A stretch of DNA of 54,547 bases from an uncultured Lentisphaerales bacterium (GCA_943788985.1 CALSSJ010000016.1:1-54547), one strand, 5' to 3'. Shown: positions 1 through 54,547, counted from the stretch's first letter. Translations and numbers: made by a program. Notes: a model not told the origin generated them from the sequence alone.

Positions 1-2
1 GG

Positions 3-2013
3 AAATGGTATCGTGAGGCTGCTGATCAAGGTGAGCTGGCCGCCCAGGTCAACCTGGGTGCAATGTACAGCATGGGCAAGGGTGTACCTGAAAGTGATTC
101 GGACGCGATGAAATGGTACCGCAAGGCCGCCGAAAGCCATGCCTGGAACCTGTACTGGAGTATGACCTCAAAGCATGACAGAGGCGCAGGCGCTAGCCAG
201 GATTATACCGAAGTTGGGCGTTGGTTACGTTCCGCGGCTGCTGAAGGAAAGGCATCCGCACAGTTGGCTCTTGGCGTAATGTACGCCACCGGACAAGGAG
301 TCCCCCAAGATTATGGTCAGGCAAGGGAGTGGTGTCGCGAGGCTGCCGATCAGGGCGAGGCGTTTGCACAATTGTCCCTCGGCGTATTTCATGGCATGGG
401 AAAGGGGGTACCTGAGAGCAACATGGAGGCGATGAAATGGTACCGCAAGGCCGCCGAGCACGGCGTCTCGTTTGCTCAGTTTTATGTCGGGTGGGGATAC
501 CAAAATGGCGAAGGCGTCGTGAAGGACAGCGCAAAGGCTGCCGAGTGGTATACAAAGGCCGCCGAACAGGAGCACATTCACGCGCGGCAAAACCTTGGCT
601 TCATGTACTTTCGTGGTGAGGGAGTGGTTAAGAACTATGCCAAGGCCGTTGAGTGGCTCAGTAAGGGAGACACACGGCCCATCGACTCGTTCGTCGTTAT
701 TGGCTTTATGTATGAGCAAGGTGGAAATGGTCTCACGCAAAACTACTCCGACGCCGTCGATTGGTATCGTGCAGGTGCGGACACTGGAGACGCAAGCGCC
801 CAGAATAGTCTCGGCCTCATGTATCGCGCTGGCAAGGGTGTACCCCGAGACCACTCCGAAGCGGCCAAGTGGTTCCGCAAGGCTGCTGATCAAGGAGACG
901 CAGCAGCACAGTTTAATTTCGGGCTGGCTCATCTCGGAGACGCGGTAGAGAAGGATCCTGGGAGTGAGTACGACAATGACGCCGAGGCGGCTAGATGGTT
1001 TCGTAAGGCCGCGGAGCAAGGGCATCCGATGGCGCAGTTCATGTTCGGTTTTGTGTGCGAGAATGGGCAAGGTATCTCTCAGGACTACTCCGAAGCGGTT
1101 TTCTGGTACCGTAAAGCCGCAGAACACGGGCACGCCGAGGCTCAACATCGCCTTGCTGTACTATTAAAAAATCAGCCTGCCATTCCGCAGAACTCCTCTG
1201 AGGCCAGCAAATGGTATCGTTTGGGCCGCTGACCAGGGCCATAAGGGCTCTCAGTTTAACGTTGGCTTTATCTACTACATGGGCGAAGGGGTAGCCCAAG
1301 ATTATGGGCAAGCCATGAACTGGTATCGCATGGCTGCGGACCAGGGGGTTGCAGTTGCGCAATGGTTCCTCGGTATCATGCACGCTAGTGGCGAAGGAGT
1401 GCCCGTAGACTACGCCAAAGCTGTTAAGTGGTATCGTGAGGCTGCGGACCAGGGATATCTCGATGCGCAGTTCAAGCTCGCAGTAGCGTACGACAACGGC
1501 TATGGCGTACTTGAGAACGACGCAGAGGCCGTCAAGTGGTACCGAAAAGCCGCTGAGCAGGGAGACGCCAGTGCTCAGTTCAGCCTCGGTGTCATGTACG
1601 ACACTGGGGCAGGTGTGCCCCAGAACCACGCAGAAGCCGTTAAGTGGTTCCGCAAGGCTGCTGAGCAGGGAGACGCCAGTGCTCAGTTCAGCCTCGGTGT
1701 CATGTACGACACTGGGGCAGGTGTGCCCCAGAACCACGCAGAAGCCGTTAAGTGGTTCCGCAAGGCTGCTGAGCAAGGGAGTGCGGCAGCCCAGTACAAC
1801 CTCGGGGTTATGTACCTCAAGGGCGAAGGGGTTCCCGAGAACTACGCTAAGGCGTATACGTGGAGCAATTTAGCGGCCGCCTCAGGTATCAGCAAAGCGC
1901 GAAAGGTTGCCGACCAGACCAAGGCCCTTTTAACCGCTGAGCAACTGGCCGACGCGCAGAACGAAGCCTTGCGAATCTTCGCAGAGATCGATGCACGGAA
2001 GGCCAAGCGGTAG
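3..2013 (+). CDS. Sel1-like repeat (SLR) protein, 5'-truncated by the window edge, with a +1 frameshift near 1223-1225
   Basis: The frame is open from base 3 (KWYREAADQGELAAQVNLGAMY...). About 17 36-aa repeats of type AQFxLGxMYxxGxGVxQDYxEAxKWYRKAAEQG. Removing one G from TTGGGCC (1221-1227) joins ORF 63..1232 to 1279..2013 through WYRLAADQGHKGSQFNVGFIYYMGEG. Confidence 0.9.
1552..1775 (+). repeat. Perfect 108-bp tandem duplication (one Sel1 repeat unit)
   Basis: 1552-1659 is repeated exactly at 1660-1767, plus 8 nt of a third copy. Confidence 0.95.
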
Positions 2014-2222
2014 TCTGACCAGGTCTGTAACGAAAGACATGCGCTAGCTCAAGGTGCTGCAGCAAGGCCAGCTTCCTGATTTTCTACGGACCTCTAGGAC
2101 GCCAGAGATGCCCTAAGCGAAGGTCCGGTAGCGGTCCGGGACGGCCTGTTGGAGAGTGCTGCCAATTGGCGAAACGTCAAGGCTAGCTTGGCCTTAAAGG
2201 AGCTCTACGGTGTTGCCCGATA

Positions 2223-2272
2223 GCGGTCTTCTAAACCGTCGGTCGCTGGTTCGATCCCAGCCCGGAGTGCCA
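2223..2272 (+). tRNA. 3' portion of tRNA-Arg(TCT), anticodon arm to CCA; no D-arm or 5' acceptor strand; probable att-site duplication
   Basis: Anticodon stem-loop GCGGT-CT-TCT-AA-ACCGT, variable loop CGGTC, T-arm GCTGG-TTCGATC-CCAGC, acceptor strand CCGGAGT-G-CCA. The upstream 25 nt cannot form the D-arm or a full acceptor stem. Confidence 0.8.
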
Positions 2273-2362
2273 TTCTTACCTACGATCCCGACCCGCCAAA
2301 TCTTACCCGCGCGTCCCTACCTTCCGTGTGCTTTCGCGCTTTCCGTGGTTAGAAGAGATGCC

Positions 2363-4570
2363 CTACGGCACTCGCGGTTTCGTTTCCTCACCGGCCTTCA
2401 CGGGGTAAAGCGCGCCTTTGGCATCGAGTTCCCGGACCAGCGCTGCAACCATCGTCTGCAATTTCTCCGGATGCTCTGCCGCCAGGTCATTCGATTCCGT
2501 CAGGTCTGCATCCAAATTGAACAGCGCGTAGCGGGCCTCGTCCTCGAAATATTCATAGCGGACCTTCCAGCCGTCTTTCAAATAGCTGCTGAAGTAGCTG
2601 TTCTTTCCGCCGCGCGGATGCGGAAAGTGAGACAGGAACTCGTTGCGATGCGCTGGATCCTCAGCGCCACTCAGCAGCTTCGCCAGATTCTGGCCGTCGA
2701 CCGGGTAGTCCGCGGGCACCTTGGCGTTGACCAGCGCAGCGATCGTCGGGAACAGATCAAAACAGGCGCCTACCGCATCGGTCCGGAATCTCCCAGCCGC
2801 GATCGGCATCTTCTGCTGCCAGGTGTTGGCTCGATTCGGCTTGGCCCAGGCGGCGATAAACGGAACGCGAATCCCGCCTTCCCACTTGGATCCCTTCTTG
2901 CCGCGAAGCGGAGCACTCGAGCCAATCGTATGATAGCTGCCCAGCGGGGCATCGGAGCCGTTGTCGCCGAGGAAAAAGATGAGCGTATTCTCCGCCACGC
3001 CCTTGGCCTGCAAATGATCCAGCAGGTCGCCGAGCGATTTATCCATCCCCTCAATCAGGGTGGCAAAGGCCTGCGCATGCTTCTTCTTGCCGGCGGTATA
3101 GTTCGCCGCAAAGCGTGGGTCAGAATGAAACGGCGCATGGACCGCGTAGTGCGACATGTGCAGGAAGAACGGCTGATCCGTCGCCAGCACTTGGTCGATT
3201 TCCGCCTTGGCCTCGATCGTGAGCGCCTCGCTAAGAAACGTGTCGCTGCCATGATATTTCTCCAGATGCGGCACATCATGAAAGCTCCCTCTGGCGTAAT
3301 TCTTTTTGCCATAGTAACTGCCCGGTTGCCCGGCGGCTGTGCCGCCCACATTCACATCGAATCCCAGATTCCGCGGCTCCGCCCCCTCTGAGCCGACCGG
3401 GCCAAAGTGCGCCTTGCCGATGTGAATCGTGGTATATCCCGACTGCTTCAACATCGCTGGCAGCGTCAACTGCCCGTTGACCAAGCCGGTCCAGCCCCAT
3501 TTTGGCGGGCCGTTTGGCCCTCCGTTATTCTTGGTCGGTGCGATCCAGTTGGTGGTGTGGTGCCGGGCCGAGTTTTGCCCGGTCATGATCGAAACCCGTG
3601 ATGGCGAGCAGACCGTATGCGAATAGAAGCTACTGAACCGAATCCCCTGCGCCGCGAGCCGCTCCATGCTCGGCGTGCGATACCAGTCATTGAAAGGATG
3701 ACGAACGGGCTCGCCATCATCACCAGCCACGAACGGAACCGAGGTATCCATCAGCCCCATGTCATCCACCAGAAACACCACAATATTTGGCAGCCCTTTC
3801 CCGACTCCGGCTGGTGCGGACCACCTGACCATCTTCTTTGCGGGCTTCAGTGGAACAGCGGGCACCGCGCTCTCAACCGGCGCGCCAGCGCGTCCAGCCG
3901 CAAATAGCCTGGCGGTGGCCACCACCGAATCGTAGACCTGCACGTTTGCCAACTGCATGCCATAGGTCTGATTCTTTGCCCGGTTGGCGCCAAGCACCAC
4001 CTCCGCAAGCTCCACCGCCTTGCGATGGCTAAGCGTAGCAAAGTCCCCGACGCTGCCGCCTTCGGCAGACACCGTGAGCGTCAAAGCGCTCCCATCCGCA
4101 CTGCTCAGCACCACGTTGTACCAGGTGTCGGCCTGATGAGCGCCTTCGACATAGGTACTCACTTGGCCAGCTCCCTTCCCCGAACGAATCGCCAGGCGCC
4201 CGCCCTTTGTGGCATCGCTCTGAAACTGCCACGACGTCTCAGTCCCCGTCGTATGGCTAGAGAACAGCCCTTGATAGCTCCCGCTCTGGCTCACTTCGGC
4301 GGTCTTCATCCAGAACGACACCGTAAACGTTTTCAGGTCGGCACTATCTGCCACCAGATAATTCGCGCCTGCGGGTTTGCTTGCCGCCGTGAACACCGCC
4401 GTTCCGTCGCCCAGCCTGACCGGCCCCTTCTTCGCCAGCGCCTTCCCGCCCGGTACGCGATTATCCAGCGGAACCCCGTCACCAAAGTCATAGTGCGCGA
4501 CCAAGCCGCCTTGTACGGAGACCGCCAACAGAATTCCGAGACATGCCAACACTGCTATTTTCATCATCAT
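2363..4570 (-). CDS. Secreted Cys-type (formylglycine-dependent) sulfatase with N-terminal LamG/concanavalin-like domain
   Basis: Signal peptide; LamG-like motifs (LVAHYDF, FTVSFWMK, WYNVVLS); PNIVVFLVDDMG, CSPSRVSIMTG (CxPxR), GKAHFG, GDNG and KGSKWEGGIRVP sulfatase motifs. Confidence 0.92.
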   Translation of the reverse strand: MMMKIAVLACLGILLAVSVQGGLVAHYDFGDGVPLDNRVPGGKALAKKGPVRLGDGTAVFTAASKPAGANYLVADSADLKTFTVSFWMKTAEVSQSGSYQGLFSSHTTGTETSWQFQSDATKGGRLAIRSGKGAGQVSTYVEGAHQADTWYNVVLSSADGSALTLTVSAEGGSVGDFATLSHRKAVELAEVVLGANRAKNQTYGMQLANVQVYDSVVATARLFAAGRAGAPVESAVPAVPLKPAKKMVRWSAPAGVGKGLPNIVVFLVDDMGLMDTSVPFVAGDDGEPVRHPFNDWYRTPSMERLAAQGIRFSSFYSHTVCSPSRVSIMTGQNSARHHTTNWIAPTKNNGGPNGPPKWGWTGLVNGQLTLPAMLKQSGYTTIHIGKAHFGPVGSEGAEPRNLGFDVNVGGTAAGQPGSYYGKKNYARGSFHDVPHLEKYHGSDTFLSEALTIEAKAEIDQVLATDQPFFLHMSHYAVHAPFHSDPRFAANYTAGKKKHAQAFATLIEGMDKSLGDLLDHLQAKGVAENTLIFFLGDNGSDAPLGSYHTIGSSAPLRGKKGSKWEGGIRVPFIAAWAKPNRANTWQQKMPIAAGRFRTDAVGACFDLFPTIAALVNAKVPADYPVDGQNLAKLLSGAEDPAHRNEFLSHFPHPRGGKNSYFSSYLKDGWKVRYEYFEDEARYALFNLDADLTESNDLAAEHPEKLQTMVAALVRELDAKGALYPVKAGEETKPRVP

Positions 4571-4682
4571 TCTCCTAACCCTCTGCTTCTCGTTGCTCAG
4601 CCGAACATTCGCAGTTCCAGCGAATATAGCAATCTCTGCCGGAGCCCTGTGTGGAGAGGCCGGGGTAACGGCAGCCAGACAG

Positions 4683-4740
4683 CAAAAAGATCGACTCCAG
4701 TCGACTGCAATCGATGGGATCGACTTGAGTCGATCCTTTG
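4683..4740. promoter_or_regulatory. Phased TCGA palindrome array / nested inverted repeat upstream of the sulfatase (possible operator)
   Basis: TCGA at 4691, 4701, 4711, 4720 and 4730; GGATCGACT-TG-AGTCGATCC palindrome at 4717-4736. Confidence 0.4.
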
Positions 4741-4790
4741 AACGCTGCCAGATGGCTTCTTAGCGGCCGCCATCACACCCGATTACGGTG

Positions 4791-5022
4791 AACTTTGGGG
4801 CTCGGCGCGACGCCGTCACGCCGCAAGGTGGGACCGCGCATCAGGGCAGGACTTGGTGACTCGCTGACTTGATGACGCCCGATGCCAACATGACTGAGCT
4901 GACGCCAGGCCAGTGCGATTGCTGATCTGGCGTCATTGGGGCATGGCGTCGTCGGGAGTCACGGCGTCACTAAGTCATCAAGTCCCATTCCGTCACGCAG
5001 CGAGGCAATTGAGGTGCCCCGT
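4791..5022. repeat. Copy 1 of a ~230-bp duplicated element with a ~135-nt internal hairpin (REPIN/MITE-like or structured RNA)
   Basis: Near-identical to 5078-5301. Arms GGACTTGGTGAC (4849-4860) / GTCATCAAGTCC (4974-4985); inner stem TGACGCCAG (4900-4908) / CTGGCGTCA (4927-4935). Confidence 0.9.
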
Positions 5023-5077
5023 CAGGGCACAAATCGAGCGCCGCGAGAAACCCAGGCCGTTGGCCTGGGCTCCGTTA

Positions 5078-5301
5078 AACTTTGGGGCTCGGCGCGACGC
5101 CGTCACGCCGCAAGGTGGGACCGCGCATCAGGGCAGGACTTGGTGACTCGCTGACTTGATGACGCCCGATGCCAACAGGACTGAGCTGACGTTAGGCCAG
5201 TGCGATTGCTGATCTGGCGTCATTGGGGCATGGCGTCGTCGGGAGTCACGGCGTCACCAAGTCCTACTCCCTCACGCCGCGCGGCAATTGAGGTGCCCCG
5301 T
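5078..5301. repeat. Copy 2 of the duplicated hairpin element (8 nt shorter)
   Basis: Starts 287 bp after copy 1; lacks one octamer (TAAGTCAT) in the right arm; a few substitutions. Confidence 0.9.
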
Positions 5302-5329
5302 TCGGGGAGCCTCGTTCCCCGAACGGGGC
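5295..5329 (-). terminator. 14-bp perfect stem-loop just downstream of tsaD (terminator- or REP-like)
   Basis: GCCCCGTTCGGGGA-GCCTCGT-TCCCCGAACGGGGC, 10 nt past the tsaD stop; no clear U-tract. Confidence 0.4.
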
Positions 5330-5339
5330 CCGCAGGGGA

Positions 5340-6425
5340 CTACTCACCGCTGGTAAAAGAGACGTGGTCGAGCTCTGGCAGCCGGGCGGTTGCGTCGAGG
5401 TCCCAGCCAGAACGGGCGCCAGCCGCGAGTTCATGATAGCCGAGACCGGCGATCATGGCGGCGTTGTCTGTGCAGTATTTGGGCGCGGCAATGAGCAGCT
5501 CGCGATCGCTGAAGGCATCGGTCATCGCGGTGCGAAGCTGGGAATTGCAGGCCACGCCGCCGCAAAGGACGACGGTCTTGGCATCGTACTTCTCTACGGC
5601 CCATGTCGTCTTGCGCACGAGCACGTCTACGATCGCCTGCTGAAAGGCGGCAATGGTGTCCAGCCATGGCTGTGGCATGGACGCCTCGGTGCAGTCGTCA
5701 GGAAGCGGGTCGAGCTTGCGGCAATGATAGAGCAGAGACGTCTTGACCCCGCTGAAACTGAAGTTGAGCCGGTCTTCGTCGCGCAGCGGGGTGCCACCGC
5801 CACCAAGCAGGCCGCGCGGAAAGCGATGGCTGGTGGGATCGCCTCGCCGGGCCAGGCGATCGATGAGCGGGCCCCCCGGATAGCCAAGGTTCATGATCCT
5901 GGCGGCCTTGTCGAACGCTTCGCCCGCAGCATCGTCAAGCGTCTGGCCAACAACCTCCGTCGAGCCATCCTGCCGGATCAGGACCAAGGCAGTGTGCCCG
6001 CCAGAAACTACCAGCGAGAGAATTGGGTAGCTTTGCGAACTCCGCAATTTCTCTGACTTCTCAAGAAAGGCGCCATAGATGTGCGCGGTGAAGTGGTTGA
6101 TGCCGATGAGCGGCTTTTCGAGTGAGGCTGCCAAGCCTTTGGCATAGCTGATGCCGACGATCAGGGCAGGCAACAGCCCAGGATGAGAGGTCACGGCGAT
6201 GCCGTCGAGGTCGCTGGCTTCGATGCCAGCCTCGCGCAGGGCGAGTTCTACGACGGGCTGCACGGCCTTGAGGTGCTCACGGGCGGCAAGCTCGGGTATG
6301 ACCCCGCCGTAAGCCGCGTGCTTGGCGATCTGCGAGGAGATCACATTGGCAAGTACGTCCTGGCCATCGCGTACAATCGCAGCGGCAGTTTCATCACAAC
6401 TGGTTTCTAACCCTAAAATCAGCAT
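5340..6425 (-). CDS. tsaD: tRNA N6-adenosine threonylcarbamoyltransferase TsaD
   Basis: ILGLETSCDETAAA, GGVIPELAAREH, NHFTAH, VSGGHT, DDAAGEAFDK, GGVACN and CTDNAAMIA motifs. Confidence 0.97.
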   Translation of the reverse strand: MLILGLETSCDETAAAIVRDGQDVLANVISSQIAKHAAYGGVIPELAAREHLKAVQPVVELALREAGIEASDLDGIAVTSHPGLLPALIVGISYAKGLAASLEKPLIGINHFTAHIYGAFLEKSEKLRSSQSYPILSLVVSGGHTALVLIRQDGSTEVVGQTLDDAAGEAFDKAARIMNLGYPGGPLIDRLARRGDPTSHRFPRGLLGGGGTPLRDEDRLNFSFSGVKTSLLYHCRKLDPLPDDCTEASMPQPWLDTIAAFQQAIVDVLVRKTTWAVEKYDAKTVVLCGGVACNSQLRTAMTDAFSDRELLIAAPKYCTDNAAMIAGLGYHELAAGARSGWDLDATARLPELDHVSFTSGE

Positions 6426-6661
6426 AGTCTCATCCTCTGTGGCTCATGCGGGTACTGTTGTGTGATGCGCAGATCTTCCAACTGCCAGCCGGAGGTTACA
6501 TAAGCTGTGATACTCTCCCAATCTGCTACGAGCTGCGCTTTCGGTGAGATCTGCAACCGTTGGACTTTACCCGCAGGCGGTAATGTGCCAGAGACAACGG
6601 CCGACGGGCGCAGTACTGTGCGCCGCCCAACAATTGGACTTGAGACCCTAGGAGTGCCCTG

Positions 6662-7972
6662 ATGCGAAAGACAGCGGAATATTACGGAATAATGCTGTTT
6701 GCAATACTCTCCCTGACCATGGCAGGGCATGCTGAAGTACTGGTCGTCTTAAACGATAGTACGTCCGAATGGGCGGAAACCGCGGTCAAGGAAGGGGATA
6801 CCCTTCAATACACCGCATCTGGCAAAAAGAAGAGGATCTCGCTGGACAGGGTATCCCAGCTGCTGCCGCGCCCGAAGCGTGGGAAAACATATGATGAGCC
6901 GACGATCACCAAGATGGTCATCGCCGTTGAGAAGCAGATGCGCAAGCATAAAGCGCTGCGGAGACGCCTGCAGCTGCTGCGCGACGAGTGGAAGGCGCGC
7001 CGCCGGGTCACAAAGGATTTGGGCCCCCAGATTGAAGAGCTGGAGAAGACATATCACAGCTCGTCGCGCAATCTGGCGGCGTACAACAGCTTCAGCTCTA
7101 ACCTTGGGATGTTGCGCTTCCAGGACCTGTCGGCCACTCACACGGTGCAGTTCGACGAAGTGGAGCAGCGGATCCGCGTGGAGTTCCTGGCCAGCCAGCG
7201 CAAGGTCTTGGCCGGGCTGCTGAAAATCGCGAATCCGGAGCCCGCGCAGTATATGGTAGCGCGGGAGCTGTCTTCGGTTTTGAAGTCGCACGATGCACTT
7301 CCGCCGGTTGCGCCCAAGCTGCTGGGAAAGATGCGGCTGAACACGCTGCGCGGGAGCGCGTCACGGGCTGCCAAGCGCTTGAAGGCCGCTCCCTCGCTCA
7401 CTGGCTACCTGCTCGCTCATGAGATCTGGTTGGACCTCGAGCAGCACCTCGGTGAAAGCGAGAAGGAGCTGGCCATGATCCGGAATAAGCTCGATGCGCT
7501 GCGCAGGGACCTGCCGAAGATTGACAAGGCATTCGTCGCGGATTCTAGCGGGTTTCCCCTCTCCAAAGAGGATCTGGCCGCGCTGCGCAGCGGCCAGGGA
7601 AAGTTTCCCACAAGGACCGGAGACCTGGAAGTGCCGAGCGCGCGTATTATCCCTGGTGTAACCAAGGCAGACGCCAGCGGCGTTCATGCCAAGCTGGCGA
7701 TTGTCTTTCGGGTGCCACCGCCAGAAGGGGACTACCGCCTCCGCCTAGCGGTCCCTTCGAAGGAGACTATCAAAACCACGTCGGTCCCTATCTCGGGAGC
7801 CATTCATCGCTATTCCGTGGCGGTGAAATGCAGCGGAAAGGACCTTCGCGATGCAGGCTTCCAGGGGGATGTCTACGTGGAATTGGTGCGGGAAGGTGAC
7901 CAGGGAAAATGGCAGCCGGTAAGCAAGCAGACGTTCTTGGCCTTCGTGTCGAAACCCGAGCACGAACACTGA
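6662..7972 (+). CDS. Hypothetical exported protein
   Basis: 436-aa ORF with signal peptide (MLFAILSLTMAGHA|E), divergent from tsaD; no family recognised. Confidence 0.75.
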   Translation: MRKTAEYYGIMLFAILSLTMAGHAEVLVVLNDSTSEWAETAVKEGDTLQYTASGKKKRISLDRVSQLLPRPKRGKTYDEPTITKMVIAVEKQMRKHKALRRRLQLLRDEWKARRRVTKDLGPQIEELEKTYHSSSRNLAAYNSFSSNLGMLRFQDLSATHTVQFDEVEQRIRVEFLASQRKVLAGLLKIANPEPAQYMVARELSSVLKSHDALPPVAPKLLGKMRLNTLRGSASRAAKRLKAAPSLTGYLLAHEIWLDLEQHLGESEKELAMIRNKLDALRRDLPKIDKAFVADSSGFPLSKEDLAALRSGQGKFPTRTGDLEVPSARIIPGVTKADASGVHAKLAIVFRVPPPEGDYRLRLAVPSKETIKTTSVPISGAIHRYSVAVKCSGKDLRDAGFQGDVYVELVREGDQGKWQPVSKQTFLAFVSKPEHEH

Positions 7973-8061
7973 CCGACAGCGCGCGCCTTTTCGCATTGAC
8001 GAAGGGATACGCTATCGTACCCTTTTCCTTAGACCCCTGTCTTTCTGGAGGAGTACCGACG

Positions 8062-9912
8062 ATGGCTCCATCGCTCTCTCTCTCTCGCTTGCTGCCAGTT
8101 ATGGCAGCGTTTTTCCTGCTGTCTGCCCCGTTCCTGGTCGCCCAGGATGCTCCGCCCGCTGCAGCTGCTCCGACCCTAACAGTGGCCGAATCCGCACTCG
8201 CAGCGCCTGCAGCCCCCAAGGAAGCGTTGCTGGCAAAGATCAATAACTTCGCATTTGGACTGCTGTTTCGGGACGTTTCGTTCGGCGCGTTCAAATCAGC
8301 CATAGTAGATGAAGCCGGCAACCCCGTGCTGGCAGACGATGGGAGCCCAGACAAAGAAGGGCCTGAGGTTCCATTTCTGGTCGCGCTGCTCTTGGGCGGT
8401 GCACTCTTTTTTACGCTTTGGTACCGGTTTATCAACTTCAGAGGCTTTGGCCATGCATTACAGGTCGTGGCTGGCAAGTTCGACAATCCAGAAGACAAAG
8501 GCGAGATCTCCCATTTTCGCGCGCTCACTAGCGCCCTGTCGGCCACAGTTGGGCTGGGAAATATCGCCGGCGTTGCGATCGCAATTCGCACCGGGGGGCC
8601 GGGGGCCGTGTTCTGGATGTGGGTGGCGGCGATCTTTGGCATGTCGGCCAAATTCAGCAGCTGTACGCTGGCGCAGCTCTATCGTCAGGAGAACAAGGAT
8701 GGCAGCATCTCAGGCGGCCCAATGTACTACCTCGACCTGGGCCTGAAGGACCTTGGCCTGCCAATGTTCGGAAAGGTGCTGGGTGTGGTGTTTGCCGTCA
8801 TGGTCATGTGCGGCGCGATCGGTGGCGGAAATATGTTCCAAGCCAACCAGACTGTAGAAGTCATCACCGATACCTTCAAGCTCGACATGGATGCGGAACT
8901 CACGACGGCAGAGTTCCAGGCGCTGGTCGTTGCGAACCCCGCAAATGCGGAGGTCCTGACCAACCTCGCCCGCGACGTCAACGGCACCGTACACCTGCAT
9001 CTCGACGACCTCAACGCTGCGGACAAAGTCGCATTGGGCGATCAGTACGGGCAACTAAAGTCGGCCGCCGGCATGCCCGCAAAGTGGGGCATCGGCATCA
9101 TCATGGCCATTCTGGCCGGGGTCGTCATTCTGGGCGGGATCAAGCGCATCGGTGCGGCCACCAGCAAGATCGTCCCCCTGATGTGTGGCTTGTATGTGTT
9201 GGCTTCGCTCTTCGTCTTGCTGACCAACGCTAGCGGCATCCCTGCCTGTTTCGGTGTGATCTTTCAGCAGGCGTTCACCGGTGCTGCGATGGGCGGCGGC
9301 CTGATCGGGGTCATGGTTGTGGGCATCCAGCGCGCCGCATTCTCCAACGAAGCGGGCCTGGGCAGTGCGGCGATCGCGCATGCAGCAGCCAAGACCGACG
9401 AGCCCGTGCGCGAAGGCATGGTCGCGATGATTGGGCCCTTCATCGACACCATCGTCGTCTGTACCATGACCGCGCTGGTGGTGATCATTACCGGAGCCTG
9501 GCAGAACCCGGAGCTGACATCCGCCTCCGGCGTCAGCCTAACCTCGGCAGCTTTCAAGAGCTCAATTAGCTGGTTTCCCTATGTCTTAACTGCCTGTGTG
9601 GCGCTCTTCGCCTACTCCACGCTGATTTCCTGGTGCTACTACGGTGAGCGCGGTTGGATCTACCTCTTGGATCACGTAGGCGAAGGCATCGGCCTAAAGT
9701 CCGTGGTGGTCTTTCGGCTGGTCTTCGTGCTCTGCATCATTGTCGGTGCGATCAATAGCCTGACGGATGTACTGAACTTTTCAGACGTCATGATTTTGAG
9801 CATGTGCTTGCCGAATATTCTGGGCAGCATCATCCTAGCGCCTACCGTATTTCGCCACGCCAAAGATTATCTCGGACGACTGAAGTCCGGGGAGATCAAG
9901 CCGGTCAAATAG
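8062..9912 (+). CDS. Alanine/glycine:cation symporter (AGCS family)
   Basis: GGAGGAG RBS before ATG 8062; ALSATVGLGNIAGVAIAI..GGPGAVFWMW, GGPMYY, GNMFQAN, RAAFSNEAGLGSAAIAHAAA, PFIDTIVVCTMTAL. Confidence 0.95.
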   Translation: MAPSLSLSRLLPVMAAFFLLSAPFLVAQDAPPAAAAPTLTVAESALAAPAAPKEALLAKINNFAFGLLFRDVSFGAFKSAIVDEAGNPVLADDGSPDKEGPEVPFLVALLLGGALFFTLWYRFINFRGFGHALQVVAGKFDNPEDKGEISHFRALTSALSATVGLGNIAGVAIAIRTGGPGAVFWMWVAAIFGMSAKFSSCTLAQLYRQENKDGSISGGPMYYLDLGLKDLGLPMFGKVLGVVFAVMVMCGAIGGGNMFQANQTVEVITDTFKLDMDAELTTAEFQALVVANPANAEVLTNLARDVNGTVHLHLDDLNAADKVALGDQYGQLKSAAGMPAKWGIGIIMAILAGVVILGGIKRIGAATSKIVPLMCGLYVLASLFVLLTNASGIPACFGVIFQQAFTGAAMGGGLIGVMVVGIQRAAFSNEAGLGSAAIAHAAAKTDEPVREGMVAMIGPFIDTIVVCTMTALVVIITGAWQNPELTSASGVSLTSAAFKSSISWFPYVLTACVALFAYSTLISWCYYGERGWIYLLDHVGEGIGLKSVVVFRLVFVLCIIVGAINSLTDVLNFSDVMILSMCLPNILGSIILAPTVFRHAKDYLGRLKSGEIKPVK

Positions 9913-10143
9913 CAGCGCTATCGCTGTTGAGATAAGCCTCATCGCAAGAGCCAGTGACCTCGAGCTGGACTCTGAGGAAATTTCACAGAGAGACCACCGA
10001 GAGCGCAGAGAAAGATCAGGATTCTACAGGAAGGATGGGAAGGTAAGGAAGAGAGGTAGGCCTACGCTCGTAGTTAATGGCGGCTGGCGACCGTTCAGGT
10101 GCGCCTTCTCTGGGCCTCGTCTCATACAGTCCAACTCCTTGGT

Positions 10144-10785
10144 CTAGCCGAGCGCGCTGCCGATATTCCGGTAGAGGAAGACGACGACGCCCTGAATGCG
10201 GAGCTCCTCCGCCTTGTAGTGCTGCACCTCATAGGCCTCATTGGCTGGTCGGAGCTCTATGCCACCAGCGGTCCGATACAGTCGTTTCACTGTGGCCTCT
10301 TCATCGTGCACGAGAGCAACCACGATTTCCCCATCTGCTGCGGTCTCCGCAGCACGGGCAATGATCGTATCTCCCTCACGGATCCCCGCGTCCTCCATGC
10401 TGTCGCCCACAATCCGCAAGCCAAACAGACGGGCGGATTGCGGCGTTCGCAAAAGCTCTTGATTCAAGGTAATGAGCTCCTCGTGGTTCTCCTCTGCCAG
10501 TAGCGGCAGGCCCGCGCGGATGCTGCCGAGAACCGGAACCCGGACCTCCCCATTCTGCGAGACCGGATTCACCAGCGCAATACTACGGGCCTTGGTCGAG
10601 CGGCGGATCTGCCCCTTGCGCTGCAGTGCTTGCAGGTGCGTAAATGCGGTCGGTGTGGCGATGCCAAACTCTTTCGCAATCTCGCCGACCGTTGGCGGCA
10701 TCCCGCTATCCAAGGCAAACTGCTGAATAAAGGCGAGAATATCTTGCTGCTTCTCGGTCAGTGGGCGATTGCTTCGACCGTCCAT
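10144..10785 (-). CDS. lexA: SOS transcriptional repressor LexA
   Basis: LTEKQQDILAFI..GMPPTVGEIA winged HTH; Ala-Gly cleavage site (IRAGLP); catalytic Ser (GDSM) and Lys (ATVKR); AGGAGG RBS. Confidence 0.95.
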   Translation of the reverse strand: MDGRSNRPLTEKQQDILAFIQQFALDSGMPPTVGEIAKEFGIATPTAFTHLQALQRKGQIRRSTKARSIALVNPVSQNGEVRVPVLGSIRAGLPLLAEENHEELITLNQELLRTPQSARLFGLRIVGDSMEDAGIREGDTIIARAAETAADGEIVVALVHDEEATVKRLYRTAGGIELRPANEAYEVQHYKAEELRIQGVVVFLYRNIGSALG

Positions 10786-10849
10786 TGCTGGCCTCCTGGC
10801 ATATTAAAGGGTGCGTTGACGCGACCCATACCATAAAAGTGCTTGAGAG

Positions 10850-10877
10850 ATTATGCGAATTTTTAATAGCCTGTTAA
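10850..10877 (-). promoter_or_regulatory. Putative lexA sigma70 promoter with overlapping palindrome (candidate SOS box)
   Basis: Minus strand TTAACA-N16-CATAAT; imperfect palindrome TTAATAG-C-CTGTTAA (10863-10877) covers the -35 element. Confidence 0.45.
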
Positions 10878-11370
10878 TCGCTTGTAGATACAGCCAACCA
10901 AAGTAGAGGCGACTGCAGGGTCGACAGGATAAGGTTCAGTCATTGCCGAAGCGTAGACATCAATTCGGGCAGACGCTCGGTCAGATAGATCGGTAGATTA
11001 AACAAGCGGTAGGATACGGGATGTCGCCTATGCGCAGACAAGACAGACACGGCAACGTCCAGTATGAAGGGGGCTGCAAATTAAATTTAACGGCCGTGTC
11101 CGCTTGCCGCTCAAACATGAACTGAGGCAACGACTTGAGGCTGCCGCCTTCACTTCGGTCAGGATATCGTATTCAACACCACCAGCATCGACTCATCTCT
11201 ACCAGCACACCGCAGTATCCAAAATGCATACCCCATTTACGAACGAATTTACGATTCACCACACCAGAGAAGAGAGTGCTACGCAGAAGTTATCCGGGCG
11301 AAAGAGCCTATCAGCAGGCTTCCGCTGCGCCCCAGCTGTCCCATTGACTTCATTCGCGGTACTGGATTCC

Positions 11371-11570
11371 TAGGTGATGCCGCTGACCTCGTCGTAGATA
11401 TAGGTGAGATCGGTGGGGTGCGGCGGATTTCTAAGGCGGCGGTGTAGTCGTAGAAGGGGAGGATGGTGCTGTCAGCGGGTTTGGTGTTTATGAGGGTGTC
11501 GAGTGGGTTGAGGGGGGCGTAGGTGTATGGGGTGTGGGTGCCGGTGAGGCCGCCGTCGGCAGTGGTGGTG
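11371..11570 (-). pseudogene. Degenerate RHS/YD-repeat gene fragment
   Basis: Minus-strand translation YTYAPLNPLDTLINTKPADSTILPFYDYT and, in another frame, TDLTYIYDEVSGIT; resembles the YD-repeat pattern YTYDxLNRL...YDYT. Confidence 0.45.
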
Positions 11571-11993
11571 GACTCACGGGCGCCGATGGCGCTACTCCTC
11601 TTTCTGTTCCTGTGCCGGCGAGCCACCTGCGGTGCCAGTGATTTGGTAAGGCCCAGCGAGGAAATGACGTTACATTTTGGGTGTCAGGCGCGTGGATCGT
11701 CGCGTGCGCGAGGGTACCTGGGCAACACGCAACGCCGCAGATCGCGATTCGCCGCCCCATCAAGATGTACTGTTGTTTTCGCGCGCGCCCGGAGGGCTAT
11801 CTCCGGAGGATTGGGCCTATCTCCGGGGATGAAGGTGACGAAAACACGCGGCAGAAACTGCGGAACCGGCGATGGGGAAGTAGAGTAAGGGTTTTCGTCT
11901 TTTGACCCGTGGAGCGGCTCGCACCCAGTCGGAGTGGCTAGACTCGCGACATCCACAGGCTATGCCAGAACTTTTTAACGCTGAAGAGAACGC

Positions 11994-12674
11994 ATGAATT
12001 TAGTCGTGGACCTGCTGCAACGAGGCGGAGCGGTGACCGGAGTTGTCCTGCTTCTCGGGGTGATCGCTACGGTGATTATCTTCGAACGTCTACTGCATTA
12101 TCATCGGGCGCAGATCAATGTCCCGGAGTTTTTGCGGGGGGTATTGAACGTGCTGCGCCGTGGTAACGCGGTGGAAGCCGCAAGTATCTGCGTGGATACA
12201 CCAGGCCCGGTGGCGCACATCGTGCGGGCTGCGATTCTGCGCGGTTCGCAAGGGGAGAAGGCGATTCGCCAAGCGATCGACGATGCCAGCCTGTCCGAGA
12301 TCCCGCGACTCGAGCGCAGCCTCGGGCTGCTGGCGACGATCTCTACGATCGGCCCCCTGCTGGGCCTGTTAGGGACGGTATTGGGGATGGTCACGCTGTT
12401 TATGGATATGGAGAGCGCCGGCCAATACGTGCACGTGAAGACGTTGGCCGGTGGCATCCGCCAGGCCCTGTTGAGCACGGCGGTGGGCCTGACGGTCGGA
12501 ATCGGGGCCCATGGCTTCTATAACTACTTCGTGCGGCGCGTGGACGGCATCGTGCTGGATATGGAGAAGACCGCTTCTGAGTTGCTATACTTTTTGTCGG
12601 AGAATCCTGTTTCGGTTGAGGAGCAGGAAGCGCGGCCCCGCTCGGAGCACGGCGGACCTCCGCGAGGGCTCTGA
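11994..12674 (+). CDS. exbB: MotA/TolQ/ExbB proton-channel family protein
   Basis: LATISTIGPLLGLLGTVLGM, LAGGIRQALLSTAVGL, YNYF; three TM segments. Confidence 0.9.
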   Translation: MNLVVDLLQRGGAVTGVVLLLGVIATVIIFERLLHYHRAQINVPEFLRGVLNVLRRGNAVEAASICVDTPGPVAHIVRAAILRGSQGEKAIRQAIDDASLSEIPRLERSLGLLATISTIGPLLGLLGTVLGMVTLFMDMESAGQYVHVKTLAGGIRQALLSTAVGLTVGIGAHGFYNYFVRRVDGIVLDMEKTASELLYFLSENPVSVEEQEARPRSEHGGPPRGL

Positions 12675-12679
12675 GACCG

Positions 12680-13177
12680 ATGATTTCTGAAAGCCGCACT
12701 CGTCGCGGATTGCGCGACCTTCGCGAGCGCGAGCGCCTGATCCCAGGCTTCGATCGCGAGCTGCAGTTTCCCCGCACATGCCGGATTCGCGGCGGCCCGG
12801 AATATGCGCTGGTCGGCGTGGTGGATGTGGTCTTTTTGCTGTTGATCTTTATCATGCTGGGCAGCTCCTTAGTGTTTCAGACTGGCATCACGGTGCGGCT
12901 GCCTGAGACCGTGGCGCAGTTCGAGGGCGTGGGCGACAAGCTAGTGATCACGATGGTAAAAGAGGGCCAGACCTATTTCAATGACCAGGTGGTAGACCTC
13001 GATAAGCTGAACTCACAGCTCAAGACGATCTCGATGGAATCCGAGGGCGGCCGACGGCCAGTAATTATCCTGAAAGCAGACCGTGATCGGCCCTACCACC
13101 AGATCGTGCAGCTGATCTCGATGGCGCGCTCGCACAACCTGGAGGTGATTATGGTCACCAAGAAGGCCGGCGAGTGA
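12680..13177 (+). CDS. exbD: ExbD/TolR family biopolymer transport protein
   Basis: VVDVVFLLLIFIML TM with conserved Asp; GITVRLP; IILKADR. Confidence 0.88.
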   Translation: MISESRTRRGLRDLRERERLIPGFDRELQFPRTCRIRGGPEYALVGVVDVVFLLLIFIMLGSSLVFQTGITVRLPETVAQFEGVGDKLVITMVKEGQTYFNDQVVDLDKLNSQLKTISMESEGGRRPVIILKADRDRPYHQIVQLISMARSHNLEVIMVTKKAGE

Positions 13178-14028
13178 ACCTGGGGCCATCGAAGCAGCAT
13201 ACGGTCCGCCACTGGCTACTTGCGGTGTTGCTGACGGTCGCGCTATACGGGGGAACGATCCACCTGTTCGAGATCAGGGAGCCGCAGCGCGAGGGCCTGG
13301 TCCAACGCCGCGCGAGCCGCGTGGTAAGCCTTCCCGACCCGTTGCAGCGCGGTGGCAGGCACCAAGCGTGGCAAGCCCGCGTGTTGGCTTGGCTGGATTT
13401 GCGTGATCCGACTATCCTCTCGCTGCCGCATCCAACACGGGGATTCAGCGGGATCCGCCGGGACGACTTCGTGCGGCCAGTGCAGGATACGCCTATGGCC
13501 GTGCACGCGATCGAGAGCGACACCTTCCCGGAACTTGCGGAGTTCGCAATCATCGATGAGTTTCAAGACTTGGACCAGGCGCTGTTGGAAGCACGACGAA
13601 TTTCTGCCCCGGCGTTGTCCTATGATGCGCCAGCGGAGCTGTCGCGGCAGGTCCACTGGCTGAATGCGAGCGGCACAATTCAGACCGACATTCCGGCTCT
13701 AGACTTGGAGGCGCTGAGCGAAGGCCAGACGGTCACCGGGAATTCGGTCCTGCTGCTGCAGAGCGATCCTGAGATGGTCCGGGTGAGGTTGGTGCGCTCC
13801 TGTGGCAATGCGGTATTGGACCAGCTGGCAGTGGAACACTTGCGAGAGAAGGTGATCCTGACCCAAGACGCGGTGCCGCTTGGCACGGAGGCACGGCCCC
13901 TGAAACAAACGATGCGCCACCTCTATATTGTCTGGCGCTTTCACCCAAAAATCAGCGATCGTCGCGGCATAGACAGCGACATTTGGCACCGCAAACAGGA
14001 TATTTGGCATGATCTCGATTGGTATTGA
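13174..14028 (+). CDS. Membrane-anchored protein with TonB C-terminal-like segment
   Basis: N-terminal TM; VRLVRSCGNAVLDQLAVEHL resembles the TonB_C SSGxxxLDxAA motif; GTGA overlap with exbD. Confidence 0.6.
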   Translation: MNLGPSKQHTVRHWLLAVLLTVALYGGTIHLFEIREPQREGLVQRRASRVVSLPDPLQRGGRHQAWQARVLAWLDLRDPTILSLPHPTRGFSGIRRDDFVRPVQDTPMAVHAIESDTFPELAEFAIIDEFQDLDQALLEARRISAPALSYDAPAELSRQVHWLNASGTIQTDIPALDLEALSEGQTVTGNSVLLLQSDPEMVRVRLVRSCGNAVLDQLAVEHLREKVILTQDAVPLGTEARPLKQTMRHLYIVWRFHPKISDRRGIDSDIWHRKQDIWHDLDWY

Positions 14029-14272
14029 TGACTTTTTCGCGCTGTGCGCGACGGTCTTATGCCTGACGCTGGGCGTGCTGTGGGGACGGCAACGATGGCT
14101 CGCGCGCAATCACGCGTGGGAGCTTTCTACTGAGTTGCTCTGCCGTTGCCGCAAGTGCAGCTATACATTCATGGTGCAGCGTAATGAGACAGTGACTCGC
14201 TGTCCAGCCTGCGAAGAACTAAATCGCCCTCGCCTGCGGCGAAAGAAATCTAAGAGGATCCGTTACGAATGA
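14009..14272 (+). CDS. Small membrane-anchored zinc-ribbon protein
   Basis: N-terminal hydrophobic helix, CRKC...CPAC, basic tail; overlaps both neighbours (ATGA with guaA). Confidence 0.75.
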   Translation: MISIGIDDFFALCATVLCLTLGVLWGRQRWLARNHAWELSTELLCRCRKCSYTFMVQRNETVTRCPACEELNRPRLRRKKSKRIRYE

Positions 14273-15819
14273 GTGTTAACTCCGATCAAATTATCATACT
14301 CGACTTTGGCTCACAATATACCCAATTGATCGCTCGCAGAGTTCGCGAGCTAAATGTATTCAGCGACATTCTGCGCTACGACACACCTGCTGCCGAGATC
14401 AGGGCCAGGGGTGCTCGCGGCATCATCCTGAGCGGTGGCCCCGCCAGCGTGTACGCAGAGAACAGCCCGCAATGCTGCCCGGAGCTGTTCGACTTAGGCC
14501 TGCCGATTCTCGGCGTCTGCTATGGGCTGCAATTGATGGTGCATCGCCTCGGCGGCTCGGTGGATGTGGGGCTGGAGCGCGAGTTCGGACTGGCAAAGCT
14601 ATCCGTGCATCACGACAATCCGCTGTTTGCCAACGTGCCCGATGACTTCTCGGTGTGGATGAGCCACGGGGACAAAGTACACGCCTTGCCGGAGGGCTTC
14701 CGGACGGTAGCCTCAACAGGGAATGCGGAGTTCGCAGCGATCGCCGACACACAGCGCAAGTTCTTCGGGATTCAGTTTCACCCCGAAGTCGTGCACTCCG
14801 AGCATGGCAGCGACCTGTTCCGAAACTTCGCGATGGATGTATGCGGCTGCACAGGCAGCTGGACAATGGAGTCTTTCGTCGAGCGCTCGGTGCGTGAAAT
14901 TCAGCAGCAGGTTGGGGACGAGGGAGAAGTGATTCTGGGGCTGAGCGGCGGGGTGGACTCGTCGGTGGCTGCCGCGCTGATTCACAAAGCGATCGGGAGC
15001 CGTCTGCACTGTGTGTTTGTCAATAATGGGCTATGCCGCGAGGGCGAAGCCGAAGCGGTGGTAGGGTTGTTCGGCCGGGCTTTTCAGATGAACCTGCATG
15101 TGGTAGACGCGACCGAGCGCTTTATCGGAAAGCTGGCGGGCGTGATCGAGCCAGAGGCCAAGCGAAAGATCATTGGCTACGAGTTTGTGGACGTGTTCGA
15201 CGACAAAGCCAAGACCTTGCCCAAGGTGAGTTTTCTGGCTCAGGGCACGACCTATCCGGACGTGATCGAGAGCGTCCCAATTGGGGACAATCCGAGTTCC
15301 ATGATCAAGAGCCACCATAACGTCGGCGGCTTGCCGGAGACGATGGACTTGGACCTTGTCGAGCCGCTGCGTCAGCTGTTCAAGGATGAAGTGCGTGAAG
15401 TGGGTCGCCAACTCGGACTGCCCAAGGAGGCAGTGATGCGTCAGCCATTTCCGGGGCCGGGCTTGGGCGTGCGGATCTTGGGCGAAGTCACCTCGGAGCG
15501 TCTCGAAATCTTACGTAAAGCCGATACGATCGTGCTACAGGAGATGAAGGCCGCTGACCTGTACTACAAGGTTTGGCAGTCATTTGCCGTGCTGCTTCCG
15601 GTGCAGACTGTGGGCGTGATGGGCGACGAGCGCACCTATGAGAACGTGTGCGCACTTCGGATCGTAGACAGCCAGGACGGGATGACTGCGGATTGGGTGC
15701 GGGTGCCGTACGAGTTGCTCGGCCGCATGGCCAACCGGATCATCAATGAAGTGCGCGGGATCAATCGTGTCTGCCTTGACATCAGCTCCAAGCCACCAAG
15801 CACGATCGAGTGGGAATAG
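14269..15819 (+). CDS. guaA: GMP synthase (glutamine-hydrolyzing)
   Basis: ILDFGSQYTQLIARRVRE, GVCYGLQ, QFHPEV, LSGGVDS, IKSHHNVGGLP, KPPSTIEWE. Confidence 0.98.
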   Translation: MSVNSDQIIILDFGSQYTQLIARRVRELNVFSDILRYDTPAAEIRARGARGIILSGGPASVYAENSPQCCPELFDLGLPILGVCYGLQLMVHRLGGSVDVGLEREFGLAKLSVHHDNPLFANVPDDFSVWMSHGDKVHALPEGFRTVASTGNAEFAAIADTQRKFFGIQFHPEVVHSEHGSDLFRNFAMDVCGCTGSWTMESFVERSVREIQQQVGDEGEVILGLSGGVDSSVAAALIHKAIGSRLHCVFVNNGLCREGEAEAVVGLFGRAFQMNLHVVDATERFIGKLAGVIEPEAKRKIIGYEFVDVFDDKAKTLPKVSFLAQGTTYPDVIESVPIGDNPSSMIKSHHNVGGLPETMDLDLVEPLRQLFKDEVREVGRQLGLPKEAVMRQPFPGPGLGVRILGEVTSERLEILRKADTIVLQEMKAADLYYKVWQSFAVLLPVQTVGVMGDERTYENVCALRIVDSQDGMTADWVRVPYELLGRMANRIINEVRGINRVCLDISSKPPSTIEWE

Positions 15820-15840
15820 ACCGCACAGCGCCACGTCGCG

Positions 15841-16629
15841 ATGATCTGCGAGTTTCTCGGTAGCGGTACGTCATTCGGCGTCCCGTCGATCGGCTGCGAC
15901 TGCGGAGTCTGTCGATCTGAAGACCCGCGGGATAACCGGCTGCGCGCCAGCATTATGGTGGAGCATGCAGGGCAGCGGATCATTGTCGACGCTGGCCCTG
16001 ATTTTCGGCAGCAGTGCCTGCGCGCGAACATCGCAACGCTGGACGGCATTCTCATCACACACGGCCATGCCGACCATATTTTTGGGCTGGATGACGCGCG
16101 ACAGTTTACCTATCGCTCTAAGAAGCCATTGCCGCTGCTCGTTCCGGACCACACCTGGCCGACGATCTCCCAAGTCTACCAGTACGCATTTGCCGAGGCA
16201 CCAAGTGGGCTCACGCGGCCCAAATTCGAGCCGCAGATATGTACCAATGGCACGCAGCTGGAGTTTGCAGAGTTCGCAATCACGCCGTTGCCGGTGATCC
16301 ACGGCTCTGATTTGATCAGCGGTTTTCAGATCGAAGCAGGCGGCAGTGTGCTGGTGTATCTCACCGATTGCAAGCACCTGCCAGATGAGACCGTGGAGGC
16401 TGCGAAGTCCGCAAACGTGGTGGTGCTGTCAGCGTTGTGGAGGCAGGATTGGAAGCATCCATCGCACTTGAATCTGGAGGAGGCGCTGGAGTGGGCTGAG
16501 CGGATTGCTGCCCCTCAGCTGTATCTCACGCACCTGACCCATTTTATCGGCCTACACGCAGAGACCTCGGCGCGCTTGCCCGCGCAGGTAGACCTGGCCC
16601 ATGATGGCTTGCGTTTTGAGGTTGCCTGA
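15841..16629 (+). CDS. MBL-fold metallo-hydrolase, PhnP/YcfH-associated type
   Basis: LGSGTSFGVPSIGCDCGVC, DAGPDFRQQ, THGHADHIFGLDD, YLTD, HPSH, YLTHLTH. Confidence 0.9.
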   Translation: MICEFLGSGTSFGVPSIGCDCGVCRSEDPRDNRLRASIMVEHAGQRIIVDAGPDFRQQCLRANIATLDGILITHGHADHIFGLDDARQFTYRSKKPLPLLVPDHTWPTISQVYQYAFAEAPSGLTRPKFEPQICTNGTQLEFAEFAITPLPVIHGSDLISGFQIEAGGSVLVYLTDCKHLPDETVEAAKSANVVVLSALWRQDWKHPSHLNLEEALEWAERIAAPQLYLTHLTHFIGLHAETSARLPAQVDLAHDGLRFEVA

Positions 16630-16838
16630 TGAGCCGCTTTTCCTGCTTTCTGATATGGAGTAAGCACCTCACGCAACTGGCTTCGCGCCCCAGCTACATT
16701 CCTTGGTACGACGGGTCTCTGTGCCCGCCCCTCTACTATCAGAGTGACGCGTACGGAGAAGCGGTCCTACAAATCGCCCAATAGTCCCAGCGATGGATCG
16801 GCAGCAGCGAAATCTGGTGCTGCGTAAGTAGCGGCGGG

Positions 16839-17742
16839 TTATTGCGGGAGGCCGATGGTCTCGCGCCAGGGGCCGTCAGCTGGCTTGTTATGGGCCCAGT
16901 AGGGCAGCATGCGGGTGTGGGTGCGGCGGGCGGTGGTGGTGACAGGTTCGCGGCCCAGGAGCCTCGGGGTAGGTTTCGCTCCAACTCTCGATCAGGTGCG
17001 GGAAGGCGGCGCTGAAGGTGATTTCGACGGTTCGCTGGAGCTCTGTGTATTGGAGGCGGTAGCTGCGCAACCCGCCTAGTGCTTCTTGAAGCGTGGCGGT
17101 GGCAGGCGAGGCTGCAACGGGAACATGGGCAAACCGGGTGTAGACTAAGCTGGGAATGAAGGAGATGGAGCCGGTAGGCAAGGTCTCGGGTGCCAAGCGG
17201 ATCCGGAGCCACAGTCCATCCTCTGTCTGCGCGAGCGGCAGCTTGGTGTCGGTGTCGCCCTCACTCTGGAAGTACGAGTACTGTCGTAGCTGGAGGTGCT
17301 CGGGCCAGCGATTGAGCTGCGTGAAGACTTGGCCGCACCACTCTTGGACACCACAGCTGGCCTTCAAGAGCACTGGTTGGCTGATCGGCGCGAATGCTGA
17401 GGTCATGGCGGTGTAGGGATAGACTCCGGTTGTGAATGACCGTGTGGCGTTCAATTTCAGCACTGGCGTGGCCTGATCACGCTCTGGCGCATCGGACTTC
17501 ACTTGGGTCAGAGGATCAAAGGGCTCGGTGACGAAGATGAGCACGGCGTCGCCAGCGTGGGTGTTGCCGTAACGCCCTTGGGATAGGGCGTAGCGCGAGA
17601 TTTCGGCACCGTGCGGGTACCAATAGCTTTGAATGTCCGTAGCCTCTGGAATGGCGGTGACGGGACCGGCAGGAGCCTCGGGCTGGGATGCACAGGAGCA
17701 CAACAGCGAAAAGCTCAGGCTCAGCAAGGCGAGCCAACGCAT
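16839..17742 (-). CDS. Conserved hypothetical lipoprotein, frameshifted near the C-terminus
   Basis: Lipobox LLCSC; YWYPHGAEISRYALSQGRYG, LIFVTEPF, VLKLN, QEWCGQ. Removing one base from GGGG 16966-16969 gives the C-terminus TTTARRTHTRMLPYWAHNKPADGPWRETIGLPQ* (stop 16839-16841). The start overlaps the argS stop (TGATG). Confidence 0.75.
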
Positions 17743-19475
17743 CACATGCGCTCCAGCGGTTCCACACCGATCATGTTCAGGCCCCAGGCAATGACGTTTC
17801 CGAGCAGGCCAGCAATGGCGAGACGGCTGTCGCGCACAGCAGGATCGACGCCGTCTTTCCAGACAGGGCAGGCGTTCCACACCCCACTGAAATCTTGTGA
17901 GAGCTCGTAGAGGTGCTGCAGCAGGACGTTCGGCGCGAGCTCGCCGACGACCTGCGGCCAGACGTCGAGCGTGGCGAGCAGCTTCTTGGCCAGCTTCTGC
18001 TCTTGTGGGGTTTCGAGCAGAAACGGGACGGTTCCGACGAGGTTCTGGACGTCGATGCCCCCCTTGGTGCCCAAGGAGCGAGTTCGTGCGTAGGTCATGA
18101 GCAGGTAAACAGCAGTGTTGCCGTCCTTGGACAGCATTTTCTCCCAGCTGAAGCGATAATCGGTACCGACGGCGTGGAGCAGATCTGCGTATTTCACAGA
18201 GGCGATTCCGATGGTTCTGGAGACGGCGGGCAGGTCTTCTTCGGTGAGGTGGTCTGAGCCAAGCTCGCGGGTGACGGTGAACGCCTGCTCTTCGGCCTCT
18301 TGGAGCAGGTCCTTGAGCTTGACGGTGCCGCCAGTACGAGTCTTGAACGGCTTGCCGTCTGCGCCGAGCATCATGCCGAAGCCGACGTGGCGCAAGGCAT
18401 CAGCGGGTGCCCAGCCCATGCGTTCGGCGGTCTGAAATGCTTTGTCAAAGTGCTCGTGTTGGCGGGCATCTGTGACGTAGATGACCTGGTCAGCCTCTTG
18501 GACCTGGATGCGGTGGCGAATGGCCGCGAGGTCGGTGGTGGCGTAGATGTAGCCGCCATCTGATTTCTGCACCAGCATGGGCGTCTCGTAGCCTTCGATA
18601 AAGACGCAGACTGCGCCCTGCGAGATCTCGGCGATCTCAGCCTCCTGAAGGCTATCGACGATTCCCTTCAAGGCATCATTATAAGCAGACTCGCCGCGGT
18701 CTTCGATCTTGATGTCGAGACGCTTGTAGATGGCATGGCAATGGCGCAGCGATTCTTCACAGAAGACGCGCCAGATGGCGAGAATGTCAGGATCGCCAGC
18801 CTGGAGCTCAACGACGACTTTTCGCGCGGCAGTCTTGAATTCGTCGGAGGCGTCGAAGGCAAGCTTGGCCTCCCGGTAGAAGGTCTCAAGGTCGTCAATC
18901 GCAAAGCTGTCTGGCTGCTCAATAGCTTCGGGTTGCGTAGTCCGCAGGTAGTGCAGCAACATGCCAAATTGCGTGCCCCAGTCGCCAACGTGATTCATGC
19001 GCGAGACGGCATGCCCTTCAAACTCGAGGAAGCGGCAGATGCTGTCGCCGATAATGGTGCTGCGCAGATGCCCCACGTGCATCTCTTTGGCCAAGTTGGG
19101 CCCGGAGAAGTCGACCACGATGCTCTGTGGCTCGGCTACAGTAGGTAGTCCGAGGCGCTGGTCTTGGCTCATTTCCTGGAGACAGCTGACGGTTACATCA
19201 GGATTGATCCGCAGATTGATAAAGCCTGGGCCGGCAATCTCGGGTTCGGCGCAGAGGCCTGCGACGTCTAGCGCGGCGACGATGTCCTGGGCGATCTGAC
19301 GAGGTGCCTTGCGCAAGACGCGTGCAAGGCCCATGGCGGCGTTACACTGGAAGTCGCCAAAGTCGGGATTCTGAGTGGGAACAATTAAGGGGAAGGGCAG
19401 TTCCGCATCGGCGGGGAGAAGAGTTCTGAGCGCGGATTCGATCCGGCTGCTGAGCAATGACTTCGGGGATTGCAT
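17742..19475 (-). CDS. argS: Arginine--tRNA ligase
   Basis: FGDFQCNAAM, AGPGFIN, VDFSGPNLAKEMHVGHLRSTIIGD, NHVGDWGTQFG, KSDGGYIYATTDLAA, FKTRTG. Confidence 0.97.
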   Translation of the reverse strand: MQSPKSLLSSRIESALRTLLPADAELPFPLIVPTQNPDFGDFQCNAAMGLARVLRKAPRQIAQDIVAALDVAGLCAEPEIAGPGFINLRINPDVTVSCLQEMSQDQRLGLPTVAEPQSIVVDFSGPNLAKEMHVGHLRSTIIGDSICRFLEFEGHAVSRMNHVGDWGTQFGMLLHYLRTTQPEAIEQPDSFAIDDLETFYREAKLAFDASDEFKTAARKVVVELQAGDPDILAIWRVFCEESLRHCHAIYKRLDIKIEDRGESAYNDALKGIVDSLQEAEIAEISQGAVCVFIEGYETPMLVQKSDGGYIYATTDLAAIRHRIQVQEADQVIYVTDARQHEHFDKAFQTAERMGWAPADALRHVGFGMMLGADGKPFKTRTGGTVKLKDLLQEAEEQAFTVTRELGSDHLTEEDLPAVSRTIGIASVKYADLLHAVGTDYRFSWEKMLSKDGNTAVYLLMTYARTRSLGTKGGIDVQNLVGTVPFLLETPQEQKLAKKLLATLDVWPQVVGELAPNVLLQHLYELSQDFSGVWNACPVWKDGVDPAVRDSRLAIAGLLGNVIAWGLNMIGVEPLERM

Positions 19476-19581
19476 AGAAGTAGGAACCTGTGGGGCGCGC
19501 CTGGAAGGGGGAGAATCTCTCCAGCAAAATCATGCATCAGGCGCGGTGCCGTCCGACGGGTTTTGCGGAGTCCGCAAAAAG

Positions 19582-19658
<77 letters not shown>

Positions 19659-19903
19659 ACATCGGAAAGGCGGGTACAATGCGTAATAGCGGCAGGATTG
19701 CAAGGCTGTCGGTCGGTTGATTTAGGCAGCGAATCTGTAATTTCGTGCAGCAAACTCGTTGGAGTTCACCGCTTTCACTGTGCGACATGCTGGATGCGAG
19801 TGCGCGCGTAGCACATCTAAAGCTGCTAATTGCAACGGGTTATGAACTTAGGCTGTGCTAAACTCGGAGGAAATTTGGAGCGCCGCCAATGTTTAGTCAA
19901 GAA

Positions 19904-20344
19904 TTAGTCTGAGCCGACGCGGTCGTAGATGACTTGGGCATCGGCGACGCGAAGCGGGAAGGGGGCCGCGTCACTGCGGAAGTTGAAGACGGCTTGCTCG
20001 ACGCCGAAGCCGCCGAGCTTGGCGATGTACGGGACGGCATCGGGAACGCGCACAGAGAACATGTGACAGCTGCCATCCTCGTCTTCATAGTCGAGCGCCT
20101 TGGCGCAGGCCACCAGTTCAGCCTGGTCGGTAAAGATGAGCAGGCTGATCTCGCCGTCGACGGAGCCGAGTTGGGGCTTGTCGGGCATTTCGGCATCTGC
20201 GAGGAAGTGCCAGACTGGAAGTTTGAAGACGTGTTCGTAGATGGCGGAAAGGGCGCTTTCGTCCTTGGCCGCAGTCGCGGCGAGCACGATGTCGTTGAAG
20301 TTCTCCGGCAAGGCGCGGGAGGGGCGAGGCTCCGGGGTAGTCAT
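19904..20344 (-). CDS. Hypothetical protein, weakly SseB-like
   Basis: 146 aa from ATG 20344, 10 nt after the dinG stop; LLIFTD and AVFN motifs. The upstream extension in the ORF track overlaps dinG. Confidence 0.65.
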   Translation of the reverse strand: MTTPEPRPSRALPENFNDIVLAATAAKDESALSAIYEHVFKLPVWHFLADAEMPDKPQLGSVDGEISLLIFTDQAELVACAKALDYEDEDGSCHMFSVRVPDAVPYIAKLGGFGVEQAVFNFRSDAAPFPLRVADAQVIYDRVGSD

Positions 20345-20354
20345 GGCTAGGGCC

Positions 20355-22412
20355 TTATGATTCGATACGAGGACAGGCGGGAATTCCGGCCAGGAAACCG
20401 GCCCCGTACGAGGATTGGACAATGCGCGGGTCAAGCACGACGAGAATGCCGGTATCATTGCGTGAGCGAATGAGACGGCCGACGCCTTGGCGAAATTTAA
20501 GAATGGCTTCGGGGAGGAAGTAGTCGCGGAAGGAATTGCCTCCGCTTTGGTCGATCCGGTTTTTGCGGGCAGCCATGAGCGGATGGCTGGGGACGGAGAA
20601 GGGCAGTTTGACAATAATGACGTTACTGAGGGACGCCCCGGGGACGTCGACGCCGGTCCAGAAGCTATCGGTGCCAAAGAGCACAGAGTTGACATCATCC
20701 CGAAAAGCTTGCAGCATTTTTCCACGCTGCATGCCCTCTCCTTGGACAAAGAGTTGGATGCCCTGGCCTTCGAGCTTTTCGCGGAGCTGATCGGCGATAT
20801 CACGCATGAGGCGATAGCTGGTGAAAAGGACGAAGGCTTTGCCTTTGGTCAGGGCGAGGTAGTGGTCCACCAGCTCGACGACGGCGCTGGAGTAGTCGGG
20901 CGCGCCTGGCCGCGGGAGCTGACGATGGGGCAGGTGGAGGGTGACTTGCTTCTGGAAGTCGAAGGGGGTGTCGAGAATGAGCTGGGTTGCGGTGTCCGCA
21001 CCGAGACGCTGGCGGAAGTAGTCGACATTGCCGTTTACCGCAAAGGTGGCGCTGGTGAGCACGACTGGGGTTTGGCGGCTGAAGAGGTCGCGGCGCAAGA
21101 TCGAGGCGACGTCAATGGGCGCGACGTTCATCACGATGTTGTCGCGTTTGTGGCCGGACATTTCGAACCAGTAGACGTGCTCGGCTGCGTGCATGGAGAG
21201 GAAAGTTTCCATCACGTTTCGCATGGCCTCGATGCGAGTCGCGAGCGCGTTCAACTCCATGCGCGCTTCATCTTCTTCGTCGAGCTTGTCGGCCATCCGA
21301 GTGAGCGAGAACTGGAGGTTTCTCCAGGCATTCTCGCAATGGTTCGGGATGTGGTCCGGCGTGGTGTAGGTGAGTGGATTCTGGTCTTGCTGTTCGATCC
21401 ACATGCGCAGCCGGGTGAAGAAGCTGTCGGTGGCATGACGGGCTTCGTCGAGGGTGTCTCGGATGGGTGCGAAGTCCGCACGGGCCAGAATGCCGCGGTT
21501 GGAGCTTGGGTTATAGAGGCGATTGAAGAGGTAGAAGACGCCGAGGGCGGAGAGCTTGAGGCCGAGGTGGTTGGCCGCGGCATCTTCGAAGCAATGGGCT
21601 TCGTCGAGGACAACGCCGGCGTATTCGGGGAGAAGGCCAACTTCTTCTTCGCGTTTGATGGCGAGATCGACGCAGAACATGGCGTGATTTGCGATGATGA
21701 TGTCAGCGCTGAAGAGGCGCCGGCGAGCGGCGCGGAAGAAGCAGACTTCGTCACCATTGTCGTTGCCCCCGCGGGGGCAGGTGCCAGCCTCGCTGCAAAC
21801 GGCGGCCCAGGCAGCACGGTTGGGGACAAAGGGCAGATCAGTCTTGGCCCCAATGGTGGAGGAGCGCGCCCACTCGGCGATGCGCGCAGCCTCGGGCGTG
21901 AGGTCGGCAGAGGGGAGGTATTGGTCGTCGAAGCTGATGGCGTTATTGAGCCGGTGCAGACAGACGTAGTTGGCGCGGCCCATGGCGACTGCGGCACGAA
22001 TGGGGCGATCGAGAATCTTCTCCAGTAGGGGAATATCCCGCTGAATGAGCTGCTCTTGCAGGGCAATGGTGTGGGTAGCGATGATGAAGGGGCGACGCAG
22101 TTTCTGCGCAGCAAGCACGGCCGGAATGAGGTAGGCAAAGCTCTTGCCGACGCCGGTCGGGGCCTCGATAAAGGCATGGTGCTTTTCTTCGAACGCCTCC
22201 GCAACTGCCACGGCCATCTGACGCTGCTGAGGACGCTCTTCGTACTCGCGGCCCCCGAGCTCACCGGCTTTTCGTAAGGGAGAGTTGGCCCCGAAGATGT
22301 TATCAACAGACTCTTGAAGCTGATAGAGCGGGCCGTATGCCTGCTCGTCCTCGCTGGATTCTTCCAGGAACTCGTTGAGTGTTTCCCCCCAACGGTCGGC
22401 TGGCATGATCAT
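20355..22412 (-). CDS. dinG: DinG/YoaA family Fe-S DNA helicase
   Basis: Q motif ERPQQ, EAPTGVGKSFAYL, ATHTIALQEQL, GRANYVC with Fe-S cysteines, DEAH, TSAT, LFTSY, FWTGVDVPG, QGVGRLIR. Confidence 0.9.
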   Translation of the reverse strand: MIMPADRWGETLNEFLEESSEDEQAYGPLYQLQESVDNIFGANSPLRKAGELGGREYEERPQQRQMAVAVAEAFEEKHHAFIEAPTGVGKSFAYLIPAVLAAQKLRRPFIIATHTIALQEQLIQRDIPLLEKILDRPIRAAVAMGRANYVCLHRLNNAISFDDQYLPSADLTPEAARIAEWARSSTIGAKTDLPFVPNRAAWAAVCSEAGTCPRGGNDNGDEVCFFRAARRRLFSADIIIANHAMFCVDLAIKREEEVGLLPEYAGVVLDEAHCFEDAAANHLGLKLSALGVFYLFNRLYNPSSNRGILARADFAPIRDTLDEARHATDSFFTRLRMWIEQQDQNPLTYTTPDHIPNHCENAWRNLQFSLTRMADKLDEEDEARMELNALATRIEAMRNVMETFLSMHAAEHVYWFEMSGHKRDNIVMNVAPIDVASILRRDLFSRQTPVVLTSATFAVNGNVDYFRQRLGADTATQLILDTPFDFQKQVTLHLPHRQLPRPGAPDYSSAVVELVDHYLALTKGKAFVLFTSYRLMRDIADQLREKLEGQGIQLFVQGEGMQRGKMLQAFRDDVNSVLFGTDSFWTGVDVPGASLSNVIIVKLPFSVPSHPLMAARKNRIDQSGGNSFRDYFLPEAILKFRQGVGRLIRSRNDTGILVVLDPRIVQSSYGAGFLAGIPACPRIES

Positions 22413-22424
22413 CGGGGCATCAGA

Positions 22425-23204
22425 TCAAGAGCAGTCGCAGGAAAAGCAGCTTTTGACGCGCTGGATGAGGAAGTCACGGTTTAGCGCGGCAATGTTGGTC
22501 ATCTTGATCTGCTTGGGGCAGGCTGCTTCGCATTCGCCTTCGTTGGTGCAGTTTCCGAAGCCTGCAGCGTCGTGGGCTTGGACCATGTTGTAGGCTCGCT
22601 CAAGGCGCTCTGGCTTGCCCTGCGGCAGGGTGTTCAGGTGAACCACCTTGGCGGAGACAAAGAGCATGGCAGACGCGTTCTTGCAGGCAGCGACACAGGC
22701 ACCGCAGCCAATGCAGGCGGCGGCATCCATGGCTACCTCGGCCTGAGGCAGGGGGATAGGCGTGGAGTTTGCGTCAACCTTGACGCCGGTGCGAACGCTG
22801 ACATAGCCGCCAGCTTGAATGATGTCATCGAAGCCAGAGCGATCGACCATGAGGTCTTTGATAATTGGGAAGCCGGTGGCGCGCCATGGCTCAATGGTAA
22901 TGGTGTCTCCGTCATTGAAGGAGCGCATGTGCAACTGACAGGTGGTCATTCCGTCGCCGGGGCCGTGAGGCTTGCCGTTGATGAAGAGGTTACAGGAACC
23001 GCAGATTCCTTCTCGACAATCGGACTCGAAGGTCACGGGCTCTTTGCCTTCGCCTTCGAGCTTGTTGTTGAGCACGTCGAGCATCTCGAGGAAGGACATG
23101 TGGGGGCTGATGTCCGAGACCTGGTGGGTTTCGAACGAGCCGGCAATGTTGACTGAGGGTTGGCGCCAGATGCGCAGAGTCAGGGAATAAGCTTCGGCAC
23201 TCAT
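22425..23204 (-). CDS. sdhB: Succinate dehydrogenase/fumarate reductase iron-sulfur subunit
   Basis: [39 protein letters not shown]. Confidence 0.95.
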
Positions 23205-25114
23205 TTGTAGCTCCTTGTGGAAGGCTTGACCACTTCGTACTCGAGGATCTCTTTGTGCAGGGTCTGCGGGGTATCCGGGCCATTGTAGTCCCAGGCCGCG
23301 ACGTACATGTAGTCGTCGTCATCGCGCTTGGCAGCGCCTTCTTCGGTCTGGTGCTCGGTGCGGAAATGACCGCCGCAAGATTCTTCGCGGTTGAGGGCAT
23401 CGCGGCACATTAGCTCGCCAAGCTCGAAGAAGTCGGCGACGCGGCCCGCACGTTCGAGGGTCTGGTTTACGTCTTTTCCAGAACCGGGGATGTTGACAGT
23501 GGCATGAAATTCCTCGCGGAGGGCGGGGATTTCCTTGATGGCCTGTTCGAGGCCTGCTTTGTCGCGGGTCATGCCGCAGCGATCCCACATGATCTTGCCG
23601 AGGGAACGATGCAGGTCATCGACGGTGCGCTTGCCTTTGCAATCGAGCATCTTCTGGGTCTTTTCCTTGGCGTCATTGACTGCGTCGGAGAAGGCCGCAT
23701 GTGAGTGATCAACGGTGGTGTTGAGGAAACCAGCGAGGTAATCACAGACGGTGTTCGGGATGACGAAATAGCCGTCTGCCAGCCCTTGCATGAGGGCGCT
23801 CGCTCCGAGGCGGTTCGCACCATGATCGGAGAAGTTTGCTTCGCCGAGGACGAAAAGCCCGGGGACGGTGCTCATGAGGTTGTAGTCCACCCAGAGCCCG
23901 CCCATGGTGTAATGGGGTGCCGGATAGATTTTCATGGGGGTCTGGTAGGGATCATCACCGCTGATGCGCCCGTACATTTCGAAGAGGTTTCCGTAGCGTG
24001 TTTCTACGGCATCGCGACCAAGGCGACTGATGGCTTCGGCAAAGTCGAGATAGACGGCGTTTCCGGTCTGGCCAAGGCCGTAGCCCTCGTCACAGACGGC
24101 CTTGGCGGCCCGGCTGGCGATATCGCGTGGTACGAGATTGCCGAAGGCTGGATAAATGCGCTCTAGGTAGTAGTCGCGATCGCTCTCGGGAATGTCCTTG
24201 GGGGCGCGCGTCTCGTCCTTCTTTTTGGGGACCCAAACCCGACCATCGTTGCGCAGGGACTCGCTCATGAGGGTGAGCTTACTCTGGTGGTCGCCTGCTT
24301 GCGGAATGCAGGTGGGATGGATCTGTGTGTAGCAGGGATTTGCGAACATCGCACCCTTGCGGTGACAACGCCAGCCCGCGGTGACGTTACAGCCACGGCC
24401 ATTGGTTGAGAGGAAGTAGACGTTGGAATAGCCGCCGGTGCAGAGCAAAACGGTGTGCGCTGAATGGGAGCTAATCTCGCCCGTCAGCAAGTTTCTGGTG
24501 ACAATACCGCGCGCATGGCCGTCGACGACGACGAGTTCGAGCATCTCGTGACGATTGTACATGGTGACGGTGCCCGCTTTGATCTGACGCGAGAGGGCGC
24601 TGTAGGCACCGAGCAAGAGCTGCTGGCCGGTTTGGCCGCGAGCGTAGAATGTGCGAGAGACCTGGGCGCCGCCAAAGGAGCGGTTGGCCAACAGTCCGCC
24701 ATATTCGCGGGCAAAGGGGACACCTTGGGCTACGCATTGATCGATGATGTTTACGCTGACTTCGGCGAGCCGGTGGACGTTTGCCTCGCGGGAACGGAAG
24801 TCACCGCCCTTTACGGTGTCGTAGAACAGCCGATGCACGCTGTCGCCGTCATTCTGGTAGTTCTTGGCAGCGTTGATTCCGCCCTGGGCAGCGATGCTGT
24901 GCGCGCGCCGCGGGCTGTCGTGAATGGTAAAGGCCTTGACGTTGTAGCCAAGTTCACCAAGTGAGGCAGCTGCTGCTGCACCGGCGAGGCCGGTGCCCAC
25001 GACGATTACGTCGAATTTTCGCTTGTTGGCTGGGTTGACGAGCTGGTTCTTGAACTTGGCGCTCTCCCACTTTTTATCGAGCGGGCCATCAGGAATGCGG
25101 GGGTCGAGAGTCAT
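23201..25114 (-). CDS. sdhA: Succinate dehydrogenase/fumarate reductase flavoprotein subunit
   Basis: [22 protein letters not shown] (FAD-His), [30 protein letters not shown]. Start set to ATG 25114 (ATGA overlap with sdhC). Confidence 0.96.
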
Positions 25115-25830
25115 GGTATCACCTCCGTGGCGGGGACTTCGCAGGTGGGCGCGCTCGAACTCGAACACTTGCAAAAGCCAAAAGTAACGGGGAAACTGCA
25201 GAAACCAATGGTGAAGAAGATCGCCAGGGCCCAAGAGGCTTTTACGGCAAGCTGAGTATAGCGCTCATGACTGAGGCCGAGGGTGCGCAGGGCGCTCTGG
25301 CCGGCATGGGCAATGTGCAAGCCCATGCAGCACATCGCGATGATGTAGAACAGCGAGTAAAGCGGGTTGCTGAAGGCCAGCAGCACAGTGCCATACAGAT
25401 CGCGTACTTCGCCGCCACCGTTGGCGAGGGTGTGGGTTCCGGATGCCCCGTACTTGAAGGTCACGAGATGCAGGATCAGAAACACGAGAATAACGGTGCC
25501 ACTTACAGCCATGGTCTTGGACATCAAGGTGCCCTTGCCGAGGCGCTTTTTCTGATCGTAGCCCTGGCGGCGAGCCGCTCGGTTCTCCAACGTTACTCTG
25601 ACTCCCATCACGATGTGCGCGAGGAAAATACAGACCAGGATGAGTTCAGCCGGGTAGAGGAGGATCCGGTTTTCGGTCAACTTGTGGGCATAGAGATTGA
25701 AGGCATCAGCGCCGACATAGAGGAGTAGATTACCGGTAAGATGAGCGAGAAGAAAGCCAATGATGAGAACGCCCGAGATGGCCATCACCACTTTTTTGGC
25801 GATGGAGGCATGTGGCACAAGACCTGCCAT
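25111..25830 (-). CDS. sdhC: Succinate dehydrogenase cytochrome b558 subunit (single anchor, four His)
   Basis: [47 protein letters not shown] before ATG 25830. Confidence 0.92.
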
Positions 25831-25975
25831 GATGAAAAGCTCCGCAGTTATGTGTAATTTGCTCGTCTGTATTAGCCGACAAGAGATCAGCCAAGGCAAA
25901 ACCGTAGGAGCCCGCGCGAACACTACTAATCGCGCCGGCATGATTGCGACACTACTCGCGGGAAGTGTGCGAAGG

Positions 25976-28942
25976 TCAGGGGCAGACGATTTTAATGTCT
26001 TTCAAGTGGCCGCGGCTATCCGAGACTTGGCTGAGATTTGGCAACGGCTTCAGCACGCAAGGATCTAGGTGCACGGGAACCTTGGCCTTCACCAGCGTCT
26101 TGCAGGAAAGGAGCGACGTGAGGGCCGTGATGCGCTTACACCGAATAAGGCTGATCTCTGCCAACGGCAAGGTGCCCAGAATGGCGATGTCTGCTACAGC
26201 TGTATTTTCAATGCTGAGCGTTTGGATGGGGAGGCCCGTGAGCGCTGCCAAGTCTGAAATGCGGGTATTGTCTGCGGATAGACGAAGCAGGGGTGCCCCT
26301 AGAAGTGGTGCCAGGCTGGTGATCTTGGTGTCATCGACATAGAGTGTGGAAAGCTTGGAGCCTTGTAGGCCGTTCAGTGATCTGACGTGGGTGAGGTCTG
26401 CGTACAGCTGTGTAAGCGGGACTCCCACCAGAGCCTTGAGGCTGCTGACGCTGTTCTGGCCGACATTGAGGTACTCTAAGGTGGTATTTCCGGCCAGAGG
26501 GGCGAGATCGGTCACCCGCGTTTTGCGGACATTCAGGTGCGTGAGAGGGGTTCCGCGCAACGGGCTCAGATCGCGAACTTGGGAGCGATTGATGCGCAGA
26601 TCTCTAAGGGGAACACCTCTGAGTGGGCCGATGTCCGCAAGTAACGTGTATTCCGCGTTTAAGACGGTGAGGGTGGTGTTTCCTGCCAGAGCGGCGAGGT
26701 CCCTTACCTTTGTCTTTTTGAGTTGGAGCTCCTGAATGGGGGCGTCTTTAAGTGCGGATATGTCAGCAAGTGCGGAGTCTTCAGCGAACAGCGTTTTGAG
26801 CTGGCTGACGTCAATTCCGTTCAACGAGCTCAGGGGTGTCTCTTCCAGGTGAAGTTCGATGAGCTGGGCATTCTTGAGTGGCGCAAGATCCGTCACCTCA
26901 GTCTTGTTGAGGTTGAGCCAACTTAATTTCATCTTGGCAAGCGGAGAAAGGTCACTGACGCTGGTCCCCTCCAGCGAGAGGTCGTTGATCGGGACATTCT
27001 CCAACGCACTGATATCCACAATGCGCCCTTGATTGCGGAATAGCTCGAGCGTGACGCGGCCCGTTGATCCTTGGACGGGGTAGAGGGCCTTGAGCTCGCC
27101 CGCCCCTATCCCGTTATCAGCTTCAAGTCGCGTAATAGCTACCTTGAGATCGCGCTCAATGACGCGGACCACTTCCGGCTCCAGGTACTCACCCACGCTG
27201 AAGGATTGGGAAGAGGAATGGTCAATGTGTTCCAGAAACTGATCGGCCAACCGTTGGTCCAAAGCACGAATTTTGTTGGCGATGCTGTGCAGTTGTCGGC
27301 CATCCAGAGTGCGTTTGTTGCTAATCCAGACGGGGAGAAATTCGTCAACGATAGCGCGATACTGCGCGACATCAGCAAGTAAGGCGCTGTCATCTTTGGC
27401 CAAGGCTTCGGCTATTTTGAAATTCGACTGCGCTTGATCAAGCTGGAGAAAGGCCATCTGACAGCGCGCTTTGACAAAGCTGCCGCGTGGATTGTCTGGC
27501 CGGAGCTCGAGTGAGGAGGTAACGTTTCGCAGCGCTGTATCCCACTTTCCTTCTTGGATTGCCTCTTCGGCTTCCTCGACCATCCTAGGGGCAATGGCTC
27601 TGATCAGCTTCTCTCTCTCTACCTCACTTTTTTCAATCTCTTCTAAGGCCCCTATGAGGCTCGCATTCTTGCCATTGAGATTGATGATGAAGAAAGCAGT
27701 CATGAGGATCGCGATGATGAGGGCGATGCAGATGAAAATGGATTCGCGCTTGTGACGCTTCAAGGTGAGCGTGAGCAACCGCAAGGGTGAGGCCGATTCG
27801 GCACTGGTAGCAAAGCCAGTTTGATACTTGAAGATGTCCTCTTGCAGTTCCTTGACGGTCTGGTAGCGATCATTGGGGTCGAAGGACATGGCTTTCATCG
27901 CTACAGCCGCGGTCGCCTCCGGGACTCGGTTCTCCGGGCAATGGTGAAGAATTATTCCGTCGGGGTACACAATCTCACCTTTGCTATCCCGACGCGGGTT
28001 GTAGATATTTGGATTAGGTATGTAACCTTTATTAATTTTTTCTACCATTTCTTTGAGATTTGCGCCTTCGATCGGAGCGCGCAGGCAGAGCAAATCGTAG
28101 AGCACGCCACCGAGCGAATAGATGTCGGTCCGCTTGTCCAATTCACTTATTTTTCCGGCGGCCTGCTCTGGGGGCATGTAGTTCGGCGTGCCCAGAATCT
28201 GGCCTTCGAGGGTCCGCTGGTTGGCCATAGATTGGCGAGCTGGTATCCTGTTCACGGCCTCTTCGAGAGACACACCGTCTTCCTCAATCATGCCGCTGAG
28301 CATAGCCTTATCACCGACGACTTTGGCCAGCCCCCAGTCCATGAGCAGCACTTCACCGAAGTCACCGATCATCACATTGTCAGGCTTCAGATCCCGATGA
28401 ATCACACCACGGGAGTGGGCAAAGGCGACGGCGTCGCAGACTTTCGCAAAGACGGTAAGCAGACGACTGATGGGATATTTGTCGATGATCTCGTGCCGAT
28501 GCTCGCGAACCCCCTTAATAACGTCGAGAAGGGTGACACCTTCGACCATTTTCATGGTGTAGTAGATTCGGCCGCTGTCACTCACGCCGAGTTCATGCAC
28601 CGGAACGATGTTTGGATGCTCGAGCTGCCCGGTGATCTGGGCTTCCTCGATAAAGCGGAGGAGCTGCTTATCGGTCGGGTTCTCGGAGGTGAGCACTTTC
28701 ATTGCTGTGACGCGGCGAATATTGACGTCGCGGGCTGCTAGAATCATGCCCATGCCACCGCGAGCCAGTGCTTCTTCCACCACAAAGCGATCTGCGGCAG
28801 AAAGGTCGGCAGGGTCTGGGCCACCATGGTCGATCTGAACGCCGCCCCGGAGCCCCTGCATTTCCATGTAGGTGTTGACGTTTATGTCCCCGGCTCGGAA
28901 CACGGCGTCAATATCAAACGTGTCTTGCCGGTTCGGGCTCAA
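25976..28942 (-). CDS. Hanks-type Ser/Thr kinase with TM helix, TPR segment and C-terminal leucine-rich repeats
   Basis: ARGGMG, HPNIVPVH, HRDLKPDN, DWGLAK, GTPNYMPPEQ; TM IFICIALIIAILMTAFFII; TPR-like helices; ~15 LRRs of ~22 aa (LxxLxLxxTxVxDLxPL). Confidence 0.92.
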   Translation of the reverse strand: MSPNRQDTFDIDAVFRAGDINVNTYMEMQGLRGGVQIDHGGPDPADLSAADRFVVEEALARGGMGMILAARDVNIRRVTAMKVLTSENPTDKQLLRFIEEAQITGQLEHPNIVPVHELGVSDSGRIYYTMKMVEGVTLLDVIKGVREHRHEIIDKYPISRLLTVFAKVCDAVAFAHSRGVIHRDLKPDNVMIGDFGEVLLMDWGLAKVVGDKAMLSGMIEEDGVSLEEAVNRIPARQSMANQRTLEGQILGTPNYMPPEQAAGKISELDKRTDIYSLGGVLYDLLCLRAPIEGANLKEMVEKINKGYIPNPNIYNPRRDSKGEIVYPDGIILHHCPENRVPEATAAVAMKAMSFDPNDRYQTVKELQEDIFKYQTGFATSAESASPLRLLTLTLKRHKRESIFICIALIIAILMTAFFIINLNGKNASLIGALEEIEKSEVEREKLIRAIAPRMVEEAEEAIQEGKWDTALRNVTSSLELRPDNPRGSFVKARCQMAFLQLDQAQSNFKIAEALAKDDSALLADVAQYRAIVDEFLPVWISNKRTLDGRQLHSIANKIRALDQRLADQFLEHIDHSSSQSFSVGEYLEPEVVRVIERDLKVAITRLEADNGIGAGELKALYPVQGSTGRVTLELFRNQGRIVDISALENVPINDLSLEGTSVSDLSPLAKMKLSWLNLNKTEVTDLAPLKNAQLIELHLEETPLSSLNGIDVSQLKTLFAEDSALADISALKDAPIQELQLKKTKVRDLAALAGNTTLTVLNAEYTLLADIGPLRGVPLRDLRINRSQVRDLSPLRGTPLTHLNVRKTRVTDLAPLAGNTTLEYLNVGQNSVSSLKALVGVPLTQLYADLTHVRSLNGLQGSKLSTLYVDDTKITSLAPLLGAPLLRLSADNTRISDLAALTGLPIQTLSIENTAVADIAILGTLPLAEISLIRCKRITALTSLLSCKTLVKAKVPVHLDPCVLKPLPNLSQVSDSRGHLKDIKIVCP

Positions 28943-29763
28943 GTCAATTTCTTCCAGTCTACGTCATTCCACGCCAGAGTAACCGGCGCACTCAGTAATT
29001 GGATGCGGGGGTGGGCACAAGCCGCCTCCCGATCCGACTGCCTATTGTAACCCCAATCGACCAAATACAAGTCCAGGCTCTCGAGCCTGGAATCAGCGAC
29101 TACCTCGCGCAAAGTATCAAGGCGGTCTTCGACGAAGGCAAGGTTTTTGCAAGTCGTTGCCAGTTGAGCCAAGACTTCCGGCTTCGGGCCAGCTTCGAGT
29201 CCAAAAACTGCTTCGGACGGCACGGAAAGGTCCATGGTTTCAAGCAGCGCCAGCGCAAACCGGCGCTCTTTCGTGGTAATGACGGCAATGGCTCCACCGG
29301 CAGCAATCCAGCCGCGCACGGCGTCTACCATGTGAGGATAAAAGCGATGAATTGCGAGCCAGCCGCTGAAATCGTGTTTCAGCCATTTATCGCGGACTTT
29401 GCCGAATCTATGCTTGAGTTGGGCTCGCCAAACTTCTGGCGCAAGGTCACGAACGGCGGCCTGATCGCGGATAGCGCTGGCGATCCATTGAGATTGAGCT
29501 AGAATCTCGTTCGGAGTTACACCGTGATCAAGCGCAGCAATCAGGAGAATTGATTCATATCCGGTCATCAGAGCAGGTCGGACTTGGGTAAAAGCAGCAA
29601 GCAGCGCGGCACTGGGAGCTGGGCTTTCGGGGTGCAAATAACGCCAAGCGCTGTGAGCGAGCTCACTGGCACTGTCGCAGAGCACCCCGTCGAAGTCCAG
29701 CGCCAAGATCGCGTGGTGCGGCAATTCGATCTTTCTCACTGATTTCAAGGGGTGCATAACCAT
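28939..29763 (-). CDS. HAD-superfamily hydrolase
   Basis: LALDFDGVLCDS (motif I), ITTK, FVEDRLDTL, LVDWGYN; start uncertain. Confidence 0.85.
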   Translation of the reverse strand: MVMHPLKSVRKIELPHHAILALDFDGVLCDSASELAHSAWRYLHPESPAPSAALLAAFTQVRPALMTGYESILLIAALDHGVTPNEILAQSQWIASAIRDQAAVRDLAPEVWRAQLKHRFGKVRDKWLKHDFSGWLAIHRFYPHMVDAVRGWIAAGGAIAVITTKERRFALALLETMDLSVPSEAVFGLEAGPKPEVLAQLATTCKNLAFVEDRLDTLREVVADSRLESLDLYLVDWGYNRQSDREAACAHPRIQLLSAPVTLAWNDVDWKKLT

Positions 29764-30008
29764 ACAAACAATCTGTTGATAAGCTGTTGGCTACGCATAG
29801 GGTAACGTTACTAACATTTTAGGGCACCGGTTAGCCACGGACTTATCGGCAGGCTTTGGCCACCATAATTGATTGAATACCAAGCACTTCCGAATTTACT
29901 AACATAATCCACAGGTATAATACTAATTTTAGATTTACATGACTTTAACATCCTATATAGTTCCTTCGCGCCTTTGCCAGCCACATCCGCAATGAAGTTA
30001 TACTTTCC
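29764..30008. other. Probable chromosomal replication origin (oriC)
   Basis: DnaA-box-like 9-mers TGTTGATAA (29774), TTACTAACA (29808), TTAGCCACG (29831), TTATCGGCA (29843) and tandem TTACTAACA-TAATCCACA (29896-29913), then GG and an AT-rich trio-like tract. Directly upstream of dnaN; gene orientation diverges here. Confidence 0.75.
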
Positions 30009-31103
30009 ATGAAGCTCACGGTTCCCGTACAAGATCTCCTCGACGGCCTTCGCAAGGTTCTGAGTGTCGTCAGCAGTCGCTCCACGATTCCCATCCTCAG
30101 CAACGTTCTACTTACCGCTGACGAGGGGAGCCTTAGTCTGACCACCACAGACCTTGAAGTCAGCATCCGAACCAACATGACCGCAATGGTGGAAGAGCAG
30201 GGGGAGACAACTCTTCCGGCGAAAACACTTGGCCAGATTGTTTCGTCCCTGCCCAACGGTGACGTTCTGTTGCAAACCGATGAGAATAGGACGACCACGA
30301 TCGATTGCAATCGAGCCCACTTCAGCATTATGGGAATGAACCCCAGTGAGTTTCCGCGTGATGGCGACTTCCAAGAAGATCTCCAGCTGACCTTGTCACG
30401 GACGTATCTTGGCAAGACTTTGCGCAAAATCTCGTATGCCACCAGCTCAGATCAGACCCGCTACATTCTGAACGGAATCCTGCTCAGCGTGAAGGAAGGA
30501 AGCTTTACCTGCGTGGCCACGGACGGACGTCGCTTGGCGATGGTCGAGAAGTCAATGGCTGGCGCAGAACCAAGTATGGACGGAGACGCAGTCCTTCCAG
30601 CAAAGGCAGTGACTGAACTGCAGAAGCTGCTGGATGGCGAGGGTGATGTGACGGTTCGAATCTCCGATTCACGTGCGGCTTTCGAAATGGCCGAAACGTC
30701 GGTCACGACTAAGTTGGTTGAGGGTAACTACCCGAACTACCGGCAGGTGATTCCTGGTTCGTTCGAACGTTCCGTGAGTATCCCACGCGAGTCGTTCTCG
30801 GAAGTGCTAAATCGTGTATCGGTCGTGCTTGCAGACAGCGGTGCATCGGTAAAGTTTGAGCTGGAATCTGGGCTACTCGAACTCAGCGCCAGCTCGAGCG
30901 AGATTGGTGAAGCCAAAGAGCCGGTTGATGTCTCCTACGAAGGCGAGCCCTTGAAGATCTCCTTCAACCCCGGCTTTTTAGGGGCACCATTGCGGTTTCT
31001 TGACTGTGACGAAATGCTGCTTCGCTTTAATGACCAGTATAAGCCTGTGGTGCTATTGGGCGACGAGGGCTTTCTTTACGTCATAATGCCGATGCGCAAC
31101 TAG
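30009..31103 (+). CDS. dnaN: DNA polymerase III beta sliding clamp
   Basis: TIPILSNVL, TTDLEV, RYILNG, VATDGRRLA, EGNYPNYRQVIP, YVIMPMR. Confidence 0.97.
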   Translation: MKLTVPVQDLLDGLRKVLSVVSSRSTIPILSNVLLTADEGSLSLTTTDLEVSIRTNMTAMVEEQGETTLPAKTLGQIVSSLPNGDVLLQTDENRTTTIDCNRAHFSIMGMNPSEFPRDGDFQEDLQLTLSRTYLGKTLRKISYATSSDQTRYILNGILLSVKEGSFTCVATDGRRLAMVEKSMAGAEPSMDGDAVLPAKAVTELQKLLDGEGDVTVRISDSRAAFEMAETSVTTKLVEGNYPNYRQVIPGSFERSVSIPRESFSEVLNRVSVVLADSGASVKFELESGLLELSASSSEIGEAKEPVDVSYEGEPLKISFNPGFLGAPLRFLDCDEMLLRFNDQYKPVVLLGDEGFLYVIMPMRN

Positions 31104-31181
31104 TGGTTGGTATTCATCCATAGGTTCCGTCGGGCCTTTCGAGTTCCGGCTTGCCCAACTCTGAGCGAGTGATCGCAGGTA

Positions 31182-32261
31182 ATGGCCAATCTGGCGCGTC
31201 TACGTCTCGGAGATTTCAGGGTCTATGAGTCCTTGCGGCTCGATCTGGCCCCAGGTATCAACTTGCTGGTCGGTGACAATGGTGCTGGCAAAACTACGAT
31301 CCTTGAGGCAATTCACTTTCTCTGTTTGCTTCGTTCCTTTCGGACTCGCCAAACCCAGCAGCTGAAACGATGGGAGCAGTCGGAGTTTGTGGTTTCCGGC
31401 CAGTTAGCAGGCCAGAAGGAAACTAAAATGGGAGTGCGGCTGGCAGAGCGCCGTGAGTTGCGCTTGAATGGGGAAGCTGTCTCCCGAGCCAGCGAGTTTA
31501 TCTGCCAGTACCATTGCGTTCCGTTTTTGCCCTCGGATCAAGAGCTGATCCGCGGGCCAGGGAGTGTGCGCCGGCGATTTCTTGACGTGCAACTCTGCCA
31601 GCTACGACCAAGCTATCTCCAAGCGCTGTCGATCTATGGCCAAGCTATGAAGCAGCGAAACGTGCTGTTGCGGAGTTCGCAGCCAGACGTCCGGTTGTTC
31701 GCTGCCTACGAAAAGCAGATGGCGCGTGAGGCGGCCGAGATTCTGGCGGCACGGCGGGCGTACGTGGCGGAGCTTCAGGGGTATCTTTCAGCGCGGGCTG
31801 AGCAGATCTTGGGGAATGAAGCCACCCGGGCTGTCTATCGCGGTTGCAAGGCGGATAGCGAAGATGCACTTCGGAGAGCACTGGCAGACGGTCGCTCCCG
31901 TGACATGGTACGAGGGTTTACCCAGACTGGTCCGCATCGTGATGATATCATCATGACGCGCGGTGGGCGTTCGCTTGCCAATTTTGGATCAGAGGGACAG
32001 TGTCGCGGTACGGCCGTGGCCCTACGCATGGCAGCCACCGACTGTTTACTGGCCCAAAGACAGGAGCAAATACCCGTAGTGTTGTTGATAGACGACGTAA
32101 CCGGCGATCTGGACGGGACGCGTAAGGCGCTCTTTCTAGACTTGCTCTCGGAGGTAGACCAGGCAGTGGTAGCCGCTACCGACTGTGCGCTTGTAGAGCA
32201 GCTGAGACCACGCGTTGTGATGCGTGTTTCTAATGGTACGGTCTCCACCATCGATGGATGA
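31182..32261 (+). CDS. recF: DNA replication/repair protein RecF
   Basis: GDNGAGKTTILEAI, RSFR, GPGSVRRRFLD, TGPHRDD, GSEGQ, LLIDDVTGDLD. Confidence 0.93.
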   Translation: MANLARLRLGDFRVYESLRLDLAPGINLLVGDNGAGKTTILEAIHFLCLLRSFRTRQTQQLKRWEQSEFVVSGQLAGQKETKMGVRLAERRELRLNGEAVSRASEFICQYHCVPFLPSDQELIRGPGSVRRRFLDVQLCQLRPSYLQALSIYGQAMKQRNVLLRSSQPDVRLFAAYEKQMAREAAEILAARRAYVAELQGYLSARAEQILGNEATRAVYRGCKADSEDALRRALADGRSRDMVRGFTQTGPHRDDIIMTRGGRSLANFGSEGQCRGTAVALRMAATDCLLAQRQEQIPVVLLIDDVTGDLDGTRKALFLDLLSEVDQAVVAATDCALVEQLRPRVVMRVSNGTVSTIDG

Positions 32262-34764
32262 AGAAGCAAATATCTTCCTTTATCTGGCGGCTGTCAAAAA
32301 GCTGTGGGAGACTGATCCGGCGCAAGCTCACAGCCTTGAGGTTTTCCTCACCTGGGAGCAGGAGTATAACCACTCTCCCTTCTTGATCCCGTCCGACAGC
32401 ACCACGATTTTACAGGGGCAATGCTCCTTGATCGGGGATAAACACCGGATCGCCTGCTGTGTCTGGGACTTTACCGAAGAGGCCCCGGTCCTCCGCGTCG
32501 AGGGCGATACCTCCATTCAGCGCTTTCGAATCGTTTTTGACGATGGCTATCCAATTTTTGAAGAACTCGACCTGCTCTATGTCACCGAGGATGCGCTCAG
32601 TTACGGCGAAAAGCTGGAAGTAATCTACGACGTCGTAAACTATCTGCGACAGCACAGACCGCAGCTGGACGTTCGTAGCCTTTCTCTAGCCGACTACCGT
32701 GAAGCTCTGGAAGCCCTTGCTCCGGCCTATGAATCGCGTACCATCTTGATCATGCACCGAGAGACCCGCCCACACGTGCGAGCCTTTGTGCGGACCGCGG
32801 TAGAGGATATGGCTGCAGACGAGATCAGTAATCAGCTAATTCTGCCCTTGGACGGAACCTATGCGCTGTCGCGGGACGTCATCAAAGCGCCCCACTCCAC
32901 CCACAGCGCTTTCGTGCTGCTACAACCGCAGACCGGCTGGCGAGTCTTGCAAGAGCTGGAGTTCCTAGCCGAGGCATTTCGCTACCGAGCAAAGCTACGC
33001 GAAGATTTTGTCCTCCAGTTTGACCAAGCGAAAGTGCTGGAGGAGAACGAACGCCGAGGATTGGTTTTAAAGCTCTCTCTGGGCACTGACGCCCCAGTGG
33101 GGGGCGGAGACCGCCTGCTGGTCTACAATCGCGGAGAGAGGGCTCCTATAGGCCTTCTGACGCTTGATTTGGATGAAGGGCAGTACATGATCGGGACCTT
33201 GAAGTGGAATGACTACAGCGCTCGGGACAGCATTCACGATCCGGAGATCTATGCCAGGCCGCAGCGCGGACCCGAGAGTTTTGCTTCGTCCATGTTTGAC
33301 GCGTTGGTGGTGAACTTCAAGGACAAGGGAACCTTTGAATCGCCAGCCTTGTGTTCGGCCTTCGGGGTCGAGCGGACTCGCTATACGCACCATGGGCCGC
33401 CCGATGTATGTGTGGCAGATCTGGACTCGAGTCAGGCTCAAGCTTGGAAGAATGCAGTAGATGACGAGAACCCACTGGTCGTAATTCAGGGACCGCCCGG
33501 CACTGGGAAAACCCATGTTTTAGTCCGAGTAATTCGCGAACTTGTTGCATCTGGACAGCGTATTTTAGTGACAGGACCTTCCAATGTATCTGTCGATAAT
33601 GTGTGCACAAGAATACTAGACCTTCCGCTTTTGAGAATTGGAAAACAGCGCGATTCTATCAATGAAATTGTGTCCAAAAATAGTTGGATGTATAACATTG
33701 AAGCAGTTCGCGAATTCCAGAGAAAAAATAAAGACCAAAAGGCATCAGTTTATGCGGGCACGCACATTGGTATTTTGAAGGAAGAGCTGATCAGTATCGA
33801 TGCTGAAAAGAATGGAATATTCGATGCGATAATTTTTGATGAAGCCGGGATGGCAAACCTTGGTGAATTTGCACTTTGTGCCAAGCTGGCTCGCCGTGCG
33901 ATTCTGTTCGGCGATCATCAGCAACTGCCGCCTTTTCCCCTACCTCGAGAAGTGGAGGATCACCTCCGCGGCTTCCGGGTTGCAGATCGTGCTGTGTGGA
34001 GTGGGATTCAATTGAGTGCGCTCCAGTGGCTGATTGACCGTCGTGGTCTACCTGTCAACCTGTTGCGGACCTCGTATCGCTGTCAGAACCCACGTTTGAT
34101 GCGCTTTGCCAGTACGCTCTTCTATAACGCGAGGGTGCGTGCGAGCGCACAGGCAGAGTATTACACTTTACCCTTCGACGAGCGGCTGAAGGTATACCCG
34201 CCCAATAGCCTGCGGATCTTCAGCACAAGCCGTTTACCGCTCCCGCTGCGCAAAGAGACACTATTGATTTCAGGCAACCGCCCTGGGCTCGAGAATGCAT
34301 TGGAGGCGCGCGTGGTGATTGCGCTGTTTTATAGTCTCCTGCGGCGTTACCCGATCGAGGAGATCACTGTGATCACCCCCTATCGACGGCAGGCGCGCCT
34401 GATTCGGAAGTCTCTGTCCTTGGCTGCGGCCCGCGGAATCAAGCCCGACCTCACCCTCAAGCCGGACGAATGGGATGGCTTTCTCCGGCGGCATATTGCC
34501 ACTGTCGACAGCTTTCAGGGCGGCGAGAGTGATGTGGTCATCATTTCTTACGTCCGCAGTAACGACGGAGGCGGAATCGGCTTTGTCGACGACCCACACC
34601 GGATCAACGTAGCACATACGCGCTGTCGCCGAGAGCTGATTATCGTCGCAGACATCGACTGCCTCGCCGCTCAGGCACGCAATAACATTCCACGGCGGTT
34701 GAGACGCGCAATTCTTCGTGACGGAGAGATCTCTGATGTTCCACCAGGCTTTGCGGAAGAGTAA
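32254..34764 (+). CDS. Superfamily 1B (Upf1/DNA2/IGHMBP2-like) helicase with ~390-aa uncharacterised N-terminal region
   Basis: QGPPGTGKT, PSNVSVDN, DEAGM, GDHQQLPP, SYRC, ITPYRRQ, TVDSFQGGESD, RINVAHTR; ATG 32254 overlaps the recF end. Confidence 0.9.
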   Translation: MDEEANIFLYLAAVKKLWETDPAQAHSLEVFLTWEQEYNHSPFLIPSDSTTILQGQCSLIGDKHRIACCVWDFTEEAPVLRVEGDTSIQRFRIVFDDGYPIFEELDLLYVTEDALSYGEKLEVIYDVVNYLRQHRPQLDVRSLSLADYREALEALAPAYESRTILIMHRETRPHVRAFVRTAVEDMAADEISNQLILPLDGTYALSRDVIKAPHSTHSAFVLLQPQTGWRVLQELEFLAEAFRYRAKLREDFVLQFDQAKVLEENERRGLVLKLSLGTDAPVGGGDRLLVYNRGERAPIGLLTLDLDEGQYMIGTLKWNDYSARDSIHDPEIYARPQRGPESFASSMFDALVVNFKDKGTFESPALCSAFGVERTRYTHHGPPDVCVADLDSSQAQAWKNAVDDENPLVVIQGPPGTGKTHVLVRVIRELVASGQRILVTGPSNVSVDNVCTRILDLPLLRIGKQRDSINEIVSKNSWMYNIEAVREFQRKNKDQKASVYAGTHIGILKEELISIDAEKNGIFDAIIFDEAGMANLGEFALCAKLARRAILFGDHQQLPPFPLPREVEDHLRGFRVADRAVWSGIQLSALQWLIDRRGLPVNLLRTSYRCQNPRLMRFASTLFYNARVRASAQAEYYTLPFDERLKVYPPNSLRIFSTSRLPLPLRKETLLISGNRPGLENALEARVVIALFYSLLRRYPIEEITVITPYRRQARLIRKSLSLAAARGIKPDLTLKPDEWDGFLRRHIATVDSFQGGESDVVIISYVRSNDGGGIGFVDDPHRINVAHTRCRRELIIVADIDCLAAQARNNIPRRLRRAILRDGEISDVPPGFAEE

Positions 34765-34791
34765 GAATCCAGGTCCCTTTCAGGTAGCTTT

Positions 34792-36159
34792 ATGAGCGGC
34801 TCTATTATTGTGATTGATGTACCAGGTCTTGACCAATCTCACCTAAGCAAAATGCCTAACTTAGCTAGTATGGCAGACAAAGGTAGGCAAGGAGAGGTAC
34901 GTGTTGAGGCACCAGCCTTGACCCTTCCTGTGCACGCTGCCATGACCTCTGGACTTTCTCTATCCCAGCACGGAATTATTGGTAATGGCTGGTACGAAAG
35001 AGATAGAAATGAAGTCTTCTTCTGGCCCCAGAGTGAGAAGCTGCAGCAGGGCGAAAAAATCTGGGATAAAGCGCATCCATATTATCAGGGTAGTAGGAGC
35101 TTTAAATGTTTCATGTGGCCCGGAATGGCATCCAGTGCCGACAGCTATATAAATGTGCGTCCAGTCTACTTTGCAGATGGTCGAAAAAAGTCAGGTGTCT
35201 ACTCGAACTCGCCGGCTGCCTTGGAACGGATCATTAAGTCGTGTGGAGAGTTTCCGCTCCATCGTTTCTGGGGTCCCGGCGTCTCAATCGAATCGACACG
35301 CTGGATTGCGCAGGCCTGTGCTTCGGAGATTCGCGAGAGAAAGCCGCGCCTAAGTTTTGTCTATCTCCCACATCTGGACTACCATGCGCAGACTTTAGGG
35401 CCAGGGCATCAGCAGATTGGCAACGAGGCGTCGGCTCTTGATGCGGTGTTAGCGGAGTTTTTTGCGGCAACGGCCAGTGAGCAGCCAACTTTCGTCGTAA
35501 TGAGCGGTTACCAGATGAACGCGGTGTCGGGACCAATCTGGTTGAACCGAATTCTGCGAAAGAGCGGGCACCTGGAGGTTGTAGAAAATGAAGCTGGAGA
35601 GCTGATTGATTTTGCGCGTTCGTCTGCCTTCGCGATAGCGGATCACCAAGTCGCCCATGTCTACGTAAATCGCAATAAGTGCGATGAAGTAAAGCAACGT
35701 CTTTTGGCAGCCGATGTGGGGGAAGTACTGGGACGCGTGGAGCAGGAGTCGCGCAAGTTATGGCATCCGCGTTCTGGAGAGTTTTTGGTGCTGGCCAAGC
35801 CTGACCGTTGGTTTGCATATCCGTATTGGCTGGACGAGAGCAAGGCCCCTGATTTTGCCCAGACGGTGGCAATTCATGCCAAACCAGGTTACGACCCGTG
35901 CGAGATGTTGTTTGATGAACGGCTGCGGTTTCCGAAGTTGAGCGTGGCTAAGAGACTACTGTTGAAGCGGTGTGGATTTCGGAGCCTGATGGACGTGGTG
36001 AGTCTGGATGCCACGCGGATTCGGGGATCTCACGGAGTAGCGCCTGCCGCAGGAGCCCCTCGGGCTACGTGGATTTGCTCGTCGGCTACAGGCGGGTTTG
36101 GAGATGTGTGGCGTGTTGCTGATCTCCCCGGAGTGATAGCTACACTTTCTGGCAGTTGA
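34792..36159 (+). CDS. eboF: Nucleotide pyrophosphatase/phosphodiesterase, EboF-like
   Basis: PALTLPVH..TSG nucleophile motif, HGIIGNGWY, YLPHLDY, AFAIADHQVAHVY, YWLD..APDFA..HAKPGYDP, RGSHG. Confidence 0.8.
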   Translation: MSGSIIVIDVPGLDQSHLSKMPNLASMADKGRQGEVRVEAPALTLPVHAAMTSGLSLSQHGIIGNGWYERDRNEVFFWPQSEKLQQGEKIWDKAHPYYQGSRSFKCFMWPGMASSADSYINVRPVYFADGRKKSGVYSNSPAALERIIKSCGEFPLHRFWGPGVSIESTRWIAQACASEIRERKPRLSFVYLPHLDYHAQTLGPGHQQIGNEASALDAVLAEFFAATASEQPTFVVMSGYQMNAVSGPIWLNRILRKSGHLEVVENEAGELIDFARSSAFAIADHQVAHVYVNRNKCDEVKQRLLAADVGEVLGRVEQESRKLWHPRSGEFLVLAKPDRWFAYPYWLDESKAPDFAQTVAIHAKPGYDPCEMLFDERLRFPKLSVAKRLLLKRCGFRSLMDVVSLDATRIRGSHGVAPAAGAPRATWICSSATGGFGDVWRVADLPGVIATLSGS

Positions 36160-36215
36160 TTCTGAATCGCAGTCCAGTATCGTACGCGCTTTCTTATCTG
36201 AGATCGAGGTGAATC

Positions 36216-36371
36216 ATGTCCGTACACAGAAGTTTGAAAAGCAACGGCCAAATAGCGGCCAAGCGCAATGTATTGAAGCGTTTTGAGCGTATCGACCAGC
36301 TTCAGGAAGAAGGTCGTTGGAAGCCCGGCGTCAAGGTGCTCGGTCTGCCCAAGACTAAGGTGCAAGACTGA
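36216..36371 (+). CDS. Small basic protein, PVC superphylum signature protein (51 aa; not in ORF track)
   Basis: GAGGTG RBS; MSVHRSLKSNGQIAAKRNVLKRFERIDQLQEEGRWKPGVKVLGLPKTKVQD, with the RNVLKRxERI...W...GLPK pattern. Confidence 0.9.
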   Translation: MSVHRSLKSNGQIAAKRNVLKRFERIDQLQEEGRWKPGVKVLGLPKTKVQD

Positions 36372-36394
36372 ACTAGTCGTACGGGCCTACTTGC

Positions 36395-37057
36395 ATGTCA
36401 AAGTCCTCGGAGGACGTTACAGGCGGTGGCCCGGTTACGGTGAACGAGCTCGTCCGCAAGCGTGGCGGACAGCTTGTTACCACCGATTGCGCTGGAACTC
36501 TTAAGATTCCAGACGAAGTCGTGCTCACGCACGGCGTTTTGCCTGGCAGGTGTTTCGAAGCGGACGACTGGCAGGCGGTCCTAGCTGCTGTAGATCGGCA
36601 ACTTTGCCGCGAGTGCGTACTTCGTATCCTGCACCGCCGGGCCCATTCCCAAATCGAGTTGAGCAGAAAGCTGTACCAACGCCGCTACGGGCGGAAGCTG
36701 GTGGCCGAAACCCTTGATTGGGCTACCGAACAGGGGTTGCTGAATGATCGCCTATTCTGCGAGCTTTTCCTTGACGAAAAGCGCCAGAACGGAGAGTGGG
36801 GCCCCTACCGCATTCGCCAAGAACTGCTGCGCCGTGGCATAGACCGCGAGTTGATCGACGCAGCCGTGGATGCTAGCCCGGACTACGACGAAACCGAGCA
36901 AGTCATGACCTTAGCGCGCAAGAAATGGGCACGACTCACAGGCCGCGAGGAGGCTTCGCCCACGTTAAAACAAAAGCTCTATCGGTACCTTGCAAGCCGC
37001 GGATTCAGCTTCAGTTTGATCCAACAGGCGCTAGAGAGTCTGGAGCAGGAGGACTGA
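36395..37057 (+). CDS. recX: Regulatory protein RecX
   Basis: RRAHSQIELSRKL, GLLNDRLF, GPYRIRQELLRRGI, KLYRYLASRGF. Confidence 0.9.
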   Translation: MSKSSEDVTGGGPVTVNELVRKRGGQLVTTDCAGTLKIPDEVVLTHGVLPGRCFEADDWQAVLAAVDRQLCRECVLRILHRRAHSQIELSRKLYQRRYGRKLVAETLDWATEQGLLNDRLFCELFLDEKRQNGEWGPYRIRQELLRRGIDRELIDAAVDASPDYDETEQVMTLARKKWARLTGREEASPTLKQKLYRYLASRGFSFSLIQQALESLEQED

Positions 37058-37108
37058 GTCGCTGGCTTTGTCTTGACACAGCCTCGGTACATAGGCAAGT
37101 TACGGGTT

Positions 37109-37117
37109 TGCTAAAAT
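37109..37117 (+). promoter_or_regulatory. Extended -10 element upstream of rpsT
   Basis: TG-C-TAAAAT ending 62 nt before the rpsT ATG. Confidence 0.35.
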
Positions 37118-37179
37118 TTTTGCGCACGCTTGACTTGATGATGTGTGCGCGAATCACTCCATCCTTTGGAAATATTTAC

Positions 37180-37449
37180 ATGCCTAATTCAAAATCCGCG
37201 AAGAAACAGTTGTTGCAGGATGCAGGACGTCGCCAACTGAATCGTCACAAGAAGAGCCGTATTGCTACGCTCGAGAAGAATTACCAGGCGGCACTCGCTG
37301 CCGGCGAGCTTGATCAGGCCAGAGCGCTGCTGTCACAGACCCTGAGTTGTTATGACAAGGCAGCCAAGACCAACTTGGTACATGGGAATAAGGTCGATCG
37401 CAAGAAGGCGCGGTTAACGCGCGCTCTCAGCGTCGCAGCCCAAGGCTGA
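37180..37449 (+). CDS. rpsT: 30S ribosomal protein S20
   Basis: MPNSKSAKK...RRQLNRHKKSRI...DKAAKTNLVHGNKVDRKKARL; true start ATG 37180. Confidence 0.93.
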   Translation: MPNSKSAKKQLLQDAGRRQLNRHKKSRIATLEKNYQAALAAGELDQARALLSQTLSCYDKAAKTNLVHGNKVDRKKARLTRALSVAAQG

Positions 37450-37455
37450 CGTACC

Positions 37456-38562
37456 TTGCGGTTTCACGCCGCTGATCTCACGTACTGCATGAACGTCCAT
37501 CCGGCCGCCTCAATGGTGGACGTGATGGAAAACGTGGTCAAGTACGCCGTTCCGGTCAAAGAACAAGTCTGCCCCGATGCTCCCTTTGGTCTTGGGCTAT
37601 GGCTGCCCTCCGGTGCAGTCTGCTATTTTGCGGACCACGCGGCTCAGTTCGTAGACCTTCTGTGTGAGCACGACCTCTACGCGTTTACCTTCAACGGCTT
37701 CCCGTATGGGATTTTCCATGGCGCTCGCGTAAAAGAGCAGGTGTATCAGCCAGACTGGGGGAAGCGGGCCCGGGTGGACTACACCGAGGCACTTCTAGTT
37801 GCACTCAGCTCATTGCTGCCCAAGGGGCGCTGCGGGTCCATTAGCACCGTCCCAGTATGCTATGGAAAGACGCTGCCAGCTGAGGCGATCTACAACCTAA
37901 GAGCTGCTGCCGATACGGCCAGACAGATCTCGCGCATTAAGAACAAAAAGATGTTTTTGGCACTTGAACCTGAGCCAGACTGCTATCTTGAGAATACCGA
38001 CGACGTACTGCGTTTCTTTGAGCTTCTGCGTCGCGAGGAGCCAGGGATTACTGATGTGCTCGGGGTCTGTCTGGACACATGCCACTTTGCCCTGCAGCGC
38101 GAGTGCCCACGCGAAGCGTATCGGCGCATTCGCGCGGCGGGTATTCCGATCCCGAAAGTTCAGCTTTCGACTGCGCTGACATACCGGAGTCAGGAAGGGC
38201 AGGACGGCAGTGAGACCAGGGCTGCGCTGGCACCGTTCGCCGATGATGTGTACTTGCATCAGACTCGCGTAGTGGGCGACGGCAATGTGCAGCGCTTTAG
38301 CGACCTGCCGCAGGCACTGCAAAGCTGCCCAGAAGGGGAGTGGTTGATTCACTTTCACGTGCCGTTGCACTTCAGCGGGAACGGAGCGGTCGGAAGTACG
38401 CAGGGTGATTTAACCGCTGAATTCCTGAGGGAACTGGCCGACGAGCCAGGTTTGCATCTCGAAATAGAGACCTACACGTTTCTCGTGTTGCCAAATGCGA
38501 GTCAGCCAGTCCGGGAGTCGATTGCTGATGAGTATCGGTTCGTCCTGAGCGGCGTTGGCTAG
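37456..38562 (+). CDS. eboE: EboE-like xylose-isomerase/TIM-barrel protein
   Basis: LTYCMNVHP, FGLGLWL, FTFNGFPYGIFH..VKEQVYQPDW, GSISTVP, LEPEPDC, IPKVQLS, YLHQ, IHFHVP, HLEIETYT. Confidence 0.88.
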   Translation: MRFHAADLTYCMNVHPAASMVDVMENVVKYAVPVKEQVCPDAPFGLGLWLPSGAVCYFADHAAQFVDLLCEHDLYAFTFNGFPYGIFHGARVKEQVYQPDWGKRARVDYTEALLVALSSLLPKGRCGSISTVPVCYGKTLPAEAIYNLRAAADTARQISRIKNKKMFLALEPEPDCYLENTDDVLRFFELLRREEPGITDVLGVCLDTCHFALQRECPREAYRRIRAAGIPIPKVQLSTALTYRSQEGQDGSETRAALAPFADDVYLHQTRVVGDGNVQRFSDLPQALQSCPEGEWLIHFHVPLHFSGNGAVGSTQGDLTAEFLRELADEPGLHLEIETYTFLVLPNASQPVRESIADEYRFVLSGVG

Positions 38563-38577
38563 CACACACAGCGATTG

Positions 38578-39378
38578 CTACAACTGGCTGCCGTGGTAGC
38601 TCAGGATAATCCGAAAGCCAATCTCGTCGGACTTGTAGCTGGGGCGGTTCTTGGCGCGGAACTTGGATTCGAGGGCCAGCCGATCGCTACTGCGCCATGA
38701 TCCCCCTAGGAGCAGGCGACGGTTATGGCGGGACGTGTACCAGTCGTCGACCCACTCGAAAGCGTTGCCACTCATCCCATAGAATCCTTTGAGATTCTGT
38801 CCGCTGTCCATCACGGCGCAGGATACGGGAAATCCGTCATCGTAGTCCCCGAGGTTTGATTTTCCCGAGAGCCGTGCCGAAGCATCACCGAAATTACCTT
38901 GCGGAGGAGGCCAACCATCGCCCCAAGGGTAAAGCGCTCGATTCTGATCGGGGTCAATGGCGCAGAAACGCCACTGCTTGGCATTTGGTAGCTTGTAGCC
39001 CCAACCCCGAGGCAGGCGATCAGCGAGTTCTTCGCGTATATTGAGCCAGGTCAGGAACTCTTCGGCGGCTTCATAGCTGACTTGAACAGCCGGTTGATCA
39101 GCGTCCATGAGGCTTTTGCCCTGGAAGCGTCTGACAAAATGGCTGACGCGGAACTCGCGAAATTGGTCGTTGGTTACCTCGGTCTGGGCCACCCAGCACT
39201 GCAATTCCTCTATCCAGAGCAGGGTAAGGTTTAGGCCAGCTATCTCATAGCTCTCACCATATCTCGGCCCATCATCAACGCGGTCAAGTGGTGGGAGGTT
39301 TTTAGTGCAGCCAAGGCAGAGCACGGCGACGCAGGCTGCAATGAGGGAGGTGCTACACAACACCTTAATACGCGTCAT
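38578..39378 (-). CDS. Lipoprotein with FGE-sulfatase (SUMF1/CLec-like) domain
   Basis: Lipobox CLGC; TEVTNDQF, QPAVQVSY, YKLP, YPWG, GFYGMSGNAFEWVDD, GGSW, IGFRII; start ATG 39378. Confidence 0.88.
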   Translation of the reverse strand: MTRIKVLCSTSLIAACVAVLCLGCTKNLPPLDRVDDGPRYGESYEIAGLNLTLLWIEELQCWVAQTEVTNDQFREFRVSHFVRRFQGKSLMDADQPAVQVSYEAAEEFLTWLNIREELADRLPRGWGYKLPNAKQWRFCAIDPDQNRALYPWGDGWPPPQGNFGDASARLSGKSNLGDYDDGFPVSCAVMDSGQNLKGFYGMSGNAFEWVDDWYTSRHNRRLLLGGSWRSSDRLALESKFRAKNRPSYKSDEIGFRIILSYHGSQL

Positions 39379-40003
39379 TTTCCGTTTGAATGTAGCTTTG
39401 CATATCAACAGAAATGTCACCCTCAAGATACCATCGGGGACCAAGAAACCCTTCCACGCGGCCGTCTTGGTAGGCGATGTTGCCATAGAATGTCTCACTG
39501 TTCCGGGTGACGTGGTTTTCAAGGCGGTCACTCATGATCGAGGAATCAGGGAGCACGGCATTTTCCACGAAGATGGGAATAGCATCGACCCAATCGCCGA
39601 GATACAAAAAGGAGGGGTCGACGATGTGATCATCTGTATCGAGCCTGGTGTCAAATTGCTTGGTACTTGGGCACTTGAACACTCTACCCGAGGTGAGGTA
39701 GCCTTCTTCGATGAGGCGATCGAGGGCAAACTTAGGTTCAGCGGTGGCGTTGGACACAGCCGTGTGTTGGTTCGGGAACCAGCCCGCATGATCAATGCCA
39801 TAGCTACGGATGCTCAAGCCCAACTGTTTTAGGCTTCCTATGCAGACACCCTGTCGAGCCCTCTCTCTGGCGTGCGAAAGCGAAGGCAAAAGCATGGCAA
39901 AAAGCACGCCGATGACCATGACTACGGCCATCAATTCGATAATTGTAAAGGTTTTCGACTTTTGGCTATTGGCGTGGATCACAAATGAAATCTCATCGGG
40001 CAA
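39365..40003 (-). CDS. Prepilin-type N-terminal cleavage/methylation domain protein (PVC DUF1559-like)
   Basis: FTIIELMAVVMVIGVLFAMLLPSLSHARERAR..C...LKQLG, FKCPS, C-terminal H...GNIAYQDG; start may be GTG 39982. Confidence 0.88.
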   Translation of the reverse strand: MPDEISFVIHANSQKSKTFTIIELMAVVMVIGVLFAMLLPSLSHARERARQGVCIGSLKQLGLSIRSYGIDHAGWFPNQHTAVSNATAEPKFALDRLIEEGYLTSGRVFKCPSTKQFDTRLDTDDHIVDPSFLYLGDWVDAIPIFVENAVLPDSSIMSDRLENHVTRNSETFYGNIAYQDGRVEGFLGPRWYLEGDISVDMQSYIQTENDAY

Positions 40004-40082
40004 AAATAGAATTCAGCTGTATAAAGTAATTCCCTCAGCCTTGGCTTCAAGCCCAGAAATGCGAACCCTCAACGTGATAAAG

Positions 40083-40961
40083 ATGACTCAGAAACCAACT
40101 TTGATAGTTTTAGCAGCCGGAATGGGCTCGCGCTTTGGTGGGCTAAAACAGCTCGCGCCGGTTGGCCCCAACGGGGAGCTGATCATCGACTATACGATTT
40201 TTGATGCGGCACGGGCAGGATTTGGGCACGTGGTCTTTGTGATCAGACGGGAGCTTGAGCAGGAATTTCGCGCGGTGATTGGGGCACGTTTCGACGGGCA
40301 TATCAATGTGGCTTATGCGTTTCAGGATCTATCAGATTTGCCAAGTGGATTCGAGGTCCCAGCTGGCCGTACCAAGCCGTGGGGAACTGGGCATGCGTTG
40401 CGCGCCGCTCGGCACAATGTCGACGGACCGTGCTGTGTGGTCAACGCGGATGATTTTTATGGCGCAAGGGCTTATGAGCTGATGGGCAAGCACCTGGCGA
40501 CGTCGGATCCTAGCTACGCGCTGGTTGGCTATTCGGTGGGCCATACGCTTTCCGACGCAGGCTCGGTTTCGCGGGGCGTCTGTCGCTGCGAAGATGGCGT
40601 TTTGCAGGCCATTGAGGAGGTCCACGGCATTCAGCGCTCGGGAGCGGAGGTTCGTAATGAAGCCGGCGAGTTGCTGGGCGATGCACAGATCGTTTCGATG
40701 AACTTCTGGGGTTTCCCGAGCTCGGTGTTTACGGAGCTGGAGGCTGGCTTTATCTCGTTTTTGAACGCCGGCGGCGAGGGAGAGTACTACCTGCCCACGA
40801 TCGTGGAAAACGGAATGGCCGCTGGTCGGACGGTTCACTTGCTGGGAGTCTGCGATACCTGGACCGGGGTGACCTACGCCTCCGATCAGCCTGCGGTCGC
40901 TCGCTTGTTGCTCGACTTGCACGCAAGCGGGGACTATCCCCCATCGCTGCTGCCTGAGTAG
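40083..40961 (+). CDS. Sugar-phosphate nucleotidyltransferase family protein
   Basis: LIVLAAGMGSRFGGLKQ, RTKPWGTGHA, NADDFYG, VSRGVC, SMNFWGF, EYYLP, WTGVTY; start ATG 40083. Confidence 0.88.
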   Translation: MTQKPTLIVLAAGMGSRFGGLKQLAPVGPNGELIIDYTIFDAARAGFGHVVFVIRRELEQEFRAVIGARFDGHINVAYAFQDLSDLPSGFEVPAGRTKPWGTGHALRAARHNVDGPCCVVNADDFYGARAYELMGKHLATSDPSYALVGYSVGHTLSDAGSVSRGVCRCEDGVLQAIEEVHGIQRSGAEVRNEAGELLGDAQIVSMNFWGFPSSVFTELEAGFISFLNAGGEGEYYLPTIVENGMAAGRTVHLLGVCDTWTGVTYASDQPAVARLLLDLHASGDYPPSLLPE

Positions 40962-41239
40962 GCCCCAAAGACCAGTTCTCCGGCGTCGTTTCGGCCGATG
41001 CCGCAGAAATGTGCGCATCCGGCACTTGAGGAGCGCCGAAACGACGGCAACCGGCCCATTTGGGTAGGACTGCTATGAGAGCCCGAATGGGCAGCGCCAG
41101 CGGCGGTTCCGGCATCGCCTGAGAGGTCGCCGGGACAATGTGCTTAGGACGTGTAAGAAGTTCCGGAAAAGGTGCGTAGTAGCCAGCTAAAGTATAGCAT
41201 AGCCTAGAGCCGTTTTTAGCTAGAGCACACTCGCGGGCG

Positions 41240-41248
41240 TGGTATACT
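41240..41248 (+). promoter_or_regulatory. Extended -10 promoter element upstream of the giant gene
   Basis: TG-G-TATACT, ~285 nt before ATG 41532. Confidence 0.4.
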
Positions 41249-41531
41249 ACCGTCTTAATTTACCAGCTTTGTAGGGAAACTATCCGCATGACAGATTGCT
41301 TTTCTGATCAGTTTCAGGCAGTAATTGCCGGTTTCCGGCCACGCGTCGAGCGCCATTTAGGCAGCCCGGCGCGTTATTGTCTTAGCGCGTACGTGCGCGG
41401 GATGTTTTCGTTTCAGTTTTTGTCTCAAGCACTCCAGGAGTACCAGCGTGCATACGCTACCCCCGCGTCAAGCGCCCAATGCGCCGCCCTCATCGGGCCC
41501 AATTTTTCCCACACGAACCACGAGGTCAGTT

Positions 41532-44500
41532 ATGAATAATTTACGTTCCGGGTCATCCCGGCCGACATGGCATCTTGCTATGCTCGGTTTCGCGTTAGCG
41601 GTGCTGGCGATGCCAGGCTTGAGTGCTGTGGTCAGTGCCACGTACTTTGATTCCAACAACAACGGCCAGGTTGACACGGTTGACGTTGAGATGGACAATA
41701 CCGTTGCTGGCAGTTCCTTTGAGGCTTCGGACTGGACCTTCAGCATTACCGATGTTGCGGCAACGGCAGGAGTGGCGCAGACACCGGCCGTAAACGTGTT
41801 CCGACTTACGCTGACGGGCATGCCGGCCAATGACACCGCACCTACCCTGACCGTGAGTTACACGAATGGAGGGGGCGGAGCCGACGACCTACAGGTAGGG
41901 GGAGGCGCTCACGCCAACTTTACCATTGCCGCGGACGATGGTGCCGAGCCGATCATGGTGAGTGCAACAGCAGTTGACACTGGTCTCTTGACGGATCCGG
42001 ATTCGATCGAGATTGAGTTCTCCGAAGATGTAACCGTCCCGGCACTTCAATTAGACGCCTATAACGTCGGGGCATCAACGATCACCGGAATTACCCAACT
42101 GACTGCGAATACCATCGAAATTCAGCTGGATGCTCAGATCACGGCAAGTGTGAGCACCATCCGCTATGATGCTGCGAATGGTGACTCGTTTGACGGTGTT
42201 GGCATCGAGCAACCCGACAACGACGCCGTGACTCTGGTTCTGCCACCTACTGCAAATCGAATTACCACAGCAGACGGAGACAGCAATGGTTTCATTGATC
42301 AGATCATCATTGAGTTCAACTCAACTGTTACGGCCGAGAACTTTACAGGTGCCTACTCCGTTGCAGGCTACGTGATCGACAATGGTGCGGTTGAGGATAC
42401 CAGAGTTCTGTTGAACTTGGAGGAACGTAACATTGTGGATACATGGGCAACCCCACAGGTAACCTACACGGCTGCAGGTGATACACGACGAGAGTTCGAG
42501 GTAGGCGGGGAAACGGTCACGGCTCGGGTTCAACCTTTCTCTGAAACAGCAACCGATGCTGCGCCGCCAGTGCTGATCAATGCTTCAACGCGTGATATAG
42601 ACTTCAATGGTCACATTGACACCATCCTAGTGCGCTACTCCGAGCTGGTCACGGAAGCTGGGCGCGCCCTACACCGTTGCAGGGTATCGAGACCGCGGCC
42701 TGGACCTGAACGTGCGCTACATCGAACGCGGCACCGACTCTGTCTACACCGTGGGGGAGGACGACCTCTGGATTGATGTCGATGACTCCGAAACGTACTC
42801 TGTACCGGGGACGTCACCATCGACGATCTGGGCGCTGCTGCAATTGGCGACGCTGGGCACCAGCCGCTAGACTGGTTCGCGACCATTCAACTTGTGGAGG
42901 CACAGAGAACCCCGACACGGGCGCGACCGCCGCAGCTGACCTACGTTCGAGCTGACGGTGGGGTCCGGGACGCCGCCGGAAACGAGGCCGTTGACGGCTC
43001 CAGCCGACACGCCGATTGATCGTGCCCAGCCCGTCATGTATGCGTTGGAGACGCGCGACGCTGACGGTAATGGTGCCCTTGACGGCATCTATATTGAGTT
43101 CAGTGAGACCGTCGAACATTCAGGACACCGGGAATAGCCCGGGTATTCCCGGCATTACGGTTGTGGACCAGATCAACGGTGATCACCTACGATCCGACGC
43201 CACGCCAGCTACGACGGCAACGCTCCCTCCATTGTCCTGGCGCTGAGACGAGGTGTTCACTGCCGATACCAATGTGTACTACGACACCGGCATTGTCCCG
43301 ACCATTACCTATGACGGCAACGGGAACATCCGGGACGTAACCAACGATGCTGCGACCGGCTCGAACTATCCTGCGCGCCGCAGATCGTCGACGATACCAC
43401 GATCATGACTGACGCCGGTCCTGGATGGCACCTTGGGAACGGCTGACGACGACCTTTCGGGCTCTGACGGGCGAGGACTGACCGCTACGACGACCGGGCA
43501 TTTCCGGCTGCAATCGTCAGTACCTATCATCACCGTACGCGAACGGCCCCTTCGGTGCCTTGGTCTCCGACGAGGTCATCGGTATCCTTGGCGCCGACGC
43601 TGACGATACGGTCACCATCCAGTTTTCCGAGTCGATGACGCACGAACGCCCTGCGCTCACAGCCGGGGAGCCATTCACGACTCGATTGCCGTTTGCCGGT
43701 CAGAATGGCGCGCGCAGACCGCAGCCAATGGGCTTGGCGACCTGGATACGCCCATCTGGGATCGAGTGGCAGCAGACCTTTAATAACGCAGACGACACGA
43801 TCATCATCTACCTGGACGGGCCCCAGCCCGGGGCTGGCCGAACACTACGCCGTCGGACCTTGAGCGTTGGTGCACTACGATCAATACGCCGGACCTCGTT
43901 CGATTTACCGACGCCGCTGGCAATGACGTCCCGAGCAATCACGGCCATCGGCGACCTCAACCCGGTGTACTGGCCGTCCGGTTCGCTGGCTGGAAACACC
44001 GAGCCCTGGATCACGCCGACGATCATTGACGAGCAACACTTCCTGCTGCCGCATTCGGCCGAAACCCGCCTGATCCAGATCGTGATCGCCAACAACTCGC
44101 CGAACCACTCTCCCGGAGCTGCATCCCAAATTTGATCAGTCGTTCAACTTCAACCAGCTGCATGTCAACTACCCGTTTGATGACCCGCTGACACCCCCGG
44201 TGGATCCCTTTCCAGCTGCTGAGTACATTGCCCCGTTGTCCAGCACCCACACCTCCGGTTTCCAGATTGACGTTGAGTTTCGCGGCTGGCATCAATCCCA
44301 CACGTTGCATGCCATTGGATCTTCAGGGCTTCAACACCTTCAAGTATCCATGAGGCGATTTCAACTCTCCCTACGGTGGATACGTTCTATCATCCTCTGC
44401 GGTTCCACGACGCAACCATCGACCCGGCTGGTCCCACCCAGACCGGTACGTTCTTCGTCGAGTTGCGGACCCATAACACCGTCGTGCATGGGGTAAACTT

Positions 44501-47500
44501 CGATACCTGGATCCAGGAAGGATCGGTGGGGCGGCGGCTGCCAAGCTTCTGTTTCGAGTTTCCCTCTGACGCCAGCCATTCCACCTGGGTGCACAACGTC
44601 TATCAGCGTGGCGACCACATTCTGGCGGGTGCCGAGCCGGCAGACAGCTTGCACCGCAGCACTCCCTCGCTTGTCTGGCAGCATTTGGCCGCAACTGGGA
44701 ATCCCTGGACGGACGTGCACGTTCACTCGGCAGGTGCGCGGTCTGGAATCCGCTGACCGACAGTATCGTGCACGAGACAGCGACTGCGGCTACGAAGTGC
44801 TGGCTGGTAGCGACCTTGGCTTGGCGCTGGCTGACATGAATGGCACACTGCCTCCTAACCTTAATGTTATAGCGGTCGGCACCGAATGGGATCCAGACAC
44901 CGACACGATTGCGATCGACGCGATGACTTCGGTACCCGCCAGACAGCCTACCCAGCGTACCTGCCCGGGACTGGGGACGGCTCCAACCTGATCACCGTTG
45001 TAAATCAGTTGAGCGATATCAGCACCGGTAGCCTGCTGTTGCCGAACAGCAACAACTTTGGCGTAATCGGCTTGAATGCGGCATCGACGCAGGGCGACAC
45101 GCTGGAGCGCGTGGTCGTCACCTTTCGTGCGGCTCGGCATGTCTGGCAGGATGACCCGGCTGGTCAAGTGGGTGTATTCGAGCCTGGCATTGATGAGCTG
45201 TTCACCGCCACGGGGGTGCAGTTGACCGAAGGTGCCACGCCTGGCACTGGCGTGTTCTTGTGGGCCTCCGAAACCCACCAGCCTGACGAACAGGCAGGGC
45301 ATTTGGTGGCCGAACCCTATCGGCCTGGGATTGATGAGGCTTGGTATGATAACGACGGCGACGGCCGCTATACACCGGGCTCTGATGCCCTCATTTCGCA
45401 AGGCTCAACGCCAGGCATCCAGTGGGCGAGCCGCGCTCCAGAGCCCTTGGGTGGAATCAGCAGCTGGGCCAGCGAAGGTAACATCTCCGTGGAGGCCGAC
45501 TTTGAAGGGGCCAATGTTCCTGTAACACGTCTTGCCTATATCGACAGCAACGGCAGTGGCAAGTTTGAGGTTGTTGGTGACCATATGTTTGTGGACCAGG
45601 GCACCTTGGGAGTATTCGACCCCGCCGACATCCAGACGGCCCATGGAGTTGGTGCAGCACCAGCACTGGGTGACGACTTGACCGTGATCGACTACAGCGT
45701 TCGCTATGCGTTCTATGATGAAAACGACAATGGCCTCTATGACGAAGGCATCGATGAGTTGTACTACGACATCAGCGGCTATGGGATCTTCAACCGGCCC
45801 AATGGCGCCGATGATGACGGCGATGGCCTGATCGATGAAGCAGACGAGAATGACGTTGTCATTTCCCGTGGTGCCAACCAGACCCTCGATGCCGCTGATG
45901 GTGCTGTGGTGACCAACATCTTCTACACCTTGAGCACCTCAGATTTTCGTCCCCTGCAGATTGGCGGAGATGAAGAGTATTTTCGCAGCGGCGTTGCCCT
46001 GTTTCGTGACGACGATACCACGATCTTGGACAATTCCGGCCTGTTTAACGATCCGGAAGGCGGCGGCGCTGACAATCGCATGACTCTGGGCACGATGGAC
46101 TGGATCGATGGCTATGCTGCTGATGATGGCATTCTGCGCGTGGAGCTGATTCCCCAGATTGACCCGTTGATTCCTGCAGTACAGCGTCCTTGGGACGACC
46201 TGCCGGTGGACGATGCCGGGGGCAATGCTGGTAACGACTGGTTTGTGGCGATCAAGACCAGCAACACGATTTCGCAGTGGGATGCCTTCACGGTCAGCGT
46301 GGGGCGCTATTCCGGGATTATGTCCGGTGAGCTATCCGCTGGTAACGAGACTCTGCTGAAGGGCATACATGATCGTGCTGGCCTGAGTAGCCATTCGCGT
46401 ACGTCCGAATGGATCAGCCGGATGATGGTCCCGAATGCGCCGGGCGTGTTGAGCATCAATCCAGAAGACCCGACGTCAGTAGAGCCGAATGGCCGCATTG
46501 CGTTGAACGATGTGGCGCTGGCCCCTCGTTCCAAGGGCGATACGGTTGAGGAAATGTGGGCAGTCGGCAATGAGGGCGGCGTGCGCTACAGCGCCGATGG
46601 CGGCCTGACCTGGGTTGAAGCCCACGATGGTGGCGGGTTTCCGGTATCGTCGGTTGCTGGCACAGAGGCACCTCGTGATCTGCTGGCCGTTGACGTCGCA
46701 CCAGGACGTCCGCATACAGCCTGGGTCGCGGGTACGGACGGGTATTTCGGCAATGTGATTACCGATGGCACTGGCGCGTTTTTCGGTGAAGTTGACCAAT
46801 CTCTGGCAGTGGCTGCGCTCTGGGGGGGAGACCCCGTACCATCCTTGAACGCCATCCAGACAATCAACAGCAACAACGTCATTGCCGTGGGTGATGATGG
46901 GGCGATTGTGCATTTCTGGGATCCTGCGTTCCCAACCGGGTACTCCACAGATGGACCGGGCAACCCTGCAGCGCCCGTTGGTTTCAATGTTCAATTCCAT
47001 CGCCAGCACGTCGGCCTTGGCCTCGATTCCGACTTCCGTGACGTTGCCTTTATCAACGATGTCGAAGGCTGGATTGTGGGTACGGTTGGCGCTGATGGTA
47101 AAGCCACCATCCTTCATACTGAGAACGGCGGTCAGTCCTGGCGCCGCGTTGAGGGCGCACCAGCCGTTGATTACAATACGATTTCGGTCACCAATGAAGG
47201 GGATGGGTACATCGGCGGTGCGGCCGGAACGGTGCTGCAGATCAACGCTGGCGGCGAAATCGTTGAGTTCTATGTGTATGATACGGACGGGTTTCCAACC
47301 CCCGGGGACGACATTCTGGCGCTCTATTACGAACCAGGGACAGCCGCTAACGGCTCTGACCTGCCAGGGATTGAGGCGATGCTGGCGGTCAACCGGCAGG
47401 GGGAGATTTTCGATGTAATTCTCGAAAACGTTGTTGGACTGGGGGCAATCGGTCCCAACCCGGCAGAGGCGGCTGGAAGCGCCTTGACGGGGATTGCAGC

Positions 47501-50500
47501 AAGCCCGCACGACATCGTATTTGACAGCCCGTATTCAAGCGCCATTGAAGGAGGTGCGGGCATCATGAACCAGGCTCCCCTGAGTTCTTCCGACGCCACT
47601 ACGCCCACCTTGATGGTGCTGCCGGTTACAGCCCCGGCCGTGACCTCAAGTCGCAGCAGTGCTGCCCAGGAAGACGATACCGGCCAGCCGGGAGTGTCAA
47701 ACGGCCAATTGGACGCGCGTTCGTATCCACCAGAGGTAGACACACCGCACGCAGCATTCGGCATTAATCTCATCGATGGCTATGAATTCGGCAAGCAGTT
47801 CACGGGGACGCGCATTTACATTCGCAGCGAAGACGGAAGCTTCGACCCGAATCGCGACTTGATGTCGATTGCGGCCGATGCCACCTCGGGGATCGCGATC
47901 TACTCGGATCAGGACGAAAACGGGTTCTTCGATGCGCGGGTTGATTCGGTTGTGGCGCTCGGCACGCAGCTGCCCGAGTGGCAGGTCAGCGAATGGTCAT
48001 CCAATGCCCATCCCGATGGCGGTTCTCAACAACAATACGCCGGTTCCGGTTGAGTGGTACATTGACCTGGCCCCACAGGCGGGGCAGCCAATCGAAGATG
48101 CCCACCTGCCTGAGCCGACCGACCGTGTGCATGATCCCAGCGGCCTCCTGTACATCAGCGATGAAGCTTCCGATGAAGCCACCGCCAATGTTCACTGGCG
48201 GCCAGGCGATCCGGTCACCGCGGCAGGATTTCAGGAGGTCACGCTGCCTGAGGCCAATGTTGGTGCTGATTGGTTTGTGGTGATCCGCACCTCTGAGCAG
48301 ATCAATTACCGTGCACGGTGGACCATGGGGATGAAGCATGATCCGGCGTCGAGTGTTGGTGATCCGATCGATATGCAGGGCGACGGGCTGAACATCTCCC
48401 AATGGCGTGGCTACCGTGCGCGTTTGCCGATTCTGTTCGATGACCTGTCAGCTGCTGCAAACAATGAGATTACTGACAACAGTGCGCCGACATCCCTGAT
48501 CGGGGTAAACATCTTCGATGGCAATCCTACCCTGGCATTGCCGCAAGACCAGCAATTTCGGGTGGAGCGTCAGGACGAAACCCTGGAAGCCATCACCGTC
48601 CAGATTTGGAATTCGACCGTCACTGAAGGAGTCACTGCTGGTCAGGTCACGCCAGACGACTTTCTGCCGATCCGCTTCAATGGCATTGACGATGATGGCG
48701 ACGGTGAAATCGACGAGTTGGATGAATTGGGTGTTACCATTTGGCGTGATGCTGACGGCAACGGCGTATTTGATCCGGCCAATGACTTTCCGGTGCCAAT
48801 TAGTGGTGCCGAAGATTGGAATACCGAATGGTATCCATTCTGGACGCGCCTGACCATCGCCAATCTGACCGACAACCGCACGTCGGTGCTCAACACCGTG
48901 CCTTTGTCCGAGGGCGTCGCAGCCACTGGCAGCCTGGCCGGCGAAGTCTTCTATCTCGTGATCTGACCGGTGACGGTGCGTTTCACGGCGGGCTGCAGAA
49001 ACGGCCTGGCACGACATCGACGGCCAATGGGCAATATGACCTTGGCGAACCGCTTGTCGTCTTCAACCAAGCGCAATCCCGCCCGGGAGCGACCGGCACC
49101 CCGATCGCCGGGGCCGTGTTCCGCGACAACGACAATGATGGCGCCTTCACGGCTCTGGTTGACGATGTCTGGCGGAGACAATGGCGACAATGTGTTCTGC
49201 CAACGATGAGCTGACCGATCGCGACCCCCGGCAGCCAGGTCGGGATCGGACGATACCGCCCACTACGATCCCGACCTGCGTTTCGTGGACACCAACACCA
49301 ACGGTACGTGGGACGAACACGAAGACGTGTTCTACGACGCCAACGGCGATGGGCTGTGGAATGACTTCTATCGCTATGCCGCCGCCGCCGACGTCCTGCT
49401 GGCCGGCGTCCGCCCACTGGAAGGTTCGGATGTGCCAGACCAGGCTGACGAGATGCGCGGTGCAGTTCTCCAACCCACTACAACAGGCTGGACTGGCCTG
49501 AGCTATATCGACGCACCAGCCGGTGTTGCAGACTTCGACAATCGCAACGACACAATCTTTGTCGATGCCAACAACGACGGCCAGTTCAATCCGGGCGAAA
49601 CCGTCTTGGCCGGTTCGACACCGGGCTGAGCGTCACACTGCGCACACCGCTGAAGGGGCATCAAGAGCCGCCCAGTGGACCTCCATCTGGGTCGACGATG
49701 CTGTGGCTGGCGGCGACTTCGACCCCGCCGCCGACGCCATCGTCGCAGTCGGCGGCGTGCCGCAGCGCGAAATCCTCATCTATGGTGGCGAGCGCCGCGA
49801 AATCACGCCTGATGCCGTAGTGGTCACGCGCGAAGGCGGCGCCACCGGCCACGAGCCCGCTGGCCAAGGCAATCTGCTGTTCATCAATGAGAATCCAGCC
49901 GTAAACAACCACTGGGATCCAGGCGAGCTGGTATTCTATGACAGTGGTTCTGATCTTACCGGCGAGCCACTCGCTGGCGATCTGCTGGATGAACTGGCCG
50001 CTACTACCCCGGCCGACAACAATCGCTACGACTTGGGCGAGCCGGTTATCAACGGCTACGTGCCGAACAATGATCTCGGCCTGGCCAACGGCAACGACTA
50101 TTTTGTCGTCGTGCGAACCAGCGATGTGTTAAGCAATGGCGACAACTTCCGCGTTCGTGTTGGCTACGATGTGCTGGAAGACCAGCGCGCCAATCAAGAC
50201 CCCATACACCCACCGTTTGATCTGGTGGTTGGTGATGTCGATCCCCATGTCGCTCGCACCGTGCGCCACAGTACGTTGGCCTCGGGTGAAGGCTATCCCG
50301 ACGCGCACACCTACAACATGCTGACCACGGGCATAGTTACGGCCCGCGCGATTACGGACGTTGGTCTTAGCCGTTTAACACAGAATGGGCAACGCATCGA
50401 CGCAACCAGCGGTCCGCTGGGTATTTTTGCGATCTCCTTTAATGAAGGTGACACCGGGCAGACTTTTAACAGTATTACGCTTGAGCTTGATTCACCCTCT

Positions 50501-53500
50501 GACAACTTTGATCCCCGTACGGATCTTCTACGGTTGCAGGCTAATCAGTCGCTGAGCTTGGCAGCAGCCAGCGGCATCGTGCTTTACGCCGACAATGGCG
50601 ACGGAATTTTTGATCCATTGGTCGATTCTGAGCTTTACTACACCATTGCCAACGCCTCCAACTGGGACATTGATGGGGATCAGTTTTCGATCACGTTCAA
50701 CCTGGCGACTCCGCAAGCATTGCCGTCCTCCGCTGATGTCAGCGCGGACTTCTTCATTGCGGTGCAGACCTCCAATACTATTGAGTTTCTGGACGATTTC
50801 GTACTATCGATTCCTGAGGGTGGCATTGTGACCTCTTTGGGACCGGTCAATGAGACTGTTACCAGCCACGTGGTGACAGCGAACATTCCCACAGTGTTGC
50901 ACAACTTGGTGACGCCTGGTGATACGCTCAGCGTTGCAAACGGAGGCCTGGTTGCTCTCGCCGGGATTGATGCCTGGGACAGCGGTCGAGCAAATGGTGC
51001 TCTCGATAGCGTACGTCTGCGTATTTCGGGAAATGTGGCCACCACGGACTTCATGCCATTGGATGACCCCACCATGCCAGGTTTCAGCCTGTGGGTCGAC
51101 AATGGCGATGGTGAGTTCAGCCCGCGATACGATCGTCGGGTGACCTTGCGGGATACCCGCTGGCAGACAACCGGTAGCTACGTGCAGATCGAGCTGGTTC
51201 CGGGCGACGCCCTCGCCGACACGCTCGTCGAAGATAACGATGTTGGAGTGATCGACTTCTTTGTGGTGGCTGCAACGAGTCCTACATTCAATCTCTACAA
51301 GACCTTTACGGTGGCAATCAACCCGCTGCTCAATAACGGCGGCGTAACCTACAACGTGAGCCCGAGCAACGAAGAGCTCACGACATTGACCTACGGTGCC
51401 CTGACCGATTCCGACGGCGACGGCATTTCGGACGACTGGGAAACCACGCATTTCGGCGGAACCGGCAACGATGCCTCGACCGACACGGATGGCGATACCC
51501 TGAATGATTACTACGAATACTTGGCTGGGACCGATCCCAACCACTTCGACTCCGACGGCGACGGGATTCATGACGGTGACGAAGACCCAGATCAGGATGG
51601 CCTGACAAACCAGGACGAAGCTGGCTATGCCACACATCCTCTTAGCATCGATACGGATGATGACGGGCTGACCGATGGCGAAGAAGCCACCGGGATTGAC
51701 AACTTTGCTGGAATTACTACACGTTTGGATCCTGCTGCTCAGGTCACTGATCCAACCAATTCACACGATCCGGCACGGGCCCTTGCTGCGAATTTCGGCG
51801 GCAACGCCAATGACTACATGTCCATTCCGGACACGTATAACTATCGCCTGCCACAGTGGACGATTGAGGCCTGGGTGCGTTTGGAGACCCTTCCAGGCGG
51901 AACCCACGCAATTATTCTGGACAAGAGTGTAGGCGGCGAAGTCAATTATCGTGTTGCCGTCGAGACGATTGGTGGCGAGGCCTATCCGTATGCGACGGTG
52001 ACCATGGCTGATGGTGCCCGCCAGTATAAGGTAGGTGGCGATGATACCAATCCAGCTGATCTGGGACGAGACGTACTTGTAAATGGTGGTCAGAGCACGA
52101 TTCCGGTGGGGGAGTGGGTTCACGTTGCGGTCGTCTTCGATCCGACCACAGAGACCTTCAGCTTGTATCTCGATGCCAATCGAGTTGCCTATGTGCGTGA
52201 CATTCTTGATGCTGCCGATGTGGACACCGATTCTTGGCGACAACACATTGACCACGGCAGCCGATCAGGCAATCCGTGCCGGCCAATTTCTGGCCGGTCA
52301 GATTGACGATCTGCGGATCTGGGGCGATGTCCGGAGCGAAGATTTGATTCGCGCCAACTATCAGTTCGACCTAGATCATTCTTACACGTCTTCGATCTAC
52401 GAACTGCCCTTTAAGAATGGCCCGGTTTATCCGGCACCTGGTCGCTCTTCCTCGCTCACGGGCGACGCCGAGCATATTGTGGTTCAGACCTATCGTCCGA
52501 TGGCAGCAGAGCTGTCCGCTTTGGAAGCGGCAGGTGTTTCGGTTGTGAGCGCGGTCAGCAGCAATGCGGTTGTTGCCGTTGCCAATTCCGAGCAATTGGA
52601 CAGCTTGGGATCGGTAGTGCGCTGGGCCGGTCCGGTTGCGGCAACCCACAAAATTGCCAAGACAGTATTCCGCGGTGCGGCCGCGCAACCGGTAGTCGTA
52701 GAGTTCTTCGACGATGTTGCCGAAGCCGACGCAATTGCGGCCTTGGAGGCCGCTGGTGCCGAACGCATTCACAGTGGCTACCTTGGCAGGACGCTCTTGG
52801 TTGCTCGTGCAACCGGTGAGCAGGTCGATTCGTTGGCCGGGGCTGACGAAGTCTCTTGGATCATGCCAGCAGCTGATGCAGTTGTTCGGGATGCCAACAC
52901 GCATATCTGCCTGCATCGCCCAACGATCGATGGCGTGGTTCTGGCCCCATTCTCCGTATTCACGAATGGCTGGGATGGCCCCGGCCTCGGGACCGCAGAT
53001 CTGACCTACTTCTTTGAGAATGGTACACCTGATATGGAAGGCGAGGAGGGCATCTGCTTGACAGCCATGGCGTCCTGGAGTGCAGTCGCATCCATCAACT
53101 GGACGGCTGGAACGGCTGCTGGTGCCAACGATGCCATCGACATTTCCTGGGCATCTGGTGATCACGGCGATGGCTCCGCCTTCGACGGGCCAAGCGGCGT
53201 ACTGGCACATGCATTCTTTCCGAACGACGGCAGTCTTGGCAGCAATCCCGAGCCAATTGCTGGTGACTGTCATTTTGACGAAGCGGAAACGTGGGCCGCA
53301 GACAGCGCAGACGGCATTGTTTTGGAGGCGGTAGCACTGCATGAATTCGGCCATTCGCTGGGTCTTGGCCACAGCGACGAGACGGATGCAGTCATGTACG
53401 CATTTTACGGTCCTGATAGAACAGTTTTGCATGCCGACGATATTAACGGGATTCAGTCGTTGTACGGCGCCGTCGGCGGAACGCCCCCAGACGATCCGGG

Positions 53501-54547
53501 CACGCCAGACGATCCCAACGATCCGGGCGTTCCCGACATTCCCAACACACCGTTTGGCCCTCTGACCGGCCTGATCGGATATTTCAGTTTCAACGATGGT
53601 ACTGCTGGAATCCGCGGATTTGATGGTACTTGGAATGCCGATGCGCTTGTTCTGACGGGTGGCGGCCAAACTTGGTTCGACAGCGGAGCAACTGCTGGCG
53701 AGTACGATGCCAACGATACAGTTCTATCTGCTGCGGCACCTACGGCGGGCACGGCTGGTACCGTTCTCAGCAACGTCCTGTTTGATGATGAAGATGGTAG
53801 CGGCTTCTGGACCAGCGGCGAAGGCGTCTGGATTGACAATGGGACGGTTCGCGGTGCGCTTGATGGTGGCGATACTCTGATTGCTACGGGCGCCACTGTT
53901 GGCGATCTTGGCACCGAAGCCAATCGCGATCCACAAGTTCGTCAGGTTGAAAACTATGGCTTTGGCAGTGGCTGGCTGAATGGCTGGCGTCACGCCGGGA
54001 CGTTGCATGGCCAAGCAGATTTTGTTGAAGTTGGCCCACGCTTCACCATCCTAGTGGATTCTGATGGCGACGGCATGCCCGACGACTGGGAAGTCGCGCA
54101 TGGCCTGAATCCAGATAGCGCCGCAGATGCAACCGGCGATGGTGACCTTGACGGGCTTACCAACCTCTACGAATACTTGGCGGGCACCAACCCCACGGTT
54201 GTCGATACTGATTACGATGGCATGACGGACGATTTAGAAGATTCCGATGCCGACGGCCTGACCAACGCCCAAGAACAGACCCTGGCCCTGCATCCCGGCC
54301 AGTGGGACACAGACGACGATGGTCACGGTGATGGGGCTGAAGTCGCGGCCAACGGCCAAGCTGATAATAGCGCGTTGACCCCAACTGGTTTCTCCTACAA
54401 GGCCATGAGCTTTGATGGTGACGCGGGCAGCTATGTCTCGCTTCCCGATGAAGCACGCTTTGCCATGGAGACCTTTACGATCGAAGGCTGGGTCCGCCCG
54501 AGCTCTACGTGGGTTGACGAAACCCGTGGTGTGATCGCCGAGCGCGC
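41532..54547 (+). CDS. Giant secreted multidomain protein (>4300 aa, 3'-truncated, many indels): Ig-like repeats, BNR propeller, Ca-binding repeats, LamG domains, matrixin-type (M10A) metalloprotease
   Basis: GAGGT RBS and signal peptide. The ORF pieces 41448-42776, 43560-44135, 44886-48053, 47869-48966, 49285-49629, 49523-52306 and an unlisted frame open from ~52224 to the window end read as one acidic D/G/T-rich protein across small indels, with no new signal peptides seen. HEFGHSLGLGH at 53340-53372. Confidence 0.8.

Follow-up and report, generated by a model that had tools for sequence, protein, structure and literature searches.

Predicted nesting of a zymogen-like matrixin within a LamG domain in a giant surface protein of an uncultured Lentisphaerales bacterium

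The 54,547-nucleotide stretch of DNA analysed here (hereafter the window), from an uncultured Lentisphaerales bacterium, ends in a gene for a giant surface protein in which the motifs of an animal-type MMP lie between a LamG core and a strand of the kind that closes such domains. An earlier note on this DNA had read the arrangement as a latent protease inserted into a lectin fold. Is the protease complete, does it lie inside the LamG domain or beside it, and could the sequence ahead of it keep it latent?

The matrixin domain and its host gene

The giant gene (41532–54547, plus strand) is broken into many frame pieces and runs off the contig end. Its N-terminus, in an ORF at 41448–42776, resembles a signal peptide (MNNLRSG...LAVLAMPGLSA), suggesting that the protein is exported. 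Further pieces lie in frame 3 (44865–48050, 48804–49211 and 52083–54545), frame 1 (47863–48963 and 49210–49626) and frame 2 (49502–52303). Pfam searches of the gene returned BNR/Ycf48-like, TSP3_bac, Laminin_G_3 and Peptidase_M10 matches. In its last part, all on the plus strand and with coordinates counted by hand from translations and alignments, calcium-binding bacterial TSP3 repeats (51407–51685; TSP3_bac E 1.7e-6, ORF residues 629–645) stand ahead of the LamG core, the pro-region and the matrixin domain.

Profile matches, similarity to MMP-8 and site conservation identify 52998–53468 as a matrixin (M10) catalytic domain. It matches Pfam Peptidase_M10 (PF00413) over profile positions 6–159 of 159 (E 2.3e-39; 135.3 bits, where the cut-off is 24, and 139.5 bits in a genome-wide profile search), and a phmmer search of the PDB paired it with MMP-8 (1mnc; E 1.6e-29). 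Every motif listed in the earlier note was found where it had been placed, in frame 3: IRANY (52347–52361), HICLH (52902–52916, with the Cys codon at 52908–52910), HGDGSAFDG (53163–53189), GDCHFDE (53262–53282), the catalytic-zinc motif HExxHxxGxxH (HEFGHSLGLGHS, 53340–53375), the Met-turn AVMY (53388–53399), DDINGIQSLYG (53436–53468) and GLIGYFSFNDG (53568–53600). The note's recognition of the structural and catalytic motifs of animal M10A enzymes is borne out by these matches, and motifs and domain match together are far beyond chance.

The catalytic residues and the Met, kept in 152–154 of 155 aligned relatives, and the structural-zinc ligands, kept in 129–139 of them, are all present in the window. 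The structural-zinc ligands (His, Asp, His and His of the S-loop, in HGD.., ..LAHAF.. and ..GDCHFD..) correspond residue for residue to those of MMP-8. Vertebrate pro-MMPs (MMP-8, MMP-3, MMP-1 and MMP-13; MEROPS M10A) align over the whole catalytic domain with 34–43% identity and share with the window the HExxHxxGxxH motif, the Met-turn, the structural-zinc ligands, the DDINGIQxLYG end and a single conserved upstream Cys. Unlike them, the window has neither PRCGxPD nor a hemopexin domain, and its unit, part of a giant bacterial protein, appears to be enclosed in another domain.

Predicted placement of the protease within the LamG domain

The LamG core is split between two frames. Its N-terminal part, in frame 2 (51767–52231), contains ...WVHVAVVFD... 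and passes the Laminin_G_3 (PF13385) cut-off (45.4 bits versus 27.6; E 1.2e-11, profile positions 3–103 of 151). The C-terminal part, in frame 3 (52233–52361), comprises the last core strand, GQIDDLRIWG, and a helix to IRANY; it aligns with LLDEVRIW...RYNAPEAY of P0002, the closest intact homologue (46% identical), and corresponds to the remainder of the profile. The break between the two parts (52232–52256) was located by tblastn, in which P0002 switches frame between 52201 and 52233, and by comparison of sequencing runs. The earlier note had correctly placed the motifs in a frame absent from the ORF track but overlooked this break; it is because the break splits the LamG core that the frame is missing from the track.

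A linker (52362–52466), whose equivalent (residues 206–215) has a pLDDT below 50 in an AF2 model of P0002 (model 1; built on a shallow alignment of 21 rows), joins the core to the pro-region. Beyond the catalytic domain, a Pro/Asp-rich linker evident in the translation (53469–53567) leads to GLIGYFSFNDG (53568–53600), the same element as ..FRFDDGG.. of homologues, which follows the matrixin in 18 of 150 homologues among the matches listed. This strand, which the note had taken to close the LamG domain, provides only the first half of the closing element; an insert of 115 residues specific to the window's protein (53601–53945) parts it from the second half of the hairpin (53946–54032, GWLNGWRHAGTLHGQADFVEV), which aligns with DWLxGWxxAGxLxGAxF of homologues. 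The insert is missing from 16 full-length homologue rows; it is unbroken in the contigs of three runs (X1, X2 and X4) and mostly covered by a fourth (X6).

To which LamG core does this hairpin belong? The domain might simply end at ..IRANY and be followed in plain tandem by the pro-matrixin, the hairpin then being an independent linker or opening the next TSP3/LamG unit as its first strands. In P0002 the Laminin_G_3 match ahead of the pro-region runs the length of the profile (positions 2–151 of 151), so that by the Pfam model LamG looks whole before the insert in homologues, and a similar strand may occur at the N-terminus of many single-domain LamG_3 proteins. A LamG core also follows the hairpin after a TSP3 block, both in L016 and in the window, where the second TSP3 block (54057–54341; TSP3_bac E 2.7e-4) precedes the start of a core cut by the contig end (54399–54545; Laminin_G_3 E 1.6e-6, ORF residues 781–813). 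However, no LamG follows the hairpin in P0002 copy 2, P0003, L014, L015 or L022, and spacing associates the hairpin with the core before it. Insert-free relatives, which the note had proposed as a comparison, exist in the same genome: in 13 MMP-less LamG units on contig C23, a YxFDDGG hairpin lies 25–36 residues past the core end, the corresponding spacing in the window being 423 residues with the protease in between. On C23, 13 of the 19 hairpin motifs lie 25–36 residues after a core-end motif, whereas a core end comes 255 to 1220 residues after the hairpin that precedes it (core and hairpin motifs being hand-made regular expressions).

Predicted structures also bear on the choice. In model 1, LamG and pentraxin structures align across the insert, from residue 1–13 to residue 615–642, in 32 of 50 structural alignments (these ranges, as those below, give the first and last aligned residue only); the pLDDT of the hairpin, 36–71, is low, which counts for tandem order. 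A competition model of a canonical LamG unit flanked by hairpins on both sides (model 2; AF2, again on a shallow alignment, of 16 rows) argues against it. The upstream hairpin (residues 1–63; pLDDT 32–39) has nearly no secondary structure and takes part in none of the 50 structural alignments, all of which start at or beyond residue 152; the downstream hairpin alone forms strands and joins the core (pLDDT 55–74), with 37 of the 50 alignments reaching at least residue 388 (up to 432). In ordinary units of this genome, the sandwich is thus predicted to be closed by a hairpin that comes straight after the last core strand (13 units; model 2).

Docking of the P0002 LamG core (residues 1–212) with its hairpin (578–630) gave an ipSAE of 0.65 (runs 0.65, 0.67 and 0.59) versus 0.00 for the controls (best of 3). 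Among solved complexes, 116 of 157 attain the docking mark, against 2 of 215 among mismatched pairs, a calibration that is only rough here because our own alignment was used. The runs had at least 77% of contacts in common, with a partner pLDDT of at least 49; the fold of the partner is uncertain. In the docked interface, core residues 4–19 and 184–192 meet hairpin residues 582–590 and 611–622, the last segment, equivalent to the second half in the window, contacting the first core strands. Because the partners are a split domain, the result may reflect memory of solved LamG and pentraxin folds.

Given the disordered upstream hairpin, the spacing, the homologues with no following LamG and the docking, we reject the idea that the hairpin opens the next LamG domain and regard tandem order as a whole as improbable. 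The proposal that the protease lies inside LamG and that a strand beyond it closes the fold is strengthened by the same evidence, drawn from homologues and sister units and carrying low hairpin pLDDT; the window's own LamG is frame-broken and its hairpin bears the 115-residue insert. On the question of a complete LamG ahead of the insert in homologues, the Pfam profile indicates a whole domain and the AF2 alignments run across the insert. The architecture is established on homologues and sister units, and its topology is predicted.

Judged by sequence comparison, the nested arrangement appears to recur, as one block of ~795 residues in at least 15 giant proteins. Sixteen aligned rows, representing 15 giant proteins, preserve this collinear TSP3-LamG-pro-MMP-hairpin-TSP3 block, and three further fragments begin inside LamG. 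The site appears to accept other domains as well: C23 has Peptidase_S8 there twice (E 4e-57 and 1.2e-54), accompanied by a fervidolysin-type prodomain, and P0078 has VWA_2 (E 4.4e-18). Query residues 2–642 are covered in one of the 80 genome loci among the matches listed, from a Verrucomicrobiota MAG; two further loci reach residues 627–639, without the LamG core. The module was found at E ≤ 1e-30 in 3 of 400 other genomes sampled from the phylum.

The pro-region and the conserved cysteine

Two repeats make up most of the pro-region. Both are predicted to be beta-alpha-beta-beta-alpha-beta units, the first at 52467–52655 (homologous to model 1 residues 244–298, E-H-E-E-H-E) and the second at 52686–52871 (model 1 residues 319–379, E-H-E-H-E), each equivalent having a pLDDT of ~90. 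The prodomain of vertebrate MMPs is a three-helix bundle, unlike these two modelled alpha/beta repeats. The strand and helix order of a subtilase-type prodomain fits the repeats twice, in the AF2 secondary structure of the homologue, and the Atlas lead for the second repeat is CspB_prodomain (score 0.93). By sequence, the pro-region (52362–52997) matched no Pfam family at E ≤ 0.1 and no propeptide family in NCBIfam, and in BLASTP it did not match the genome's own S8 prodomain (E 28); one of 21 relatives' pro-regions has a weak Fervidolysin_NPro-like match (E 0.023). A Foldseek search of the PDB with the whole model returned solely MMP chains among its 50 best matches and is therefore uninformative on the pro-part. 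Within the ~180 residues that the earlier description likened to tandem propeptide folds, the two repeats are thus visible only in the modelled secondary structure of the homologue, and no family match accompanies them.

A switch-like segment (52872–52997) follows, bearing the Cys at codon 52908–52910. Of 155 relatives, 128 share this lone Cys, which stands in a conserved motif ~20 residues ahead of GWDGPG (family consensus PV[HY]xCPG; ..THICLHRP.. in the window). By our count, some 8 more residues separate it from the catalytic domain than separate the switch Cys of MMP-1 from its own. In model 1, the Cys-bearing segment superposes on the propeptide of pro-karilysin, where the blocking peptide lies: 175 of 179 residues of 4r3v_A align to model 1 residues 390–578, beginning two residues ahead of Cys392.

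The unit of pro-region and catalytic domain gave 8194 matches at E ≤ 1e-3, and the pro-region accompanies the catalytic domain in ~130 of 150 representatives among the matches listed, aligning nearly full-length from query residue 4–53 on. Such constancy, the conserved Cys motif and the position of its segment all speak against a second reading, in which the repeats are folding helpers or spacers, like the intramolecular chaperones of subtilases, and the Cys has no role in latency. That reading draws on the subtilase-type Atlas lead and on the lack of both a three-helix prodomain like that of animal MMPs and, within the window's pro-region, the PRCGxPD cysteine-switch motif carried by such a helical prodomain. 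It draws as well on the 20 nested relatives, 11 of which have no Cys and 15 of which are missing the HxD structural-zinc motif, kept in only 5. We consider it a possible but less favoured account. The cysteine-switch latency proposed earlier accordingly has the conserved Cys and the modelled superposition in its favour, and the missing PRCGxPD and the Cys-less nested relatives against it; a cysteine switch is plausible as a variant with a form other than PRCGxPD.

State of the gene, known systems and a possible mechanism

The number of frame breaks raises a further possibility, that the window's copy is a decaying pseudogene and that the architecture, real in relatives, yields no product here. 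About ten or more breaks occur in the 13 kb of the giant gene, with at least five frame changes across 44.9–52.3 kb and more across 42.6–44.9 kb, while the contig's housekeeping genes are undamaged and a second giant gene in the genome stays open for 10,029 residues. The contig of X1 has the same version of the LamG break as the window. So many breaks, and a LamG break common to X1, mean that this copy may be dead; X1 is not independent, however, because it may be the window's own sample. In X2, X4 and X6, runs from three other metagenome studies, the stretch 52232–52256 carries five substitutions and four bases fewer, giving a continuous frame, and one base fewer at position 48012 in X1 and X4 removes the break there. 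The breaks also sit where the runs differ most (at 48.8–49.7 kb, 20–49 other letters and 5–18 gaps per 250–900 bases), as expected of a consensus drawn through mixed strains. Across 52362–53480, four runs show no difference among those listed (250 substitutions and 31 indels lie outside the list). Two joints in the run comparison (48220>50264 and 51426>54068) were disregarded, their sides being 21 letters long and in repeats. Decay is therefore conceivable, but we do not favour it.

Two other explanations of the breaks were set aside. An error-ridden assembly is ruled out by the whole genes for ArgRS, an SdhA-type flavoprotein and helicases on the contig and by the 10,029-residue open frame in C23. 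Programmed frameshifting is disfavoured by the in-frame alleles in other runs and the number of breaks.

Bacterial matrixins and giant LamG/TSP3 proteins are each already known separately. Karilysin of Tannerella forsythia (PDB 4r3v, 2xs3 and 4in9), a bacterial MMP with a short propeptide, is an N-terminal enzyme and not nested, unlike the window's unit. Its latency depends on an aspartate, not a cysteine (PMC8259862). Stand-alone secreted pro-matrixins of Acidobacteriota (Bryobacterales, Solibacter and others) have the same pro-repeats and catalytic module, but without a LamG core before or a hairpin after, and with other C-terminal domains; at least 26 of 80 genome loci among the matches listed cover query residues ~216–577 only, and in most of the 150 representatives among the matches listed the module is near the N-terminus. 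Pentraxins and LamG/LNS domains (PTX3 7zl1, SAP 1gyk, Limulus SAP 3flp, laminin LG5 1qu0 and neurexin LNS) have no additional domain lodged ahead of their closing strands. In PAPP-A (pappalysin-1; 8hgg and 7y5n), an N-terminal LG domain adjoins a metzincin, but the protease is M43, not M10, and the LG domain lies ahead of it, in series. A preprint on Omnitrophota describes giant repeat-rich (TSP3) surface proteins with internal S8 or C39 peptidases, which are proposed to cut the giant protein itself (bioRxiv 10.1101/2023.11.21.568195); its text mentions no laminin, concanavalin-like domain, matrixin or nesting in a lectin fold. A literature search for a nested LamG and protease found no relevant description among the 10 of 26 matches listed, and a 2025 paper on bacterial MMPs does not mention laminin, LamG, propeptide, prodomain or cysteine switch. 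As far as these searches show, a whole zymogen-like protease inside a lectin-like fold is new.

On the models and comparisons above, we think it probable that the giant surface protein carries a zymogen-like matrixin nested in LamG, with Cys-based latency and activation by removal of the pro-part. In order, the unit would comprise a pair of small alpha/beta pro-repeats, the segment bearing the Cys and an M10 domain with intact catalytic and structural metal sites. It would be inserted between the last core strand and helix (..IDDLRIW..IRANY) and a beta-hairpin (..YFSFNDG.. / ..GWLNGW..LHGQADF..) that completes the LamG/pentraxin-like beta-sandwich, as the hairpin of ordinary units would 25–36 residues on. 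The protease would be held latent on the LamG scaffold, the conserved Cys or its segment would block the catalytic zinc, and cutting off the pro-part would yield the active enzyme. This cut would fall in a loop of LamG, so the hairpin could keep both halves of the giant protein together. The self-release or contact-activated proteolysis envisaged in the earlier note would be a speculative function. A much bolder generalization, to which we give little credence, is that the loop before the closing hairpin is a general socket for whole domains (M10, S8 and VWA). With a protease it would form a cleavable clasp, its halves held by strand complementation as in SEA/GAIN, and force or a ligand at LamG could release the distal half and the active protease.

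For research on metzincin latency, the sequence ahead of the protease would add a second kind of MMP pro-region, one that has a conserved cysteine. If the predicted topology holds, annotation pipelines that treat such proteins as simple rows of domains draw the borders in the wrong places, and the giant surface proteins of marine bacteria would offer a testable coupling of binding, latency and self-cutting.

Sequence and distribution of the matrixin module

Translation in frame 3 located, position for position, every motif that the earlier note had read there. The Peptidase_M10 (matrixin) domain spans 52998–53468 on the + strand (Pfam, E 2.3e-39), and its best sequence match among solved structures is human MMP-8 (1mnc, E 1.6e-29), in an alignment covering HGDGS.FDGP.G.LAHAF, GD.HFD..E.W, HEFGHSLGL.HS, and DDI.GIQ..YG. 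The window contains the catalytic zinc motif, the Met-turn, and 4 of 4 structural-zinc ligands; among 155 aligned relatives, the catalytic residues and Met are kept in 152–154 and the structural-zinc ligands in 129–139. The M10 active site in the window is intact. The metagenome-assembled source genome (4.58 Mb, 48 contigs, 83.6% complete), of which the window is the entire contig C16, contains a weaker second matrixin match in a 1386-aa open frame (locus L002, C6:34061–34543, E 1.4e-11).

An exhaustive profile-free search with 52362–53480 as query returned 8194 proteins at E ≤ 1e-3, 352 of them at E ≤ 1e-30. Pro-region and catalytic domain co-align over nearly the whole query in ~130 of the 150 representatives listed; the pro-region travels with the catalytic domain. 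In most of these 150, the module begins no more than ~100 residues from the N-terminus of a 400–1300 aa protein, with other domains after it. Among named genomes the stand-alone module is common in Acidobacteriota (Bryobacterales, Solibacter), and a Verrucomicrobiota MAG gives the only full-length match among the 80 named genome loci listed. Within the window's phylum, the module occurs at E ≤ 1e-30 in 3 of 400 other genomes sampled, each time in an open frame of 3206–3998 aa.

In 18 of the 150 listed, the matrixin is followed by a conserved element of the form ..(E/A)F(R/S)FDDGG.TAEDF....DWL..W..A..L.GA.F.. (the hairpin) and then by TSP3 repeats. Fifteen giant proteins (16 copies) share a collinear block of ~795 residues, ordered TSP3, LamG core, pro-region, matrixin, hairpin, and TSP3, and the three shorter hairpin-containing members (P0003, P0005, and P0047) are fragments starting within LamG, so that the LamG core immediately precedes the pro-region in every hairpin-element protein. 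The closest homolog, P0002 (4572 aa, 46% identity, E 6.7e-151), carries two copies of the block.

Placement of the protease relative to the LamG fold

The earlier note had proposed that the hairpin supplies the closing strand of a LamG domain into which the protease is inserted. In the alternative, tandem arrangement, LamG is complete and the protease simply comes after it; LamG does look complete in the domain table, because the Pfam LamG profile ends before the hairpin. Hand-made patterns for the core end, ..(I/V)D(D/E)(V/L)R(I/V)W, and for the hairpin were run on the three long open frames that contig C23 of this genome carries. There, 13 of 19 hairpins lie 25–36 residues downstream of a core end; counted from the hairpin before it, a core end comes anywhere from 255 to 1220 residues later. 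The window's core end and hairpin are 423 residues apart, an interval occupied by the pro-matrixin. Two further C23 hairpins lie 445 and 443 residues past the core end, with a fervidolysin-type prodomain and Peptidase_S8 between (E 4e-57 and 1.2e-54; L017:2-3001:- and L018:2-2899:-, both within a 10,029-aa open frame). Hairpins lacking any LamG downstream are found in P0002 (copy 2), P0003, L014, L015, and L022, so the hairpin cannot be the start of the next LamG.

The C23 S8 subtilases occupy the same insertion site as the window's matrixin. A third domain kind is seen in this LamG loop in P0078 (the L016 protein of genome G135), where VWA_2 (E 4.4e-18) lies at ~2339–2560 between the core end and a ..YYPFDDGG.. 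hairpin. The window's hairpin is itself split: a 115-residue insert (53601–53945), which resembles Asp/Gly-rich repeats farther upstream in the same gene, separates the first strand from the ..GWLNGW.. part; one C23 S8 unit has a shorter insert (~28 aa) in the same hairpin loop.

Structural tests were run on P0002 and on a C23 unit, the window's own copy having a broken core and the 115-residue hairpin insert. Among 50 structural rows for the AF2 model of P0002, 32 LamG/pentraxin-type chains span from residues 1–13 to 615–642, across the insert, 13 (CBM40, clostridial binding domains, and AbnA) end at residues 204–210, and 5 are MMPs. Matches include PAPP-A LG (8hgg_C; 21.5, 3.1, 211), PTX3 (7zl1_B; 20.7, 2.4, 191/215), Limulus SAP (3flp; 18.8, 2.9, 197/217), and laminin LG5 (1qu0; 15.1, 2.7, 168/181). 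As a competition test, an ordinary C23 unit consisting of the post-S8 hairpin, a TSP3 block, the core, and its own downstream hairpin was modeled from a 16-row alignment. The upstream hairpin (residues 1–63) is nearly devoid of secondary structure, at pLDDT 32–39, and the downstream hairpin forms strands 377–382, 389–392, and 399–401, in blocks of mean pLDDT 55–74. None of the 50 structural rows begins before residue 152, and 37 of them extend to at least residue 388.

Docking of the P0002 LamG core (1–212) and hairpin (578–630) as two chains gave an ipSAE of 0.65 (runs 0.65, 0.67, and 0.59), with none of the three controls above 0.00. That level is attained by 116 of the 157 solved complexes and by 2 of the 215 mismatched pairs used for calibration, which holds roughly here (own alignment); a split domain can also pass because the predictor has already seen solved folds of the LamG and pentraxin type. 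The runs share at least 77% of contacts, with a partner pLDDT of at least 49 and an uncertain partner fold. Hairpin strands 582–590 and 611–622 contact the first (4–19) and last (184–192) core strands, the predicted pattern being that expected for a sandwich-closing strand. Spacing, orphan hairpins, models, and docking support the closing strand better than the tandem arrangement, and the protease is predicted to be nested in LamG, the nesting itself standing as a prediction.

Matrixins are widespread in bacteria, according to PMC12587646, and giant proteins rich in TSP3 that carry S8 or C39 peptidases internally, for which self-cutting was proposed, are described in bioRxiv 10.1101/2023.11.21.568195. 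Searches of the open-access literature turned up no account of a LamG fold with a protease inserted into it, and as far as that literature shows, this insertion is what is new here, matrixins and giant TSP3 proteins with internal peptidases being already known.

Frame breaks and strain variation in the giant gene

The module belongs to a very long gene whose ORF starts near 41532, with a signal-peptide-like N-terminus, and whose coding sequence runs to the contig end in at least six frame pieces, plus further pieces at 42.6–44.9 kb. Pfam identifies a BNR/Ycf48-like propeller, TSP3 repeats, LamG, and the matrixin; the propeller stretch (PF14870, 47004–47258, E 6.7e-9) falls in the N-terminal third of the protein. 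The LamG core is read in frame 2 up to 52231, with its last strands in frame 3 from 52233, and tblastn of the best homolog shifts frame between 52201 and 52233. This break splits the LamG core, which explains why the frame of the module had seemed to be missing from the ORF track. The gene shifts frame many times over 42600–49700.

Genes for ArgRS, an SdhA-type flavoprotein, and two helicases are intact on the same contig, and an open frame of 10,029 aa runs through another giant gene of the genome; the assembly as a whole is not prone to such breaks. At C23:124049–174982, three adjoining open frames (10,029, 1,351, and 5,638 aa) overlap by ~60 bases per junction, and may be one ~17,000-codon gene with two frame breaks.

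The stretch is present in 20 runs from 9 studies (marine and estuary metagenomes), and contigs of 4 of the 20 were compared with the window over 44800–54547. Runs X2, X4, and X6, which come from three other studies, differ from the window at 52216–52256 by 5 substitutions and the lack of 4 bases; when these changes were applied to the window by script, a single continuous frame resulted across LamG. X1 contains the stretch best and may be the sample from which the window came; at this break it reads as the window does. At 48012, one base fewer in X1 and X4 removes the break there. Divergence from the window is strong at 48.8–49.7 kb (20–49 other letters and 5–18 gaps per 250–900 bases, with many small indels). 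No difference falls within 52362–53480 in any of the four runs among the differences listed, the comparison holding 250 substitutions and 31 indels beyond these. Comparison of these sequences suggests that the giant gene is strain-variable and intact in most populations, and that the window's copy is an artefact of the consensus or else a broken allele.

Pro-region and proposed latency and role

From IRANY to the catalytic domain there are 212 residues, for which neither Pfam nor NCBIfam gives a family; BLASTP shows no resemblance to the prodomain that accompanies S8 in this genome (E 28). In the P0002 model, the pro-region forms two beta-alpha-beta-beta-alpha-beta units (pLDDT about 90); a language-model look-up suggested, as a lead only, a prodomain of the subtilase type (CspB_prodomain, score 0.93).

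The lone Cys that the earlier note had pointed out (codon 52908–52910) is kept in 128 of 155 relatives, in the motif PV(H/Y)xCPG ~20 residues upstream of GWDGPG. In the structural alignment of the P0002 model, mature MMP catalytic domains mostly start at 403–410 (a few rows earlier) and pro-MMP-3, pro-MMP-1, and pro-MMP-2 chains at 271–390, which places the Cys-bearing segment, in the model, where known latency peptides sit. The canonical PRCGxPD motif is absent from the window's pro-region. Within the nested subfamily (alignment A1), visual inspection finds the Cys in 9 of 20 rows (a script counted 10) and the HxD structural-zinc motif occurs in 5, being lost in 15, and the catalytic motif and Met-turn are kept in all 20; the window retains the Cys, HxD, and every other site. 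According to PMC8259862, latency is conferred by cysteine in animal MMPs and mirolysin, and by aspartate in karilysin. Conservation and modeled position favor a cysteine switch and the missing canonical motif speaks against it; cysteine-switch-like latency is our preferred reading, with chances that we consider roughly evenly balanced.

The signal-peptide-like N-terminus and the calcium-binding TSP3/LamG repeats are, judged by sequence, typical of surface proteins. The giant protein would be exported with the protease tethered in the LamG loop and held latent meanwhile, and removal of the pro-part would activate it. Because the activating cut would fall inside LamG, the halves may stay joined via the hairpin. 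Such a protein might bind and degrade proteinaceous matter in sea water, a role that fits the marine and estuary habitat of the runs and the link between bacterial MMPs and chitinases in marine metagenomes reported in PMC12587646.
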